Below are positions 1 through 64,000 of a DNA stretch of 64,000 nucleotides, in pieces. A program made the position numbers and the translations under genes. Within the stretch, counting starts at the first letter, position 1; every line of letters begins with the position of its first letter. The DNA is from an uncultured virus (IMG/VR IMGVR_UViG_3300025647_000017) (lineage: Duplodnaviria > Heunggongvirae > Uroviricota > Caudoviricetes): the IMG/VR virus record IMGVR_UViG_3300025647_000017; one strand, given 5' to 3'. The notes below the pieces were generated by a model. The model saw nothing but the letters and a program-made list of their open reading frames with translations. It did not search any database and was not told the origin of the DNA.

Positions 1-83
1 TAATTATTTATTGATCTGCTACTTGACATTATATTGTAGTGGAGTAATAATGATTGCAAGATAATTTATAGGAGGGAATAACT

Positions 84-3000
84 ATGTTTTGTAAGCATAA
101 GTGGAAAGTGTTGAGTGAAGTTACAACTGAGAGTATGGCGCAACATATATTAAATACCACTGCAGATGTCCCTCAACCTAGGAATAGTATGCAGGCTGGA
201 CAGTTATACAATAGAAAACATATTCTTGTTGTAACATGTGAAAATTGTGGTAAACTTAAACGCTATGTAGAAACAATCTAATAAGGAGTATACTTATGAG
301 TAAACCTATTGAAGCTGGATGCAAGGCTATTATTGTGAATACAAGACAAGCTAAGAATTATTTCTTAGTAGGTACCTCTTGTAATGTTTTGTTTTATGTG
401 AAGACAGGTGAGTCATTTACTTGCCCTTACTCAAAGCAAGTTATACACTATATCGGTGTTGAGGCTTGGGTTGTGGATATTATTGATACAGAAACATCAA
501 CCTCACGTATGTTAAGATCATCAAACCTACTACGTATAGATGGAGAAGATTTCTCTGAGGAAGCGGAACAAAATGAAGAATTGCTATTTGAAATGGAGTC
601 ACAACAATGATTATCAACACTAACAACCTAACACACTCACTACAATCAATTCTAAGCAACTCTATTGCTGCTTGTAATGAATCATACTCTAAGTATAATA
701 AAGCTCAACACGGAGGCACTAGGGACGCTTTAAAGGTATCCTTCAATACTGGCTATAGTAACATTGTATTATTGATGGATATTATTGTGAAAGAGAACTT
801 ACCTACACTACAACGTTTAGAGTTGGACAAACTTAATGTGCTACACAATAGTATAAATAACTTAAATAAAAGAGTTGACAGTAATGTTACAATCAATCAT
901 TATACTAAGACAGACAATAACACCATAGATAATCTAGCGTGGTGTAATGTAAATACTGGTGAAATAGAGGAGATGGTTTAACATGGGTGTACTGAATTGT
1001 GACAGAGTTGGTTGTGATAACATTATGTGTGATAATATCTCTCCTACATATGGTTACTTGTGCAGTGAGTGTAAGCAGGAGTTAATTGCAGGTGGGCGAC
1101 AAGATATTGACACCTTCATGGGAAGAAGTCCTGTAGAGGATCGTTACAGCTACGTTTGGGAAGAAGAAGTTAAAACTGAGTTTACTTCAAGATATGATGA
1201 GGATGAATAATATGACTGAACAACGCAAACGTATCCAAGAGTTAAACATGTTGATCACTAAACGTGAAGATTACCTTCGATACTTGAGTAGTGAAGTGCG
1301 TAAAACCAATGATGAATTATCCACATTGAAAACAGAATATAATCTATTAAATAAAGGAGAGTAATAACATGCCACATAAAATTACAGTAGAGTTAGAAGT
1401 CACAGAAAAGTTATTGGAATACTTTGAGCGTGTCGCTAAAGCGTATAATAGTACAGTGGAAGAAATCATGGTTGCACGTTTACGCTATAGTGATAACAAA
1501 GACCATGCAGCAGGTGACTTAGATGAATGAATATAATCTAGTATTTGAAAAAGGTATTTACATTTGTGCTGCAACAGTACAATACACACCACCTCAAGGT
1601 AATAAATGGAGTGCTGATAGTGACATAGATTACGAAGGTGATTTCGACATTATTGATATGCTAGTATGGGAAAGTGATGATGAAACACAATATCCAGTTG
1701 ACAAACATTCGATCACATGGGAAGATGTAGTACGTCATTATGAAGTGATGATGGAAACTACACAATTGGAGTATGAGTTGGATTCAGTTGAAGATGATGA
1801 GGATTTCTGGGAGGAATAGATTATGTCCGAGGGTTATATGGTTAGCTGTAAGAAGATGGCTACAATTAAGGCTGAGGAGCTTACAGCTTGGTTTGAAACA
1901 TACTGTACTGAGTATAAAGATAACTCAGATATGCATCAAGTATTTGCTGACAAGCTTCACATTGAACGATATAGGGCTAAACAACTGGCACATAGAATCG
2001 CGTACTCATGTAACAAAGGGTTGCTTAATTTGGGGCATGGTATTGGAGGGATTAGGTGATGTTTACCTTAGACTATCACCTACTTTCAGAGAAGATACCA
2101 GATAATAAATCTAAGATATGCTATTACGTATTGAAAGGTAATTATCAACTAACAAGTAGTCTTGCACAACAATTTGGAGACATTACTTACGAGTGGTTTA
2201 GTGATAATGGTGAGATCAGTAAGTACTACAAACCTGAGTCTGAGTGTAAGTATAAACTATTTGATACAAGACCTTCAGTTGGTTGGCCAGATGAAGATGT
2301 GCGACTGATGTTGTGTATAGCACATCAACCTATTTGGAAACTACATACTGGAGAGGTGAAGGTAGCTTGGAATTATACTCATGATATTATGTATACAGTA
2401 TCAAAGTACCAAGAAGGTAAAAATTACTTTCCTTGTTTTGATATTAACAATCTACTTCGTGAGGGTATTGTTAAAGTGGTATCTTGGGAGAAATGTAAAG
2501 TAGGTAGCTTAGGTAATGAGTATTTTCATGTATATGCAGATGTTGAGTACAAAGGAGATCCCTATCATCTGCGTATGGCACAGGAGGATAAGTGGGATGA
2601 AGATGATTGGACAATACCTGCTAAATTTGGTAAGGTTGAGATATTCGAGTGGTATAAAATTGAATGCGAGGGTTAAGTAATGAAATTTGATAATTTAACA
2701 AATGAACAAATTGAGTGGTTGGAACAGAAAATCTATGAAGCTTATGATGAGGGTTGGACTGACAGTGACAACTATAAAGACCACCTAGATAATAGTTGGA
2801 AAGAAAGTCTAGCCAAGAACCAAACATGTCATATACTTGCAGAACGTTTCATGGTACCAAGTGAGTTTAACTTTGATGATAAGGTTTTGATGACAAGGTT
2901 TTGATGACACACGATGATTATGTACCAGTATTACCAGAATGGTGGTATGCGTACCTAACTAAGGGTAAATTATGAAACTAGACTACCCTAACACTTGTCC

Positions 3001-3256
3001 TATCATAGACAGAGGTATAAGCTCTTGTTCAGATGCTATCTCAAGCCACGTAGAACGACTTGTGGAGAGTTTATTTCCAATGTTGGATACATTGATTAAC
3101 ATGGTGCAGGAGACTTCCTATGACATATTACAGGATGTCGAGAGGGAATTTGAAGTGGTACGGAGTACAAATGAGGGTATGCGTAGTGCTGCTGATTGTC
3201 AGATTAAAGATTTGTGTGATGAATTGAGTGAGTTGGAGAGTAGGTGTGAGGATTGA
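84..3256 (+). CDS. Cluster of about 12 small hypothetical early-type genes (84-281, 296-610, 607-981, 983-1210, 1523-1819, 1823-2059, 2056-2676, 2680-2904, 2972-3256 and short ones between)
   Basis: Tightly packed same-strand ORFs, most with GGAG-type Shine-Dalgarno sites; no recognisable motifs beyond CxxC pairs. Confidence 0.65.
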
Positions 3257-3312
3257 TTATCTTTTTCTAAAGGATAATCAAGTTAGTTATTCTTTTATAA
3301 AATGTAATTAAC

Positions 3313-5346
3313 ATGAGGAGAAGTTTAGTGAGTGAGTATGATAGTGGTTTATTTATAGGAGAACATCATGCCTGTTTATCTACTGAGTTTCCTATTACTA
3401 AATATGGGAAGCCACGTAGATCATGTAACTCTAGTGATGGTTTAGCAGTATATGAACATACAATGACAACAGGAGAGTTATATTACGATGCTGTATGTTT
3501 CTCTTGTAAACAGGGTTTTACCAAGGAAGAAGTACATTCATCAAGTCTGACAGGTAATTTAGGTATTGATCCTTCGGTAGGTAAAGTTACCAAAGTTATG
3601 GAATTTGTCAATAAAGCCTCTAAGAAGTTACCTATTACCAGAGAAGAACGTGATATTCTATGGAATAAGACGGGTTGGGAGGCTAAAGGTTTTCGTGGGT
3701 TTACCGATGAGATATTAAAATTCTATGGGCATAGGACTGAGTTAAATGCTAATGGAGAGGTGATTGCTCAGTACTACCCTGAGACAGAAGATTACAAACT
3801 TACGGGATACAAATCATGTCATGAACCTAAACGGTTCGGTATAGGTAATGTAGGAAAAACAGGACTTAGTAGCCAATTAAGTGGTCAACATAAATTCCCA
3901 GAAGGTGGTAAATATGCCTTGATAGTAGGCGGGGAAAAAGATAAAATTGCAGCACAAATTATGCTCCGTGAATATCAGGTAAAGAAACGACAAGATGGGT
4001 ACAACCATTATAGTGTAGTTAGCCCTACAACAGGAGAACCTTCTGCTGCAAAACAATGTAGACAACAATACGACTGGTTAAACTCGCATGAAGTTATTGT
4101 GATTGGCATGGATGCAGACGAAGTGGGGTTTGAGGCAGCCTTAGAGATAGCATCAGTATTACCAAAAGAAAAGGTGCGTATTGCTACATGGAGTGGTAAA
4201 GACCCTAATAAAATGTTATTAGATGGAAGACAGGCACAATTTTTATCTGATTTCTTTGGAGCTAAACCTTTAATTGAGACAGGTGTGTATGATGCTAATA
4301 TAGACTTCATGCAAGGTGTAATTGAAGTATTAACTACCCCAAGAATACCACTACCCCCTCATATGTATAAGTTACAAGAAATGACAAAAGGCGCAGGTTT
4401 ATTTACTAGATCCATATATTCACTCATAGGTGACACGAGCGTTGGTAAATCAACTCACATTGAGAGTATGATTGATTATTGGATGTTTAATGTACCTGAC
4501 CATAAGGTAGGTATTGTAAGTTTAGAGGCTAACAAGGAAGAGTGGACAGCATCTATGTTATCTACATTTCTAACTAACAACTTGTGGTGGATTCCTGTAG
4601 ATGAAGTTAAGGATTACTTACAGCGTCCAGACATAGTTGAAAAGTGTAAATCTTTCTTCTATAATGAATATGGGGAACCACGATTCGCTATCTTAGATGA
4701 TAGGGAAAATACGGTACATTCTTTAGAAAAGAATATAGAACGCTTAGTTAAACAGTTTGGTTGTACTATTATTGTTAATGATGTACTTACAGATGTATTA
4801 AGAACAGCGTCTAACGAAGACCAAGCTGCACATTTTAATTGGCAGAGTAACTTAGTTAAAGGGGGCACAACAATCTTTAATGTACTGCATACCCGTAAAT
4901 CCCCTTCAGATAGGAAAGGTAAGCCAACTTTTCCAGATGAAATGGACACATATGGTAGTTCGATATTCGTCCAAAAGGCTGCAGGTAACTTTATTATTGC
5001 ACGTAATAAGAATGCACCAGAAGATGATATGATTGAACAAAATACAACGTATATGAAAGTAACTAAACTTCGTAAGGGTGTTACAGGTATGGCTGGTGCA
5101 TTATATTATGATGGAGAGAGTAAAGTTATTGCTGATAGAGACCAATTTTTTGCTGCCAACCCAGATAAACTACCTGTAGGATATGACCTAAGCGTTAGTA
5201 GTTTTGATAAGGCTTATTGGGAAGAAGGTGGTAGAGGTTATAACGGGGAAGGGTCTGAAGGTAGTTTTAGTGGTAATAAACAAAATAAAACTTTCACTAT
5301 CAATACAGACAATGCACCAATAGATGTAGGAGGGTTCACACTTTGA
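3313..5346 (+). CDS. Bifunctional DNA primase-helicase (T7 gp4-like)
   Basis: N-terminal Cys-rich Zn region, Toprim motifs (GGEKD, MDAD, GKDPN), Walker A GDTSVGKS, DnaB-type C-terminal half; probable start GTG at 3328 after AGGAG. Confidence 0.9.
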   Translation: MRRSLVSEYDSGLFIGEHHACLSTEFPITKYGKPRRSCNSSDGLAVYEHTMTTGELYYDAVCFSCKQGFTKEEVHSSSLTGNLGIDPSVGKVTKVMEFVNKASKKLPITREERDILWNKTGWEAKGFRGFTDEILKFYGHRTELNANGEVIAQYYPETEDYKLTGYKSCHEPKRFGIGNVGKTGLSSQLSGQHKFPEGGKYALIVGGEKDKIAAQIMLREYQVKKRQDGYNHYSVVSPTTGEPSAAKQCRQQYDWLNSHEVIVIGMDADEVGFEAALEIASVLPKEKVRIATWSGKDPNKMLLDGRQAQFLSDFFGAKPLIETGVYDANIDFMQGVIEVLTTPRIPLPPHMYKLQEMTKGAGLFTRSIYSLIGDTSVGKSTHIESMIDYWMFNVPDHKVGIVSLEANKEEWTASMLSTFLTNNLWWIPVDEVKDYLQRPDIVEKCKSFFYNEYGEPRFAILDDRENTVHSLEKNIERLVKQFGCTIIVNDVLTDVLRTASNEDQAAHFNWQSNLVKGGTTIFNVLHTRKSPSDRKGKPTFPDEMDTYGSSIFVQKAAGNFIIARNKNAPEDDMIEQNTTYMKVTKLRKGVTGMAGALYYDGESKVIADRDQFFAANPDKLPVGYDLSVSSFDKAYWEEGGRGYNGEGSEGSFSGNKQNKTFTINTDNAPIDVGGFTL

Positions 5347-8096
5347 TTTTAGATTTAGATAAATATTTACCACAACGACATTATGGAGATATTGAAGCTA
5401 AAGGTTTCTATGATGTTGTTAATACAGAAGATGACGTTTGGTGTCTATGTACTATCACAGAAGATGATCAGGTACTATTATTTCATGATTACCCTGAATA
5501 TGATAATGTAGAGGTATATGATGCTGATGATAATAAAACTTATATCATACCACCGCGTGTAGGATCTCTTATAGATGGTGCTAGGTATTGGTATAAAATT
5601 GGCAGAAGTGGTGGCAAACTCTCAGTTCACAATTGTCAGACATACGATAAACCTTTAATTGAGAAGATTTGGCCTAAGTGTATTATACCTGCATCTTGTT
5701 GGGAGGATACTTATATACAATCAAAGGTGCAATGGTTCGACAGACCTTGTCCAAAAGGTGCCAAATCCGCTCATGGCTTAAAAGCCTATGGCATTAAGTT
5801 TGGTAATAAGAAGCCAGACATAGAAGATTGGACAATCATGGATGCGTATAAACTACACCGTATCGTAGAAGACTGTAAAATACAAAAGATGACTGCCTTA
5901 TTTTTAGATAAGGAAGCAGAAACCTTTAAAACTAAGTTTGGTATGGATTTTACAAAAGCTATTAATGAAGTAGAGAAACCTTATGCAACTATTGCGTTTG
6001 AACAAGAGTTACGTGGTGCTAAGGTTGATGTAGAACATATTAATAAATGTGTAGCTTGGTTAGATATTGAAACTGAACGTTTATCTTCTTACATAGAACC
6101 ATCTTTACCACCTACCTTGAAAAATAAGACAGGACGTGTTGGTAGGAATGAGATGGCTCTTTTATTACTAGGGAGGGATGACGTAGCTGATATTATTGAC
6201 ACTTATACAGGTGAGGTAGTTAAACCTTACTACAAACCTAGTACTAATTTCCACCGTATTGAAAAGCAAAAGTATTACTCAGGGTTTCATATATCATATG
6301 GAGATAGCCCTTCTTTCAAAAAGAAGAATGAACTTACAACGTGGATAAAAGATACGCATCCTGACACTAAAAGTAAAGAATGGGATATAGGTTTTGAGGA
6401 AAAAGAGACTCCCCTCTTAAACAAGAACACTTGTGAATATTTTGGTGTAGAGGAAACAGAAACTGATATTATCTCTGGTCCACATACACGTATTGAATGG
6501 AATATAACTAAACTTACCCAACATGAGAAGGTAAAAGGTTACCTGATAAAATCTGGTATTAAGTGGGCTGAAGTATGGAACATTAAAAAGGTAGACGGTT
6601 ACCCAGCTAGAGCAGAGGAAGATACTATTATCTACTACCCACCAAAAGCCCATCCTTCTATGCAGATAACGTATGAAGTTAAAAAGGGTGAGAACTTAGT
6701 ATCATCCCCTAAATTTGGGGATAAAGAATATGAGCAACTTGGTGATGATGCAGAGATGGGTAAGGATATTGCAAAATACAACACCTATATGCATAGACGT
6801 AGGTTTTTCTCTAATGTTAAAGACCCAGAAAACAAGGGTGTATTAGCTTATGTTAGAGAAGATGGTAGGGTTCCCTGTGGTTTAGGAAACTTCCTTACAT
6901 CTACAGGCCGTAGTAACCAACGGGTTATTGTTAATTTACCCTCTGAATCAAGTCTTTATGGTAAGGAGATGCGAGAAGCTATCATTGCAGATGAAGGTAA
7001 AATTCTAGTTGGTTGTGACCAAAAAAGCTCCCAACTTAGTATTGGAGCGTTTATAGCTAACAACCAAGATTACTACAATGCTGTAGCCACAGGGGTTGAG
7101 TTTGAAAATACAGAAGATGGTTCGCAAGTTTACCTTGGGACTTCAGCCCACTGTGTTAATGCCCGTAACTTTGGTTTAGTTTCTCAAGAAGAATGGACTA
7201 AAGCTGTATCTTCTCAAGATGAGGGGTTAATACACAGTATAGCCTTAAGACGTAAGAAGTCAAAAGGTCCAAGTTTTGGCGTTAACTAATATAGCGCATC
7301 CAACCTTAAACGGGGAAAACCTTACCATTAAGTTGAAGGTAACCTGCCGTGCTAAAGTGCCTAATTGTCACTAAAGCCTAACGACTAGATGTGTATGTAG
7401 AGAAGCATCGTAGAGCCAAGTGGTGGTATTTATACCTTAAATCGAAACGGGTTGGCTATTGCTTGCTAAAGTAATAGATGATATAGTCTCAACTTCTATG
7501 GAAACATAGAGATGCAAGTGATGTTGCTGGCTCAGTATAACGAACTGGGTTGAAGATAATGTATATTTGGTTGTAGTGGTAAAAAACTAGGTTTAATGTT
7601 AGATATACCCCCACAAGAAGGTAACGAGAAAAAGAATAACTTCTTAACTCGTATGGGTCTTGATAAAGTAATTGAATATGTTAAAAGGTGTTCTCAGCAA
7701 TTCAGTTACGGAGGGGGGTTCTTTATCCCTGTCTATGGTTACTGGCTATGGTGTCGTGGTGTAAACGTAGGGGTTAACTATTTTTGTCAAGGATTAGAAG
7801 CTATTATCCAGAAAAAGGCAGTTATAGCTTTTGATAAGATAATGGAAGCCAAGGGTTATAAAACTCACACAGGTTCTGTACTTCAGGTCCATGATGAGAT
7901 CCTTATAGAGACTTTACCTGAGTTAGCTGATGAAGTTGGTAGGATAATGTGTAATTGCTACACAGAAGCTGGTTCTGATATGTTAGCTTGGTATAAGGAG
8001 AATAAATGGGCGTACCCTGCAGGTGGTGAACCTAGTATAAGTGTAGATTTTAGTGGAGGTTATGCTAAAGGTCTCAACTATTATGCGTGTCATTAG
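5343..8096 (+). CDS. polA: Family A DNA polymerase, spliced: join(5343..7282,7562..8096), 824 aa
   Basis: Exonuclease DIE motif, TGR motif, motif A (GCDQKSSQL), motif B restored by splicing (RKKSKGPSFGVIFG), motif C (VHDE). Confidence 0.93.
7283..7561 (+). mobile_element. Group I intron in polA (279 nt, no ORF)
   Basis: P1 exon GCGU with GCGC (U-G); P10 AAUAUA with exon TATATT; P3 CCAACCU/GGGUUGG; P7 GACUA/UAGUC; P9 GAAA tetraloop; terminal G at 7561; frame restored. Confidence 0.93.
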
Positions 8097-8120
8097 TAAT
8101 TAAACAAGATTACCTCCCAA

Positions 8121-9287
8121 ATGGGAGGTGTCTTTATTGGGGGTTTTATGAGTTTTAACTTTAAAGTTGGAGACAAAGTTGCAAGTGTCTGTGGTAGTAT
8201 GAATGGTGCGCTGATATCAATAGACCACAGACATAATCGATGTAAGGTTTTATTTGATAACGGAAGGGAGAGGAACTACAGTAAAGCTGCAATAGAATCT
8301 GGAGATATAGATGATAAACCTTATCAAAAAATAAAAGCAGGGGATAAATTTAATACTAATAAATACGGGGTGGTTACAGTTAAAGATTACCTAAGTACTT
8401 ATAAGATTACTATAGAATTTAAAGATGGTGTTACTAGCTCCACAACAGCATCTAGTCTCAGATTAGGTAATGTTGGTCACCCTATGAGCGGCTTGTACAT
8501 TGGCTTTGAGTTTACTAACAGTGATGGTTGTACTGGTAAAGTTATTAGATTTAATTCACCCTACGATGTAGATGTAGAGTGGTTTGATGGTGTGGTAACT
8601 AAAGGGCATGCCGCAGCCCATATAAAGTTTGGAGGTGTTTACTACCCAAATTATAAATCTGTTTGTGGTGTCGGGTACTTTGGGATTGGAGATTATATTT
8701 CCGATAAGAGTGGTAAGACAGGTAATTATAATAAAAGAGTATATGGCTCATGGTGTAGGATGTTAGGTCGGTGCTACGATCCGAAAGAACAAATGAAACC
8801 TAAAGGTAGAGCTTATATTGGCGTTACTGTTTGCGAGGAATGGCACTGTTTTCAAAACTTTGGTAAGTGGGCAAGTGATAAGGAAGACAAATTTATTGTA
8901 GGTTTTGAGTTAGATAAGGATATGTTTGGTGATGGATTATCATATTCACCTGATAATTGCACATTACTCCCCGCCAGTATTAACAGTTTTCTCTCAGAAT
9001 GTGGCGCTACTAAAGTATCAGGACTACCAGATGGTGTAAATATAGTTAAGCCTAAGGGGGGTACAAACGCTACCGTGGGTTATATTGCTAGGTGTCACGT
9101 TGATAATGTAAGGCAATACCTAGGGTTCTATAAGACTCCAGAAGAAGCTGCAGAAGTATATAAGGTTGCCAAGGAAAGCGAAGCTCTTAGGTTAGCTGAC
9201 AAGTTTAAGTCGGTTCTCAGTACAGAAGAATATGATAAACTTGTTAATTTTACTTTATCAGATATACATAGAAAGAAGGATAAGTAA
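8121..9287 (+). CDS. Free-standing HNH-type homing endonuclease with N-terminal repeats and AP2-like C-terminus (probable start 8148)
   Basis: W..ML.RCY, VCEEW..FQNF, LDKD..YSPDNC motifs; YLGFYKTPEEA AP2-like end; directly downstream of polA. Confidence 0.8.
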   Translation: MGGVFIGGFMSFNFKVGDKVASVCGSMNGALISIDHRHNRCKVLFDNGRERNYSKAAIESGDIDDKPYQKIKAGDKFNTNKYGVVTVKDYLSTYKITIEFKDGVTSSTTASSLRLGNVGHPMSGLYIGFEFTNSDGCTGKVIRFNSPYDVDVEWFDGVVTKGHAAAHIKFGGVYYPNYKSVCGVGYFGIGDYISDKSGKTGNYNKRVYGSWCRMLGRCYDPKEQMKPKGRAYIGVTVCEEWHCFQNFGKWASDKEDKFIVGFELDKDMFGDGLSYSPDNCTLLPASINSFLSECGATKVSGLPDGVNIVKPKGGTNATVGYIARCHVDNVRQYLGFYKTPEEAAEVYKVAKESEALRLADKFKSVLSTEEYDKLVNFTLSDIHRKKDK

Positions 9288-9291
9288 CCCC

Positions 9292-9320
9292 TTGACACCT
9301 ACTCTCCCATACCCTATAAT
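9292..9320 (+). promoter_or_regulatory. Consensus sigma70 promoter overlapping a terminator hairpin
   Basis: TTGACA(9292-9297)-17 nt-TATAAT(9315-9320); AATCTCCGTA...TACGGAGATTTTT stem follows. Confidence 0.85.
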
Positions 9321-9353
9321 CTCCGTATCTTAATTGCTACGGAGATTTTTATT

Positions 9354-12300
9354 ATGAAACTATCACCTTCTGAACTCATATTAACTCTTGTAATATTATC
9401 AGTACTATTCTACACTGGAGTTACACGTTACCAATCTTCACTTGTACCTCCGCCTACATTGCCAAGTTGTACTGTGACTGATAACTTAGTCACTCTATAC
9501 AATAAAAATTACACCAATGCTAAATTAAAGTTGACATGTGGTGGTGAAGTGTTTAATATTGACGGATTGAATGTAGGAAGAATTGTGTATAAACAAAACC
9601 GTAGAGTTTTAGGTTTGAAACATGCACCAGATGCTAAATAACTGGAGATAATAATATGAAAATTAAAGATATCATTGCTAACTTGGATAAGTCTGAAGCT
9701 AATAGGGATGAGAATGTTAATTGGGATTTACAGAATATGATCTCTGATTTAAGTTTAGACTGTTGGGTGTATAGCCAAAATCAAGATGACTTACGTATGA
9801 AGTGTTACTGGTTGTCCGTTTGGACTTGTACAGATACCCATGTTGGGACAAGAGCTTACTTCTTGGATGATATGTTGGTTTGTATCTCACAACAAAACTC
9901 ACGTAAAGGTGGTGAAACCTTCGAGTGGGTTGATGAGATGGCTGTTACCGCCACAAGAAACTTCATATTTTCCTTACAGAAAGAAGAAGATGAATCTGAT
10001 GTGACCTATCTAGATTTAGAAGAGGAAGTTGGTGTAGGTTTTAACGTTAATTTTACTGGACAATTACACACAGATAAAGTAATCTACGAAGGAAGTAGGG
10101 CTGTTGTCTTAGAAGATAATGAATACACAGAGCTACCTTGTGGTAAGAAAGAAAATAACTTTCACACCATTAAGGTCACTAATGAATATGGCACTCGCCT
10201 TGTTGACATACAAAAATGTGTTGTCCCTTGGCATACTACAGATGGTTGGAGATAATATGACTAAACTAAAAGACGTACACACTGAACATTGTTGTATCGA
10301 TCATGGTTGTAAATATGGTAATGAAAACTGTACCGTAACTACTGGAAAAATTCAGCAGTCTTACTCTTGTATGGATTGTGAAGAAGAGTTGAAGCTGGAA
10401 TCCAATAATGAATTATTAAAACTAATCCAGCAGCACACTGAGTTGCTTGCAGATTCTGTAGCTCGACGTAGAGAGACTTCTGCTGGTAACAAGGCACTTC
10501 ATACCAAGATGTTAGAACTCTTGTCTGACGAAGACTGGGAAGGTGTGGAGGGTATGTTACGTGACTCTTGGTACCAGAAACCTTTAGATGGTGTTATATG
10601 TTGCCTGAATCCATCTGATATGGATGTTAAGGTTAAATTCTACAATACATGGAGTGGTTATGAAAACTAAAGTACTCTTACTTGGTTCTGGTAGTGAACC
10701 ATCTATGTCCCACAGTAGAATTATTGACACACTACAACATAGCCCTGAACTATTAATTATTTATATTAACCAAGATACTGTTGACACGATTAAAGGTTTA
10801 GATTATGATTGTGTCATCTTAGATGAACTCGTAGACTTAGGGTGTATTGAACAAGCCCGTGGTATTACCATTAAGAGTGATAATGTAAATGTTGGTACCA
10901 TAGGTAATCCTGATTGGTATTATGATCCTGCACAATTAGTTCAGTTTGATGATTGTATGGGTATTGCAAATAAAAATTTATCTGGTAAGATAGTCGACAC
11001 TAAACATAAGAAGCCATTTTATCAGACTGGTAGATGGTAATTTAATTAAGGAGAATATTATGGATATAACATTAACATATAATACAAACTACTTTCCATT
11101 TAGATGGACACTTAATGTGTGTAATGGATTGGGACTCCAAGTGGATTTTTCAGCTAAGCCAACAAAGAAACAAATACGTAATGTGGTTAATGCTGTAATC
11201 AAAGCTGACCATACTAGTTGGGGCAAGAAATACAGTATAGTTAAAGGTAAAATGATTTAAGCTAATAGAGGAGAGCCTTATGCAACATTATGAACAACCT
11301 TGGGCGGGAGGTACAGTATATAACTGTATTCAAAATTGCCTGCGTTATGTACAACAATCAAGCAATAATGCAATGACTACTACTATAAATGAAGTTACCA
11401 TCGTAGTCTACAAAGAGTCTTTCATTAGTGACCTTTGTGATAAGTATGATATGCAACGTAAGATCACTTATAAACAATATTAGGAGAATATTATGCATGA
11501 CAAATTTATCGTTACAGAATGCATGGGTGTTAAACAAGTTGGATTCAACGGTGCAATGGGAGTGTCTGTGTTGGATGTTGAAGAAATTGTCCATATGCTA
11601 AACGGTTTTAGTAACACTTGTATTAAATTGGAAGAACGCATCGCTGGTCAACTTAAGATGATAGATGTTGCTGGTAAAGAAATTGAACGTTTAGAGGATG
11701 ACCTAGATAGGATGTTCTCACAAGCTAACCCATATTAATATTATAAAGGTATTATCGATTAAGGGGTATAATATGTACAAAGATAAAAATGGTAACTACA
11801 TTTCGATCCACTCAGTAGTTAAGTATAATGGATATTACTACGCAGTTATGCAGATGGATAAATCTAATGGTAGGGAATTCTTTGTTGAGTTGAAGAATGG
11901 TTGTGTAATTTGCTGGGCTAAACCAGAATTGTTGGAGGTAATCAATTGATAGCTTATAAATTATTTAGGTTAACAAAAGATAATAAACTTGCACCTTTGT
12001 TCATTAACCGTAAACTACGTATACCTGTTGGAGTTTGGATGGAGGCTGAATTTCACCCAACAAAAGGGTTCTCTGAACGTCAGGGCTTCCACCTTTGCTT
12101 AACACCCTCAGCACCTCACTTGAAAGAAGTGTTAAAATCTGGTGAAGTTCGTGTATGGTGTCAAGTTGAGATTGAAGATTATAAATATCATGAACGTCCT
12201 GAATCTCAAGGTGGTATGTGGGTATTAGCACAGAAGATGAAGGTTATTAAACAATTAGACAAATATGGAGACTATTAAATGAACATTAGATTTTCACTAT

Positions 12301-12772
12301 TAGACTTAGACATTAATACAAACCAACATATCTACGGATTATTCCTAGGTAATTGGTTAATAATTGATGCTACTGGAAAGGCAACTTCTGAGGATAAATC
12401 GGTGTTACGTATTGAATATAGTATTGTGACTGGTTTAGAATTGGAAGTGTTGGGTGTTACTTTACTTTAAAGGAGAAATAAATGGATAGTACGAATAATA
12501 AATCACTTACGTGGTTAAAAGTAGAAGCTTACTTGGAAGATGGTGGTATTAAATCTTGGAATTTAGTTAACATATTTGGTCAAGTAAATTATGCACAACT
12601 AACTGTACTAGCAAGTGATGTGGAGACTATTTGTAAGGATGTATTTGAAGCCTATGAAGGAGATGATTGGGGTTTAGATGAAGGATTCTTTTCATTAACA
12701 CTTTCATTCGATAATCCACCAGATGAACTTACATTTACTTTATCGGATAGTTTCTACTCTCCTTTACTTTAA
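9354..12772 (+). CDS. Cluster of small hypothetical genes (9354-9641 with TM/signal segment, 9656-10255, about 10257-10670, 10660-11040, 11060-11260, 11280-11483, 11493-11738, 11946-12278, 12279-12470, 12482-12772)
   Basis: Packed ORFs with GGAG RBS downstream of the 9292 promoter. Confidence 0.65.
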
Positions 12773-12937
12773 CAAATTCAATTACATCACTTATTCTGAG
12801 ATAACCTTGAGTTGGTATAAAGGTGAGTGTTATAATTGTTGTACCAAATGACCAGTGGATGGATATTCCACAACAAACCTACTTGGTCAGTAGATACCCG
12901 CACATTATGTGCATTATAATTTATAGAAGGATACAAT

Positions 12938-13993
12938 ATGAAATTTACAGTTGTTACAAATGATGCAATCCAGAATACATCAGCAAGTTCTGATAATACC
13001 CCTGATTGGGATAAGATTAATGCTGAGAAACGTGAACGTGAGTTGGCTGCAATTGCATTAATGGAGACTGCTGATGAAGCACAGTCGCTTAGTGGTGTGA
13101 TCTCAGGTTACATTGATCTTGGAATTCAGGAACGTGGTGAGTATGAAGAGGAATACAATGCTGCAGACCCTAAGCATATTGATAAGTTAACTAAAGGTAG
13201 TTTTGTAGAAGACCGTTACAATGGTAAGCTTAAAAAGAAAGTACCTACTATCTGTACTCCAGCTAAACCAGCTAAAGCTTTTGTTTTGTCAGTAGACTTC
13301 CCTGACTATATGCAGGACTTTGGTGGTGAAATTGGGTTACGTCCATACCGTATGTACATGGGTGGTCAATTCTTTGTTAAGAACCCAGACTCTGCTGAAG
13401 GTAAGAAGATGCCTATCATTCAGAATCAAATGTATATGGTCGAGAATACTAATAATACTGCTGAGAAGTGGGCATTACCAGTAAACTCTATTGCAGCTAA
13501 GATGTGTGTTGCAGCAGGTTTAGCTGATGAACATGGTTTAGTTCAGAAGGAGAAGATTACTGAACTTCTAGGTAAGGCTTTACAATTTGAAGTTAGAGTG
13601 TGGGATAAGCCAGCTAAACAAGGGGATAACACATACTTTACTGAGAGTATTAAGTTTGTTGGTAAACTCCCTAAAGGTATGCCAGTTCCAGTGTTAGACG
13701 AAAAGTATATTTTTGGTGTTAATATGACTACTGCAAACAACCCTGACATGGTTAAGCAAGTACGAGCTATTGCTAAGAATACTATGAAACTAGCTACTAA
13801 CTTTAAAGATAGTGTACTTGAGAAAGAGTTACAGGAAGCTAAGGCTAGTTATAGCGTTAAACCTCCTGTATCAACCTCAGACAAGAGTTCTACGCCAACT
13901 AGTACCAATGTAACACCAACTAAAGTTACTCCTCCTAAGACGGTTACAGAGCCTAATTTAGAGCATGAATTTGATGATCAAATACCGTTCTAG
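12938..13993 (+). CDS. Probable ssDNA-binding or annealing protein
   Basis: Low-complexity Thr/Pro/Lys linker and an acidic C-terminal tail ending DDQIPF, typical of SSB-type proteins. Confidence 0.6.
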   Translation: MKFTVVTNDAIQNTSASSDNTPDWDKINAEKRERELAAIALMETADEAQSLSGVISGYIDLGIQERGEYEEEYNAADPKHIDKLTKGSFVEDRYNGKLKKKVPTICTPAKPAKAFVLSVDFPDYMQDFGGEIGLRPYRMYMGGQFFVKNPDSAEGKKMPIIQNQMYMVENTNNTAEKWALPVNSIAAKMCVAAGLADEHGLVQKEKITELLGKALQFEVRVWDKPAKQGDNTYFTESIKFVGKLPKGMPVPVLDEKYIFGVNMTTANNPDMVKQVRAIAKNTMKLATNFKDSVLEKELQEAKASYSVKPPVSTSDKSSTPTSTNVTPTKVTPPKTVTEPNLEHEFDDQIPF

Positions 13994-14141
13994 GTAAGTA
14001 GTTAATTTGTGAGGAGTTTTAGTTATATCTAAAGGAACACTGGCTAGATGTAGAATGGCTTTGTACTACGTGTCACGCTAAGAAGCCCATACAGTTAATA
14101 GCTAATAATATGGAAACAAAAGAACCCCTCTATATAATATG

Positions 14142-14175
14142 AAAAACCCACAACATTCCTGTTGTGGGTTTTTTG
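14142..14175. terminator. Bidirectional intrinsic terminator between convergent operons
   Basis: AAAAACCCCACAAC-ATTCCT-GTTGTGGGTTTTTT inverted repeat with A/T tails. Confidence 0.8.
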
Positions 14176-14232
14176 TCAATATAGTTAGTTGTAGGTACTA
14201 TTATGTGTTATTTCATTCCCAGTTAGATGGGA

Positions 14233-16698
14233 TTAATAGTAAAATATCTCGTCAAAGTAAGCAGCAGCACTGGCACCTGTAACTTTTGCGGTAGATATAA
14301 GCGCTAAGTATCTTGGACTTCCAGATGGAACAGATACCGTGACTAGTCCGCCAGTTCCAGATACAAAACTAGACGCTACCCTGCCATCCGTGGGTGATGT
14401 GGGGGTAGCCTTGTCGTATATTGCTAGGCCTGTCTCAAAATTTGCCGAAGATACTGACACAGGAAGCATTACCCTAGCGCTAACTGTGGTAACTCCTGCA
14501 GGTATTGGAAGGTTTATAATATAAGCTCTAGAAAATACATCCCCAAAACTTGTAGCCCCGTGAGCAATAAGACTTGTTAAGTCTGTTGTTCCAGATCCGC
14601 TACCAACCAATATACTAGCTGTTGCCCCAGTTCTTGCAGCAAGCTTGAAGCCACCGTCCCATACGCCTTTATCTGGAGTTTGTTTATATATTGGGGTGTT
14701 AGTGTCTTTAATTAAATGGATGCCGCTAAACGATATTGAAACGTTTGTTTTACTGTTTAAAATGATATGCAAATAATATGTCCCATTAATCCCAGAAACA
14801 TCAACTACGAAATCACCCGCTTTGTTTGTTGCAGAATAAAATTTTCTACCAGCAACGGGATTTGCCTCGTTTACAGTCTCAGTATCATATAAAGCAATTG
14901 CCACATCTGTACCATCAAATGATAATAACGATAATATGATCTTGTTTACATCCGCAAATGCAATAGTTTGTGTAGTTCTGTAGCTACTACGCCTTGTAGT
15001 TACACCATCAGTTCCAGTAACAGATACTAATGATGTTACTTGAGACATCGATACAGTTCCTTGATTAAATCCTTGGATAAATCCTGTTGGCAATCTTGGG
15101 TTTATGTTTCCCGAACTCAATATGGAGGTAAAAAGTCCTGATGCAGTATCTGGTGACAATAAGCTATCACCTGTTCTAGGGTCAATCACATTACCAGCGG
15201 AGCTATAAGCCGTATCAGGAGTACCAACTAGATAATTTATCTGTGCTGATATTCTTGCGCCAGTATAGTAAAACGCAGTAATTACACCATTTGATGATTT
15301 CTTTGCTCCAACATATCCGCTATCGCCTGTACTTGTTCCCATCTCAGTATACGCAGCAAGTTTTCCGATCCTAACCTGCTTGCTAAAATTATCAGTATAT
15401 GCGTCATCAAATGATGCTGTACTTTGTAATAGGCTAGAAAAGTTATCAGCCTCAGTAAACCGACTATGATGAATAAATTCTATTTGCTTGCTTTCATAGT
15501 TTGGTATCATCTCACCATTAGACAAAGTGAAATTAGTAATAGATGTGCTGTCAACTGGCTCAGTCCATGTTGCTCCGTTATCTGAACTAGTCATAAATTT
15601 AGCTGGTATTACTTGCGATGTGTTGCCAAAGCGAACAGCAGCACGAGCCATACAAACTAGTTTATTATCCCCGATATCGCACCATGCTGGCTCTGTAACA
15701 TCGGTTTGCGTTCCAGCTATTGACGATTGAGACCATGTAGCTCCGTTATCATCAGAATAGAATATTCTTGATAAAAATGTTCCATATTCAACGGCAAACG
15801 TACAAATACGACCGCTTAGCGTCAACAAAAACCCTGATACATCGCCGTTATATGCTATGACATTAGAGCCTCCTGATTGCATTAGCGTGGGTGTAAACGT
15901 CACGCCGTGGTCTGTTGAGCGATATATGTATGTTGCGTCACTATCTCCAGTTGACCATGGGAATCTAGCAACTAAAGCAACATAATCACCGTTTGCTGCA
16001 ATCCCCGCAGCTTGGCATTTATAGCTAAAGTTTCCACTATCACTAGCTACCACCTTAACCGCTGTAAAAGCGTCAGAGTTCGTCTTCTTTTTGCGCATCA
16101 TCACGCTATTAGTGTTGATACTGTGACCAGCATTAGTATTATAAAATACGACAAGATTATCTTCTGATTCATCATAAGCTACAGTTGCGTGGGTCCACGA
16201 TGCAAACGGGTCACCAGCACCATCTGTACTATCGAAAGCCTTTCCCATTTGAGTATAAAAATAATTATCTGTGATTGTCTTGTTTTCCAAAGCTGTCAAA
16301 TCTGCATCAACAGTTGATGCTCCTCTACCAATGTCATTAGCATTATGGGCTGACCCGTCGGCTGGGTTTCTTCCTGATAGGTCTGGGTGTGAGTTTAATT
16401 GAATTTTATAAACAAATCCCAAATCAGGAATAGCGCCAATAGTGTATGGGAGGGACGTCCCTCCCAGAGGTATATAAGCTTCCCCATTGTAAATCATGTA
16501 TCCATTGTAAGATGTGAATGTTTTACCTGAAGCCCAGAAACCATCACCTATTTTTTCATAGTCTGTATATTTATCTAGTGTGAACGCCAACTCAGCAGCT
16601 TTAATTTTCTTATCTTCCCCTCCTTGGCGTATCAATAGTAGATCCCCGTCACCTATATCACCAGCTACTGTTAGGTCGCTTAATTGTTTCACTGCCAT
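14233..16698 (-). CDS. Tail spike or receptor-binding protein with sialidase-like Asp-box beta-propeller
   Basis: Three Asp boxes (YRSTDHGVTF, YSDDNGATWS, TSSDNGATWT); N-terminal tail-anchor-like segment; last gene of the tail operon. Confidence 0.75.
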   Translation of the reverse strand: MAVKQLSDLTVAGDIGDGDLLLIRQGGEDKKIKAAELAFTLDKYTDYEKIGDGFWASGKTFTSYNGYMIYNGEAYIPLGGTSLPYTIGAIPDLGFVYKIQLNSHPDLSGRNPADGSAHNANDIGRGASTVDADLTALENKTITDNYFYTQMGKAFDSTDGAGDPFASWTHATVAYDESEDNLVVFYNTNAGHSINTNSVMMRKKKTNSDAFTAVKVVASDSGNFSYKCQAAGIAANGDYVALVARFPWSTGDSDATYIYRSTDHGVTFTPTLMQSGGSNVIAYNGDVSGFLLTLSGRICTFAVEYGTFLSRIFYSDDNGATWSQSSIAGTQTDVTEPAWCDIGDNKLVCMARAAVRFGNTSQVIPAKFMTSSDNGATWTEPVDSTSITNFTLSNGEMIPNYESKQIEFIHHSRFTEADNFSSLLQSTASFDDAYTDNFSKQVRIGKLAAYTEMGTSTGDSGYVGAKKSSNGVITAFYYTGARISAQINYLVGTPDTAYSSAGNVIDPRTGDSLLSPDTASGLFTSILSSGNINPRLPTGFIQGFNQGTVSMSQVTSLVSVTGTDGVTTRRSSYRTTQTIAFADVNKIILSLLSFDGTDVAIALYDTETVNEANPVAGRKFYSATNKAGDFVVDVSGINGTYYLHIILNSKTNVSISFSGIHLIKDTNTPIYKQTPDKGVWDGGFKLAARTGATASILVGSGSGTTDLTSLIAHGATSFGDVFSRAYIINLPIPAGVTTVSARVMLPVSVSSANFETGLAIYDKATPTSPTDGRVASSFVSGTGGLVTVSVPSGSPRYLALISTAKVTGASAAAYFDEIFYY

Positions 16699-16716
16699 CT
16701 TATCTAATTCCTTCTT

Positions 16717-17190
16717 CTAAAATTGTTTTTCTATTATAAAAAATAATAAAGTGGTTAACCCTAGTAAATTCTCTCTAGTGTTGTGTCTGTTATGTTTAGT
16801 AGAGATATATGCACATAAACTTATTGCAACTATAGTTAATTCTCTATAAAAGTAGTTACTGTACCCTAACAATGAATATCCAAGTAAATTAATGTCATAC
16901 GCTAACGTGTTTAATATTATACTTAGGTCAATCAACCATATACCTATCATCAATACAAAGAACACAACCTTACCTGATAACTTCTGGCATAGTGTTATAC
17001 ATGATAGGTAGCATACTGTGTGTATTAGTAAGAGAGATAACCTAGCTGCATCTAATGACTCTAGGTATGTTGTGATTAATAGTGTCATTAAATATGAATA
17101 CAATACCACCCTAGATATCTTACGAGTAACTTCACAATAACTACCTTCAGCATATAATATTAATACTAATGGAAATAATAATGGGTTCAT
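16717..17190 (-). CDS. Multi-pass membrane protein (lysis region)
   Basis: Several hydrophobic segments. Confidence 0.55.
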   Translation of the reverse strand: MNPLLFPLVLILYAEGSYCEVTRKISRVVLYSYLMTLLITTYLESLDAARLSLLLIHTVCYLSCITLCQKLSGKVVFFVLMIGIWLIDLSIILNTLAYDINLLGYSLLGYSNYFYRELTIVAISLCAYISTKHNRHNTRENLLGLTTLLFFIIEKQF

Positions 17191-17205
17191 TACTCGTAAT
17201 TCCAG

Positions 17206-17478
17206 TTATTTTTTACTGTCTAGTATATACTTGTGTAATAGGTCTTCTAATCTTTTAATTGAATCATCTACTCTTTTAAGTGACAACTCTTGATTCTCAG
17301 ACCTCTCAACTAACACATCAATTTTTGCATTAGTTTTAGAATCATTTTTATGTAATTCTTCTACACGTTGTTCTGTTTGTTCGAACCGTTTATCTACCAT
17401 AGACCACCCCTTAATTATAATTGGTATGAAAGCTGCCCATAGGTATTTAATCAAGGCTAATACGTCTATATTGCCCAT
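17206..17478 (-). CDS. Holin or antiholin-like TM plus coiled-coil protein
   Basis: N-terminal TM (LALIKYLWAAFIPIII) followed by a coiled coil; probable start at MGNID. Confidence 0.5.
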   Translation of the reverse strand: MGNIDVLALIKYLWAAFIPIIIKGWSMVDKRFEQTEQRVEELHKNDSKTNAKIDVLVERSENQELSLKRVDDSIKRLEDLLHKYILDSKK

Positions 17479-17497
17479 ATTAAGGTAGTCCTTATTA

Positions 17498-17683
17498 TTA
17501 TTTTGTTTTACATAATTTTTCATAAGTTTCATCATTCATTAGTATATTCCTTGCCAACTTATTACTAATAACAACCTTATCATTATCTGTTGGTTCCATA
17601 GGAATAGCAATTAAACAGTAATCACTTACCACGCTTGAGCAGCCTGTCCCTAACATCATTATCACTAAGAGAATTGATGTCAT
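17498..17683 (-). CDS. o-spanin (Rz1-like lipoprotein)
   Basis: Signal peptide with lipobox MLGTGC; overlaps the 3' end of the i-spanin. Confidence 0.75.
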   Translation of the reverse strand: MTSILLVIMMLGTGCSSVVSDYCLIAIPMEPTDNDKVVISNKLARNILMNDETYEKLCKTK

Positions 17684-17828
17684 CTGATATTTCTTTAGCA
17701 ACTTGGACATTATCTAGTACCTTCTGTTGTACCTCATTATTAGCAGAATCCTTTCCGCTAGTACTACCTTTAAAGAAGGCATAAATAATAGCTACGATAC
17801 CAAGTCCCATAGCTATTAAATATTCCAT
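17622..17828 (-). CDS. i-spanin (Rz-like)
   Basis: N-terminal TM followed by a coiled coil; overlapped by the lipoprotein ORF. Confidence 0.7.
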   Translation of the reverse strand: MEYLIAMGLGIVAIIYAFFKGSTSGKDSANNEVQQKVLDNVQVAKEISDDINSLSDNDVRDRLLKRGK

Positions 17829-18037
17829 TACTTTTTAGTATTCCACACAGAAGCTTTATCTAAGATAGATGAAATAACACCCAAGTATTGCTTAGCTTTA
17901 GCTACAAACTCATCATCTTTAGTTGTAGGAGTAATCTTTGCAAAAGTATCTAATGCCGCTACTACTGCAGTTGCAAATACCACTAATGCACCAAAGTACA
18001 TTAGACCATCTTGAAAATATTGAATATATAATTCCAT
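17828..18037 (-). CDS. Holin-like membrane protein
   Basis: TM helix followed by the TPTTKDD motif common in small phage holins. Confidence 0.6.
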   Translation of the reverse strand: MELYIQYFQDGLMYFGALVVFATAVVAALDTFAKITPTTKDDEFVAKAKQYLGVISSILDKASVWNTKK

Positions 18038-18062
18038 TTTATTTACCTTTTAAGTTATTAAT

Positions 18063-18887
18063 TTATGCTGTTCTTAACCAACGGTTATAAACTACGTAAG
18101 TTTGTGTGATATTGAATGGATCTCCAGTTCCAGTAGAGTTGTTGGTGGCTAAAGTGAACTGAGATGCTTCTGCAGTCCCAGCCCCACTTGCCATTTTATT
18201 ACTTTCAGTCCCTGATTCATCGTACATATCCCAGTTTGTTGCATGTTGATGAGGTACTAGTTCAGATTGAAGCATAACGTGCTTGTATTCACCACCAGAG
18301 CTTCCAGAAGGAAAGTTTATAGTCTCCCCTCTGCTATCTGTTCCACTACCAGCACCGATAGATACTCTACCTTGTCCATCTGCTACCCACGTACCTCTAC
18401 CTAAATATACACTAGGGTTTCCAGAGTTAGTTTTATTCTCGTATATAGTCCCTACAGGGTATACCTTATCGAAGAAGGTATTAAATAAGGTGTCTGTATT
18501 AAGTCCTAAATTATCTCTTGCTGCTGAAGCACTAGGGATGTCTGATAGATTAAGACTACGTTGGTATACGTCTAAATTAGTTCTTGCAGTAGCTTTACTG
18601 GGTAAGTCAGCTAAGTTAGCAGCTTTAGCTAAAGCACCTAAGTTTGTCAGGGCAGTTGCAGTATTGGTGACATCTGATAGGTTTAAGTCAGGTGTCAATG
18701 TCTCATTTTTTAATGCATCAGTTAATAACTGTAATAGTTTATTTAAATGTTGTGCATTTACTGGATTTAATCTTAACCACCCATTGTTCCAAAGGTCATC
18801 TGATATACTAAGCGTGTTTGGTGTGTTTAGTATAGGGTCAATCACTACTGTATTAGCCCATACCTTTAAATCATCTTTAGCTGCCAT
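18063..18887 (-). CDS. Baseplate or tail-fibre proximal protein
   Basis: NLSD..A..NL repeats, YPVGTIY and GRVSIGAG collar-type motifs. Confidence 0.75.
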   Translation of the reverse strand: MAAKDDLKVWANTVVIDPILNTPNTLSISDDLWNNGWLRLNPVNAQHLNKLLQLLTDALKNETLTPDLNLSDVTNTATALTNLGALAKAANLADLPSKATARTNLDVYQRSLNLSDIPSASAARDNLGLNTDTLFNTFFDKVYPVGTIYENKTNSGNPSVYLGRGTWVADGQGRVSIGAGSGTDSRGETINFPSGSSGGEYKHVMLQSELVPHQHATNWDMYDESGTESNKMASGAGTAEASQFTLATNNSTGTGDPFNITQTYVVYNRWLRTA

Positions 18888-18901
18888 GTTATATGACCTC
18901 C

Positions 18902-19597
18902 TTAGTTTATAATAACTTGTGCAAGAAGTCCTTCAGACTCTGTTACAGAAGTTCCTGTTGATGTTGTAAGGGCTAGTTCATCTCCGTCGAATAAAGTTAG
19001 CGGTGTTAGTTCTCCACCAGAGAATATTACAAATTCATCTACTCCTGCCCAATCAAGGTAGGCATATTGAGTATTAGTCTCATCCCCTGCTTCATTTATC
19101 CAAGAAGGTACAAACCTGTCTCCGTTAATATTATTAACGGTAGTTACACTAACACCTGCTGGTTTTATATTATCTATAAGATTATATAATCCTGTAGTAT
19201 CTACGCCTTCATCTATCTGAATCACATTGAATAAAGAAGCTGGAAAATAGTCTATTATTCTTGAGTTAGTTGAGCCAGTTTGCTGCTTTGTAATATCAAT
19301 AATAATGTTTGGAGTACCATCACTATTATTTGATGCCACTTTAAGTAAGAGAGCTAACCTGTACTGTGCATCAGTTCTAGATTTTCTTGCTTCACCTACT
19401 ATCTTCCCGATGTAATCTAACCACACACCTATTGCTGTATTTATATTCTTCTGGTCTGCTATAGATAATGTAGCTAATTCTATTTCCTGTACTTGTTCTA
19501 GGAATAGTTGTATTAGTTTATTAAAGTTATCTTTATCTAAGAAGTCTATATTCCTAGCAAACCCTTGTTCAATTTGATCTATTAACTTAGGTAACAT
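18902..19597 (-). CDS. Baseplate wedge protein (DUF2612-like)
   Basis: AIGVWLDYIGKIVG..R..D..YR and KPAGV motifs; follows baseplate J. Confidence 0.75.
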   Translation of the reverse strand: MLPKLIDQIEQGFARNIDFLDKDNFNKLIQLFLEQVQEIELATLSIADQKNINTAIGVWLDYIGKIVGEARKSRTDAQYRLALLLKVASNNSDGTPNIIIDITKQQTGSTNSRIIDYFPASLFNVIQIDEGVDTTGLYNLIDNIKPAGVSVTTVNNINGDRFVPSWINEAGDETNTQYAYLDWAGVDEFVIFSGGELTPLTLFDGDELALTTSTGTSVTESEGLLAQVIIN

Positions 19598-19607
19598 ATA
19601 ATCTCCA

Positions 19608-21050
19608 TTATGTTAATAGTGGAACTCTGTCTACAGAAAATATTAGATTAGTTACATTGTTGACAGGTATTCTTGCAGTAGAATAAAAAGGGGTGTCAGT
19701 TGGTAAGTCCGTAATGGCTACTTCAATCTTTGAAATATAGACACCAGTTACTTTAGAGTATATATTGCCATAAAATTTAGTTGGTTCTAAGTCCTCTCCT
19801 CTGTAGAAACCATCACCTGTCTCAACTACAGCCTCTCTTATTTGGTCTGGACCATCAGGTAGGAATTCTTCTTCGGAGTTTATTACGTATGTTATTCTTA
19901 CCCATGCGTACTTGTTATCAAACCTAGAGAACTTAACTAGTTGGGCATCACCATTATGGTCTACAATTACTACTGATGTATCACCCCAAGTCTCAATCCC
20001 TGCTGGTTTAGTTTCCCAGATAACATTTGCAATTGAACTATCTAACCCACCTGCAACATATGTCTCATAACTCTTAGGAGGACGACCATCAGCGTCATTT
20101 GCAAAGGTAGTATTCTCTATCACATACGCAAACGAAACTCCTGTAACGTCACTTATAGACGCTTCTATTGAAGGTTTGGTTGCTGTACCAGTAGATTGTT
20201 CTCTTGCTTCCATTCTCACACGTAGTTCTGCGTCAGACTCCTCATTCCTACCAATGTTAAAATCATTTTCATTAGTTACTGTTGATATACCAATAACTGG
20301 AGATCCTAATAATGTTAATGTATCGGCGTAGAAATCAATTGCACCTGCGGTACCTGCTGTAGCCTCTACTAAGGAAGATACCGATACTAAGTTAATATTT
20401 CCACTATTAGAGGTAAGTAAGTTATTGTTAGAAGTGTTTGAGGATACTACAATATTACCACCAATATAAACTGCAGAGTATAATTCCCCCCCACCTAATG
20501 TAATTGCATCAGCCAAATCTTTAGACACAGAGTTTACTGAATTTCCAGATATTGCAGTTACACTATATAAGTCTCCATTAACTGTTATAGTGTACACACC
20601 ACCAACTAACACGATTGGAATAATTAATCTAGTTTGGTTACAAGATAATCTACTTAATGTAAGCACATTATTTGTCAGTACAATTTCTTTATTTGCGGTA
20701 GATTTAACTGGAGTAAATGCTGGAACTACTGTATTGTTTGTGCCAGTGAATAACAGTATGCCATTACTACTACTTGCTAATAAACGAGTCAACCCAATCA
20801 ACGCTGCTAGATCTGATAAATATTTACCTTCAGCTTTATCTCGGTTACCTTGGTCAGCAACAGAAGCTGATAAATCCCACTGGTCTTTTAATGCAGCACC
20901 AAATAAGCCAGCTAATACACCAAAAACAGAGTCTGGTGTTGTTGGGAATTGTTCTCCGAAGTATTCTGGTGTCTTAGCTCCAGTTGCCAACTCTTCTACT
21001 ATATCTGTGTATTGTTTATTTTCAAAACCTTGTGATGTTACACCACTCAT
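19608..21050 (-). CDS. Baseplate J-like protein
   Basis: AEGKYLSDLA and GRNEESDAELRVR motifs. Confidence 0.85.
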   Translation of the reverse strand: MSGVTSQGFENKQYTDIVEELATGAKTPEYFGEQFPTTPDSVFGVLAGLFGAALKDQWDLSASVADQGNRDKAEGKYLSDLAALIGLTRLLASSSNGILLFTGTNNTVVPAFTPVKSTANKEIVLTNNVLTLSRLSCNQTRLIIPIVLVGGVYTITVNGDLYSVTAISGNSVNSVSKDLADAITLGGGELYSAVYIGGNIVVSSNTSNNNLLTSNSGNINLVSVSSLVEATAGTAGAIDFYADTLTLLGSPVIGISTVTNENDFNIGRNEESDAELRVRMEAREQSTGTATKPSIEASISDVTGVSFAYVIENTTFANDADGRPPKSYETYVAGGLDSSIANVIWETKPAGIETWGDTSVVIVDHNGDAQLVKFSRFDNKYAWVRITYVINSEEEFLPDGPDQIREAVVETGDGFYRGEDLEPTKFYGNIYSKVTGVYISKIEVAITDLPTDTPFYSTARIPVNNVTNLIFSVDRVPLLT

Positions 21051-21062
21051 TTTATTATTCCT

Positions 21063-21473
21063 CTAGATATTTAATGTTATAGAGGGAAAGGTTATTTCTA
21101 CACCATTAGCAATTGCTGAAAATGTGTATGTAAACACTCTAGAACTTTCATTGAATTTATAACTTGATTTTAAACTTGTGATGAAAGGTAACTCTACAAT
21201 ATATTTATCTAAGGCGGAACTAACAAACTGTCCAGCATTAGGAGATTTATCACCTAAGAAATACCTCAAGTTACTCTCTAAACTTTCCTTTTGATTATAA
21301 ATATAAGGGAGTCCTTTTGTAATGTCTGCAAACCATTCAGTTAAATTTAAACTAAGTGCTTGAGCTAACCTTTGTTCTGCTTCTGTTCTGTAGTCTGGTG
21401 TAAGTTGTAACCCGTCTGCATTATCAACTCCGAAGTCTAAGTCACCAGTTAGTGTGCTTAATAAGAAATCCAT
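21063..21473 (-). CDS. Baseplate wedge or sheath initiator (gp25/gp46-like)
   Basis: EWF.D...GLPY motif; position between spike and J. Confidence 0.7.
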   Translation of the reverse strand: MDFLLSTLTGDLDFGVDNADGLQLTPDYRTEAEQRLAQALSLNLTEWFADITKGLPYIYNQKESLESNLRYFLGDKSPNAGQFVSSALDKYIVELPFITSLKSSYKFNESSRVFTYTFSAIANGVEITFPSITLNI

Positions 21474-21488
21474 ATTATTCTATTATCC

Positions 21489-22217
21489 TTATGATAATGG
21501 AGGTACTGTGTTACTATGGTTATGTTGATAGACTTCTGCTCCACCTACAGTTAAGCTATTTCCAGTTATTGTAGCAGTACCCGAAACTTCAATATTTCCA
21601 CCTACTTTTAAATCACCTGTAGTCTCTACTAGAGGCGTATCTAAAGTAGCCTTAGCACACTTACCTATAATCTGTCCTGTAGTCTCTATGGATACGTCAG
21701 AGGTTGTGACAACACTTATATTACCGTCTGGTTTAATAGTGATAGTGGTATTTTTATGTCTGGTGATAAAGTCTGTCTTACTGGGGGATTGGTTATTACT
21801 ACGAGTACCAAAGCCATGTTCAACCCAACAGTCTCTAATATCTGCCACCATATTGATAGGTTCATCTACTGCTACACCAGAATTATCTAAAAAGGTATTT
21901 AGGTTTCTATGCGCCCAGTGTAAGGTAACTAGATCACCAACTTCTATTGGGCGGCACTGAGAGAATCCACCACCTGCTGGTAATTTTACAAATATCTTTC
22001 GTATAAGTACAGATTGTATTATTGCTTCATCTTCATATACATCGTTTATAACACCCCTCACGTCCACACACTGAGTTGTTTCGTAATCATCTACACCTAC
22101 TACTGTTGCAGGAAGTGCTATGTACAAATCTTCTCTAGTGAAGTCTGTGAGTGCCTTCTGGATGATTTCTGGAGTACTTTGGGTACCAATATCAATAGGT
22201 CGTCTTTGTGCTACCAT
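21489..22217 (-). CDS. Baseplate central spike (Gp138/gpV-like)
   Basis: OB-fold-like N-terminus, beta-helix repeats, C-terminal HNH (H-x-H) metal tip. Confidence 0.8.
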   Translation of the reverse strand: MVAQRRPIDIGTQSTPEIIQKALTDFTREDLYIALPATVVGVDDYETTQCVDVRGVINDVYEDEAIIQSVLIRKIFVKLPAGGGFSQCRPIEVGDLVTLHWAHRNLNTFLDNSGVAVDEPINMVADIRDCWVEHGFGTRSNNQSPSKTDFITRHKNTTITIKPDGNISVVTTSDVSIETTGQIIGKCAKATLDTPLVETTGDLKVGGNIEVSGTATITGNSLTVGGAEVYQHNHSNTVPPLS

Positions 22218-23221
22218 TACATTGGTTCTCCTCTTACAGTGACATTCCAGTTAGCTCCAGTAAAATCAGCCTCAACTTTTAATGTAGTTACTTTGTAAGT
22301 ACCAGCTAAAGTTTTAGAAGTTTCAGGAAGTATTGTGAAGAACTGACCTAATTCAATTGGTATTAAGAATGTAGTTAATTGAACACCACGTTTAATATTA
22401 GTGTTGTCATAATACTTAGCACCATTCTGGATAATAGGATCTAATGCTAATACTCCATTAACTGGTATTGTGTAAGTATTTCTTCCTATTAATAAATACT
22501 CAGGAGTTCCGTTTACTAATTGAAATGGTTGTAGGTTATATTTTCCATTGAACCTAAAGTAATTAACACCATAACTCTTACATAAACGATCAAACTCTTT
22601 AAGTAAAATACCTTGTATACTTTTACCACCAGTAACTTTTTCTGTTTCCAAGTATTGAATTGCCATCGTACCAATGGTACCTGATGGGAATGTTTTAATC
22701 ATATCAGTAAGAATATCTTTCACTGACATTGATTCATCATACTGTAAACTTACTCTAGTATTTTTATTATCAACAAAACCATCTTTAGCTGTAATAGCAT
22801 AAACTATATCATCACCGTTACGTTTAGGTTGGATGTCATATATGTCACCAGAATAATATAAATCTAATGAGTTATCTGAATCGTACCCTAACCATACTTG
22901 TATCTGACTGTTCTCAGTATGTAATATACCAAGAGTATCTTCATTTAAATTAGCTAATTCTATTGTAGTTTTTTCATTTGCTGCACCACCTCCCACGCCG
23001 CCACGGGTTGAATCCATCTTAAAATAGAATCCACGTTTACTATTTGGTGGTATATTAGAAAGGTTAATTATCTTCCCTGCTGGTACTGTGGTAGCGTCTA
23101 CTTTAAGATTGGGTGCTGGTAAATTTCCAACCACTTCACCTACTACCGTATATGCTTCTGTGTTTCTTTGTGGAACACCTATGATTATTTTCATGCGGCG
23201 TCCGAATGCTGTTTTAGACAT
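22217..23221 (-). CDS. Baseplate hub protein
   Basis: Synteny and LGY...L.Y.GDI motif. Confidence 0.7.
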   Translation of the reverse strand: MSKTAFGRRMKIIIGVPQRNTEAYTVVGEVVGNLPAPNLKVDATTVPAGKIINLSNIPPNSKRGFYFKMDSTRGGVGGGAANEKTTIELANLNEDTLGILHTENSQIQVWLGYDSDNSLDLYYSGDIYDIQPKRNGDDIVYAITAKDGFVDNKNTRVSLQYDESMSVKDILTDMIKTFPSGTIGTMAIQYLETEKVTGGKSIQGILLKEFDRLCKSYGVNYFRFNGKYNLQPFQLVNGTPEYLLIGRNTYTIPVNGVLALDPIIQNGAKYYDNTNIKRGVQLTTFLIPIELGQFFTILPETSKTLAGTYKVTTLKVEADFTGANWNVTVRGEPM

Positions 23222-23261
23222 TAAATTGGAACACCTTTATCTTGAATTGGAACATACCCTA

Positions 23262-23290
23262 ACTATAACATAAATAAAGATATGAATCAA
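23262..23290 (-). promoter_or_regulatory. sigma70-like promoter for the baseplate genes
   Basis: TTGATT-17 nt-TATAGT on the minus strand. Confidence 0.55.
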
Positions 23291-23325
23291 TTAATGTATG
23301 TAGTATACTCTATTTACAGATAAAT

Positions 23326-23350
23326 AAAAGCCAACCCGAAGGTTGGCTAA
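23326..23350 (-). terminator. Intrinsic terminator
   Basis: AGCCAACC-TTCG-GGTTGGCT followed by TTTATTT on the minus strand. Confidence 0.8.
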
Positions 23351-23352
23351 TG

Positions 23353-23718
23353 TCATCTCTTATTGATACCATACTCAATCATTTCTGATTCTGTGAAGTA
23401 GAATAAACCCCAAGCATTACTTTCACCAAAGTTATCTTTAGTTAAGGTGTTTGTGTAATCCCCAGTCCTATTAAGTACCCATATATCACCAGAGAATAAA
23501 CCAGTATTTAACCTACTGTACCTCCAAGTGATATTCTGCGGTTCACTTATTAGTGTTAAACCTAAAAGTATTGGATTGTCATCTGTATCATAAATAGAGA
23601 CATACCAACCATTACGATTATTATAACCAACATGAATACGGTAGTTTATACTTTCAATCTGGTAATCCCTCACTTCAATAACAAGAGGATCACCAGTACA
23701 GTTGAATTCAATAGCCAT
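23353..23718 (-). CDS. Baseplate component
   Basis: YN.RNGWY.SI.D motif; synteny. Confidence 0.6.
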   Translation of the reverse strand: MAIEFNCTGDPLVIEVRDYQIESINYRIHVGYNNRNGWYVSIYDTDDNPILLGLTLISEPQNITWRYSRLNTGLFSGDIWVLNRTGDYTNTLTKDNFGESNAWGLFYFTESEMIEYGINKR

Positions 23719-24284
23719 TACGTTTTCCCTGTTTCTATAGCAAGTCCAGTAAGTTTGAACCCATCAACAACCGTTTTAGTACCAGTCTTAGGGTCAGTGG
23801 TGCCAGCTAAAGATGAACCTGTACCAGCACTAGGAGATACTGTGACAGTTGTTAATGTGTCAAGGGATGCCTTCATACCAAAATCTAATTGCTGTATTGA
23901 GAGGTTGACTGCAAGGCTATCCTTACCTTCCTTCATATAGGAAAAACTTGTTATAACACAATTATCAAACGAAGGAACCATCCTATCTTCAGTACCATAC
24001 AGAGTAAATACTACCACATCATCAATAACTTGATTGACTAGAGTAATATAATCTTCTGGTGCAGGAGAGTCATTCCTCACTTTAGTTTGGTTAATTGTGC
24101 CAACTAAGTTTATACTAGGTAAATCTGGGTGGTAATGATCACTAACCTTGACACCAGACTGCAGAGTATGTTGAGCCACTGATGCTGAACGTGTAACTTC
24201 CATAGAAGATGTAACGTCCAACACCAATACAGTAGTGCCGTCCTTGGCTAGGAGGAACACTACATTTTTTAATAAACTAGCCAT
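23718..24284 (-). CDS. Tail tube initiator or Dit-like protein
   Basis: H.LQSG..VSDH motif; directly downstream of tape measure. Confidence 0.7.
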   Translation of the reverse strand: MASLLKNVVFLLAKDGTTVLVLDVTSSMEVTRSASVAQHTLQSGVKVSDHYHPDLPSINLVGTINQTKVRNDSPAPEDYITLVNQVIDDVVVFTLYGTEDRMVPSFDNCVITSFSYMKEGKDSLAVNLSIQQLDFGMKASLDTLTTVTVSPSAGTGSSLAGTTDPKTGTKTVVDGFKLTGLAIETGKT

Positions 24285-27200
24285 TAGTTTTGTACCTCCC
24301 TTATTTTAGAGTCAACCATATCTTTCACTGCACCACTATTTGAAATAGTAACACCCATCTTCTCTGCATCTGCACCAATAGTGATGTTAACTGCATTTGA
24401 ACTAGATGAACTTCCAAACCACGATGGTGATTTATTTGTTGCATCAAACCAAGTTGGTAACCCTAATCCTTGGTCTAACTTGTCAGCGAATAAGAATAGG
24501 TTTTTAAAACTATCATAGAATGGTGTGAGTGGTGAATTAGATAATGTTTTATCCATGCCAGACATGTAACCTGATCCTAGAGTAAAACCGCTGTTACCTT
24601 TTTTCTTCTCACGAGGGTCAAATAATACACCAATTTTATCTTGGTTAAATAAGTTGATTAATTCCTCACCCCAGAATGCAGCCATTTTGATACTATCTGC
24701 AATAGCTAAAGCTGCGGCTACAACAGGACTCATTCTGCCTAATAAACCTGTGAACATAGGTAAGAACCTACTCATAGTTTTTAAGCTGATAGCCCAGTAT
24801 CCAGCAAATGCTGCCATTGGTACTAAGAAGCTACTGTCACCCATTAGTTTAGTTAAGTCATCAAGTAGTACACCAACAGCTTTAAGTGTAGGAGTGACGG
24901 CTTTTAGACCTGCAGAGAGGATCTTAAACACTGAACCAATGATACGACCTAGTGATACCCATAAAGGTTTAAGGTCAACCACAGACTTTGCAGTCTCGTT
25001 AAATAGTTCAGTCAAACCTTCGGCAAATCCAGACTTAAATATCAAGTCACCAGCTTCTTGGAATGATAAACCTAAACGGTTCATTGCCACACGGTTAGAT
25101 AACATGGCTTTGTCTAAACCACCATTAGCACGAGCAGCCTCAGACATACGTTTAGCAAAGAATGGTAATACCTTTTCAGATATCAAACCACCAGTTTGCT
25201 GTAGTGCCATCATAGATGCAACTGAACCATCTAAGGTTAAACCTGCGTCTTTTGCTGCCAGAGCCATTTGTAATATGGCATTTGGTAATACTTCCCCCAT
25301 TTGGAGTTTTCATTTATATACCTAAATTTTCACTTAGGATTAGACTATATCTTAACCCTGACGGGTCTGTATTTTCGAGTAAGATTCTACCCTACATCCT
25401 ATCGGATTAGTCTTTTGAGGTTATACCCTTTTTGCGTTGGCTCTTAGATATGTATTTACCTACCCACCAAGTATAGTCTTTGCTAATATTTTCAAAAGAA
25501 CATCTATATTTTATATTATTAACAGACTTCTTGTTTATCAGATCAGGAATGTCATATAAATCACAAATAAATTTACAACCAAAACCATATTCAAGTAGGT
25601 CACATATTTGTTTTGCTATTATAACAGTCATATTATCCGTAGGTTCTGGTTGTAAATTGTAGTCTTTTGTAAACCAAGAATACAAAACTCCAGTACGTAA
25701 TTTACTTATCTTATTTTTACTTACACCAGTAATAGTGTGTATTTCTAAGGTAGATTTACCACCCTCTATAAGTTTACAGATATCTTCCATAACACTAAGG
25801 GCTAGATCCCTTTTATGGTCACTGGCATGTTCAGGCATATTATCTACATAATGTTTTGAATTCTCTTTGTAGGTTATCCATTCAAGATTGTTCACATTGC
25901 AGTTACTTTTGTCCAAGTCTTTATGATTGACTATCAACCCTTTTTGGTAGGTATCTAATAAGAATGCTTTTGCAACTAAAGTATGACAATTTCTGTACAT
26001 ATTCTTGCCGTTTACACCTCTTAAATTAACACCCCAATAACCACCATCATAAATTCTTCTACTTAGATATCTGTTACTTTTATAACTATACACATTCCCA
26101 TTTTTTATCTACTGAATAGTCTGGGAATTCTTCTATCACTTTTAGCATTATAATCTCCTTCAATGGAGATCAGGTATATTCCTAACGGATTACCTAATCT
26201 TGACACATTTTTACTTTACCAAACACATTACTGTTTGCCCTAACCTATATTACTATGGCTAGTTAGTAGTGTCAAGCTCTAAAGGCTTTCCCGTTTTAAC
26301 ACATTTTATTTAGACACATTTCTGTGAATAGAGCCAAAACTTGAGTTAAATCAATAACTTAGCTCTTCTGCTGAAACTACCCCTTTCAATTCTGTTAATA
26401 TTAGTCGTTAATTAATATATACCTTTTAGTATCTCTATATTACTATAGATGTTCAGACTATATCTTCACTATTTTACAGTGCATTACGTTTCGATACCAC
26501 TTAGTACCTACATCCTATCGGATTAGTCGTTGAGGGCCACCTAGATTATTCTAGACTCCCTGCTGATCACCCAAGTTGGGCTTCCCAGCATATATAATGT
26601 TTTACATGAGCTAAGGTTAACTCATCCTATACACCCTGTATTACTACAAGGATTAGACTATATCTTAACCTTCAACTTAATGTTAAGGTTATTTACGCTT
26701 CGAGGACAATTTATTATCACCCCCTACACTCTTACGAGTTAGTCTTTACACGTTCCTCTTATATGAGGCTTCGCTCGGTATTGTCCTACTTCCTTTTAGG
26801 AGTTTCACCGAATTCATAAATTTAATTATTCATCATATTTCTATGAAGCCAAACAATGATTTATTTGTTGCAAAGCGTTTGTCTATGGACTATATCTTAA
26901 TCCTAAAAAAGGATTCCTTATTTTCGATTAAACTGTATAATCTACACCCTAAAGGGTTAGTCTCTGAAGGTTCTTACTTTAGTAAGGTTCCCTGCTGATT
27001 GTCTCTAATGAAATATCCCAGCAATTAAAAAGGTTTTACATTTAATATTACTATTAAAAGGAGCCACAAACCATTTAGCTCTTGTACTTTCTTCTGCACT
27101 TAGCCCTAGAAGGGTTGACATTTCTGAAATTCCTACGAAAGAGGCTTTCACATCTTCCAGACTCATCTTCCCTCGTGCAGATAACATCTTGGCAAAGTTC

Positions 27201-28021
27201 TTACCACTTGATGCTAATCCTAACCCCAGTCTGTATGCTTCGTCCCTGACGAACTTGAAGTTGTCACCTGCTTCCTTGGAGTTTGTACTTACTGCCAACA
27301 TTGTATTACTTACAGATTCGAAATCCTGTCCTACTCTAGTAATACCTACACCCAACCCTGCTACAGCGAACGCTGATAACATGTTACCTGCAAACTGTTT
27401 ACTGGATGCTGACATACGTTGCATAAGGAAGTTCTGCTTGTGCATAGAACGTTCTGATTGCCTCATAACACGGAGTCTTTCCCTCTCCATAGCAATGAGT
27501 AACCTAACTTCTTTTGCAGTCCTAGCCTTAGCTACAGACTCTCTCAATGCAGCTTGAGCTAGACGTTCTTGCTCATTGGTAGCAGCTTTAAGGTTTAACC
27601 CTGATCTTCCAAAAGTTTCTTTGGCTGAACTAAGGTTGGTTACTCGTCTACTTTCCATCCTAGCTTGTCTATTTAACTCTGCTTCTCTAGCTTTAACATG
27701 AGCATTATTACTAGGTAAGCTTGTTGGTATTCCAGCTTTAGCTCTTTCTACTGCAGCTTTTTTCTCAAACTTTATGTTCTGTTTAATTGCTGCAATATGT
27801 GCTGCACTTAAATCCTTTTCTCGTTTAACTTTATTATTGTATTCTTTATTTAAATGCTTCTCACGTTCCTTATGGTGAGCATTCATCATCTTCTGATTAG
27901 AACGAGTAGAGGCTTCTTGTTTCTTACCAAAATTCCCCATCTTCTTCTCGAAGTCTTGTAACTTTTTAAGTGCGGTATCAAACCCTACCTCCACCGTATA
28001 CTTTACAATTTCCTCTGCCAT
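24284..28021 (-). CDS. Tape measure protein, spliced from 5 exons: 28021..27077, 26882..26863, 26626..26620, 26386..26361, 25310..24284 (674 aa)
   Basis: Splicing gives ...EESTRA|TNALQQM|MS|KGVVSAEEL|KLQMGEVLP..., the conserved tape-measure domain motif; total 2025 nt in frame; follows the tail chaperones. Confidence 0.92.
25311..26360 (-). mobile_element. Group I intron TMP-i4 (1050 nt) with HNH ORF in P6
   Basis: P1 GAGCU/GGCUC; P10 AGUUUU/AAAACU; extended P5; P7 GACUA/UAGUC; P9 GAAA; terminal G at 25311. Confidence 0.92.
25407..26148 (-). pseudogene. Intron-encoded NUMOD4-HNH homing endonuclease with a +1 frameshift in an A6 run
   Basis: AAGGAG RBS and ATG at 26148 give MLKVIEEFPDYSVDK; one extra A at 26101-26106 breaks continuity with NGNVYSYKS...H.LVA..F...VNHKD..K.NC..NNLEW. 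Confidence 0.75.
26387..26619 (-). mobile_element. Group I intron TMP-i3 (233 nt, no ORF)
   Basis: P1 AUGAGU/GCUCAU; P10 CCUU/AAGG; UGCUGG..UCAGCA P4; P7; P9 GUAA; begins with in-frame UAA. Confidence 0.92.
26627..26862 (-). mobile_element. Group I intron TMP-i2 (236 nt, no ORF)
   Basis: P1 CAAAU/GUUUG; P10 UCAUU/GAUGA; UUCGGUG..ACCGAG P4; P7; P2 GAAA and P9 GUAA tetraloops. Confidence 0.92.
26883..27076 (-). mobile_element. Group I intron TMP-i1 (194 nt, no ORF, no P9)
   Basis: P1 GAGCU/GGCUC; P10 GUUUGU/ACAAAC; AAUUGCUGGGA and AAUCAGCAGG core; ends AAGAUAUAGUCCAUAG. Confidence 0.88.
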
Positions 28022-28041
28022 TATTATTTCACCTTATGTTG

Positions 28042-28404
28042 TTACATATTCCCTGCTACTTTACTCATCATATTTCTCTTATCTTCAGCATTCTTGTTAT
28101 CCATTTCTGCTGCTTGTCTCAAGTCGTTATAATAATCTACTAATGATGCCAACTCTAAAAACTCTTCCACACTATATTCCCATTTAAGAGTGCTTAATGT
28201 CTCACTGCAATATTCAGAGTTAGCGATCATAAAGAACATACTATCTACTGCGAAGTTTTCTCTTTGCTTACTGGCGTACTCGATGACGTCCCACTGATTT
28301 CTTCGTTTATATCTTTCTTTAAGTTCTCGACTATATCTTTCATTTTTGGACTCAGCAACGCCATTACTTTCTCTATCGAAGTACGAATCATAGCGTTGCC
28401 CCAC
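28042..28404 (-). CDS. Tail assembly chaperone, -1 frame extension (GT/E'-like)
   Basis: The -1 frame opens exactly at the TTTTTTG slippery site; lies between the chaperone and tape measure. Confidence 0.65.
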   Translation of the reverse strand: MGQRYDSYFDRESNGVAESKNERYSRELKERYKRRNQWDVIEYASKQRENFAVDSMFFMIANSEYCSETLSTLKWEYSVEEFLELASLVDYYNDLRQAAEMDNKNAEDKRNMMSKVAGNM

Positions 28405-28823
28405 AAAAAATCCTTAAAGTTTTCCGTGAATAACCAGAACAATACCTCCAAGTAATCCCCATTGTGGTCATCAAAGTGATCCTCAATAGCGTCCATACTC
28501 ATTTCTTCGCCTTTGATCATTAAGCTACCAATCATCTTACGACTTAAATCATCGAAGTGTTCTGGTGTTACATGAGAGGTTAACATGGTGAGCATCTTAC
28601 CGAACAAGTTAGATGAAGGTTCCATATAATTATCATCACGTTCTTGCTTCTCCATGACAGCATCAATACCACTTCCTGCTGCTGGTGATAACACTGTGAT
28701 GAGTTTAAAGCCTTCCTTCATAATATCATATGTTGACATCTTACTAGCCTTGTACAAACGTTCCTCTCCGTCTGTGCCAGTAATAAGTTTACTAATAATT
28801 CTTTTGTTATAACGTGTAGCCAT
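28245..28823 (-). CDS. Tail assembly chaperone
   Basis: Between tail tube and tape measure; ENFKDF motif near the slippery site. Confidence 0.75.
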   Translation of the reverse strand: MATRYNKRIISKLITGTDGEERLYKASKMSTYDIMKEGFKLITVLSPAAGSGIDAVMEKQERDDNYMEPSSNLFGKMLTMLTSHVTPEHFDDLSRKMIGSLMIKGEEMSMDAIEDHFDDHNGDYLEVLFWLFTENFKDFLWGNAMIRTSIEKVMALLSPKMKDIVENLKKDINEEISGTSSSTPVSKEKTSQ

Positions 28824-28898
28824 TTATTTCTCTCCTTAAAAGAATAAAGGAGGCTATGAACAAGCCATATCCTCCTTTAAAGTATTGTTACTATTTAG

Positions 28899-29363
28899 TT
28901 AAATCCATAAACCAATTGTTGCTGTGACCTTGTTGATATCACTTGTAGCAATGAATGATTCACATGTCCAAGTCCAAGTCTTATCACCCATAACACCAGC
29001 GAATGATTGAGTTGGTTGTCCAGTTAGTGTTGCGTTACGTGCTACGAAGTTTGCTGATAAACCAAAAGTATCTACACAATAGAATGTACCAATCTTTGGT
29101 CTAACACCACGCTTAGTTTGTTCTGCTGCAATCTCTGCCAACTTCTGATTCAAGGGTGCTGTTTGTTTAAGTGTTAGAGTAATTACTGCACCTTGTGGGG
29201 ACAATTTACTAATACCCATCTCACCATCAGAACTCCAACTAATTTCTGATAAGTCCCCAACTGGGGTGAACTCTAGGAAAGCACCATCACCAACACGTCC
29301 GTGATCTAGTACGATACCTTCCCAAGCTGCCTCAATTGATTTAGCTTCATATAATAATGACAT
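28899..29363 (-). CDS. Tail tube protein
   Basis: Size, position after the sheath, ITLTLKQT and TWTWTC motifs. Confidence 0.8.
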   Translation of the reverse strand: MSLLYEAKSIEAAWEGIVLDHGRVGDGAFLEFTPVGDLSEISWSSDGEMGISKLSPQGAVITLTLKQTAPLNQKLAEIAAEQTKRGVRPKIGTFYCVDTFGLSANFVARNATLTGQPTQSFAGVMGDKTWTWTCESFIATSDINKVTATIGLWI

Positions 29364-29378
29364 TTATAATCTTCCTCT

Positions 29379-30746
29379 TTATACTAGCTCTGCAGCTTCA
29401 TAAGTTAAGTTACCGTTAACGATAATAGTATTTACTGCACCAGCTAAATAACCTGTCCATTTTACGTTATCTAGGATACGTGCTACTTTCTCTGAGAACG
29501 GAATTTCAGTTAGGTAATCTGGCATTGTTGCACCGATATAACCTGATAAGAAACCTACGTCTACCGCACGATCTAATACTGAGTTAATAGTGCTGATAAC
29601 TGCACCAGCTTCAGTGAATGAAACCTTGCCACCCTTCTGGTTTAATAGTAGGTTTAATAGTGCTACTTCAATTTGGTCGTTTAACCAGTCACTTCCAACG
29701 ACCACATCTAGCCATTCTCCACCAACTGTCTTACCTTCACGATAGAATGCAACTTTACGTTCTTCTCCCATCCAACCACCGTTGCGGTCATCAATGTAAC
29801 CTTGTAGGCGAGTAGGTAATTTCTTGCCAGTAACTAAATCTGCTGCAACTGGAACACCAGTAGTTTGCATGAACTTATAGTTTACTGAACCAGCTTGATA
29901 TGGGGAGTTGTAGCTAAAGTTACCAATCTCTGGGAATACTGTATCTGCTGCATGGTTCCAATCACACACTGTACGGAAGTACTTAAGCGCTTTCAATTCA
30001 CCGATAACGTCAATCGCTGGGTCAACTACTGGTTTAATAGTGTCGGCATCAGTTGTTGATGTCCAATAGATTTTAGGAAAGTTACCACCACTTGTAGCTT
30101 CAATCTCAGCAGCCATAGCTAACTGGAAGGCTTTAGCATGGTCTTCAGAAGATAAACAGTACCAATCATTCTCTTCATCTTGAATTGCTTGTAGTAAGTC
30201 TGCTGCTGTCTCTGTAGTGATATATGAGTCAGAAGTTTTAACAAAATCTTTAACTACTACAGTGAATGTAGCATCAGCTTCAACTTCAACAGTGTCACCT
30301 ACTGCAGTGAATGTAGTGTTAGCTGGAGCTAAACCTTCCCAAATGGCAGCAATAGATGCTTTGGTTGCAACTGCTGCAGTAGCTGTGATTGGTGTAGTAG
30401 AAACTAAAGCACCTGCTGCATCGTATACATTTACATTGAAACTATACACATTACCAATAACCACATCCTCTGATGGAGTCATTACAGCAGTATCAGTTTG
30501 ACGACGACCTAAGTATACTCGACTTGGTGCTGGGTTCTGACTGAATGCTAAACGTGCAGCATTATATGAGTTTGAACCTGATGGGATTGCATCATCATCA
30601 CGAACTTCATCCCATGAACCATATGAGCGAGTACGCTCAAAAAAGTAATTATGTGCTGCTACGAATAATGGGAAGTCTAATGAAATCCCTTCAGCACTAG
30701 TTGTGTTTCGAGTAATAGAACTCGATACCGAATCTTGGTATGGCAT
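29379..30746 (-). CDS. Tail sheath protein (DUF3383-like)
   Basis: FSQNPAP, GEWLDVVVGSDWL and LAGAV motifs. Confidence 0.88.
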   Translation of the reverse strand: MPYQDSVSSSITRNTTSAEGISLDFPLFVAAHNYFFERTRSYGSWDEVRDDDAIPSGSNSYNAARLAFSQNPAPSRVYLGRRQTDTAVMTPSEDVVIGNVYSFNVNVYDAAGALVSTTPITATAAVATKASIAAIWEGLAPANTTFTAVGDTVEVEADATFTVVVKDFVKTSDSYITTETAADLLQAIQDEENDWYCLSSEDHAKAFQLAMAAEIEATSGGNFPKIYWTSTTDADTIKPVVDPAIDVIGELKALKYFRTVCDWNHAADTVFPEIGNFSYNSPYQAGSVNYKFMQTTGVPVAADLVTGKKLPTRLQGYIDDRNGGWMGEERKVAFYREGKTVGGEWLDVVVGSDWLNDQIEVALLNLLLNQKGGKVSFTEAGAVISTINSVLDRAVDVGFLSGYIGATMPDYLTEIPFSEKVARILDNVKWTGYLAGAVNTIIVNGNLTYEAAELV

Positions 30747-30762
30747 TATGGCCTCTTATTTA

Positions 30763-31434
30763 TTATGGTATGATTGATGTTGCGGAACCCTGTAAAACTA
30801 GAGGATCTAAATCTTCATCGTCAAGCTTCACATCTCCTGTCCAATTGATAGTGTCAAAACTAAGTGCGTCATAATCAATTAATCTATCAACACTACTAAG
30901 TTTTAGTTGCATTGTGCAGATATCATGATATGATGTTGATATTAAATCAGGGGTTGAACGTATAGGGTTCATAAACTCTAATACAGTAAACACCTCATCC
31001 CTTAATCGCTTTCTATGTTTATCTAGCATTAAACCTTTACGTATCTCTCTAAGTAATCTATGAGCGTTACCTTTATCATCATAAGTTGATGCTGGCATAC
31101 TCTCAGTACGTAAAGTAATATTAAAGTTGGTGAGTTTATCTTCGTATTGTGTGGTGACTGTGATAAGATTAGGTGGATCAGAAGGATCTTCTATTTCTAC
31201 ATCAATCAATCCAGCGTCAATAGTAATACCGTCATTATCAATACTACCTTGATAGTTTAATGTGACGTAAGGTAATGGTGGTGTGTTACCAGAAAAGTTT
31301 GCAATGATGATTGATTTAGCACCACCACTATTAGGCAGTTCAGATAAATTAGCACCAACAATATCTTCTATGATATTAGATAAAGTTTGCATTACTGCAA
31401 AGTGATCAAATTGCCAAGCATCGTTTAGACTCAT
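30763..31434 (-). CDS. Tail terminator or completion protein
   Basis: Immediately upstream of the sheath; P.PY.T motif. Confidence 0.6.
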   Translation of the reverse strand: MSLNDAWQFDHFAVMQTLSNIIEDIVGANLSELPNSGGAKSIIIANFSGNTPPLPYVTLNYQGSIDNDGITIDAGLIDVEIEDPSDPPNLITVTTQYEDKLTNFNITLRTESMPASTYDDKGNAHRLLREIRKGLMLDKHRKRLRDEVFTVLEFMNPIRSTPDLISTSYHDICTMQLKLSSVDRLIDYDALSFDTINWTGDVKLDDEDLDPLVLQGSATSIIP

Positions 31435-31820
31435 TTTTGTTCCACCCTAACTGCCAAGTAAACTTGATGTGATGGTATTAATGAGAAAGAACTATTAGCA
31501 TCCCACTGTTCCTTATCCATCACCATGTACTTAAAAGTAGTTGGATTTAAATCTGGATCTTTCAGTGTGATTAAATCAGCATCTGATAAATTACCTTCAA
31601 TATTATTATACACCTTCAAGTCATATTCAGTATAAATAATTACTGACTCTGCAGATGAAGTACCTTGTGGTAATATAAGTGAAGTCTCCTCCCTATTATA
31701 CGGTTCAACTAGTCCAGACTTCTTACTAACAACTGGAACACCTTCAACCCACACACGATTAATATACTGACCTGTCCTACTGATAACCCACATATTGCTA
31801 TCTTGAATTAAAGTAAACAC
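31431..31820 (-). CDS. Head closure or neck protein
   Basis: G.Y...WV.G motif; probable GTG start at 31820 after AGGA. Confidence 0.55.
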   Translation of the reverse strand: MFTLIQDSNMWVISRTGQYINRVWVEGVPVVSKKSGLVEPYNREETSLILPQGTSSAESVIIYTEYDLKVYNNIEGNLSDADLITLKDPDLNPTTFKYMVMDKEQWDANSSFSLIPSHQVYLAVRVEQK

Positions 31821-31906
31821 TTTACTAATCCTATGTTGATGTGGTATATGTTCATGGTAGCACAAAAACTGATAGTATGCAATAATATAGGGGCAGGTAG
31901 ATGTAA

Positions 31907-32410
31907 TTATGGAATGATAATTGCTGCTCCATTTATAGAGTATGCTAGGTGGCTGACCAAACCCCCTGTCCAGATAAGTGGATTATTTGGACGGACTCCA
32001 GCTTTAGCTTTAAGGTATTGGGTGAAATCTGAGTTCTCATGCAATTTTGAAATGTCGCCAAAAGAGTTCCTTGTTACATCTACATAAGATTTTGCTGTCA
32101 TACTTAAAACTTTATCTACACTTATAGGACTCTTTGATTTAATATTAGAAAAGTATAATTTTAAATTATTCTTAAACTCTAAGTTGTTTCTTATAGGAGA
32201 AAATGTGGAAAACTCTAAGTTTAAAACTGGCCTTGCTGGTAAATTTATTTTGGTACTCCCATATGATAGTATTGCAAAAATATTAGGGTAAGATAATCCA
32301 GAGTTGTGTTTACCTTGGGAGTCCCAGTACCCTACCTCAAACTTCTTCTTATGTAACTCTTTGAATCTTTTGACTAAATTAGGGATATTATTCTTTTTAA
32401 GTACCAACAT
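31907..32410 (-). CDS. Neck or tail completion protein
   Basis: YG....LPARP and PLIWTG.L motifs. Confidence 0.65.
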   Translation of the reverse strand: MLVLKKNNIPNLVKRFKELHKKKFEVGYWDSQGKHNSGLSYPNIFAILSYGSTKINLPARPVLNLEFSTFSPIRNNLEFKNNLKLYFSNIKSKSPISVDKVLSMTAKSYVDVTRNSFGDISKLHENSDFTQYLKAKAGVRPNNPLIWTGGLVSHLAYSINGAAIIIP

Positions 32411-33758
32411 TGATTGCTCCTTGTTTAATTGAAGTTAAAGGCACTTCTTCTAGTCCACTGATAGCTACCAACTCATTCAATATATGTAAACAATCTGTGT
32501 CAAAGGTTTCTATTGTCCATTTTGATAGGTAATGGTAGAAGCCCCTTTCAGTGAGTTCTCTATGTATTTCTTGTTCTACCTCATAGATATTTTTATGGGT
32601 ACTTGTCATGACACGTAGTATCTCTATCTCATCTATTTTATGTTTTGATTTTATAAGTAAACCATTTTTATGTTGCAATCTATCTTTTATATCAAAACTC
32701 CTACCTACCTTTATATACCTACCCTTTTTAAACAATATACAATAAAGGTAATCTTTCTCTTCTGACCTGTGCGGGTAGTAACCATTCATATACCCCTCAA
32801 CCTTCTGTCGTATTTTGTGGCATGTAGTGCAACGACTTCTACTATGAATAAAACTATTTATGCAGGTAACGCAGGTATGTCCTTTATTACATTTCCACTT
32901 AAATTTTGAATTATTCGTAATACTACTTACATTTTTTCCAATCCACCCAATAAATGTTAATTCTTCTTCATCACATGTCTTTTTGATCAGGTATTCTCTT
33001 TGTTTTAATGTATATCTTGTTGAGTTACTACATCTACAAGATTTTAACCCACATTTTAGGCTACCAACAAAAGATTCAAATATTCCTGTACAAAGCCCAT
33101 TTTTAACATACTCGTCATTAGAACATATAGTACAGGTGTAGTTCCAATAAGCGGATAATCCTCTTTTATCTACTTTACTGCTACGCCAAAACTTATACTG
33201 GTCTCCAAAACCAGCCTTACGGAAATCATCTATGTGTATATTATCGTCTAATAGATTTAATTTCCTAATTTTTTCAGTCTTTATTGCAGGGTCTTCATTT
33301 CCAGAAAAGAAATTATCTATAGATGTGGAGTTCCATGTGTTTTGTGTTGCAGTATTAAACAGGGATAAGTGCGTCTTAACACCTTTCCACTCTCCATGAA
33401 AACCTAAGAATTCATACCCTCTTTTATTACATTCTCGCTTAATTCTAATTTCATATTGATATTTACTCCATCTTGTATTATACCCGCAACCACAAGTAAC
33501 TCTACCACTAATAATATGGCCTTTGGTATCTAATATAGTCCCTACAGGCCATAACTCAGTATCTTGTGAACATACACTGCAGATTGTTTCAAAATATATA
33601 CTTCTGCCCTTTCGTCCCCATACACCTACTACAGTAATCACACCACCTTTAGGTGTAGGAAACTGACTACCTATAAACTCCTGTTGATTCTTTGTCAACT
33701 CCACACTATTATCCTTTATCCTGATTCTATACTTCATTATACCAGCTTTACCTTCCAT
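32397..33758 (-). CDS. Free-standing homing endonuclease: Zn-ribbon repeats plus a C-terminal GIY-YIG/T5orf172-like domain
   Basis: Two C..CS.D...CGC/CRC repeats; YLYCILF..YIKVGRS....RL and ETF motifs; probable start 33737. Confidence 0.75.
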   Translation of the reverse strand: MEGKAGIMKYRIRIKDNSVELTKNQQEFIGSQFPTPKGGVITVVGVWGRKGRSIYFETICSVCSQDTELWPVGTILDTKGHIISGRVTCGCGYNTRWSKYQYEIRIKRECNKRGYEFLGFHGEWKGVKTHLSLFNTATQNTWNSTSIDNFFSGNEDPAIKTEKIRKLNLLDDNIHIDDFRKAGFGDQYKFWRSSKVDKRGLSAYWNYTCTICSNDEYVKNGLCTGIFESFVGSLKCGLKSCRCSNSTRYTLKQREYLIKKTCDEEELTFIGWIGKNVSSITNNSKFKWKCNKGHTCVTCINSFIHSRSRCTTCHKIRQKVEGYMNGYYPHRSEEKDYLYCILFKKGRYIKVGRSFDIKDRLQHKNGLLIKSKHKIDEIEILRVMTSTHKNIYEVEQEIHRELTERGFYHYLSKWTIETFDTDCLHILNELVAISGLEEVPLTSIKQGAINVGT

Positions 33759-33770
33759 ACAAAATAGTTG

Positions 33771-33799
33771 TTGACAGTGTAGTATTGGTAGTTTATAGT
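33771..33799 (+). promoter_or_regulatory. sigma70 promoter starting the plus-strand island
   Basis: TTGACA-17 nt-TATAGT. Confidence 0.75.
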
Positions 33800-33835
33800 T
33801 CAGTTCTTGAAACTAATAACAGTGAGGGTGTAAGT

Positions 33836-34659
33836 ATGGAACGTGAAACTGGATACTATTTAGCGATGGAAGACGGTACATTACAGGTGTTATGGTATTC
33901 TGCGCTGCTGAAGAAATTTTACTTTGCTGGAGATCCATCTTCTTGTAGAGACTATAACTTAGAGTGGGTTGCTCCAGAACCCTTAAATTTAAACTTACTT
34001 AAGGAGAGTTACAATGACTAATGTACTTGATCTATACTACAACCACCCTAAGAAATCTTCTACGTATGAAGTTGATCACTTAGATTGGAACAAAGCTGTA
34101 CTTGCAAATGATAAACGTAAACTTCGTAATATATTACGCAATGTTGGGGTGGTTGGTAAAATTGAGGAAGTTGTCAAATGAAACTAAATCAATGGGAAGT
34201 AGTTAAACATACACAAGGTACCATTGTTTGGTATACAGTAGAGAAAGTGGTTAAAACTTGGTTTGGTTTATGTAATAAAACTATTCACAGTAAAGATATG
34301 TTTGGTGATGTAGCGATATTCCACATGTACATAAGTGCTTTTTCTGCTAAAGTTAATGAAGAATTAAATGACTTACCAGTTAATAAGGAGATTGTAAAGT
34401 GATCAGCAAATTAGATAAAGTTAAATGTTTCTTCGGCATCCACCAGATGCAACCTGTTAAATACTTAGACTCCATCATTAAACGTAAGTCTAGTTTTCTA
34501 AGATATACACGTAGGTGTAATTGTTGCAATAGGGATGAGTTATACAATACCTTTAATTCTCACTGGGACGGGCGTCAGAGTGAAGTTGAGAAGGTTTGGT
34601 ACATTGGTGACTATAATATTATAACGTTGCTTAAACGTGGATTACGGAGGTTTAAATGA
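33836..34659 (+). CDS. Small hypothetical genes (33836-34021, 34178-34402, 34399-34659)
   Basis: Packed ORFs with RBS. Confidence 0.55.
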
Positions 34660-34822
34660 AGATTGTGATGGTAGATGAAAGCAATGTAGAGACATCTCTA
34701 ACAGTTACACCAAATGTTGGTGATGCGTTTACTAGAAAAGATACTAACAACCTAGAGAAATGGTGTACTAAATTAAGTAAGATGGAGGGCATTTTAAGTT
34801 GTACTCTTGTCTATAATAACTG

Positions 34823-34851
34823 TTGACACCAATACTAACTTGGATTATAGT
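34823..34851 (+). promoter_or_regulatory. sigma70 promoter
   Basis: TTGACA-17 nt-TATAGT. Confidence 0.75.
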
Positions 34852-34882
34852 TATAACACTTATTAAATAGGAGATACAACCA

Positions 34883-35290
34883 ATGAACACACTACTATTA
34901 AAATTAGAACCAATGACACAAATGATGCTCCGTCAGCAGATTAAAGATTCACAACCTAATACTTTTGTAGCTTACTTAATCTGGTTACTGCTAGGTTGGC
35001 TTGGTGGTCACCATTACTACCTTGCTATTAGGAGTTCTGGTGATACTAGGACTGTATTTTTGTGTCTTGGCCTATTATATACATTCACCCTTGGGCTAAG
35101 TTTCGTTGGTTGGATGTTTGATTTATTTGGGACAGGTTTTTATTCACAACTTGTTAAGAAGAATAATGAAGATACTATTGTAAATGATTATCTAAAAACC
35201 AATGGTTTAGGTGGTAAGGTTACCCCAAGTGAAGTGGCTAAGGATGTTAGTAGTTATAGTCTACCTGTTAATAAAGGAGGGAAAGTATGA
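34883..35290 (+). CDS. TM2-domain membrane protein
   Basis: AYLIWLLLGWLGGHHYYL...LYTFTLG...W..DL matches the TM2 pattern. Confidence 0.8.
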   Translation: MNTLLLKLEPMTQMMLRQQIKDSQPNTFVAYLIWLLLGWLGGHHYYLAIRSSGDTRTVFLCLGLLYTFTLGLSFVGWMFDLFGTGFYSQLVKKNNEDTIVNDYLKTNGLGGKVTPSEVAKDVSSYSLPVNKGGKV

Positions 35291-35535
35291 AATTTTTTGA
35301 ACATTTAGTCTTAGATCATACAAACCGTTGTAATGACCTAGACAGATTCAATGAATATTGGTTAAGTGGTAAAGTTGTGTACTCCAAGGAAACACTACAC
35401 ACTGCAGAAAAAGATATAATCAGTATCAGTCATGACTTAGCATATGGTAAATTAGATTTGGATATTGGTCTAACAATGATCACAACTTTAGATGGTATTC
35501 GTAATTTAGTTAAAGAATACCTATCAGAAGTATAG
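35287..35535 (+). CDS. Hypothetical protein
   Basis: ORF with GGAGG RBS. Confidence 0.6.
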   Translation: MKFFEHLVLDHTNRCNDLDRFNEYWLSGKVVYSKETLHTAEKDIISISHDLAYGKLDLDIGLTMITTLDGIRNLVKEYLSEV

Positions 35536-35577
35536 TAACTTATCGTACTTTGTCGGCAGTATGAGGTGTAGTTTTAG

Positions 35578-35713
35578 TGTGTTAAATATATGTTAAAATA
35601 TAGTGTTAAAAAGCACGTGTTTTTAGTATAAAATAGCCATGTAAGTATATGTTAGTATTACATTTTATTGATATGTTAAATATAAAAATCTCTTATATAT
35701 GGTGGAACCATAT
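35578..35713. repeat. AT-rich tract with TGTTAAA direct repeats and a small hairpin
   Basis: TGTTAAA at 35580, 35591, 35604 and 35674, TGTTAG at 35650; ATATGG-TGGAA-CCATAT at 35697-35713. Confidence 0.55.
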
Positions 35714-35774
35714 CCAAACGGAGGCTTTAGTCTAGGCTCTTGCTGTTGTTTAACAATCTAATTAAGGAGGAGTA

Positions 35775-37055
35775 ATGTATGTAATCGATCATAAGGTTAA
35801 TAAGTGTTTATATGGTATAAGAGATCACTTACTCTCATTATACTTAGTCCACTTAGGTAAGAGTTTTGTTAATATTACAGCAAATAAAAAGGCTTTAGCT
35901 ACTAAAGCTATATCTTGTATACTATTAAACATAAACTATACTGGTGTTAATGCGAAGGTACCTATCTCATTGGATCAATCTGTCTACTCAAACCATGTAC
36001 TATTGTGTAACGGTAGAAAGGTTAATAGATCTGTTAGTTATACTTATGTAAGATCAGTGTTAGACTTCTTAGTGTCACATGATTATATCAAATTAACTAC
36101 TGGTGGTTTTACTGGAGATAATACTGATTATGGTTTTGTAAAAGGTAAATGGGTACCTGTTTCATTTGGTAGGTCATACTTTGAAGTACTGCCTAAACTA
36201 AAAGATATATATCCAGAGATAGTGGTACCATTAAAAATATCTAATGTTATGAGGTTGAAGGGTCTGGATAAGAAACCAATCCCATATGCTAGATTACCAC
36301 CACACATGAAACCTGTATTTGAATATCAAGACAACTATAATACCTTCTCATTTAAGTTTGAGATAACTGTAGATAAAAAGGTATACTATGTACAGGCACA
36401 TAAAACTTATAACACGAGTTTTAATTTAGGAGGGAGGAGTTATATGGAAGGTTCAGATACTATACAATCATTAAGTAAAGAAAAAAGAAGTAGGGTACGT
36501 ATAGATGGTATGTCATGCCATTGCTTAGACTACAAGGCATTCGAACCATCACTATTATACACTATGAGGCAAGAAGTTGTTGGCTTTGATGATCACTATA
36601 TGATTAACTTACCAGAGTATGATAGTGTGTTACTTCGTAAGATATGCAAAGGAGTACTACTTCGTATGTTGAACTGTGAGTCAAAAGAGTCAGCATACAA
36701 AGCTTGTAGATCGTATATTAAAGATGAGTATGGAGTCCAATCTCTATATGAAAATGGATTGATACCAGAAGCTCGTATTGACGTTATGACTATTATTGAT
36801 ATGTTAGAGCAAAAGCACTACTTAATAAAGTCAGACTTTTATAAAGGTATTGGGTCTGAGTTACAATATGCTGGTAGTTTGATCAATGACTATCTTCTTG
36901 ACTACTTTATGCAAAGAGGTATATTGGTTGTTCAAGTCCATGATGCATTCATTGTTGAGAAGGAACACGAAGATGCTCTTGAACAATGTATGAAGCGAGC
37001 ATTTGTGGATGTATTTGGGTTTGATGATAATGTTAAGATTACTAAGGAGTTTTAA
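35775..37055 (+). CDS. PolA-fold (family A palm/fingers) protein without an exonuclease domain
   Basis: GGRSY, motif A LDYKAFEPSLL, motif B RKICK, LQ..GS, motif C VQVHDAF in the expected order. Confidence 0.65.
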   Translation: MYVIDHKVNKCLYGIRDHLLSLYLVHLGKSFVNITANKKALATKAISCILLNINYTGVNAKVPISLDQSVYSNHVLLCNGRKVNRSVSYTYVRSVLDFLVSHDYIKLTTGGFTGDNTDYGFVKGKWVPVSFGRSYFEVLPKLKDIYPEIVVPLKISNVMRLKGLDKKPIPYARLPPHMKPVFEYQDNYNTFSFKFEITVDKKVYYVQAHKTYNTSFNLGGRSYMEGSDTIQSLSKEKRSRVRIDGMSCHCLDYKAFEPSLLYTMRQEVVGFDDHYMINLPEYDSVLLRKICKGVLLRMLNCESKESAYKACRSYIKDEYGVQSLYENGLIPEARIDVMTIIDMLEQKHYLIKSDFYKGIGSELQYAGSLINDYLLDYFMQRGILVVQVHDAFIVEKEHEDALEQCMKRAFVDVFGFDDNVKITKEF

Positions 37056-37059
37056 ATAG

Positions 37060-37431
37060 ATGTATACAATTATAAAACAAGGTGTGTATGTACAAGGTGT
37101 ATGGGTTGTTGATTCTATAGATAAAGCTGAATCATTAAGACAGTCTTTGGTGGAAAAAGATATAGATGACTACCACAATTATGTTATATACAACCAACGA
37201 TTAGGTGAGGATGTGTTAGATGGGTCTGAACTATCGAGTATTTCTAAAACTATGCATGGGTACTTCACAGTAAATATAGGTAATCTCACGTATTATGCAA
37301 CTACAGAAGATCCAGATATGACAGCCATAAGTTTAGATGAAAATATAAAATTTGTACACAAATTATCAGGTAATAGTAAGTACAAGACTAAATCCAAGGA
37401 AGGTAATTTTTATCTTAAGAAGTATAAATAA
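37060..37431 (+). CDS. Hypothetical protein
   Basis: ORF with GGAG RBS. Confidence 0.55.
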   Translation: MYTIIKQGVYVQGVWVVDSIDKAESLRQSLVEKDIDDYHNYVIYNQRLGEDVLDGSELSSISKTMHGYFTVNIGNLTYYATTEDPDMTAISLDENIKFVHKLSGNSKYKTKSKEGNFYLKKYK

Positions 37432-37435
37432 ATTA

Positions 37436-37464
37436 TTGACAAACAAAATACCCTCTACCATAAT
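37436..37464 (+). promoter_or_regulatory. sigma70 promoter
   Basis: TTGACA-17 nt-CATAAT. Confidence 0.7.
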
Positions 37465-38016
37465 CTATCTTAGAAATTGGTGAGGGTATTTTTAATTTAA
37501 GGGGTGGGTATGAATATTGAAATGTTAGAAGTAGTAAAGTTATTAGAAAAGCAGCATGAACTAACCATGTTGCGTATCAAACATAAAATTGACGCATGTA
37601 TGAATAATAGTATAGACTGTTCAACAGAGGATCGTATTGCATACATGACGGCAGCAATGGCACTAAAAGATTTACGTGGGAGTTGATTGAGGACTTCATT
37701 GGTACACTAAAACTAATTAATCGTTAAAACTCGTAGGACACTCTACAAGACACTTTAATATAAACTTGGATACATTGTATACCTAACACATTAAAGTGTC
37801 TTATAGTTGTATTTAGACACACTCACGTTGATATTGGAGGATAAGAATGAATGAAACATTAGATTACTTTGAATGTCCAGAATGCGGAGACTATTCACCT
37901 GATGGAGGTTGGTGTGAAGTATGTCTTGACAAGATTGACATTGAGGAACACGAAGAACGTAAACGTGAGTGGTTAGCACAGCAACAGGAGTATTAATATG
38001 TTAAATAAGGAGAAAG

Positions 38017-38739
38017 ATGATGATTGATAAAGTAAATAAGTTTGACCATGTATTATTTGGTGTGTTGGATGTGGTGATGTATGAAGATACTCCACATTTT
38101 GTAGGTAAACAAGTAGCATTGACATTAGGGTATACCGACACTGACCAAGCTATCAGAAAGAATTGTAAGTCCTTGATTCTACTAAAAGGCGTCTCAGCGA
38201 CGGGTTTGACTGAGAGTCCTCGTGGTATCAATATCATACCAGAAAAGGATGTGTATAGATTAATCATGCGTAGTAAGTTACCAAATGCTGAAGTGTTTCA
38301 AGATTGGGTTATGGATGAAGTGTTACCAACTATCCGTAAGACTGGTGGTTATGTTTCCGATGTTGACCAAATCATTAATACTTTCTATAAGAATGAAGCA
38401 CCGCATATTAAGGAAGTTATACGTGCTGGTTTGAACTTCCAAAAGAATAATCAACATAAGATTGATTTCTGTGATGATGTGAGTGAAGTAGTTAACTTAA
38501 AAACAATTACTGAGGTTGCCAAGGCTTTCGGATTAGGTCGTAATAAGATGTACTCTATGTTACGTGAGATGAAAATACTTGACCAATACAATGCACCTTA
38601 TCAACGATTCATTGCCACAGGGTACTTCCAAGTTAAACAAACCACCAAGAATAAATTACTATTCAACATGACAATGGTAACTGGTAAAGGCGAAGTTTGG
38701 TTACATAAGCAATTATTGGGTGATCAGGTGGCTGCATAA
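38017..38739 (+). CDS. Bro-N plus antirepressor (ANT/KilAC) domain protein
   Basis: FVGKQVA..LGY, IPEKDVYRLIMRSKLP.A..FQDWV..EVLPTIRKTGGY; C-terminal PYQ.FI..GYF..VTGKG..WL. Confidence 0.88.
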   Translation: MMIDKVNKFDHVLFGVLDVVMYEDTPHFVGKQVALTLGYTDTDQAIRKNCKSLILLKGVSATGLTESPRGINIIPEKDVYRLIMRSKLPNAEVFQDWVMDEVLPTIRKTGGYVSDVDQIINTFYKNEAPHIKEVIRAGLNFQKNNQHKIDFCDDVSEVVNLKTITEVAKAFGLGRNKMYSMLREMKILDQYNAPYQRFIATGYFQVKQTTKNKLLFNMTMVTGKGEVWLHKQLLGDQVAA

Positions 38740-38901
38740 TGTCTAAGCAAAAACGAACATTTTACTCCACATATGCAATGGGTGGTAAACGTTATGAATT
38801 GATTGCATCTATGTTGGAACAAGGTTATGTTATGAAGTATAAGTGGATGCCACAAATTATGGGTGAGAAAATGACAATTATTTGGGAGAAGGAGGTTTAG
38901 G

Positions 38902-40818
38902 ATGGGTTTTGTATTCACAGTAGACACAACAAGTACCGACACTACAGAGGATAATAGTGGTTTTGATCAGGACTGCGATGTCTCTGTGAAGAAGCAGTTT
39001 ATCCCTACAGAAGAACAAGAGGCAGCTAAAGATTTAGCATTAAATAATAACACTATTAAAATACAAGCAGTAAGTGGTAGTGGTAAAACTTCTGAACTAG
39101 TATATATATCCACATTCTTACCTGAACCTAGTTTATATATGACGTTCAACGTAACAATGGCAAAAGAAGCTGGTAATAAATTTGGTAATCATGTTGAGTG
39201 TATGACCACTCACAGCCTTGCTTATAGAAAGATAGGTAAAGGTTACCAACACAAATTATCTCGCCCTCAAGGTCGTTATGTCAATGTAGCATTAACTGGA
39301 TCAGAGGTTGCAAGGTTCTTCAGGTTACCAGACTTTGAGATTAGTGAAAAAGAAGATATAAGTAAAAACTTTCTTGGTTTAATTATCAAAGAGACAGTTG
39401 AACGTTATGAGATGAGTGATCAGCAAGAATTGGATGCTACTAATATACCATACCATCACATAAAAGCACTTGAAGATAAGCATGGTAAACTATTCCCAAA
39501 GAAGAAGTTTAAAAGTTTTATATTACGACAAGCAATTAAATTATGGGAAGAACGTACAGATAAATATAGTGAAGTTTGTTGTAAGCATAACACTTACTTA
39601 AAGCTTTACCAATTATCTAAACCTGACTTATCATCTGAGTACTCTGTTATCTATATGGATGAAGCACAAGATTTAAATCCAGTAACCAGATCTATAATTT
39701 TAATGCAGAAAGATAAGTGTAAATTGATTGTTGTTGGGGACAAATTCCAGCAGATCTACAGTTGGAATGGGTCTGTGAATGCAATTCAAAGTATAGATGC
39801 ACCAGAAACAAGTTTAAGTAAAAGTTTTAGGTTCGGAGAGGAATCAGCAAAACTTGCTAGTCTTATTTTAGGTAATGCTGCAGACGTAAAAGGTAATGAG
39901 GATGTTGACACTAAATTAGGTATTGATGTAGTAGATTACACTAAACCTCATACGTTCTTATTTAGAACTAATATGGAATTAATATTTACTGCTGTAAAAC
40001 TTATCAAAGAAGGAAACAGTGTTAATGTTAATATCGACATGAAAGATTTTGTAGGAATGCTTAAGTCTGCTGATGCTCTGTACCAAGGTGATAATAAGGC
40101 AGTTAAACATGAAAATATTATACCTTTTTCTACGTGGGACGATTTGGTAGAGGAAGGTAAGAATGACAGGGAATTAGGACGTATTGTTAGTATTGTAGAT
40201 GATGGCGATGCAGATAAAATGATCTCTATCCTGCATTCACATAAGAATACTAATGATGCACTGATTACTCTAACTACAGCTCATAAAGCGAAGGGTCTTG
40301 AGTATCAGCAAGTTTGTTTAGCTTCTGATTTCCCAAGTAATTATAACCGTAAAGGAGAGTTTGTTGGTTTATCAGAAGAAGAACGTAACCTGTTATACGT
40401 TGCTACAACAAGAGCTATAAATAAACTTAATATAAATACCACTTGTCAAGAGTTCTATGATATGGAGGATAAAAAGTCTGGGATTACTAAAAATAGTAAT
40501 ATACTCAACTTAAGTGTAAATGTAACTTCTATACAAACCATAGACCAAGCAGATTTTAGTTTAGCTTTGAGTGGTGGATTTTTAAAACCAAAAGGAGATA
40601 TGGCACAGTTAGCTTTAGAAGATGTAATGGTTATGGAGGGACTGCGGGATGATTACGCAAATAGTGATATGTCTGATGAGGATGCATTTGAACACGGATT
40701 CTTGAATAGTTCGGGAGGTACAACAGACTTTGCAGACTTGAAAAGTAGTAGGTGTGAAATATATACCACTGAAGATATTAATGATAAACTTACTTATTAC
40801 TCTAACCTACTAAATTAA
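38902..40818 (+). CDS. UvrD/REP-like SF1 helicase
   Basis: AVSGSGKT, DEAQD, VGD..QQIY, SFRFG, TAHKAKGLEY, LLYVATTRA. Confidence 0.9.
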   Translation: MGFVFTVDTTSTDTTEDNSGFDQDCDVSVKKQFIPTEEQEAAKDLALNNNTIKIQAVSGSGKTSELVYISTFLPEPSLYMTFNVTMAKEAGNKFGNHVECMTTHSLAYRKIGKGYQHKLSRPQGRYVNVALTGSEVARFFRLPDFEISEKEDISKNFLGLIIKETVERYEMSDQQELDATNIPYHHIKALEDKHGKLFPKKKFKSFILRQAIKLWEERTDKYSEVCCKHNTYLKLYQLSKPDLSSEYSVIYMDEAQDLNPVTRSIILMQKDKCKLIVVGDKFQQIYSWNGSVNAIQSIDAPETSLSKSFRFGEESAKLASLILGNAADVKGNEDVDTKLGIDVVDYTKPHTFLFRTNMELIFTAVKLIKEGNSVNVNIDMKDFVGMLKSADALYQGDNKAVKHENIIPFSTWDDLVEEGKNDRELGRIVSIVDDGDADKMISILHSHKNTNDALITLTTAHKAKGLEYQQVCLASDFPSNYNRKGEFVGLSEEERNLLYVATTRAINKLNINTTCQEFYDMEDKKSGITKNSNILNLSVNVTSIQTIDQADFSLALSGGFLKPKGDMAQLALEDVMVMEGLRDDYANSDMSDEDAFEHGFLNSSGGTTDFADLKSSRCEIYTTEDINDKLTYYSNLLN

Positions 40819-41032
40819 GGAGAGAAATTATCAATTACTTAACCAACAATAATGAAAACCCAGAGGATTGGAAAGTTTTAGGTTATACAATAAAAGATAA
40901 CAAAACTCTACAACTTCACATTGATAATGATGATGGACATATTTCTGGTCACGACATCACTTGTTTGACAGTAGAGTTAGATAAGGGGTTATTAACTAGT
41001 ATGTTATCGTACCTTAAATAAATTATGCAAAC

Positions 41033-41065
41033 TAAAAACCCCTCAGACATCATCTGAGGGGTTTA
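41033..41065. terminator. Bidirectional terminator
   Basis: AAAAACCCCTCAGA-CATCA-TCTGAGGGGTTT. Confidence 0.8.
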
Positions 41066-41244
41066 ATATTAAACTAACAAGGTATTATTTGTTCACAGTT
41101 ATTTATTATGGTGTTACATAGTATTACGTTACTAACCGACCACCATGTGGTTATTGGATTAACTAGTATAGGGCTTTTAGCTCTAGTAGCGTTCATTGTC
41201 AGTATAATAGTACTTTTTGCAGATTTACTATTCATTATATAATC

Positions 41245-41550
41245 CTATTCTTTATCAGTCTGGTATTGCCAAGGACGTAGTTCTCTATCCCTATCACTTT
41301 GAAGTTGTGTGGTTAAATCTTTCTGACCCTCTTTCAAGTCTTCTACATCATCGCGTAAATACTTTAAGTCACGTTCCATTCTGATCATCCCATCACGCAT
41401 CTCAACTAGTAACCTATCCTTCTGTTCTGCTGAAACTCTAGCACTAGTATTAGCTTGTACATCATTGTATATGGATAATACACCAATTAATATTGCAATA
41501 GAAATACCTACTGCTACAGGTTTGAAGAAAGACTCTGCAATATTAGCCAT
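41245..41550 (-). CDS. TM plus coiled-coil protein
   Basis: N-terminal TM followed by heptad repeats. Confidence 0.55.
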   Translation of the reverse strand: MANIAESFFKPVAVGISIAILIGVLSIYNDVQANTSARVSAEQKDRLLVEMRDGMIRMERDLKYLRDDVEDLKEGQKDLTTQLQSDRDRELRPWQYQTDKE

Positions 41551-42074
41551 TAGTTTCTACTCCTAAATCCATCACGTCTTCCACACTTAGGTATCATACT
41601 CCAACCATTACGAGAATCTGTGTTAGTTTTAACGCGATCAAACTCTTTCTGTGAAACACCACCAATTAACACTATAGATTTATCTTTTGTATTATCTACC
41701 AAGGATTCGCATATATACTGTGGATTTTGAAGAAAATCATCATAAAGTGTGGCCCAAGATGCTGCTGTACCACCATCACCTCCAGTTTCATACTCCTTCT
41801 TAATAACACGTTGACCAATGCGTTCCTCTATCCTCTTAAGATCACCAGAGGCACCAGTAGCTGCTGAACCTTGCATAGCACGTCTATCTAAATACTGTAA
41901 TGCTTCTAGAAGAGACTGATACGTAACAATACATAGATTCTCATCAAGATCTCCATACTTGGTTATATTGTTACCTATAATAAAGTCTAGGATCTCATCA
42001 CTCAGTATTGATGTTGATAATCCCCCTAAGTAGTAACGCACACTACTATTGATCTCACTAACCACTAATGCCAC
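41550..42074 (-). CDS. Head-tail adaptor-like virion protein
   Basis: VR..LG....LSDE.L motif; position in the structural operon. Confidence 0.6.
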   Translation of the reverse strand: MALVVSEINSSVRYYLGGLSTSILSDEILDFIIGNNITKYGDLDENLCIVTYQSLLEALQYLDRRAMQGSAATGASGDLKRIEERIGQRVIKKEYETGGDGGTAASWATLYDDFLQNPQYICESLVDNTKDKSIVLIGGVSQKEFDRVKTNTDSRNGWSMIPKCGRRDGFRSRN

Positions 42075-42176
42075 AAAACACCTCCAAATTTATTTAAATA
42101 TTGTTTGACTTGTTCAATAACACAGTATACCATGTTTACACTTTAGACAAAAGATGCACTTAATAGGAGAATTAAT

Positions 42177-42840
42177 ATGACAGAAACTGAATTGGTTGAG
42201 AAACTTTCAAGCGTGGTTAGTAGAGGTATTATTGTACACGGTTTTGGTATGGTAGATTTATTTGTACCAGTTAAGTCTGTAGGTAAGATTAAACTGTGGG
42301 TAGTTGATGTAATTCCTGCGGAAGTGTGGGTGGAAGTTAAGCCGTTAAAATTATCAATGAAGAAAGGTGTCAAAGTTTATAAAGTTAAAGACCTGCACAA
42401 GGATGTATCAAATAAACTATATAGCAGAAAGTGGGAGGTTTAATATGACAATGGTAAATGAGTTAGGTGATAGAATTATTGCTGCAACACAACGTGAGAC
42501 ATTAAATATTCTTGCTACAATAGAAGTTGGAAAAGGTGAAGTATTCTTCCCACTATTATCCATTGTAGCTAAGGATGGTGGTAATGTATATTGCGTGCAG
42601 TATAAGAAGTTTGGATTACCTTCACCACACCAACTACAAGGTGAGGATTGTGGTGGTCAATACTCAAAGTTCTCCTACATTAAACTTGACCAGAAAGATT
42701 CACTTATGATGATTGATGTTATTGCATGTTGGAGTAAGTGTATTAACAAAGATCACTTGAATCCATTCACATTTATGTATGCAACAATGTTAGCACGATA
42801 CCATGTGGATTTATTTGAAATTGGAGTGTTTGAAGTATAA
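42177..42840 (+). CDS. Two hypothetical genes (42177-42443, about 42445-42840) in a promoter-terminator cassette
   Basis: TTGACT-17-TACCAT at 42105-42133; terminator AAAGCCCTC..GAGGGCTTT at 42853-42878. Confidence 0.6.
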
Positions 42841-42894
42841 TAGGTATACAATAAAAAGCCCTCAATTAAGAGGGCTTTACTTTATAAACGAGTA

Positions 42895-43732
42895 TTACCT
42901 ACCTTTATGATCTCTAACAATATGAAATTCTTTATCATATACAGTTGTAGTACCACTAAGACTGGTAAGTTTAGGTAGTCCACCATTAGCCATAAAAGTG
43001 GCTCCAGAGTAACCTTCCATTTTAATGTTAAATATCTGCTCTACTCCAGCCCCTCTGACACACAAGTGACTTGATGTGAAGATGGTATTAAAAGTACCAC
43101 CAATATCTATACCAACGTTAAAGTAACCACCGTTAGCTACAGTACTCTTAGCTTTAAACCTAACAATCCATGTATAGTAATCATTAAGTTTAATAGGTCT
43201 GAATTTACTAGCAGCAGAATCCCACATAGGTACAGTAGCATCATCAGGACGCTGACTATCAATAACTAAGTTTGAATTGTTAGTAAGTATAGCAGTGGCA
43301 CCCTCTGCTATAGTCTGAGGGCTTGCTAAGGTGTGTACACTGTCCACATGAACCGACCAACCAGTTTGTTTGCTGATCAATAGATCAACCTCTGAAGATG
43401 TAAGTCCTTCAACCAAAGGCGCACCAGAGTATATAGGCATATTACACTACCCCTTGTACATTAATAAACCCTTTAACTCCAGATACCGTAGACTTTGCCC
43501 ACACTTTTAGAGAACCAACCCTAACTGTGCATTTTCCATCTGGTCTATCTAAATTAGTAAGATATACACCCGCAGTTGAGGTTGATAAAGGAGCGTCAGT
43601 TCCCTCATATAATAGTATCCAAGTTGTTTTCTTATTCTGAATTATAAACTCAGAACCAACAGCAACACCAGAGGTAGTATTTAAGTCCACCCAAGAATCA
43701 CCAATTTCAATATCTGGTATAGTTTGTGACAT
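42895..43732 (-). CDS. Two probable virion proteins (43442-43732, 42895-43440)
   Basis: Beta-rich ORFs inside the structural operon. Confidence 0.5.
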
Positions 43733-43818
43733 TTTATGTATTTCCTATTTTAATAATTATTATTTGGTGTTTATTCACCAACATTTGTAGTAAACTATAT
43801 TCCCTCATATAAACCTTC

Positions 43819-46254
43819 CTAGAGTAATGGTAGATCCTGCCAAGAACCACCACCTCCGTTATCAACTAAAGAGAAACTGGTACTTAAATCACCACTGACG
43901 CAAGGTTGCAGTGCACTCGTATTATCATCAAATAGGTAGGTACCTCTTGGTAAAGTTAGTAATCTAACGGCACCTTTATATTGTGAATAGGTTGAGTTCT
44001 TTTTCATTACTTTAGTAACAGCATCTGCAACCCTGACAGTACCCCTCACATAGGCAGACCACTCGCCTTCTAATATCCCATCTTTATAAAGATATATACC
44101 TATTGGTTGTATTACAAGAGTCCATGTAGAATTATCAAGAGGCTTACCTACTCCACCACTAAAAATAACACCTCCAACATTAATCCTATAATTATATTGA
44201 CCAATCAAGCTAAATTCAAACTCAGTTTCATTTAAATCATTACTCTGGGTAATGATAGATTGCACACTAGAGTTTAAATCAATGCGGTCTGATACTGTAA
44301 ATATAATCTTAATTATAGATTCATCTAAATCTATAAGCTTAGAATTAGATTTAAAGTATTTAGATTCTGATGCACTTGTATTAACAAAGACTTGAGTGGT
44401 ATTTACTACAACATAAGAAGGCTTACTTACAATTACATATCCAGTACCTAATTTAGATACTGGAGTAACTACTAAATCGTAAGAAGTACCGCTAGTAAGC
44501 CCAGTAATAATAAGGGGAAATTTAATATCCAACCACTTAGTACTTATTACAGTACCACCTGTTACCTTATATGAAACCATATAATCTGTAACCTTGTGTC
44601 CATACTCCTCTATTTGCGTGGCATAGATCCTGATACTAGTGGAGGAATTAGGCTTAACATATACAGTAGCCCCAGTAGGTTTACGAGGGTCATTCATAAG
44701 TTCGTAATCAACTGATAGTAATGGACTTGGTATACCTCCCCCACCTATACAGGAGTGAGTGTACTGTGACTGAGGGTATGTATTGATATTACCAGTATTT
44801 CCTACACACTCGTTATGGATATAAACAGCGTAATCTCCATTATAAGACTTACCATACAGGTCACTATAGTTTAATGTTAATCCCGGACTTACATAACAGT
44901 TTATAAAGTGATTTCCTTTGGCAATGTTTTGATTCCAACCACCCTTACCTTTAGCTAAATGAAAACCAGCACATACTGTTGGCAATGTAGATTGACTACC
45001 TATTGTAGTTCTATGGTTATCTTGACCTAGGCAAGCAGTAAAAGTACACATACCTGCAGTAATATACCATCCACTTCCATGAGACTCTTGAGCCTCACAA
45101 CTTGTATAAAAACCCTGCCCACCAATCCAACTGTCAGACAATACAGCCCAGTTTGCTGATTTTTCCTCGTCAGTACCACCATCAACACCATTATAATAGG
45201 ATTTACAGTTTACAAACTTACAAGAGGTAGCTTTGTAAGATCTGATACCTGTAAACCTATTACCACCTGCGTTACAGTTCTCAAAATAACTGTCAACATA
45301 AGTGTCTATATCCCACCCACGTTGATTATTATTAGATTGACAGTTTTTAACTAAACCCTCACCACGCCCACTAATAAAGATACCTGTACCTTTCATGAAC
45401 GCTACTTGTATATCTTCCATCCTCAGATAATTATCTACATCAAGGTACCCACCCATTGCCATGTTTAGATGTATACCATTTTCAGCACTAGACCCATCCC
45501 ATCTACGACCCCAAATAGAAAACCCTTTTATTGTTAGATTACCGTCGGAACCTTTTGTTGCCCATCTCTCATTAGCAAGTACATGTACACCCTCAATAAA
45601 TCCATCAAGGCAAACAAATGTAGTTGAGTTTCTCCCTTTACCAACAAAACCACAACTTTCTGGTATAAGTATCGCTGCAGTGACTCCAGCATCTTTCTCT
45701 GTTTGACTTACATGTAGTCCGTAGGAAAGTGCCCCAAAAACTACATGCCAACCTCTATTAGGAGACCCGCGCCAAGTATCACTTCCCCTAACTAACGAGA
45801 ATTTCTTTGCTTGTGTCATTGCTGCAACAATACTAAGCCTATCATTAGTTCCTAAACTATTTACCACATCACCTTTAGCTCCGTACTGATGTACATCAAT
45901 CTCACCAGTTACTTTGTGTCTAAGAACTGCAGCTAATCCTTGCCCTAGGTTAAAGTTACCTAATCCATCTAATATAACAGTTGAAGGTATATTTACAATT
46001 GGAGTTACTAAATAGTTACCACCACCATAATCACCTATAGAGTGATATCCCCTAGTGATAACTTCCATATCACCATCTGCCATACTAGACCAATCAAAAG
46101 CTAACATATCAATAACAGTGTTAAATACCTTTTCTGAGTTGCTAGATCCTATGATATCTACCACTTTGTTGATGGTGGTCACTAAGTCAGTAGTAGTACT
46201 CTTACCACACTCAATTTTAGTTAAACTCACTATCAAAACCTCCTGCAAATTCAA
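43819..46254 (-). CDS. Beta-helix (pectate-lyase-like) depolymerase or fibre with FN3-like and lectin-like C-terminal parts
   Basis: GYH..GD.GGG.Y and QYGAKGD motifs, many N-C-x repeats, ITGLTSGTSYDL FN3-like motif; probable GTG start 46230. Confidence 0.75.
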   Translation of the reverse strand: MNLQEVLIVSLTKIECGKSTTTDLVTTINKVVDIIGSSNSEKVFNTVIDMLAFDWSSMADGDMEVITRGYHSIGDYGGGNYLVTPIVNIPSTVILDGLGNFNLGQGLAAVLRHKVTGEIDVHQYGAKGDVVNSLGTNDRLSIVAAMTQAKKFSLVRGSDTWRGSPNRGWHVVFGALSYGLHVSQTEKDAGVTAAILIPESCGFVGKGRNSTTFVCLDGFIEGVHVLANERWATKGSDGNLTIKGFSIWGRRWDGSSAENGIHLNMAMGGYLDVDNYLRMEDIQVAFMKGTGIFISGRGEGLVKNCQSNNNQRGWDIDTYVDSYFENCNAGGNRFTGIRSYKATSCKFVNCKSYYNGVDGGTDEEKSANWAVLSDSWIGGQGFYTSCEAQESHGSGWYITAGMCTFTACLGQDNHRTTIGSQSTLPTVCAGFHLAKGKGGWNQNIAKGNHFINCYVSPGLTLNYSDLYGKSYNGDYAVYIHNECVGNTGNINTYPQSQYTHSCIGGGGIPSPLLSVDYELMNDPRKPTGATVYVKPNSSTSIRIYATQIEEYGHKVTDYMVSYKVTGGTVISTKWLDIKFPLIITGLTSGTSYDLVVTPVSKLGTGYVIVSKPSYVVVNTTQVFVNTSASESKYFKSNSKLIDLDESIIKIIFTVSDRIDLNSSVQSIITQSNDLNETEFEFSLIGQYNYRINVGGVIFSGGVGKPLDNSTWTLVIQPIGIYLYKDGILEGEWSAYVRGTVRVADAVTKVMKKNSTYSQYKGAVRLLTLPRGTYLFDDNTSALQPCVSGDLSTSFSLVDNGGGGSWQDLPLL

Positions 46255-46516
46255 GTGCTTCTTCCCACGTTAATAGCATGGGTGTTTTGTCGCTAATTCC
46301 GAAATTTGGCTCTAATCCAATTCCAGATAAGTACTCTAAAAAGTATTGCGCACTATCTTTGTGAAAGTTAACTAATCGATAGTCTCCGTACACGACTGCA
46401 TCAGGCCAAGATTCATGTGCAATATTATTATCTTGGTAACCTTGCTCAGATAGAACTACGAACACGTACATGCCAGAGTTAAGCCAAATTTCTAATTTTG
46501 TCATTTGACTAACCAC
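46217..46516 (-). CDS. Hypothetical protein
   Basis: ORF coupled to its neighbours. Confidence 0.5.
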   Translation of the reverse strand: MVSQMTKLEIWLNSGMYVFVVLSEQGYQDNNIAHESWPDAVVYGDYRLVNFHKDSAQYFLEYLSGIGLEPNFGISDKTPMLLTWEEALEFAGGFDSEFN

Positions 46517-47313
46517 CCTGCTGGATTGTAATTAATAATGTTAGCTATTCTAGAACCAATAGTTGCAAGCTGTGAGGAACCTTGGGATTTATTGTTTAAA
46601 GGTATAGTGATATTACCTGCCGCTCTAATAAACCTTAGATCAAAAAATGACTGATTACTAAAGGCGCTAGGAACAGGAGTTGCTCCAATTATTTTTATAT
46701 TACCATTGTTTAGGTGCGTAAATTCAATTTCATGTATATTCCCATCGGTAGGCATTACATGATTGTTAGATATAGTTACCCCATCTAGTTTAGTTGTATG
46801 TAGACCATTAATACCTTGAATATTAGTTCCTCCTAATAGATAAACCTTATAGATATCAGTATTTTCAGCATTGCAAAATAACACCCTTGTAGCGCCATTA
46901 CTTGCAGCTGCTTTAAATTTAAATATTGTTTTATCTCCTACTGCTAAATTTATAGGTGTATCCATAGAAAAGTATTGCGATAAGCCATCAAGTTTAAATG
47001 CATAGCTAGTTACACCTAAAATTGCTGCGCTAGAAGTAACTACAGTACCAACGCTATCAGTAACCGTAACCGTAATAGATGCGTTTTTATCCGCATCTGC
47101 GGCTGTAAATGATAATGCTGCGCTATTGGTTCCAGTATTTACACCGTTCTTTTTCCATTGGTAAGTGTAAGGGGCAATGCCGCCGATAATTTCACAACTG
47201 AATGTTGCAAGTGAATATTCGTCAACAGTTTTACTTTGTGGTTGAGAAGAGAATAATAATATGCTTATATTATACCCTCCTAATATTATTCCACCATCGA
47301 AGCTAATAGGCAT
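46501..47313 (-). CDS. Ig-like domain virion (decoration) protein
   Basis: GG.APYTYQWKKNG...VTVTDS.G Ig-like motif. Confidence 0.75.
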   Translation of the reverse strand: MPISFDGGIILGGYNISILLFSSQPQSKTVDEYSLATFSCEIIGGIAPYTYQWKKNGVNTGTNSAALSFTAADADKNASITVTVTDSVGTVVTSSAAILGVTSYAFKLDGLSQYFSMDTPINLAVGDKTIFKFKAAASNGATRVLFCNAENTDIYKVYLLGGTNIQGINGLHTTKLDGVTISNNHVMPTDGNIHEIEFTHLNNGNIKIIGATPVPSAFSNQSFFDLRFIRAAGNITIPLNNKSQGSSQLATIGSRIANIINYNPAGWLVK

Positions 47314-47327
47314 AACTTAATACCTCT

Positions 47328-47888
47328 CTATTCAACGCCAGCAGCTTCTTTAAAGTCAGCCAGCATATTTGAAATTGATTTATTCTTCTTTAATGACACA
47401 CCAAACTTAGCTGCATATAGGTCTAACTCTGATTTATCACTCTTCGTGTTCTTGAGAGCTTCTACACGAGGCCAATCTACTTCATCGAAGGAAATATACT
47501 CATGTTCAATTAAAATCTCACCAGCAGCTTCCTGTTCACCCTCAGTAGCAACAATGCCTTTATCTGACTCTACAATACCCTCTTCATCCATAGCAATTAA
47601 AGAAATTTTAGTTTCTTCTACGACAATGGTAGGTGGGTTATCATCAAAGGTTACTACCCAACGATTACGTCTAGTAGTGGATTTATCTGGATCAATAAAA
47701 TATCCAAACCGTTCATTCAATGCAATGAAATAATCTTTAGCACAACGAGTGGTAGTTAATACTCCATGAATATCTACAAAGTAAAACTGTGGTAACCCGT
47801 TAGTAGCTTTAGCATCAAACTCTGGTTTAAGGTTAGCTACATACCCTGTGAACTGAGGTTTACGTAAAAACACTTTACATTCTGTCAT
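47328..47888 (-). CDS. Hypothetical head-associated protein
   Basis: Follows the major capsid gene; K.EL..YA..FGV.L motif. Confidence 0.55.
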   Translation of the reverse strand: MTECKVFLRKPQFTGYVANLKPEFDAKATNGLPQFYFVDIHGVLTTTRCAKDYFIALNERFGYFIDPDKSTTRRNRWVVTFDDNPPTIVVEETKISLIAMDEEGIVESDKGIVATEGEQEAAGEILIEHEYISFDEVDWPRVEALKNTKSDKSELDLYAAKFGVSLKKNKSISNMLADFKEAAGVE

Positions 47889-47914
47889 GTATTAATTCTC
47901 CTAAAATTTAAAAC

Positions 47915-47943
47915 AAAAAGGGAGCCATAAGAGGCTCCCTTTG
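47915..47943 (-). terminator. Terminator after the major capsid gene
   Basis: AAAGGGAGCC-loop-GGCTCCCTTT with T tail on the minus strand. Confidence 0.8.
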
Positions 47944-47960
47944 TATATACAAATTAACGG

Positions 47961-48971
47961 TTATACACGCAGGGTGTTACCAGTAGCTTTAACTACTAAC
48001 TCTGGACGAGTGTTAACGATAATGAAACTTGATTCAGTCTCAACTTTAGAAGCACGATGACTTGTATCATCTAAGAATACATACATCTCTTGTGCAACTT
48101 GGTTTGCATACAACACTGAGTCTGCAGGAGCATACTGTGCCATAAACATTGTGCTGATACCCATTGGTAAGAAGTAAGCATCACCAGTAGCGATTTCACC
48201 AGAGATATCTTCAATGTAAGTAACACCAGAAGTATCAAATGAACGGTTGATTAACTCACCACCTAAACGACGACGTAGAGGCTCACTTTCACTTGGGTAG
48301 CTATCATATGCAGCTTGAACCAATGGATGAGTGATTAACGAGTTGAAGAAACCTGAACCAACGATTGCAATAACTTTGTAGCTATCACCATTGTCAGCAG
48401 CATTAGTGATAATACTTTGACGGGCTTCAGCTTCTACAGTAATACGTGGGTCAACAGCATCATCAGTAAAGTCGATTGGGAAAGTTACTGGAGTAACACC
48501 GAACTCTGTGAAGTAGTTGTACTGACCTTGTAGCCACTCTGGAGAGTAAGAACTACCTTTCAATGCTGCGTATAAAGCTTTCTCGAAAGTGTTAGTGTGA
48601 GACTTAGCAATACGATTCATAGAACGCATTACACGGTCTTGTAAAGTAGCTGGAGTATCAGAAGTACCATACAAACGTAAGTCTTGAATTTCCTGTGCTG
48701 TCCAACGTGTATCTAGTGGGAACAAAGGAATATTAAAGTTACGAGAGATTGCTGATTCACGACCAGCGAAGTTACGATCACCACCACGGGCACGAGCAGC
48801 AATCACATCTAAACTTTCAGTAACACGTTCAACTTGTGCTACAGTAGTCTCACCCATTACAGTGTTCTGAATTAAACCTAAGCTAGATAATAGTTTAGGT
48901 ACGCGAGGGACTAGTTCAACAAGTGGAGTGAAATCTAGTACACCAAAATCGCCATTACGAGCAGTTGCCAT
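47961..48971 (-). CDS. Major capsid protein (lambda E-like HK97 fold)
   Basis: Size, position after protease and decoration genes, AQYAPAD and RPELVVK motifs. Confidence 0.85.
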   Translation of the reverse strand: MATARNGDFGVLDFTPLVELVPRVPKLLSSLGLIQNTVMGETTVAQVERVTESLDVIAARARGGDRNFAGRESAISRNFNIPLFPLDTRWTAQEIQDLRLYGTSDTPATLQDRVMRSMNRIAKSHTNTFEKALYAALKGSSYSPEWLQGQYNYFTEFGVTPVTFPIDFTDDAVDPRITVEAEARQSIITNAADNGDSYKVIAIVGSGFFNSLITHPLVQAAYDSYPSESEPLRRRLGGELINRSFDTSGVTYIEDISGEIATGDAYFLPMGISTMFMAQYAPADSVLYANQVAQEMYVFLDDTSHRASKVETESSFIIVNTRPELVVKATGNTLRV

Positions 48972-48996
48972 TATTTATTTTCCTTCTAAATTCTTA

Positions 48997-49353
48997 TTAT
49001 GCGAAAGTGTTAAGTTGTGCTGCAAGAGCAGTTTTACCAGCGGCATTAATTGCACCGTCTGTAAACACAACGTTAGCTTCTTTAAATGTGCAACCACGTT
49101 TAGCAACTGACACAGTAAGTGTATCACCTACTACTAAGTCATCACCGTAATCACGGACTGTTAGGTCATCAATCACACCAGCAGATGTTGCAGCGCCAGC
49201 AATGGCAACCTCAACACCAGCAGCAGTAACTACTGAACCATTCTTCATAGTAGCAGTCCAAACAACGTCTACGTCATCATGTGTGAAACCAGCTAAGTCA
49301 GTAACAATTGCATTAAGTACAATCTGTTCTGCGCCAAGGTTTAAATCAGGCAT
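48997..49353 (-). CDS. Head decoration protein
   Basis: Between protease/scaffold and capsid. Confidence 0.65.
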   Translation of the reverse strand: MPDLNLGAEQIVLNAIVTDLAGFTHDDVDVVWTATMKNGSVVTAAGVEVAIAGAATSAGVIDDLTVRDYGDDLVVGDTLTVSVAKRGCTFKEANVVFTDGAINAAGKTALAAQLNTFA

Positions 49354-49377
49354 CGGGTATATCTCCTAGTTTTATAA

Positions 49378-50793
49378 TTATTTAGTTTTAACTTGAGCGG
49401 CTTTAAGTGCTGCAATTTTACCTTGCAATACGCTGTTACCTTGGGCTTCTTCTTTGAGTTCAGCACTAGTCGATGTGACAGTAGTAGCAAACTCAGTTTT
49501 AACTTGTTCTACTTCAAGTGCAGCAGCTTCAACCTTAGATTGAGCTTCAGTGACTTGAGATGCAGCTTCCATTAATACAGATTCATTTGATGCATTAGCA
49601 GCAGCAATAACAGAATTCATTAAACTCTTATGGTCTTCTTTCACATCAGCAGACATGAAGAAAGTTAATAGAGACTCTTTACACTCAGCTAAGAAAGGAG
49701 TAGTATCAAGTTGTGCTGATAACTTCTCTGTAGCCATTTGTGCTTCTTTAGCCTGATAAGCAGCTAACATAGATGCTTGTTGTTCCATTTGTGCTTGCAT
49801 TTTAGCAAACTCAGCAGGATCTACTTGGAATTCAGCAGACATTGATTTTTTATCCTTTTGTTTAGAATTTGGGTTGATATCAATAGTTTGATCTTTTGGA
49901 GGAGTAGTAACATCTTCGTTTATTTCAGATTCAGGTACTTCAGATAAGTAGGTGTAGAATTCTTCCCCTTCCATAATCTTATCAACTAAACCTAATCTCA
50001 AACAATCATCAGATGAAAACATCTTAGCATCCGTACCTCTAACTACATCAGCAGAGATACCACGCATATTAGCTACATGGTCAACAAACTGCCCGTATAG
50101 AGAATCTACTTTAACTTGTAAGTCACTAATGAAATCGTTACGGTATTCACCATTCTCATCAAATGGGACTTTAGATGCACCAGCAGTAATATACTTAACA
50201 GTGATACCATCTTCTTCTAACTTTTTATTATTGTTAGCTAGACGAATAACTACACCGATAGAGCCACACTGTGCGTCAGGGTTCATGATAACTTCGTGTG
50301 CAGCACTTGCTAAAGCAAATCCAGCAGAAGCAGCCATACCATCTACATAGGCATAAATCTTAATACCAGCAGCGTCAGCTTTCTTACGTAATTCGCGAGA
50401 TGTAGAGAACGCTCTGTACGCCTCACCCCCAGAACTATCAACTAACATCAGTACTTTAGTCACTTCACGGTTAGAAACAATCTCATCCATTTGCTCAAGC
50501 AAACCTTGATAAGAACATCCACCACAGTAAGCTTCCCAACCTGTTTTCTTATAAGTTGTGGGACCTTCCACTCTCAAGATCCCTACGGAACCTTCTACCA
50601 AATCACCTGAGTTATACTCCATATGATCACTGGACAACTGGGCAGCATGAGATGCAGCTTCATAGATACCACTATTGCGGTCTTCTAGGACAGAAGCAAT
50701 TTCTTCAAACTTAGTTGCTGTGATTAACTGGGGTAGGTCGAGGATTGATTTGGAGAGTCTTGGCAATTTATGTGCCATCATATCTCCTTTCAA
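49378..50793 (-). CDS. S49 prohead protease with C-terminal scaffold
   Basis: DSSGG, MAASAGF and GSIGV S49 motifs; Ala/Gln-rich helical C-terminus. Confidence 0.9.
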   Translation of the reverse strand: MKGDMMAHKLPRLSKSILDLPQLITATKFEEIASVLEDRNSGIYEAASHAAQLSSDHMEYNSGDLVEGSVGILRVEGPTTYKKTGWEAYCGGCSYQGLLEQMDEIVSNREVTKVLMLVDSSGGEAYRAFSTSRELRKKADAAGIKIYAYVDGMAASAGFALASAAHEVIMNPDAQCGSIGVVIRLANNNKKLEEDGITVKYITAGASKVPFDENGEYRNDFISDLQVKVDSLYGQFVDHVANMRGISADVVRGTDAKMFSSDDCLRLGLVDKIMEGEEFYTYLSEVPESEINEDVTTPPKDQTIDINPNSKQKDKKSMSAEFQVDPAEFAKMQAQMEQQASMLAAYQAKEAQMATEKLSAQLDTTPFLAECKESLLTFFMSADVKEDHKSLMNSVIAAANASNESVLMEAASQVTEAQSKVEAAALEVEQVKTEFATTVTSTSAELKEEAQGNSVLQGKIAALKAAQVKTK

Positions 50794-50884
50794 GGATTGA
50801 TTAATACCTTATGAGGTATATTACCATTTAATAAGTGACTAATCAACCCTTTATTGTATTGTGATTAAAATGTCAAGGAATTAT

Positions 50885-52399
50885 TTAATTATTTTCCTTG
50901 TTGGCAACAGAACGGTCACCACCAGTAGCTGTAGATGTGCCAGTCCCATTATTTAAACCTGAGTTCATAGCTGAGCCACTCTTACTGGTAGATTCTGCTA
51001 ATAAGGGTGCAATACTTTCTGGTGTGGCATCATCAGCAAACCGATAAGTAATACCAAGTTTACCATAGATTTCATTAAGGAATTTAGGATCTCTACTTGG
51101 AGTTAACCCTGTAGCAGTTACACGTTGAAGCATCTTACCAAATTCATCAATACTTAATGGTTCAATTGCACCAGCCTTGATAACAGGTACATCTTCTGGA
51201 AGTAATTCCCACCCGTTGAGTCTAAACAGTTGTTGGTTGATGTCAGTATTTAATGCTTCTTCAATGACAGCGATATCTCGTTCAATATAGAATGAATGGA
51301 TACTGTTCTGACCTTCAAGCATGTTATACGAGCCACCTGCACCATCACCAGCAATTAAGTTACCAGCACCGAATGCATTGTAGATAGCACGTTTACGCTG
51401 CTCAACTAGAGCAACAGTGTCAAAATTACGTCCGCCACCATCTATTCCCATGAACTTAAGGTCGAAACTACGCATACCATTACCACTTTCACTTTGAGTG
51501 TCAGACGGTAATATAGTATAATTCTGTTCACCAGTATGCATGTTAGCCATATTGGTTTTAAGTTGCTCAACCATCAATCCTTCTGGACTAGAAGCATCTG
51601 CAGCAGCCTTAGAGAGGATATCTTCTGGTAGGTATAGGATAGGTGTACCAGAGAAATCTTTAGTCACACCGACTAACGTACACTCTTGTAGGAGTATCTT
51701 CTCACGCCATGCTGTGTAACATGTATCAAATGCTGACACACCAAACGGTTGAGCATCTGTACCACTATATGTGATCAATGCTAACTTGTTACGAGGTACA
51801 CTTACATAACCTCTAGCAACATGCATTTCATAGTCGAACACATCTGATGTATTTCTAAAGGCATTAAGGTTCTGCCTCATCTCAATAATATCACGACCAC
51901 CATTACCAATAGTAAATGGCGTTGTTTGTTGCAATGATAGTGGATGAATGTAGAGTAATTTATCAATAGTCCAATAGTCTGCCCACTTACCCATACCTTT
52001 ACGATAGGTCTTCTCGAATGGAGCTAAACCGTCACGTTTAAATTCTGATGCACTTCTAGCAAAACTACGTAACGTTTGACCTCTCATATTAGAGTAACAG
52101 TATTTGAGGAAGTCAGCAGCCTCTTTAGACTGTGTAGAATGTTGGTTATAGGTTATCTCATAATTAGAGAAAGCCTTCTCAACTAGGATACAGTTCGCTG
52201 CAAAGGCATTACCAACAGCATCATCAAGCAACATACATTGATATGTTCGAAGTCGTTGACTTTGTGATAGTTCATAAGGTCGGAGGATGTTTACTATTTG
52301 TTTAATAGTTTCAATTGCAGGAGTTGCAACACTTTTCTTGGACTGACGAGTCTCTCTGGTATCTGTTTTAATTCGTGCCGACTTCGGCTGTTTAGCCAT
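50885..52399 (-). CDS. Portal protein
   Basis: About 500 aa upstream of the protease; G.A.FEK.Y and LF.LNGW motifs. Confidence 0.85.
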   Translation of the reverse strand: MAKQPKSARIKTDTRETRQSKKSVATPAIETIKQIVNILRPYELSQSQRLRTYQCMLLDDAVGNAFAANCILVEKAFSNYEITYNQHSTQSKEAADFLKYCYSNMRGQTLRSFARSASEFKRDGLAPFEKTYRKGMGKWADYWTIDKLLYIHPLSLQQTTPFTIGNGGRDIIEMRQNLNAFRNTSDVFDYEMHVARGYVSVPRNKLALITYSGTDAQPFGVSAFDTCYTAWREKILLQECTLVGVTKDFSGTPILYLPEDILSKAAADASSPEGLMVEQLKTNMANMHTGEQNYTILPSDTQSESGNGMRSFDLKFMGIDGGGRNFDTVALVEQRKRAIYNAFGAGNLIAGDGAGGSYNMLEGQNSIHSFYIERDIAVIEEALNTDINQQLFRLNGWELLPEDVPVIKAGAIEPLSIDEFGKMLQRVTATGLTPSRDPKFLNEIYGKLGITYRFADDATPESIAPLLAESTSKSGSAMNSGLNNGTGTSTATGGDRSVANKENN

Positions 52400-52757
52400 G
52401 TTAATTCCCCTTCATTAAATACATAGCTTTATATGCTTATGTTATAATAGGATTATAGCAGATTTGGAAAAGTCAAGCAAACTTGGAGGTATGTTGGTGA
52501 TATGATGAGATTAGTATGAATTGAAGATAATATAAAGCCAACCTTCTGGGTTGGCTTATGTTTTAATAATCACTCCTTATTTAACAATTGCAAACAATGG
52601 TGATTTAGTGTCAGCACCTAGCTCAGCCAATACATCAACTTTACTAGTAGAGATCGCCTCAGATAAATCAACTCCATCTTATAGTGATAATTGTGCAGTA
52701 CGTGGTACACCATCTTTACGGTAAACGAATGTATATGTCATATTTAAATCTCCTTAA

Positions 52758-53448
52758 TTAAATTACTGCAGCAGCTGTTGCAAATACTACCACGCCAGCG
52801 TAAATTGCACATAGTTTTCTATACCCAACATCCCAATTAACTGGGTTTAATAGTGTAGCATCCATATAGATAAATGAATATGCTAAAGTAATTAGTATAA
52901 TAGGTACGAATGTTAGGCATAATACAGTTAATAAAATATATTTCCACATAGTGTTCTCCTTATCTATGATATCCAAGTGAAATTAAATATTCCGCTAATG
53001 AACAACCTTTTAATGTACAACTACTATAAACCTCAAGGTAAGTCTGTAATTCACCTAGCTCTGAGCCTACAGGGTGCTTGACAGTGGCATCCTTCAACTT
53101 ACCATGTGGGGTATCCATCTCATTGTTAGGGTCAGGTACTTTAACTTTTGATAACATATTATTAATTCCCTTTAGTCTAGAGTTTACACCTTCTTCTAAG
53201 AATAATACCACCTTCTTATTTTTGTCATTCATACTACACTCCTTTAATTATGGTATCATAATCTCATATAGAAATGAGAATAAATCTGCACTTGTAACTC
53301 TAATAATGTCTTCAGATGAACCCCATAACACATGTACTTCATAGTAGTAAGTGTTATAGTCCGTCTTACCCTCACAAGACTTAACATCCCAACCTGCACA
53401 ATGATGTCCAGTATGATTAAGGTAGTGTGCAATCATTTTTGTATTCAT
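52758..53448 (-). CDS. Small hypothetical genes (53248-53448, 52960-53232, about 52758-52949)
   Basis: ORFs with RBS downstream of TTGACA-17-CATAAT (53511-53483). Confidence 0.55.
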
Positions 53449-53514
53449 AAATAAAAATCTCCTTACCGTTTAAGATAAGGAGATTATGTCAGGGTTTATC
53501 TGTGTTGTCAAACT

Positions 53515-55098
53515 TTATTTAAAATAGTTTTCCTTGATGTCCCAAATAGACTGCTCCTTGAGGAACACACCATCTTTGTATAAGGTAGTCAGAAGTCCAG
53601 TCTGTTCTTCTTCCTCCGAACAACTCTGGTGTAGATTAAAGTCCTTGTCTACCATCAACAAACCTCGTGCAGACTTCTTGAATACATCACCCATAGGTGT
53701 CTTCTGTTGTTCTAGGTTAACAATATTATCATCAATTTCTGCTACAGAGAAAGTTTGCTTATAACTCATAGAGAATAAATCTCGTGTGTTGTTTTGAAGG
53801 TTGGCATAACTACCTTTACCAATCACTAAGTTTATTGCAGAGAATCCTGTCTCAATCATACGCTCATAGATCTCCTTTTGGTGTTGTTGAGATATTGCCT
53901 CCCCATAGATAATTCCAACTTTAGGGTTTAAGAATTTCATCTTGCCTGAGGGTGTATTTAACTCTTCACCACCAAATACCTCCCATAAGATTTGTAGACT
54001 ACCTTTACGTTCTAATTCACAATCAGACTCACTATCACCACAAATCACTTCTAGTGGGCGTTTCTTAGAGCTATCTGGACGCCACACCCACTTAGCAGGT
54101 AATCCATTTGCACCATCTTGTCGAGATAGGATTTTATCCTTATTAGCTAAAGCATATTCACTAATTGAACGGAAGTAATTCTCTGTGTCGGCAACATAAG
54201 AAAACATACCCGTTGTGTTATCCGCTAACAACCCAATTAGGGTTTTCTCAGTATCCTCTGTAATACCACGATATCGTAGTTCAGACAATAAACGACTAAT
54301 ATCTGCATGTTCAGACGCACGTATACTAACAGCAATTGGTGCATCTGTCTTAGGGTTGTAATCGTAGTATTGCGTTAGGAAATCAATAACAGCAACAGTA
54401 TCACTGCCAATAAATGGAATAGAAGATGCACTACCTACACGCATACCATGTTCTGGTCCCATCATCCCACGAAATTCGAAGTTGTGGACACAGAATGGTA
54501 GCCACCCAGCAACAACTTCCACGGGTGCAGAGATGTTACCGTAATATTTTGACTGCTGATAAAACTGGTCAATAATAGTAGCAGTATTAATCATAGGGTA
54601 GATTAAATTACTTGATAAAGTTTCAAGATTATTTACCAACCACCCATAACCCTCGAGGGTGTTCTTACTTGTGAAGATTGGTAATCCAATAGGGTAGCGA
54701 ACACCCTCATCAATAGAACGAATCTCTAATGGTAAATAACCTAGTGTATGTAACCCCATAATATCTTCAATATAATCTTTATGATCAATCACTACGTCAC
54801 CACCAAAGTGAGAAGTTAATCTTACAATAATACGAGATAATACCTCATCTACAGGAGTTTTAAAGAACACTTCAAACAAATTATGGATATATTTGAATGT
54901 ATGACGTGTACCATAGATTACCAAATTACCATCACTGTGATCAGAGAAAGTGAAGTATGCGTTCTTACGTGCAGTAAAGTTACTGTAGGAAGATAACACC
55001 TTAGTAGGGCTACCTTTAAACATCTCATGGTTGTGTAACACATTCATGCCAATCTTATAACTATCCACTAGTGCTTCGATTTGTAAATTAATACTCAT
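53515..55098 (-). CDS. Nicotinamide phosphoribosyltransferase-family protein (Nampt/Namat-like)
   Basis: DSYK, HNFEFRG, ASEH, RPDS, IIYGEAI, TRD and KKSARGL motifs. Confidence 0.9.
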   Translation of the reverse strand: MSINLQIEALVDSYKIGMNVLHNHEMFKGSPTKVLSSYSNFTARKNAYFTFSDHSDGNLVIYGTRHTFKYIHNLFEVFFKTPVDEVLSRIIVRLTSHFGGDVVIDHKDYIEDIMGLHTLGYLPLEIRSIDEGVRYPIGLPIFTSKNTLEGYGWLVNNLETLSSNLIYPMINTATIIDQFYQQSKYYGNISAPVEVVAGWLPFCVHNFEFRGMMGPEHGMRVGSASSIPFIGSDTVAVIDFLTQYYDYNPKTDAPIAVSIRASEHADISRLLSELRYRGITEDTEKTLIGLLADNTTGMFSYVADTENYFRSISEYALANKDKILSRQDGANGLPAKWVWRPDSSKKRPLEVICGDSESDCELERKGSLQILWEVFGGEELNTPSGKMKFLNPKVGIIYGEAISQQHQKEIYERMIETGFSAINLVIGKGSYANLQNNTRDLFSMSYKQTFSVAEIDDNIVNLEQQKTPMGDVFKKSARGLLMVDKDFNLHQSCSEEEEQTGLLTTLYKDGVFLKEQSIWDIKENYFK

Positions 55099-55109
55099 AT
55101 TTGTTCTCC

Positions 55110-55967
55110 TTATTTATTCAAATTAAAATTAGTAATATCTTGTTTGTTGAGATACTTACCAACTGTATGGTAACAGTACACATTATCAATCAAACCTTTT
55201 AAACTGTCAAGACCTTTTGCACCAATCATATGGGTAATGTAAAGATCTACTTGTTTTGCACCAACCTCTTTTAATGCTTTGGCTAAGGTAATGAACGTAC
55301 CACCGTAATCTAGTAAATCATCTGGGATTAACACTACCTTCCCTGTAAAATCTACATCAGAGGGTAATAGGGTCTTGATAATCTTACCTGTACTAATATC
55401 ACGTTCCTTTCCACAGTTGTATACATCAACCCTTAAGTGATCAGCAATACTAGCAGCCTTATCAATTGCACCTTTATCTGGTGCTAGGATGATATCATAT
55501 TTAGTATTAAAGTCATGAGGTAAGGATTGCTTAAAGCATTCAAGTTGAGACTTTTCTACAATGTTTAAACCAAGGCGATACTTATCACAAATACCATACA
55601 CAGCCTTCTTATTGTGCATATCACAAACATGGACCTCATCAAAACCTTCAATATCTGCCAAAGACCATAGAAACATTTTAAGTGGTAATGGATTACCATC
55701 CTCAAACACTCTATCAGCACGTCCATAGATCATGTATGGTATATGTAAATATAGTGGAACATTACATTGTAACTTCATTTCATCAATACAACTCATAAGC
55801 ATACGTAGCTCCTCAATAACTCGATACGCTGGTGTTGTTGGGCAAACGTTGATGCTGATATACTTGGGTTCTTTAGGTAGATTATCTAATTTAAATGTTA
55901 TCGCCCCATCACTAAATTCAACCATATTAACTGGTATTTCTTTATTATCTGCAAATACTGTAATCAT
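55110..55967 (-). CDS. Ribose-phosphate pyrophosphokinase-family protein (Prs/Adps-like)
   Basis: FSDG, PYMIYGRADR, APDKGA, KERD, DDLLDYGGTF, LYITH. Confidence 0.9.
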   Translation of the reverse strand: MITVFADNKEIPVNMVEFSDGAITFKLDNLPKEPKYISINVCPTTPAYRVIEELRMLMSCIDEMKLQCNVPLYLHIPYMIYGRADRVFEDGNPLPLKMFLWSLADIEGFDEVHVCDMHNKKAVYGICDKYRLGLNIVEKSQLECFKQSLPHDFNTKYDIILAPDKGAIDKAASIADHLRVDVYNCGKERDISTGKIIKTLLPSDVDFTGKVVLIPDDLLDYGGTFITLAKALKEVGAKQVDLYITHMIGAKGLDSLKGLIDNVYCYHTVGKYLNKQDITNFNLNK

Positions 55968-56032
55968 ATTATTTCTCCTTATTTTAAAATTAACTCTAAT
56001 TGTTCACTACTCATATCATTTGGGTCTAATCC

Positions 56033-56482
56033 TTATGGTAACAACTTCAAATTAGAACGTAAATTATTATTCTGTCTCTGCAGCACTTCTTCTGGTACTT
56101 CGTGTACATTACCACTGTCATGTCTGTTTTCTACGATAAGACTAATAACATCATAGTTGTATTGTTCTGCCAATTCAATATAAGGTTTGATTTCCTTTTC
56201 AGTGGTAGAAGTGTTATGGACAATGATGACACCAATACCCAACTCCATAAAGTCATCAACTATACCTTTACACCACTTATGAGCTGCAGCTAAATTCTCT
56301 ACTTTGAAATTGTAATTACCTTCCTCGTCATAATGAAAGTCATCTGCTGCCACAGCGTAACAACCTTTACTTCCAATATCATTGTCAATAAGATCTTGCA
56401 GCCAATCAGCCAAAGTTGTCTTACCTGCGCCACTACAACCTCTAAGTATAATAAGTTTATTTTTCATTAAAATAGTCCTCAA
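56033..56482 (-). CDS. P-loop kinase (polynucleotide kinase-like, AAA_33)
   Basis: LRGCSGAGKTT, ADD, HNT and HEVP motifs. Confidence 0.8.
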   Translation of the reverse strand: MRTILMKNKLIILRGCSGAGKTTLADWLQDLIDNDIGSKGCYAVAADDFHYDEEGNYNFKVENLAAAHKWCKGIVDDFMELGIGVIIVHNTSTTEKEIKPYIELAEQYNYDVISLIVENRHDSGNVHEVPEEVLQRQNNNLRSNLKLLP

Positions 56483-57347
56483 TTAATTGTCTACGTTCAT
56501 TCTCACTAAAAGAATAATAAACTTCTTTAGTGTAACCGTCAAGTAAATACTGGTGGAAATCATAAAATTCTTCATCGATTTGTTTCTTGAATTCAGTAGG
56601 ATTATCAAATGCTAAATCAATACGTTTACGTCCCATGCGGAGGAAAGCTTTCTTACTCAAATAATGAGGTGACTTTAGTTTACATAACACAACTCCAGTT
56701 TTGGCACACAATATCATATAACCTTCTTTATTAGTTTCAGGTATATCTTTGAATTTCATTAACCCAACAGAAGGTCTATGACAATGTAATAAACGTGCCA
56801 TATGATCTAACACCCATTCACTGGACAATTCTCCAGAGTTGGTAGATCTAATACCAATTAAATAAGCTCCCTCATCTTCATATACAATATGTGGGTCTGA
56901 GTTATCACAAATTTCAAACATATGTGTATACCCAGTAAGCATCATATCTGTTGCTAAAGGTTCAATCCACTTACGGGCTAAGTCTGCATATTCAGAGTCA
57001 ATTGTACCAGTGGTAGAGATAATCAATCCATACTTACGTGTCATAGTAGCACACCCTAGGAAACCATTAATTTTGGTAGGTATTTCTACCATACGTTCAG
57101 GATCAATAGTAACTCCATTCTCACCAAGGTTAAATACTTTCTTAAATGGGTGTACAATAATATTATCATCTTCATCTACGACTAAGCCACGGCACTCTAG
57201 TAGACGTTCATCTAAGTGCCACAGGTTATCCCAGAATACTTTCTTAGTGTATTTTAGGATCGACAAACCTTTATATTTACCTTCAGTATAAGTTTTCTTC
57301 TTAACCAAACCTTGTTCAATTAAATCATCCACATTAAATTTAGCCAT
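56457..57347 (-). CDS. RNA ligase, T4 Rnl1-like
   Basis: ECRGL, KKVFN, KINGF (motif I), FE, EGY and KLKS..Y motifs. Confidence 0.8.
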   Translation of the reverse strand: MAKFNVDDLIEQGLVKKKTYTEGKYKGLSILKYTKKVFWDNLWHLDERLLECRGLVVDEDDNIIVHPFKKVFNLGENGVTIDPERMVEIPTKINGFLGCATMTRKYGLIISTTGTIDSEYADLARKWIEPLATDMMLTGYTHMFEICDNSDPHIVYEDEGAYLIGIRSTNSGELSSEWVLDHMARLLHCHRPSVGLMKFKDIPETNKEGYMILCAKTGVVLCKLKSPHYLSKKAFLRMGRKRIDLAFDNPTEFKKQIDEEFYDFHQYLLDGYTKEVYYSFSENERRQLIEDYFNEK

Positions 57348-57909
57348 TATTTCTTCTCCCTACAACTTCAATTTGTTTCAACTCAGATACCACATCTTCA
57401 AGGTTTAATATTTTACCGTGAGCATCCCAACCTACATCCATAGTACGACCTTCAATACCAGAAGGAGAATCATGCAAGTGTCCGTGAAGCGCTATGCTAC
57501 CATGATCACACTCGTTCCAATGCTTGATTGGGTAGTGCATCATACAAAGTTTAACACCATTAAATCTAAATTCCAAATAATCATAGAAAGGTACTCCCAT
57601 AGCTCCTAGAACCTTCCTACAATGGTTTCCAGCAACCCAAGTTATATTGCCATTAAGTTGAGATATGATTGCCTCAGTAGCTTCTCTACCTTTAAATGAG
57701 AAGTCACCTAAGCTAATAACCTCATCATCAACACCAACTATAGAGTTCCAATGCTCAATCAATGCTGCATTCATATCATCAACATTAGACCAAGGTCGAG
57801 TATCAGGACAGAATCGTAAGACCCCTGTATGGTAGAAATGTAAATCGCTGGTGATAAAGTATCTGGTGTCAGTGTTAGATGTATTAATTTTCTGTCCAAA
57901 TTTAATCAC
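57340..57909 (-). CDS. Calcineurin-like metallophosphoesterase
   Basis: SDLH, LGD, GNH, HGHLH and DVG motifs. Confidence 0.88.
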   Translation of the reverse strand: MIKFGQKINTSNTDTRYFITSDLHFYHTGVLRFCPDTRPWSNVDDMNAALIEHWNSIVGVDDEVISLGDFSFKGREATEAIISQLNGNITWVAGNHCRKVLGAMGVPFYDYLEFRFNGVKLCMMHYPIKHWNECDHGSIALHGHLHDSPSGIEGRTMDVGWDAHGKILNLEDVVSELKQIEVVGRRNNG

Positions 57910-57941
57910 TTTGTAAAGCCTCCTATTTAAATTAGACGATA

Positions 57942-57970
57942 AATATACAATACTTAAATCTACCTGTCAA
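57942..57970 (-). promoter_or_regulatory. sigma70 promoter
   Basis: TTGACA-17 nt-TATATT on the minus strand. Confidence 0.65.
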
Positions 57971-58020
57971 CCTATAAAATAAAACCCACACAAATTAATA
58001 CATGGGCTTGATGGTTTAGT

Positions 58021-59127
58021 CTACTTATTCAGTTCAGTAATATACCATGTACGTGCTTTAGTTGATAGGTATTTTCCCACTTCCTTCATTGTAAGGTTAT
58101 TACTTTCAAGGACATCACCTTCTTCTTTATTAATGTCTTTACTTACCCAACTAAGGAATGCACCAATTAACTTCTGGTCTTTACCTACCTCAGCTAAGCC
58201 TTGTTGTAGTCTATTCTCTGTGGCGGAATACTCTACAAACTCTTGAATTGAATTTAACTTTTCTACATTGACTGAAGCTACAGATTTAACTTTAGACACA
58301 GAATGTTTTTCACCTTTAGTTTTAAACCAATTACCACTGTCCCAGCAATGTTCATCACTAACTGGAGTCCATACTAACCCCTCTCCAAGGACTTGTGGTT
58401 TACCTGCGGCGCTCATTAGGTTAAGTTGTTTTGACACAGGACACTCAGCCTCACAAGCTTCAGTGTAACCTACTAGAGTGTTCTGGACAAACATAGGATT
58501 CTGGAAATCAATAGTGACCTTCTTTGTAGGAAAATCTATGATAGCGTAGAAACCGTCAGCTTGGGTATCATTATTAGTAAGCCCATAAGTTAGTTCTACT
58601 GGCAACCAACCTTGTTTCAGTGTTTGGTCAGTATCCCCAGCCTTGATACCAAAAATAAATAAAGACTTCTTAGGCAAGAACGAGATACCAACCGAACTCT
58701 GAATACCACTTCCACACCATTCACCTGAAATCTTAAGAGGGTATAACTCAACACCATTGTAAGCTTTGGCAAAAGTCTTTGCTCTTTCTATAATAGTGTA
58801 CAGAGAATCTAACCTACGAACCATTGTTTGAGCGAACTCAGCATTATCTGAAAGTAAAGTAAATCCTCCATTTTTAATATAACCTAGTAAATTATTCTTA
58901 CTATGGAACGAAATAACCCCGTCTTCATCAACTACAATACTAGCATTAGTCCCATGTAACTTCACAGTACCAATGTATTCAATAGTAGGTGCAATAGCAA
59001 GTTCATTTAAGATAACATTACCATCTGCATCAAACCCATTAAATTTAGCTTGTTGTTGAATATTCTTAACCACATTACGGAATTGACCAGTAGAGTGGAA
59101 TGAGTAGTTTGTTGGTTGTTGTGACAT
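58021..59127 (-). CDS. RNA ligase, Rnl2-like
   Basis: KLHGTN (motif I), GEW.G, EGLVW and FKTK motifs. Confidence 0.82.
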   Translation of the reverse strand: MSQQPTNYSFHSTGQFRNVVKNIQQQAKFNGFDADGNVILNELAIAPTIEYIGTVKLHGTNASIVVDEDGVISFHSKNNLLGYIKNGGFTLLSDNAEFAQTMVRRLDSLYTIIERAKTFAKAYNGVELYPLKISGEWCGSGIQSSVGISFLPKKSLFIFGIKAGDTDQTLKQGWLPVELTYGLTNNDTQADGFYAIIDFPTKKVTIDFQNPMFVQNTLVGYTEACEAECPVSKQLNLMSAAGKPQVLGEGLVWTPVSDEHCWDSGNWFKTKGEKHSVSKVKSVASVNVEKLNSIQEFVEYSATENRLQQGLAEVGKDQKLIGAFLSWVSKDINKEEGDVLESNNLTMKEVGKYLSTKARTWYITELNK

Positions 59128-59350
59128 AATTTCCTCCTTATTTAATAAAATTAATCATTCGTGTTAGTGAGATAACTATATACTATATAAGAACAACGTC
59201 AACAACTATTTTTAATTTATTTAATATAAAGAAGAACACCCCACTCACATAAAGTAAGTGGGGTGTGTTAGGTGTGGAGGGAAAGTAGAAGATGATGAGG
59301 AAGTGGGTGTCACGTTGCGTGACAGGGGTATTAGAGATGAAGTAACTAGG

Positions 59351-61947
59351 TTACTTGATGCGGCTTCTGTGGGCAGCCAATGCCGTGGGGGAGGAGATTG
59401 TTGGTAGTGGGTAGGCTTTATGCAATTTAGTCTTTTGCAGAAAAGCCATACAATCGCCAGCGCAGTCAACCCAGTCATCCTTGATCGATGCTGTAGATGG
59501 ACTTCCATCAAAAGCTTCTAACTCTTTGTAGAAAGCCTCTAAAGTGGCTTTATTTTCAAAAGAACTTTCAACTATATGTACTAACCCATTCTGACATGCA
59601 GAAGAGAATATAGAGAAACGCTTTACTTTGCCACCTTTTACGTTACCAACTTCAGAACCTCTTACATGAAAACCTTCATTTGTAAGCATCTTAGCTAAGT
59701 CTTCAAACTGCGCCTTACCAGCGCCACTCTCTTTAGGCAGTAATATATAAGTATCTTCTCCATCCCATTGAGCTTGTTGCAACATCCATGTATTTCTCTC
59801 GCCAAAGCGTTTCCTAAACCTACCAACTACATCAGTTTTAGGGTCTTTTATCTCTGGGTGATAATTAGCAACTATAAAATATAGGCCGTCCTTTCTAATC
59901 ATACGTACTGATGCAGAATAATCTGGATATCTATTTTTGTCACTAGGTTCAGAATGAGCTAAATCCCATGCTCTACATGCTAAACCTCCAACTGGCTCAT
60001 TATCTACTTTGTGTAACCACTCCCTCTGGAATAGGTTACTCCCTTCTGGTCTTGCTAGCCAATTCGATTTGTTACAAAATTGTTAAATCTTGCACCTTAC
60101 GGTCTCTATGTCACCATAGAAGTTCAGACTATATCTTTACCTATTAAGGTATCTAACATTTCCACCTACTAGAAGTAAGCGTACACCATTTCTGGTTAGT
60201 CGTTGCACTACACAATTATATATTTTGCATAGCTCAGTATTGTCTCAGAGAGATATCCACTGAATTAAATAGATTTATAAAGACGGCAATTGTTCACCGT
60301 CTAGTAGTCTTGCCCTGTTAATCTTAGTCTGTGCCTTAAGTGCAGACAGATACTTCGGATTTTGTTTGATTAGGGCTGGATTCTTAACTCCTTGTTTTAT
60401 AACAAGGAGTTTGGACTATATCTTCACCTCTAAAGGTGTTCTATTTTCGAGTATAAGCACCCTACACCCTAACGGGTTAGTCTCTGAAGGTGTTAACCTA
60501 TGGTTAACGTCCCTGCTGATTGTCTTTAGTTTATAAAGAGTTCCCAGCAATTAAAAGAATTTTCACCATGAAATTACTAACATGGGCGACAATCATCTAT
60601 CGAATATATTTCCCCCAATAAAACAAAACGTCATTGGAGGGACGTACACTGTCTTATCTTCAATTGGATTATACACATAACATAGGTCTGGGTATTGCTC
60701 TGCCAATGTTTCAGGATCATCTGCGAACACTGGGGTATCATCAACTACCAAGAAATATCTTATATGCCCTAATTTACTCTCATCAAACACTCCAGTTTCA
60801 TCTAAATAATACTCTACCCATTGAAAAACCCAACTATCTGCATCTGGGTTGGTAGTGGCTAACATAAATGAATCACTGTCTGCAGCAGAACGCATACGTC
60901 CCATTAAATATAAAAACTGCGAACAAGTGAAGTGAGTTAGTTCATCGAATCCGACAAAAGAATATTGTAAACCTTGCTTGTAACCTATTGATTACTATGG
61001 ACTATATCACTGTCTACTTAGTAGACACTCTATTTTCGAGATTGTATTAATCCCTACACCCTAACGGGTTAGTCTCTGAAGGTGTTAACCTAGGGTTAAC
61101 GTCCCTGCTGATTGGTCACTACGTGACTATCCCAGCAATTAAAAGAGTTATTCGAAACACATTACTGTATTAAGCCACCAAATTTTAATGGTTACCTTCC
61201 GCGTCACTTTCATGCTCAAGGTGTGTAAATTTAAGGTTGCCTCCTTTATTACCCTCTGCACCACTGAACATGATTTCCATGTCCTTTTCTCTCACCCTTG
61301 TTCCTAGGGGTTGGTATAATTTCTTTGCCTCACTAAACAGACCACCTGCTGCTTTCAATGGAGGGGAAGTCCTACGGAACATTACCCCCTCAAAGTTGGG
61401 GTCGTTGTGAGCGTAATACCCTGCCTTCAATAAGAGTAACCTACTTTTGCCAGATCCTGCCAAACTGGACTATTATTCTTTATGTCACCATAAAGCTTAG
61501 ATCATATCTTCCACATATAAGTGGCTTTCCATTTCGAGTATAAATACCCTACACCTCTTCAGGTTGATCGTTGCACACAGTATAATTAAATACCTTCGCT
61601 CAGTATTGTCTCGTAGAGATATCCACTGAATTAGAAAAGTTGATTATCGAGGTGCCACAGGATTTACTAGCACCTCCGTAGATCATTACATCTACCTTCA
61701 TTTGCGCTGCTAACGCTTGTTTCACTACCTTACGTGGATCGTTACACCACTCTATGCATTACTGCACAAGTTGAGACTATATCTTATTACTCTATTGTTT
61801 CGAGTTCACTTGAACTCTACATCCTTTCGGATTAGTCGTTACACGTTTTTAATTCGCTAGGTATTATCCTATAAGGGACCTTCACCTAATTAAATAGATT
61901 TATAGTAGGCAAACATTACCTACTTGCGGGGATAATTCATTACTCAT
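59351..61947 (-). CDS. terL: Terminase large subunit, spliced from 6 exons: 61947..61918, 61722..61669, 61460..61188, 60976..60599, 60382..60296, 60064..59351 (511 aa)
   Basis: Splicing restores SPQVG|KQ, Walker A YGGA|AGSGKS, H|QGLQYSFVGFDELTHF Walker B, TTNP, D|NPAL, RLLDG|NW, RAWDLA, PDYSA and DDWVD; 1536 nt in frame. Confidence 0.93.
60065..60295 (-). mobile_element. Group I intron terL-i5 (231 nt, no ORF)
   Basis: P1 GACGGU/GCCGUC; P10 CAAUU/AAUUG; P7 GACUA/UAGUC; P9 GUGA; terminal G at 60065. Confidence 0.92.
60383..60598 (-). mobile_element. Group I intron terL-i4 (216 nt, no ORF)
   Basis: P1 CGAU/GUCG; P10 GAUU/AAUC; UUGCUGG..UCAGCAG core; P7; terminal G at 60383. Confidence 0.92.
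60977..61187 (-). mobile_element. Group I intron terL-i3 (211 nt, no ORF)
   Basis: P1 CCAU/GUGG; P10 UUG/CAA; begins with UAA; core nearly identical to i4; terminal G at 60977. Confidence 0.92.
61461..61668 (-). mobile_element. Group I intron terL-i2 (208 nt, no ORF), inside Walker A
   Basis: P1 GAGGUGCU/GGCACCUC; P10 UCCUGU/GCAGGA; variant P7 GAUCA/UGAUC; P9 GUGA. Confidence 0.92.
61723..61917 (-). mobile_element. Group I intron terL-i1 (195 nt, no ORF, no P2 or P8)
   Basis: P1 GUAGGU/GCCUAC; P10 UGUUU/AAACA; P3 UCUAUU/AAUAGA; P7; P9 GUAA; terminal G at 61723. Confidence 0.9.
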
Positions 61948-63409
61948 AACTGTACCTCTCTTTGTATAAATCTTCTATAAAAGATATATCTATATTATTG
62001 GAGAAGATGTCAGAGATATTAGGTAATATTACATCATCATTACTCCCGTCTATAATATCATTAACCATCTCGTATAGAGTACTATCTAGGTTGAATATTT
62101 CCGTATACCCTCCGAATTTTATATTTGATTTTACCTGTAGTGGCTTGAAGAACATTTTTAAACTACTTTCAATCCTAGCACAATCTAGATATGACATCCT
62201 TCTGTAATTGAGGAATGTAAAAACAGAGTCTAGTGGTAGGTCTTTCTTGTATGTATACTCCCTACTAGATAGGCTACTAGTAATACCTATTTTATAAACA
62301 TTATCATCTAAGGAATCCACATATCCTAGGTAAAAATACCCATACTTCTTATGGATATTAGGTATTTTCAATATAGAGGCTATAGACCACCTATTCATAC
62401 CTAACTTACCACACGTAGGGCAACCAGAGTTTTTATTCTTATCCCTGTGCATTAGAGGGGTAACATTAAACCATTCATCGTGCTGATTACACTTAAGTTT
62501 AACCTTAGTGGTATTATTTACATACTGCACTAAGGAGTAATCTAGCGCACCATTCCCATATTCCACAATAGAATCAGAGATAAATTGGTCTTTACCTAAA
62601 AACATACCTTCCCTAGAACATTTCTGACAACCTTGCCCATTTACATGGTTATTGGCTATAACAGAAAATTCACCATGCCCTTGTTCCTTGCAAAACACTT
62701 TAACATTTTCAACAGCATTGATATATTCAGTATTGGTGTAGTCGTATAAGTTATTATGTACCTCCATTGCCTCTTTAATAAAAGCTTCGTTGGTTTTTGT
62801 CATGGATATTTTACGATCTTCTTCTCCGCATGTAGGGCAACCTTGCCCTTGTATATGTGCAGACGGTCTCTGTTTAAAAGGGATGTTGTGTTTTGTACAT
62901 AAGATCTCCATCATAGTGCGACTACAAACATAGTCCTCTACGTTATACACATATTTATCTCCGTGCAATGCTTTTGCTTTAGTGATGAAGACCTCACCTT
63001 CTTTTAAAATTTTACAATTACCACACCCACCATAGGGAGTATCTCTAACAGAAGATAAAGTAGATACATAGTGTCCATGTAACATACAGAACATATCTTG
63101 TTTAGAGTGTATGGTTTGGTACTCAGGGTTATCTAATACCTCATATTTATCACCGTGAGCCTTTTCAATTAAACCCTTCTGTATTTCAAAGTTCTCTCGT
63201 CTTCGTATAGCCAATGCACAATCACCGCACCTTTGTCTTGCGTGAATATGAGAGGAAGGCATCATAGTAAACTCACCATGTATTGGGCATATAATCCTAA
63301 TACTAGTCAACATAGCTATATATGGGTCTGGGTATTCATAATAGTCACCGTGGATAGCCTTCGCTTTTTCTATGAAAGTTTTAGTATTAAATTTTTCAGC
63401 CAATAGCAA
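61940..63409 (-). CDS. Free-standing homing endonuclease: about 5 Zn-ribbon (DUF723-like) repeats plus a GIY-YIG/T5orf172-like domain
   Basis: Repeated F..KA..HG..Y.Y..Y......I.C..HG.F..P..H..G.GC..C; YFYL..YKIGIT...R and GGYTE.F; its 3' end overlaps the terL start codon. Confidence 0.8.
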   Translation of the reverse strand: MLLAEKFNTKTFIEKAKAIHGDYYEYPDPYIAMLTSIRIICPIHGEFTMMPSSHIHARQRCGDCALAIRRRENFEIQKGLIEKAHGDKYEVLDNPEYQTIHSKQDMFCMLHGHYVSTLSSVRDTPYGGCGNCKILKEGEVFITKAKALHGDKYVYNVEDYVCSRTMMEILCTKHNIPFKQRPSAHIQGQGCPTCGEEDRKISMTKTNEAFIKEAMEVHNNLYDYTNTEYINAVENVKVFCKEQGHGEFSVIANNHVNGQGCQKCSREGMFLGKDQFISDSIVEYGNGALDYSLVQYVNNTTKVKLKCNQHDEWFNVTPLMHRDKNKNSGCPTCGKLGMNRWSIASILKIPNIHKKYGYFYLGYVDSLDDNVYKIGITSSLSSREYTYKKDLPLDSVFTFLNYRRMSYLDCARIESSLKMFFKPLQVKSNIKFGGYTEIFNLDSTLYEMVNDIIDGSNDDVILPNISDIFSNNIDISFIEDLYKERYSYE

Positions 63410-63954
63410 CCTCCACCTTATCTACATACCACTCAACATAGTTCCCTATATAAAAGTTTGGTATACCGTCTAACACTTCTTCCCCAAACTTATCAAACAA
63501 AGTCTTAACTTCTTTCCACTTATCTTCTTGGAATTCAGAAGCTATATAGATTTCATTATCATAATCAGAAAGGTCATGTGATGTACCACCATACGTATAA
63601 TCTATATAATCTTCCTGAATAGACGGATCTAACCCTGCAATCAACATTGAAGTTCCATGACCTACGTGCTTCATAGAGCATTCGTCTTGATCACCACATC
63701 TATCAATCTGCCATAACAATTGATTAACCTTCAAATTAGCTTGTTTCTTATTCATATCCTCTCCTTTAGTGTAGTTTATCTTTAGTACCCATATCAATCA
63801 TAATACTATTAATATGAGGTATCTTATTTAATAATTCAATCAGCTTATCCAATTCTACGTACCCGTAGAGGTCGCTGACACGTTCTTTCTCTCCTCCCTC
63901 CATCATCATATCATACTCCATAATTAACTCTGCTACGCCACTCTCAGGAGTCAC
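63396..63954 (-). CDS. Two hypothetical proteins (about 63396-63755, 63766-63954)
   Basis: ORFs coupled to the endonuclease gene. Confidence 0.5.
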
Positions 63955-64000
63955 AGTACCATGAAATGTATCTTGATAGTGTGTGAATGAGAATCCTACT

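Follow-up and report, generated by a model that had tools for sequence, protein, structure and literature searches.

An intron in the terminase large subunit gene

The window that we analysed is a 64,000-nt stretch of DNA from an uncultured Caudoviricetes virus (IMG/VR IMGVR_UViG_3300025647_000017), and the host virus is Shewanella-phage-1/40-like. A group I (IA2-like) intron of 195 nt (61917..61723) lies within the 5' end of its terminase large subunit gene, terL, inserted between codons 10 and 11. An initial annotation had placed the intron at the same coordinates, which we confirm, and had left its strand unstated; the intron and all features described below are on the minus strand. Exon 1 of terL (61918..61947, with its ATG at 61947..61945) encodes the peptide MSNELSPQVG and is preceded by the ribosome-binding motif GAGAGG (61960..61955), while exon 2 (KQALAAQMKVDVMIYGGA; 61669..61722) was delimited from the sequence and from intronless homologues. 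Upstream of terL is a 493-codon frame, read from stop to stop with no start codon assigned (61943..63421), that has endonuclease-like matches in Pfam (T5orf172, 4.5e-7; MUG113, 1.8e-6) and among PHROGs (phrog_681, "endonuclease", 6.6e-71; phrog_559, 2e-42). The stop codon that closes this frame (61942..61940) overlaps the start of terL (AUGAGUAA), and the frame may encode a free-standing homing endonuclease.

Three homologues without the intron independently establish the exon junction, 61918 joined to 61722. In phage 1/40, MSSELAPQVGKQSLAAQMKVDVMIYGGA is uninterrupted at the intron site; the intronless TerL of Vibrio phage K406 has the N-terminus MSKPSIAPQPGKQAVAAQMKVDVMIYGG; and in run X3 a 1032-nt contig spans 61657-61722 and then ends in 30 loose nucleotides encoding MSNELSPQIG (minus strand). 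This contig represents an allele without the intron, its exons meeting at the identical base. Exon 1 of the window differs from that of phage 1/40 at five codons, three of them synonymously. The intron-bearing allele is present in contigs of four runs from three studies, and the sole natural variant seen over its 195 nt is at position 61738, in the P9.1 loop. One identical copy of the window intron was found in IMG/VR, together with near-identical metagenome contigs, and no others. An unspliced reading from exon 1 reaches a stop codon after six codons. Because terL is essential and read-through meets this stop, the intron would have to be removed.

Group I membership and secondary structure

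The Rfam model RF00028 matches 61752-61958(-) with 48.8 bits (E = 1.6e-10 in a 4.5-kb search and 2.3e-9 across the whole window). This is 1.2 bits short of the gathering score of 50 bits, and the ends given by the match are wrong; the shortfall is consistent with the empty P2 and P8 columns in the RF00028 alignment. Together with the intronless homologues and the sequence itself, the match bears out the main claim of the initial annotation, a real 195-nt intron without P2 and P8.

The final six nucleotides of exon 1, GUAGGU (61923..61918), pair with GCCUAC (61910..61905) in a 6-bp P1 that contains the splice-site U.G wobble between U61918 and G61910. The P1 loop and internal guide, AAUGUUU, occupies 61905..61917 together with the P1 3' strand, and within it UGUUU (61915..61911) is complementary over 5 bp to the first bases of exon 2, AAACA, giving P10. 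The final intron base is a guanosine, G61723. P3 is formed by UCUAUU (61893..61898) and AAUAGA (61791..61796, preceded by J7.2/3, GAAAC, at 61801..61797). It makes a pseudoknot with P7, in which GACUA (61833..61837) pairs with UAGUC (61779..61775). J6/7 (GUAAC, 61842..61838) stands directly ahead of the P7 5' strand, and J8/7 (AAGAUA) forms the motif AAGAUAUAGUC with the P7 3' strand (61775..61785). The P4-P5-P6 region (61843..61888) consists of a 6-bp P4 (UAGGUG, 61888..61883, with UACCUA, 61863..61858), a 4-bp P5 (GUCC, 61879..61876, with GGAU, 61869..61866) and a P6 reduced to a minimal 3 bp (GCG, 61857..61855, with CGU, 61845..61843) that closes a 9-nt loop and lacks P6a. On this homology and on the presence of all the catalytic-core features in its sequence, we class the intron as group I, as a variant without P8.

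IA2 introns are characterized by P7.1/P7.2 and an extended P9 (PMC4227781, excerpt). Between P7 and the P3 3' strand, the window intron has an insertion of this type (61802..61832) composed of two hairpins, P7.1 (AUCC-GAAA-GGAU, 61832..61821) and P7.2 (GAGUUC-AAGU-GAACUC, 61817..61802). Its P9 (UGUGCA-GUAA-UGCAUA, 61768..61753) retains the GUAA loop reported by the initial annotation. P9.1 (GUGG, 61750..61747, with CCAC, 61737..61734) is followed by a 3' tail to the terminal guanosine (61723..61750 in all), and no P9.2 was identified in the P9 domain.

The minimum free energy (MFE) fold recovers P1, P4, P5, P7.1, P7.2 and P9, with z = -2.88, and none of 200 shuffled sequences folded equally well. 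A covariance alignment, one of the checks named in the initial annotation, also supports the fold. The covariance model was built from a single-sequence hand fold of the window intron and found relatives at 43-82 bits. In a 14-row alignment, 96.1% of cells are paired. The corresponding figure for shuffles is 66.4%, and it falls to 36-42% when the partners are slid; of the 53 pairs, 42 are changed on both sides. These figures are biased towards the proposed fold, as the relatives were aligned to a model made from the window intron. The covariation is drawn from relatives rather than from the intron's own lineage, because copies of the window intron are only identical or near-identical. The single-sequence model misaligned the 5' halves of introns that bear open reading frames (ORFs), and such rows were left out of the counts. 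By helix, changes on both sides affect five of the six P1 pairs, all six P3 pairs (98.8% of cells paired) and five of the six P9 pairs. P4, P6, P7, P7.1, P7.2 and P9 are paired in 100% of cells, P9.1 in 94% and P5 in 85.5%, and covariation backs P7.1 and P7.2 in addition to the MFE fold. A proposed P9.0 (ACU, 61771..61769, with AGU, 61726..61724) is weak, at 48% paired, and unsupported.

Absence of P2 and P8

P8 is drawn in the textbook group I core, as is P2. In the window intron, the joiner UAUAAA (61904..61899) is all that separates P1 from P3, with no hairpin in the place of P2, and GUAAU (61790..61786) is all that lies between the P3 3' strand and AAGAUAUAGUC, where group I introns have the P8 helix between P3 and J8/7. 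The initial annotation described both intervals correctly. Five nucleotides are too short for a hairpin, so the window intron has no P8; in the alignments read for seven other introns of the window, the same interval measures 10-22 nt. The MFE fold has no hairpin at the P8 position, and an alternative P8, which the initial annotation proposed to look for by folding, is absent from the MFE and centroid folds alike.

It could be argued that P8 has moved elsewhere instead of being lost, for instance into a long-range pairing of the linker UAAU (61789..61786) with AUUA of the P6 loop (61852..61849). This 4-nt complementarity is present in the sequence, but it amounts to four A-U pairs in an A+U-rich RNA and is missing from both folds. 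Related introns that lack P8 differ in linker (consensus CNNAG) and in P6, and no such complementarity was seen in them by eye. We regard a relocated P8 as highly improbable, and take the helix to be absent.

The initial annotation linked the two losses through the contact between L2 and P8. This contact is real, being described for the yeast bI3 intron (PMC2813881, excerpt) and named for the Azoarcus intron (PMC2219692, excerpt). In the former excerpt, P8 belongs to the P9-P7-P3-P8 domain and the L2-P8 contact is one of two ties between the three domains. The two helices are indeed lost together. P2 is retained in 0 of 22 parsed P8-less introns, compared to 12 P8-bearing relatives with P2 and 11 without it (Fisher p = 7e-5, with classification by eye and rows that are not phylogenetically independent). 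Automatic finders of P3 and P8 misassigned many ORF- or P8-bearing introns, and the counts therefore cover rows in which P3 abuts J3/4, checked by eye. Loss of P2 alone is common, and three other introns of the same window lack P2 and keep P8. For this reason P8-less introns appear to be a subset of the P2-less ones, and the two losses do not look strictly paired. Part of the small size of the intron also stems from its P6, which is cut to 3 bp without P6a.

Related introns in phages

A pattern search of IMG/VR gave 62 hits at 54 distinct loci, 40 of which have a P8-less layout, defined as P7.2 followed by GAA, a P3 strand of 8 nt, a linker of 5 nt with the consensus CNNAG, and then J8/7. P2 is absent from all 21 cleanly parsed members, in which A-rich joiners of 5-11 nt take its place. 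In the same 21 introns, which have 19 different P3 sequences among them, a P3 of 6-7 bp stands directly against the 5-nt linker. AAGAUAUAGUC is found in every class row inspected, most of which were retrieved with a pattern that includes this motif. The cultured Streptococcus phage Str-PAP-1 (NC_028666) also has one P8-less intron, in its tape measure gene. In a pattern scan of genome contigs, 6 of 95 hits have a P7 context and 4 of these look P8-less; the remaining hits are mostly chance matches, about 70 being expected by chance on a rough estimate.

The window intron shares with this class, including Str-PAP-1, P1, the A-rich joiner, P3, P7, P7.1, P7.2 followed by GAA, the 8-nt P3 3' strand, the 5-nt linker and AAGAUAUAGUC, and its row aligns with 12 class members without gaps across the region from P7.2 to AAGAUAUAGUC. 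The class members differ from it in occupying other genes and sites (the Walker A region of TerL, a DNA polymerase site also occupied in phage Berlin, and the tape measure gene) and, in several cases, in carrying endonuclease ORFs in P6. The linker also differs, as GUAAU deviates from the C-N-N-A-G consensus at both conserved ends, and conservation within the class consequently does not vouch for the linker of the window intron.

The closest sequence relative found is an intron of Pseudomonas phage PA28 (OM234793, L004 372-560), which is 78% identical over 130 aligned core positions and scores 81.7 bits with the window-derived model. It likewise lacks P2 (joiner GUAAAA), and its P9 and J6/7 are near-identical to those of the window intron. 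However, it keeps P8 (AGUGC-UGUCAG-GCACU) and has a single hairpin between P7 and the P3 3' strand. Because the linker of the window intron differs and its closest relatives keep P8, these sequences suggest that the window intron may have lost P8 independently of the CNNAG-linker class. The second, independent route to a ribozyme of under 200 nt that the initial annotation proposed is not singular: the layout recurs in at least 40 IMG/VR loci and in Str-PAP-1, and the ribozyme nature of the intron is itself predicted.

Phage introns proposed by blastn as leads, namely those of Yersinia phage Berlin (DNA polymerase), Brochothrix phage A9, Enterococcus phage EF1, Bacillus phage Mawwa and Escherichia phage PSD2002, all keep P8 and were rejected as P8-less cases. 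A 145-nt Rfam match in Vibrio phage 10AMN (L005 38-182), considered as a mini-intron, corresponds to the 3' half of an intron that carries an ORF and has a P8. An exact AGATATAGTC at 28329-28338(-) of the window lies inside an apparent ordinary coding sequence and was taken as a chance match.

Known systems close to the window intron include the phage IA2 group I introns, represented by T4 td, nrdB and sunY and by Twort orf142-I2. These combine a U.G pair in P1, the P3/P7 pseudoknot, AAGAUAUAGUC, P7.1 and P7.2, a GNRA L9, a protein-coding phage host gene and P8. The window intron resembles them in having the U.G P1, the pseudoknot, AAGAUAUAGUC at J8/7, P7.1/P7.2 between P7 and the P3 3' strand, a GNRA L9 and a location in a phage gene. 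Unlike them, it has 5 nt in the place of P8, no P2 and a 3-bp P6 without P6a. The Azoarcus tRNA-Ile intron, of about 205 nt, is a classic minimal group I ribozyme. It too is small, with few peripheral elements. Unlike the window intron, which lacks both L2 and P8, it relies on the L2-P8 contact named in the excerpt of PMC2219692 and has tetraloop-receptor motifs at J8/8a and J5/5a (PMC1747187). For the yeast mitochondrial intron aI5beta, the excerpt of PMC2813881 reports that L9-P5 is present and that the P2-P8 interaction is missing. In contrast to the window intron, aI5beta is 1574 nt long and needs Mrs1, and it is the contact that is reported missing, not the P8 helix itself.

Splicing

One alternative is that the intron is a decaying, splicing-dead remnant, with exon 1 vestigial and TerL made from an AUG inside exon 2. 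An in-frame AUG (QMKVDV) could in principle give a shortened TerL from unspliced RNA, and the deviant linker and the Rfam score under the gathering score would fit decay. Nevertheless, the exon 1 peptide and the junction-spanning PQxGKQ motif are conserved in phage 1/40, K406 and the X3 allele. Exon 1 has its GAGAGG motif and start/stop overlap, nothing comparable being seen before the internal AUG. All core helices are intact, with the one variant in 195 nt across four runs. A dead remnant is therefore very unlikely in our judgement.

We favor, with good though not complete confidence, the explanation that terL of a Shewanella-phage-1/40-like phage contains a group I (IA2-like) intron, and that this intron lacks the P2-P3-P8 junction and is probably spliced by the standard two-step pathway. 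The catalytic activity, splicing and tertiary contacts set out here are predicted from sequence and fold. Free guanosine bound in P7 would attack after U61918, which the P1 U.G pair keeps in place. In the second step, the terminal G61723 would occupy the guanosine site, and P10 would align exon 2 so that ligation restores PQVG/KQALAAQ, giving a TerL with the predicted N-terminal peptide MSNELSPQVGKQ. With the P2-P3-P8 junction lost whole, P1 leads into P3 via 6 nt and P3 into J8/7 via 5 nt. The P3-P7 core would then be held by P4-P5 with the 3-bp P6, by P7.1/P7.2 and by P9, the GUAA loop of which probably docks on P5.

A P8-less intron of this kind might instead need a host or phage protein, such as the upstream endonuclease-like protein, to replace the stabilization that P2-P8 provides. 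In the excerpt of PMC2813881, a contact of the L9-P5 type is the only documented inter-domain link once the L2-P8 tie is removed. According to an excerpt of PMC11878797, eight genes of Bastillevirinae were spliced; for four of them splicing was limited to infected bacteria, and the other four self-spliced in vitro as well. The endonuclease-like gene adjoins terL, but no maturase-type domain was found among its Pfam and PHROG matches. The occurrence of P8-less introns in many unrelated phages and genes makes a single dedicated cofactor unlikely, and the retention of covarying P7.1/P7.2 also argues against protein dependence. We consider this explanation unlikely, though less so than a dead remnant.

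Implications for group I introns

Sub-200-nt phage group I introns have already been predicted, with lengths of 173-3279 nt among the introns of Bastillevirinae and their relatives (PMC11878797, excerpt). A limited literature search returned no published account of group I introns that lack P8. We give slightly less than even weight to the broader proposal that these introns form an undescribed natural group I subclass from which the whole P2-P3-P8 junction has been excised, that P8 is dispensable for splicing in vivo, and that the window intron is an independent second instance.

Natural introns without P2 and P8 in essential phage genes would show how far the group I fold can shrink and still function, and the window intron, if truly independent, would mean that the same minimization occurred more than once. 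At about 190-200 nt, P8-less introns would also be compact natural scaffolds for structure and folding studies and for ribozyme engineering. There is a consequence for annotation as well: the window intron falls below the Rfam cut-off, and where such an intron divides a gene, the gene is recorded in fragments or as a "hypothetical protein", an example being terL of phage 1/40, which is annotated in pieces. At the loci that we inspected in published phage genomes, the introns are unannotated.

Boundaries and probable splicing of the first terL intron

Short group I introns are numerous in the window, and Rfam reports six at gathering level, none at 61917..61723. RF00028, which accounts for 10 of the 11 Rfam rows with E-value reporting over the whole window, matches 61752-61958 (minus strand) at 48.8 bits (E 1.6e-10 in a local search; cut-off 50 bits). 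The host gene is terL, encoding the terminase large subunit, in a relative of Shewanella phage 1/40 (83% identity over 63% of a 2.3-kb query), whose own terL is annotated piecewise. Exon 1 (61947..61918, minus strand; MSNELSPQVG) opens with the ATG at 61947 and has GAGAGG upstream, and exon 2 begins at 61722 (minus strand) and encodes KQALAAQMKVDVMIYGGA. The exon junction is fixed by three uninterrupted homologues: phage 1/40 encodes MSSELAPQVGKQSLAAQMKVDVMIYGGA across the intron site, the TerL N-terminus of Vibrio phage K406 is MSKPSIAPQPGKQAVAAQMKVDVMIYGG, and a 1032-nt contig from metagenome run X3 carries 61657-61722 followed, on the minus strand, by letters encoding MSNELSPQIG. Judged by its sequence, this contig is a natural intronless allele, joined at exactly the same base; the same run also contains the intron-bearing form. 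Of the placements compatible with the protein, 61917..61723 alone has U immediately 5' of the intron and G as the last intron base. U61918 is paired with G61910 in a 6-bp P1, and the guide continues into UGUUU, which can pair with AAACA at the start of exon 2 as P10. The homologue junctions, the U-G pair, the terminal G and P10 therefore show that the coordinates proposed in the initial annotation are exact, on the minus strand, and that Rfam's ends for this intron are wrong.

Removal of the intron is needed: the unspliced reading meets a stop six codons into it, the junction peptide PQxG/KQ is conserved in the three intronless relatives, and of the five exon 1 codons that distinguish the window from phage 1/40, three carry synonymous changes. 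Ordinary group I splicing would most likely achieve this and restore the conserved TerL N-terminus. The RNA may splice alone or with the assistance of a protein.

Directly upstream, a 493-codon frame (61943..63421, minus strand) is endonuclease-like (T5orf172/MUG113; phrog_681, 6.6e-71; phrog_559). Stop and terL start codons overlap, and the frame ends 25 nt upstream of the splice site; phage 1/40 has different DNA upstream of terL. The frame is a candidate free-standing homing endonuclease that may act with the ORF-less intron. Its position beside the splice site and the existence of an intronless allele in nature hint at possible joint movement of intron and endonuclease.

Structure without P2 and P8

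From its 5' end the intron has P1, UAUAAA, P3 (UCUAUU), P4, P5 and a 3-bp P6 without P6a. J6/7, P7 (GACUA), P7.1 (GAAA loop), P7.2 (AAGU loop), GAAAC and the 3' strand of P3 (AAUAGA) follow, and then GUAAU, AAGAUA and UAGUC (J8/7 and the 3' strand of P7), P9 (GUAA loop), P9.1 and a tail to G61723. Only 6 nt (UAUAAA) occupy the place of P2 and only 5 nt (GUAAU) that of P8, too little room for either helix, as had been observed from the sequence at the outset. The P8 position spans 10-22 nt and forms a small hairpin in seven other introns of the window, as aligned by Rfam. A thermodynamic fold of the intron with short flanks (z = -2.88; 0 of 200 shuffles as good) recovers P1, P4, P5, P7.1, P7.2 and P9 and contains no hairpin at the P8 position.

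An IMG/VR contig carries an identical copy (341/341 aligned bases), and the intron-bearing allele is present in contigs from four runs of three studies, with a single variant across its 195 nt (position 61738, within the loop of P9.1) and several in the neighbouring intron 2. This rules out an assembly accident and indicates a lineage that persists with its intron.

For covariation, a covariance model was built from the window intron and its hand-drawn structure, 13 introns without P8 and intron 2 of the window were aligned to it, and P7 and P9.0 were added as pseudoknots before pairs were counted. Standard pairs fill 96.1% of 662 cells, compared to 66.4% in shuffles (0 of 500 reach the observed value); the alignment was fitted to the model and hence is biased towards it, yet with partners slid along the same alignment pairing falls to 36-42%. 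Both sides change in 42 of 53 pairs, including 6/6 in P3 and others in P1, P4, P7.1, P7.2, P9 and P9.1; P9.0 is unsupported (48%). From GAA to J8/7 the 13 P8-less rows are free of gaps, and intron 2 has a 9-nt insertion, which is its P8. The covariance alignment thus supports the fold.

The same layout in other phages

We screened IMG/VR for loci in which J8/7 closely follows P7.2. Of 93 loci matching CTCGAA-N(6-15)-AAGATATAGTC, most have CTCGAA within the loop of a P8, and P8 is missing from a subset in which the gap is 12 or 13 nt and GACUA lies upstream. A more stringent pattern, GAA-N8-CNNAG-AAGATATAGTC, yielded 62 loci, of which 54 are distinct; in 40 of the 54, GACUA lies no further than 220 nt upstream and a hairpin closes immediately ahead of GAA. 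Twenty-one introns have their 5' half within the retrieved flank; in each, the 8 nt that follow GAA can pair over 6-7 bp with the strand immediately preceding J3/4 (AAUUGC...), and 19 distinct P3 sequences occur among them. Strands paired across different introns reach a run of at least 6 in 13.6% of 420 combinations, a sanity check rather than a test, since the matched rows had been selected for pairing. P2 is absent from all 21, P1 being followed by a 5-11-nt A-rich joiner; L102, a further locus, was parsed as well, giving 22 P8-less introns.

P8-less introns occur at the TerL Walker A region (L017, L050, L102) and, unannotated, in the tape measure gene of a cultured phage, Streptococcus phage Str-PAP-1 (IMG/VR locus L149). 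The same pattern has 95 matches across prokaryote genomes totalling 596 Gb, six with P7 context, of which four look P8-less; with so few, the class is essentially viral. Another member, L111, lies at a DNA polymerase site, and about seven similar IMG/VR loci share this site, the linker CUAAG and the absence of P8. At the same site (exon ...RDNAKTF), by contrast, the intron of Yersinia phage Berlin (L161, NC_008694) has a P8 (GCGC-UGAG-GCGC). Both the L111 and Berlin introns have an ORF in P6, and they form a natural matched pair for the contribution of P8.

The initial annotation had read the 195-nt intron as a second, independent route to a sub-200-nt ribozyme, a reading that is supported in part. 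The observation itself is confirmed: 61917..61723 is, as seen in the sequence, a group I variant without P2 and P8; it is one of many in phages. In the literature searched, including passages of PMC3984707, PMC2248736, PMC4227781 and PMC11835236, we found no description of a group I intron without P8. Provisionally, such introns are undescribed so far. Both small phage introns and terL genes with several introns are already published: a Bastillevirinae survey gives 173-3279 nt for introns of this group and relatives, and up to three introns per terL, with two or three in some terL genes (PMC11878797).

Possible joint and separate losses

Among P8-bearing relatives 12 have P2 and 11 lack it (counting two window-1/40 orthologous pairs), and among P8-less introns none has P2 and 22 lack it (Fisher p = 7e-5, for related rows and classes assigned by eye from alignments and sequences). 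This is an indication only that P2 and P8 are lost jointly. Joint absence is in line with the documented docking of the L2 tetraloop on the P8 helix, a contact that together with L9-P5 ties the three domains (PMC2813881) and is named in a figure legend of PMC2219692; L2 is GUAA in the P2-bearing introns of the window. Because P2 and P8 leave the same end of P3, as we infer from strand order, joint loss would remove the whole junction.

The linker GUAAU mismatches CNNAG at both conserved ends, and, of the rows in which 100 or more core positions are aligned, the two closest relatives both have P8: the intron of Pseudomonas phage PA28 (78% identity over 130 positions; 81.7 bits) and the phage 1/40 intron that carries an endonuclease (73% over 117 positions, P7.2 nearly identical). 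The best P8-less relative, L017, reaches 71%. These comparisons favour a P8 deletion in the window intron separate from that of the CNNAG class, by small differences. The PA28 intron (OM234793, ~14185-14370), an unannotated group I intron without P2, has only one hairpin between P7 and the 3' strand of P3, a different trimming of the same scaffold.

Neighbouring introns in the window

Between 60104 and 61947 (minus strand) the terL gene apparently contains five group I introns, the first followed by others on the same strand at 61668..61461, ~61197..60979, ~60609..60390 and ~60305..60104; no tRNA genes were found in the window. Phage 1/40 terL has some of these in common and lacks the first, and has an HNH-bearing intron in the corresponding stretch. 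Intron 2 is without P2 and retains its small P8, and its P7 and J8/7 deviate (GAUCA, AAGAUAUGAUC) with compensating changes. Rfam's 3' end for it (61478) is wrong: the terminal G falls at 61461, with exon 3 from 61460, by comparison with K406 TerL (MIYGGSAGSGKS) and by a 6-bp P10 (UCCUGU with GCAGGA). In runs X2, X3, X5 and X6, examined over 61400..62100, depth rises 3-8 fold at ~61592-61639 (P4-P5 of intron 2), where several loose ends also lie, suggesting a segment common to other introns or phages in the samples.

Three head-to-tail group I introns lie at 26433..27087 (minus strand; Rfam 26876-27087, 26634-26868 and 26433-26629), separated by 4 and 7 nt by Rfam's ends; the first gap may hold a micro-exon of ~8-20 nt, varying with the first intron's end. 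The match at 25321..25530 (minus strand, 25.3 bits) covers the 3' portion of an intron that may contain an ORF further upstream, and has a P8 (CCC-GUCA-GGG). A further group I match at 7219..7511 (plus strand, 45.6 bits) is common to another virus record (G001).
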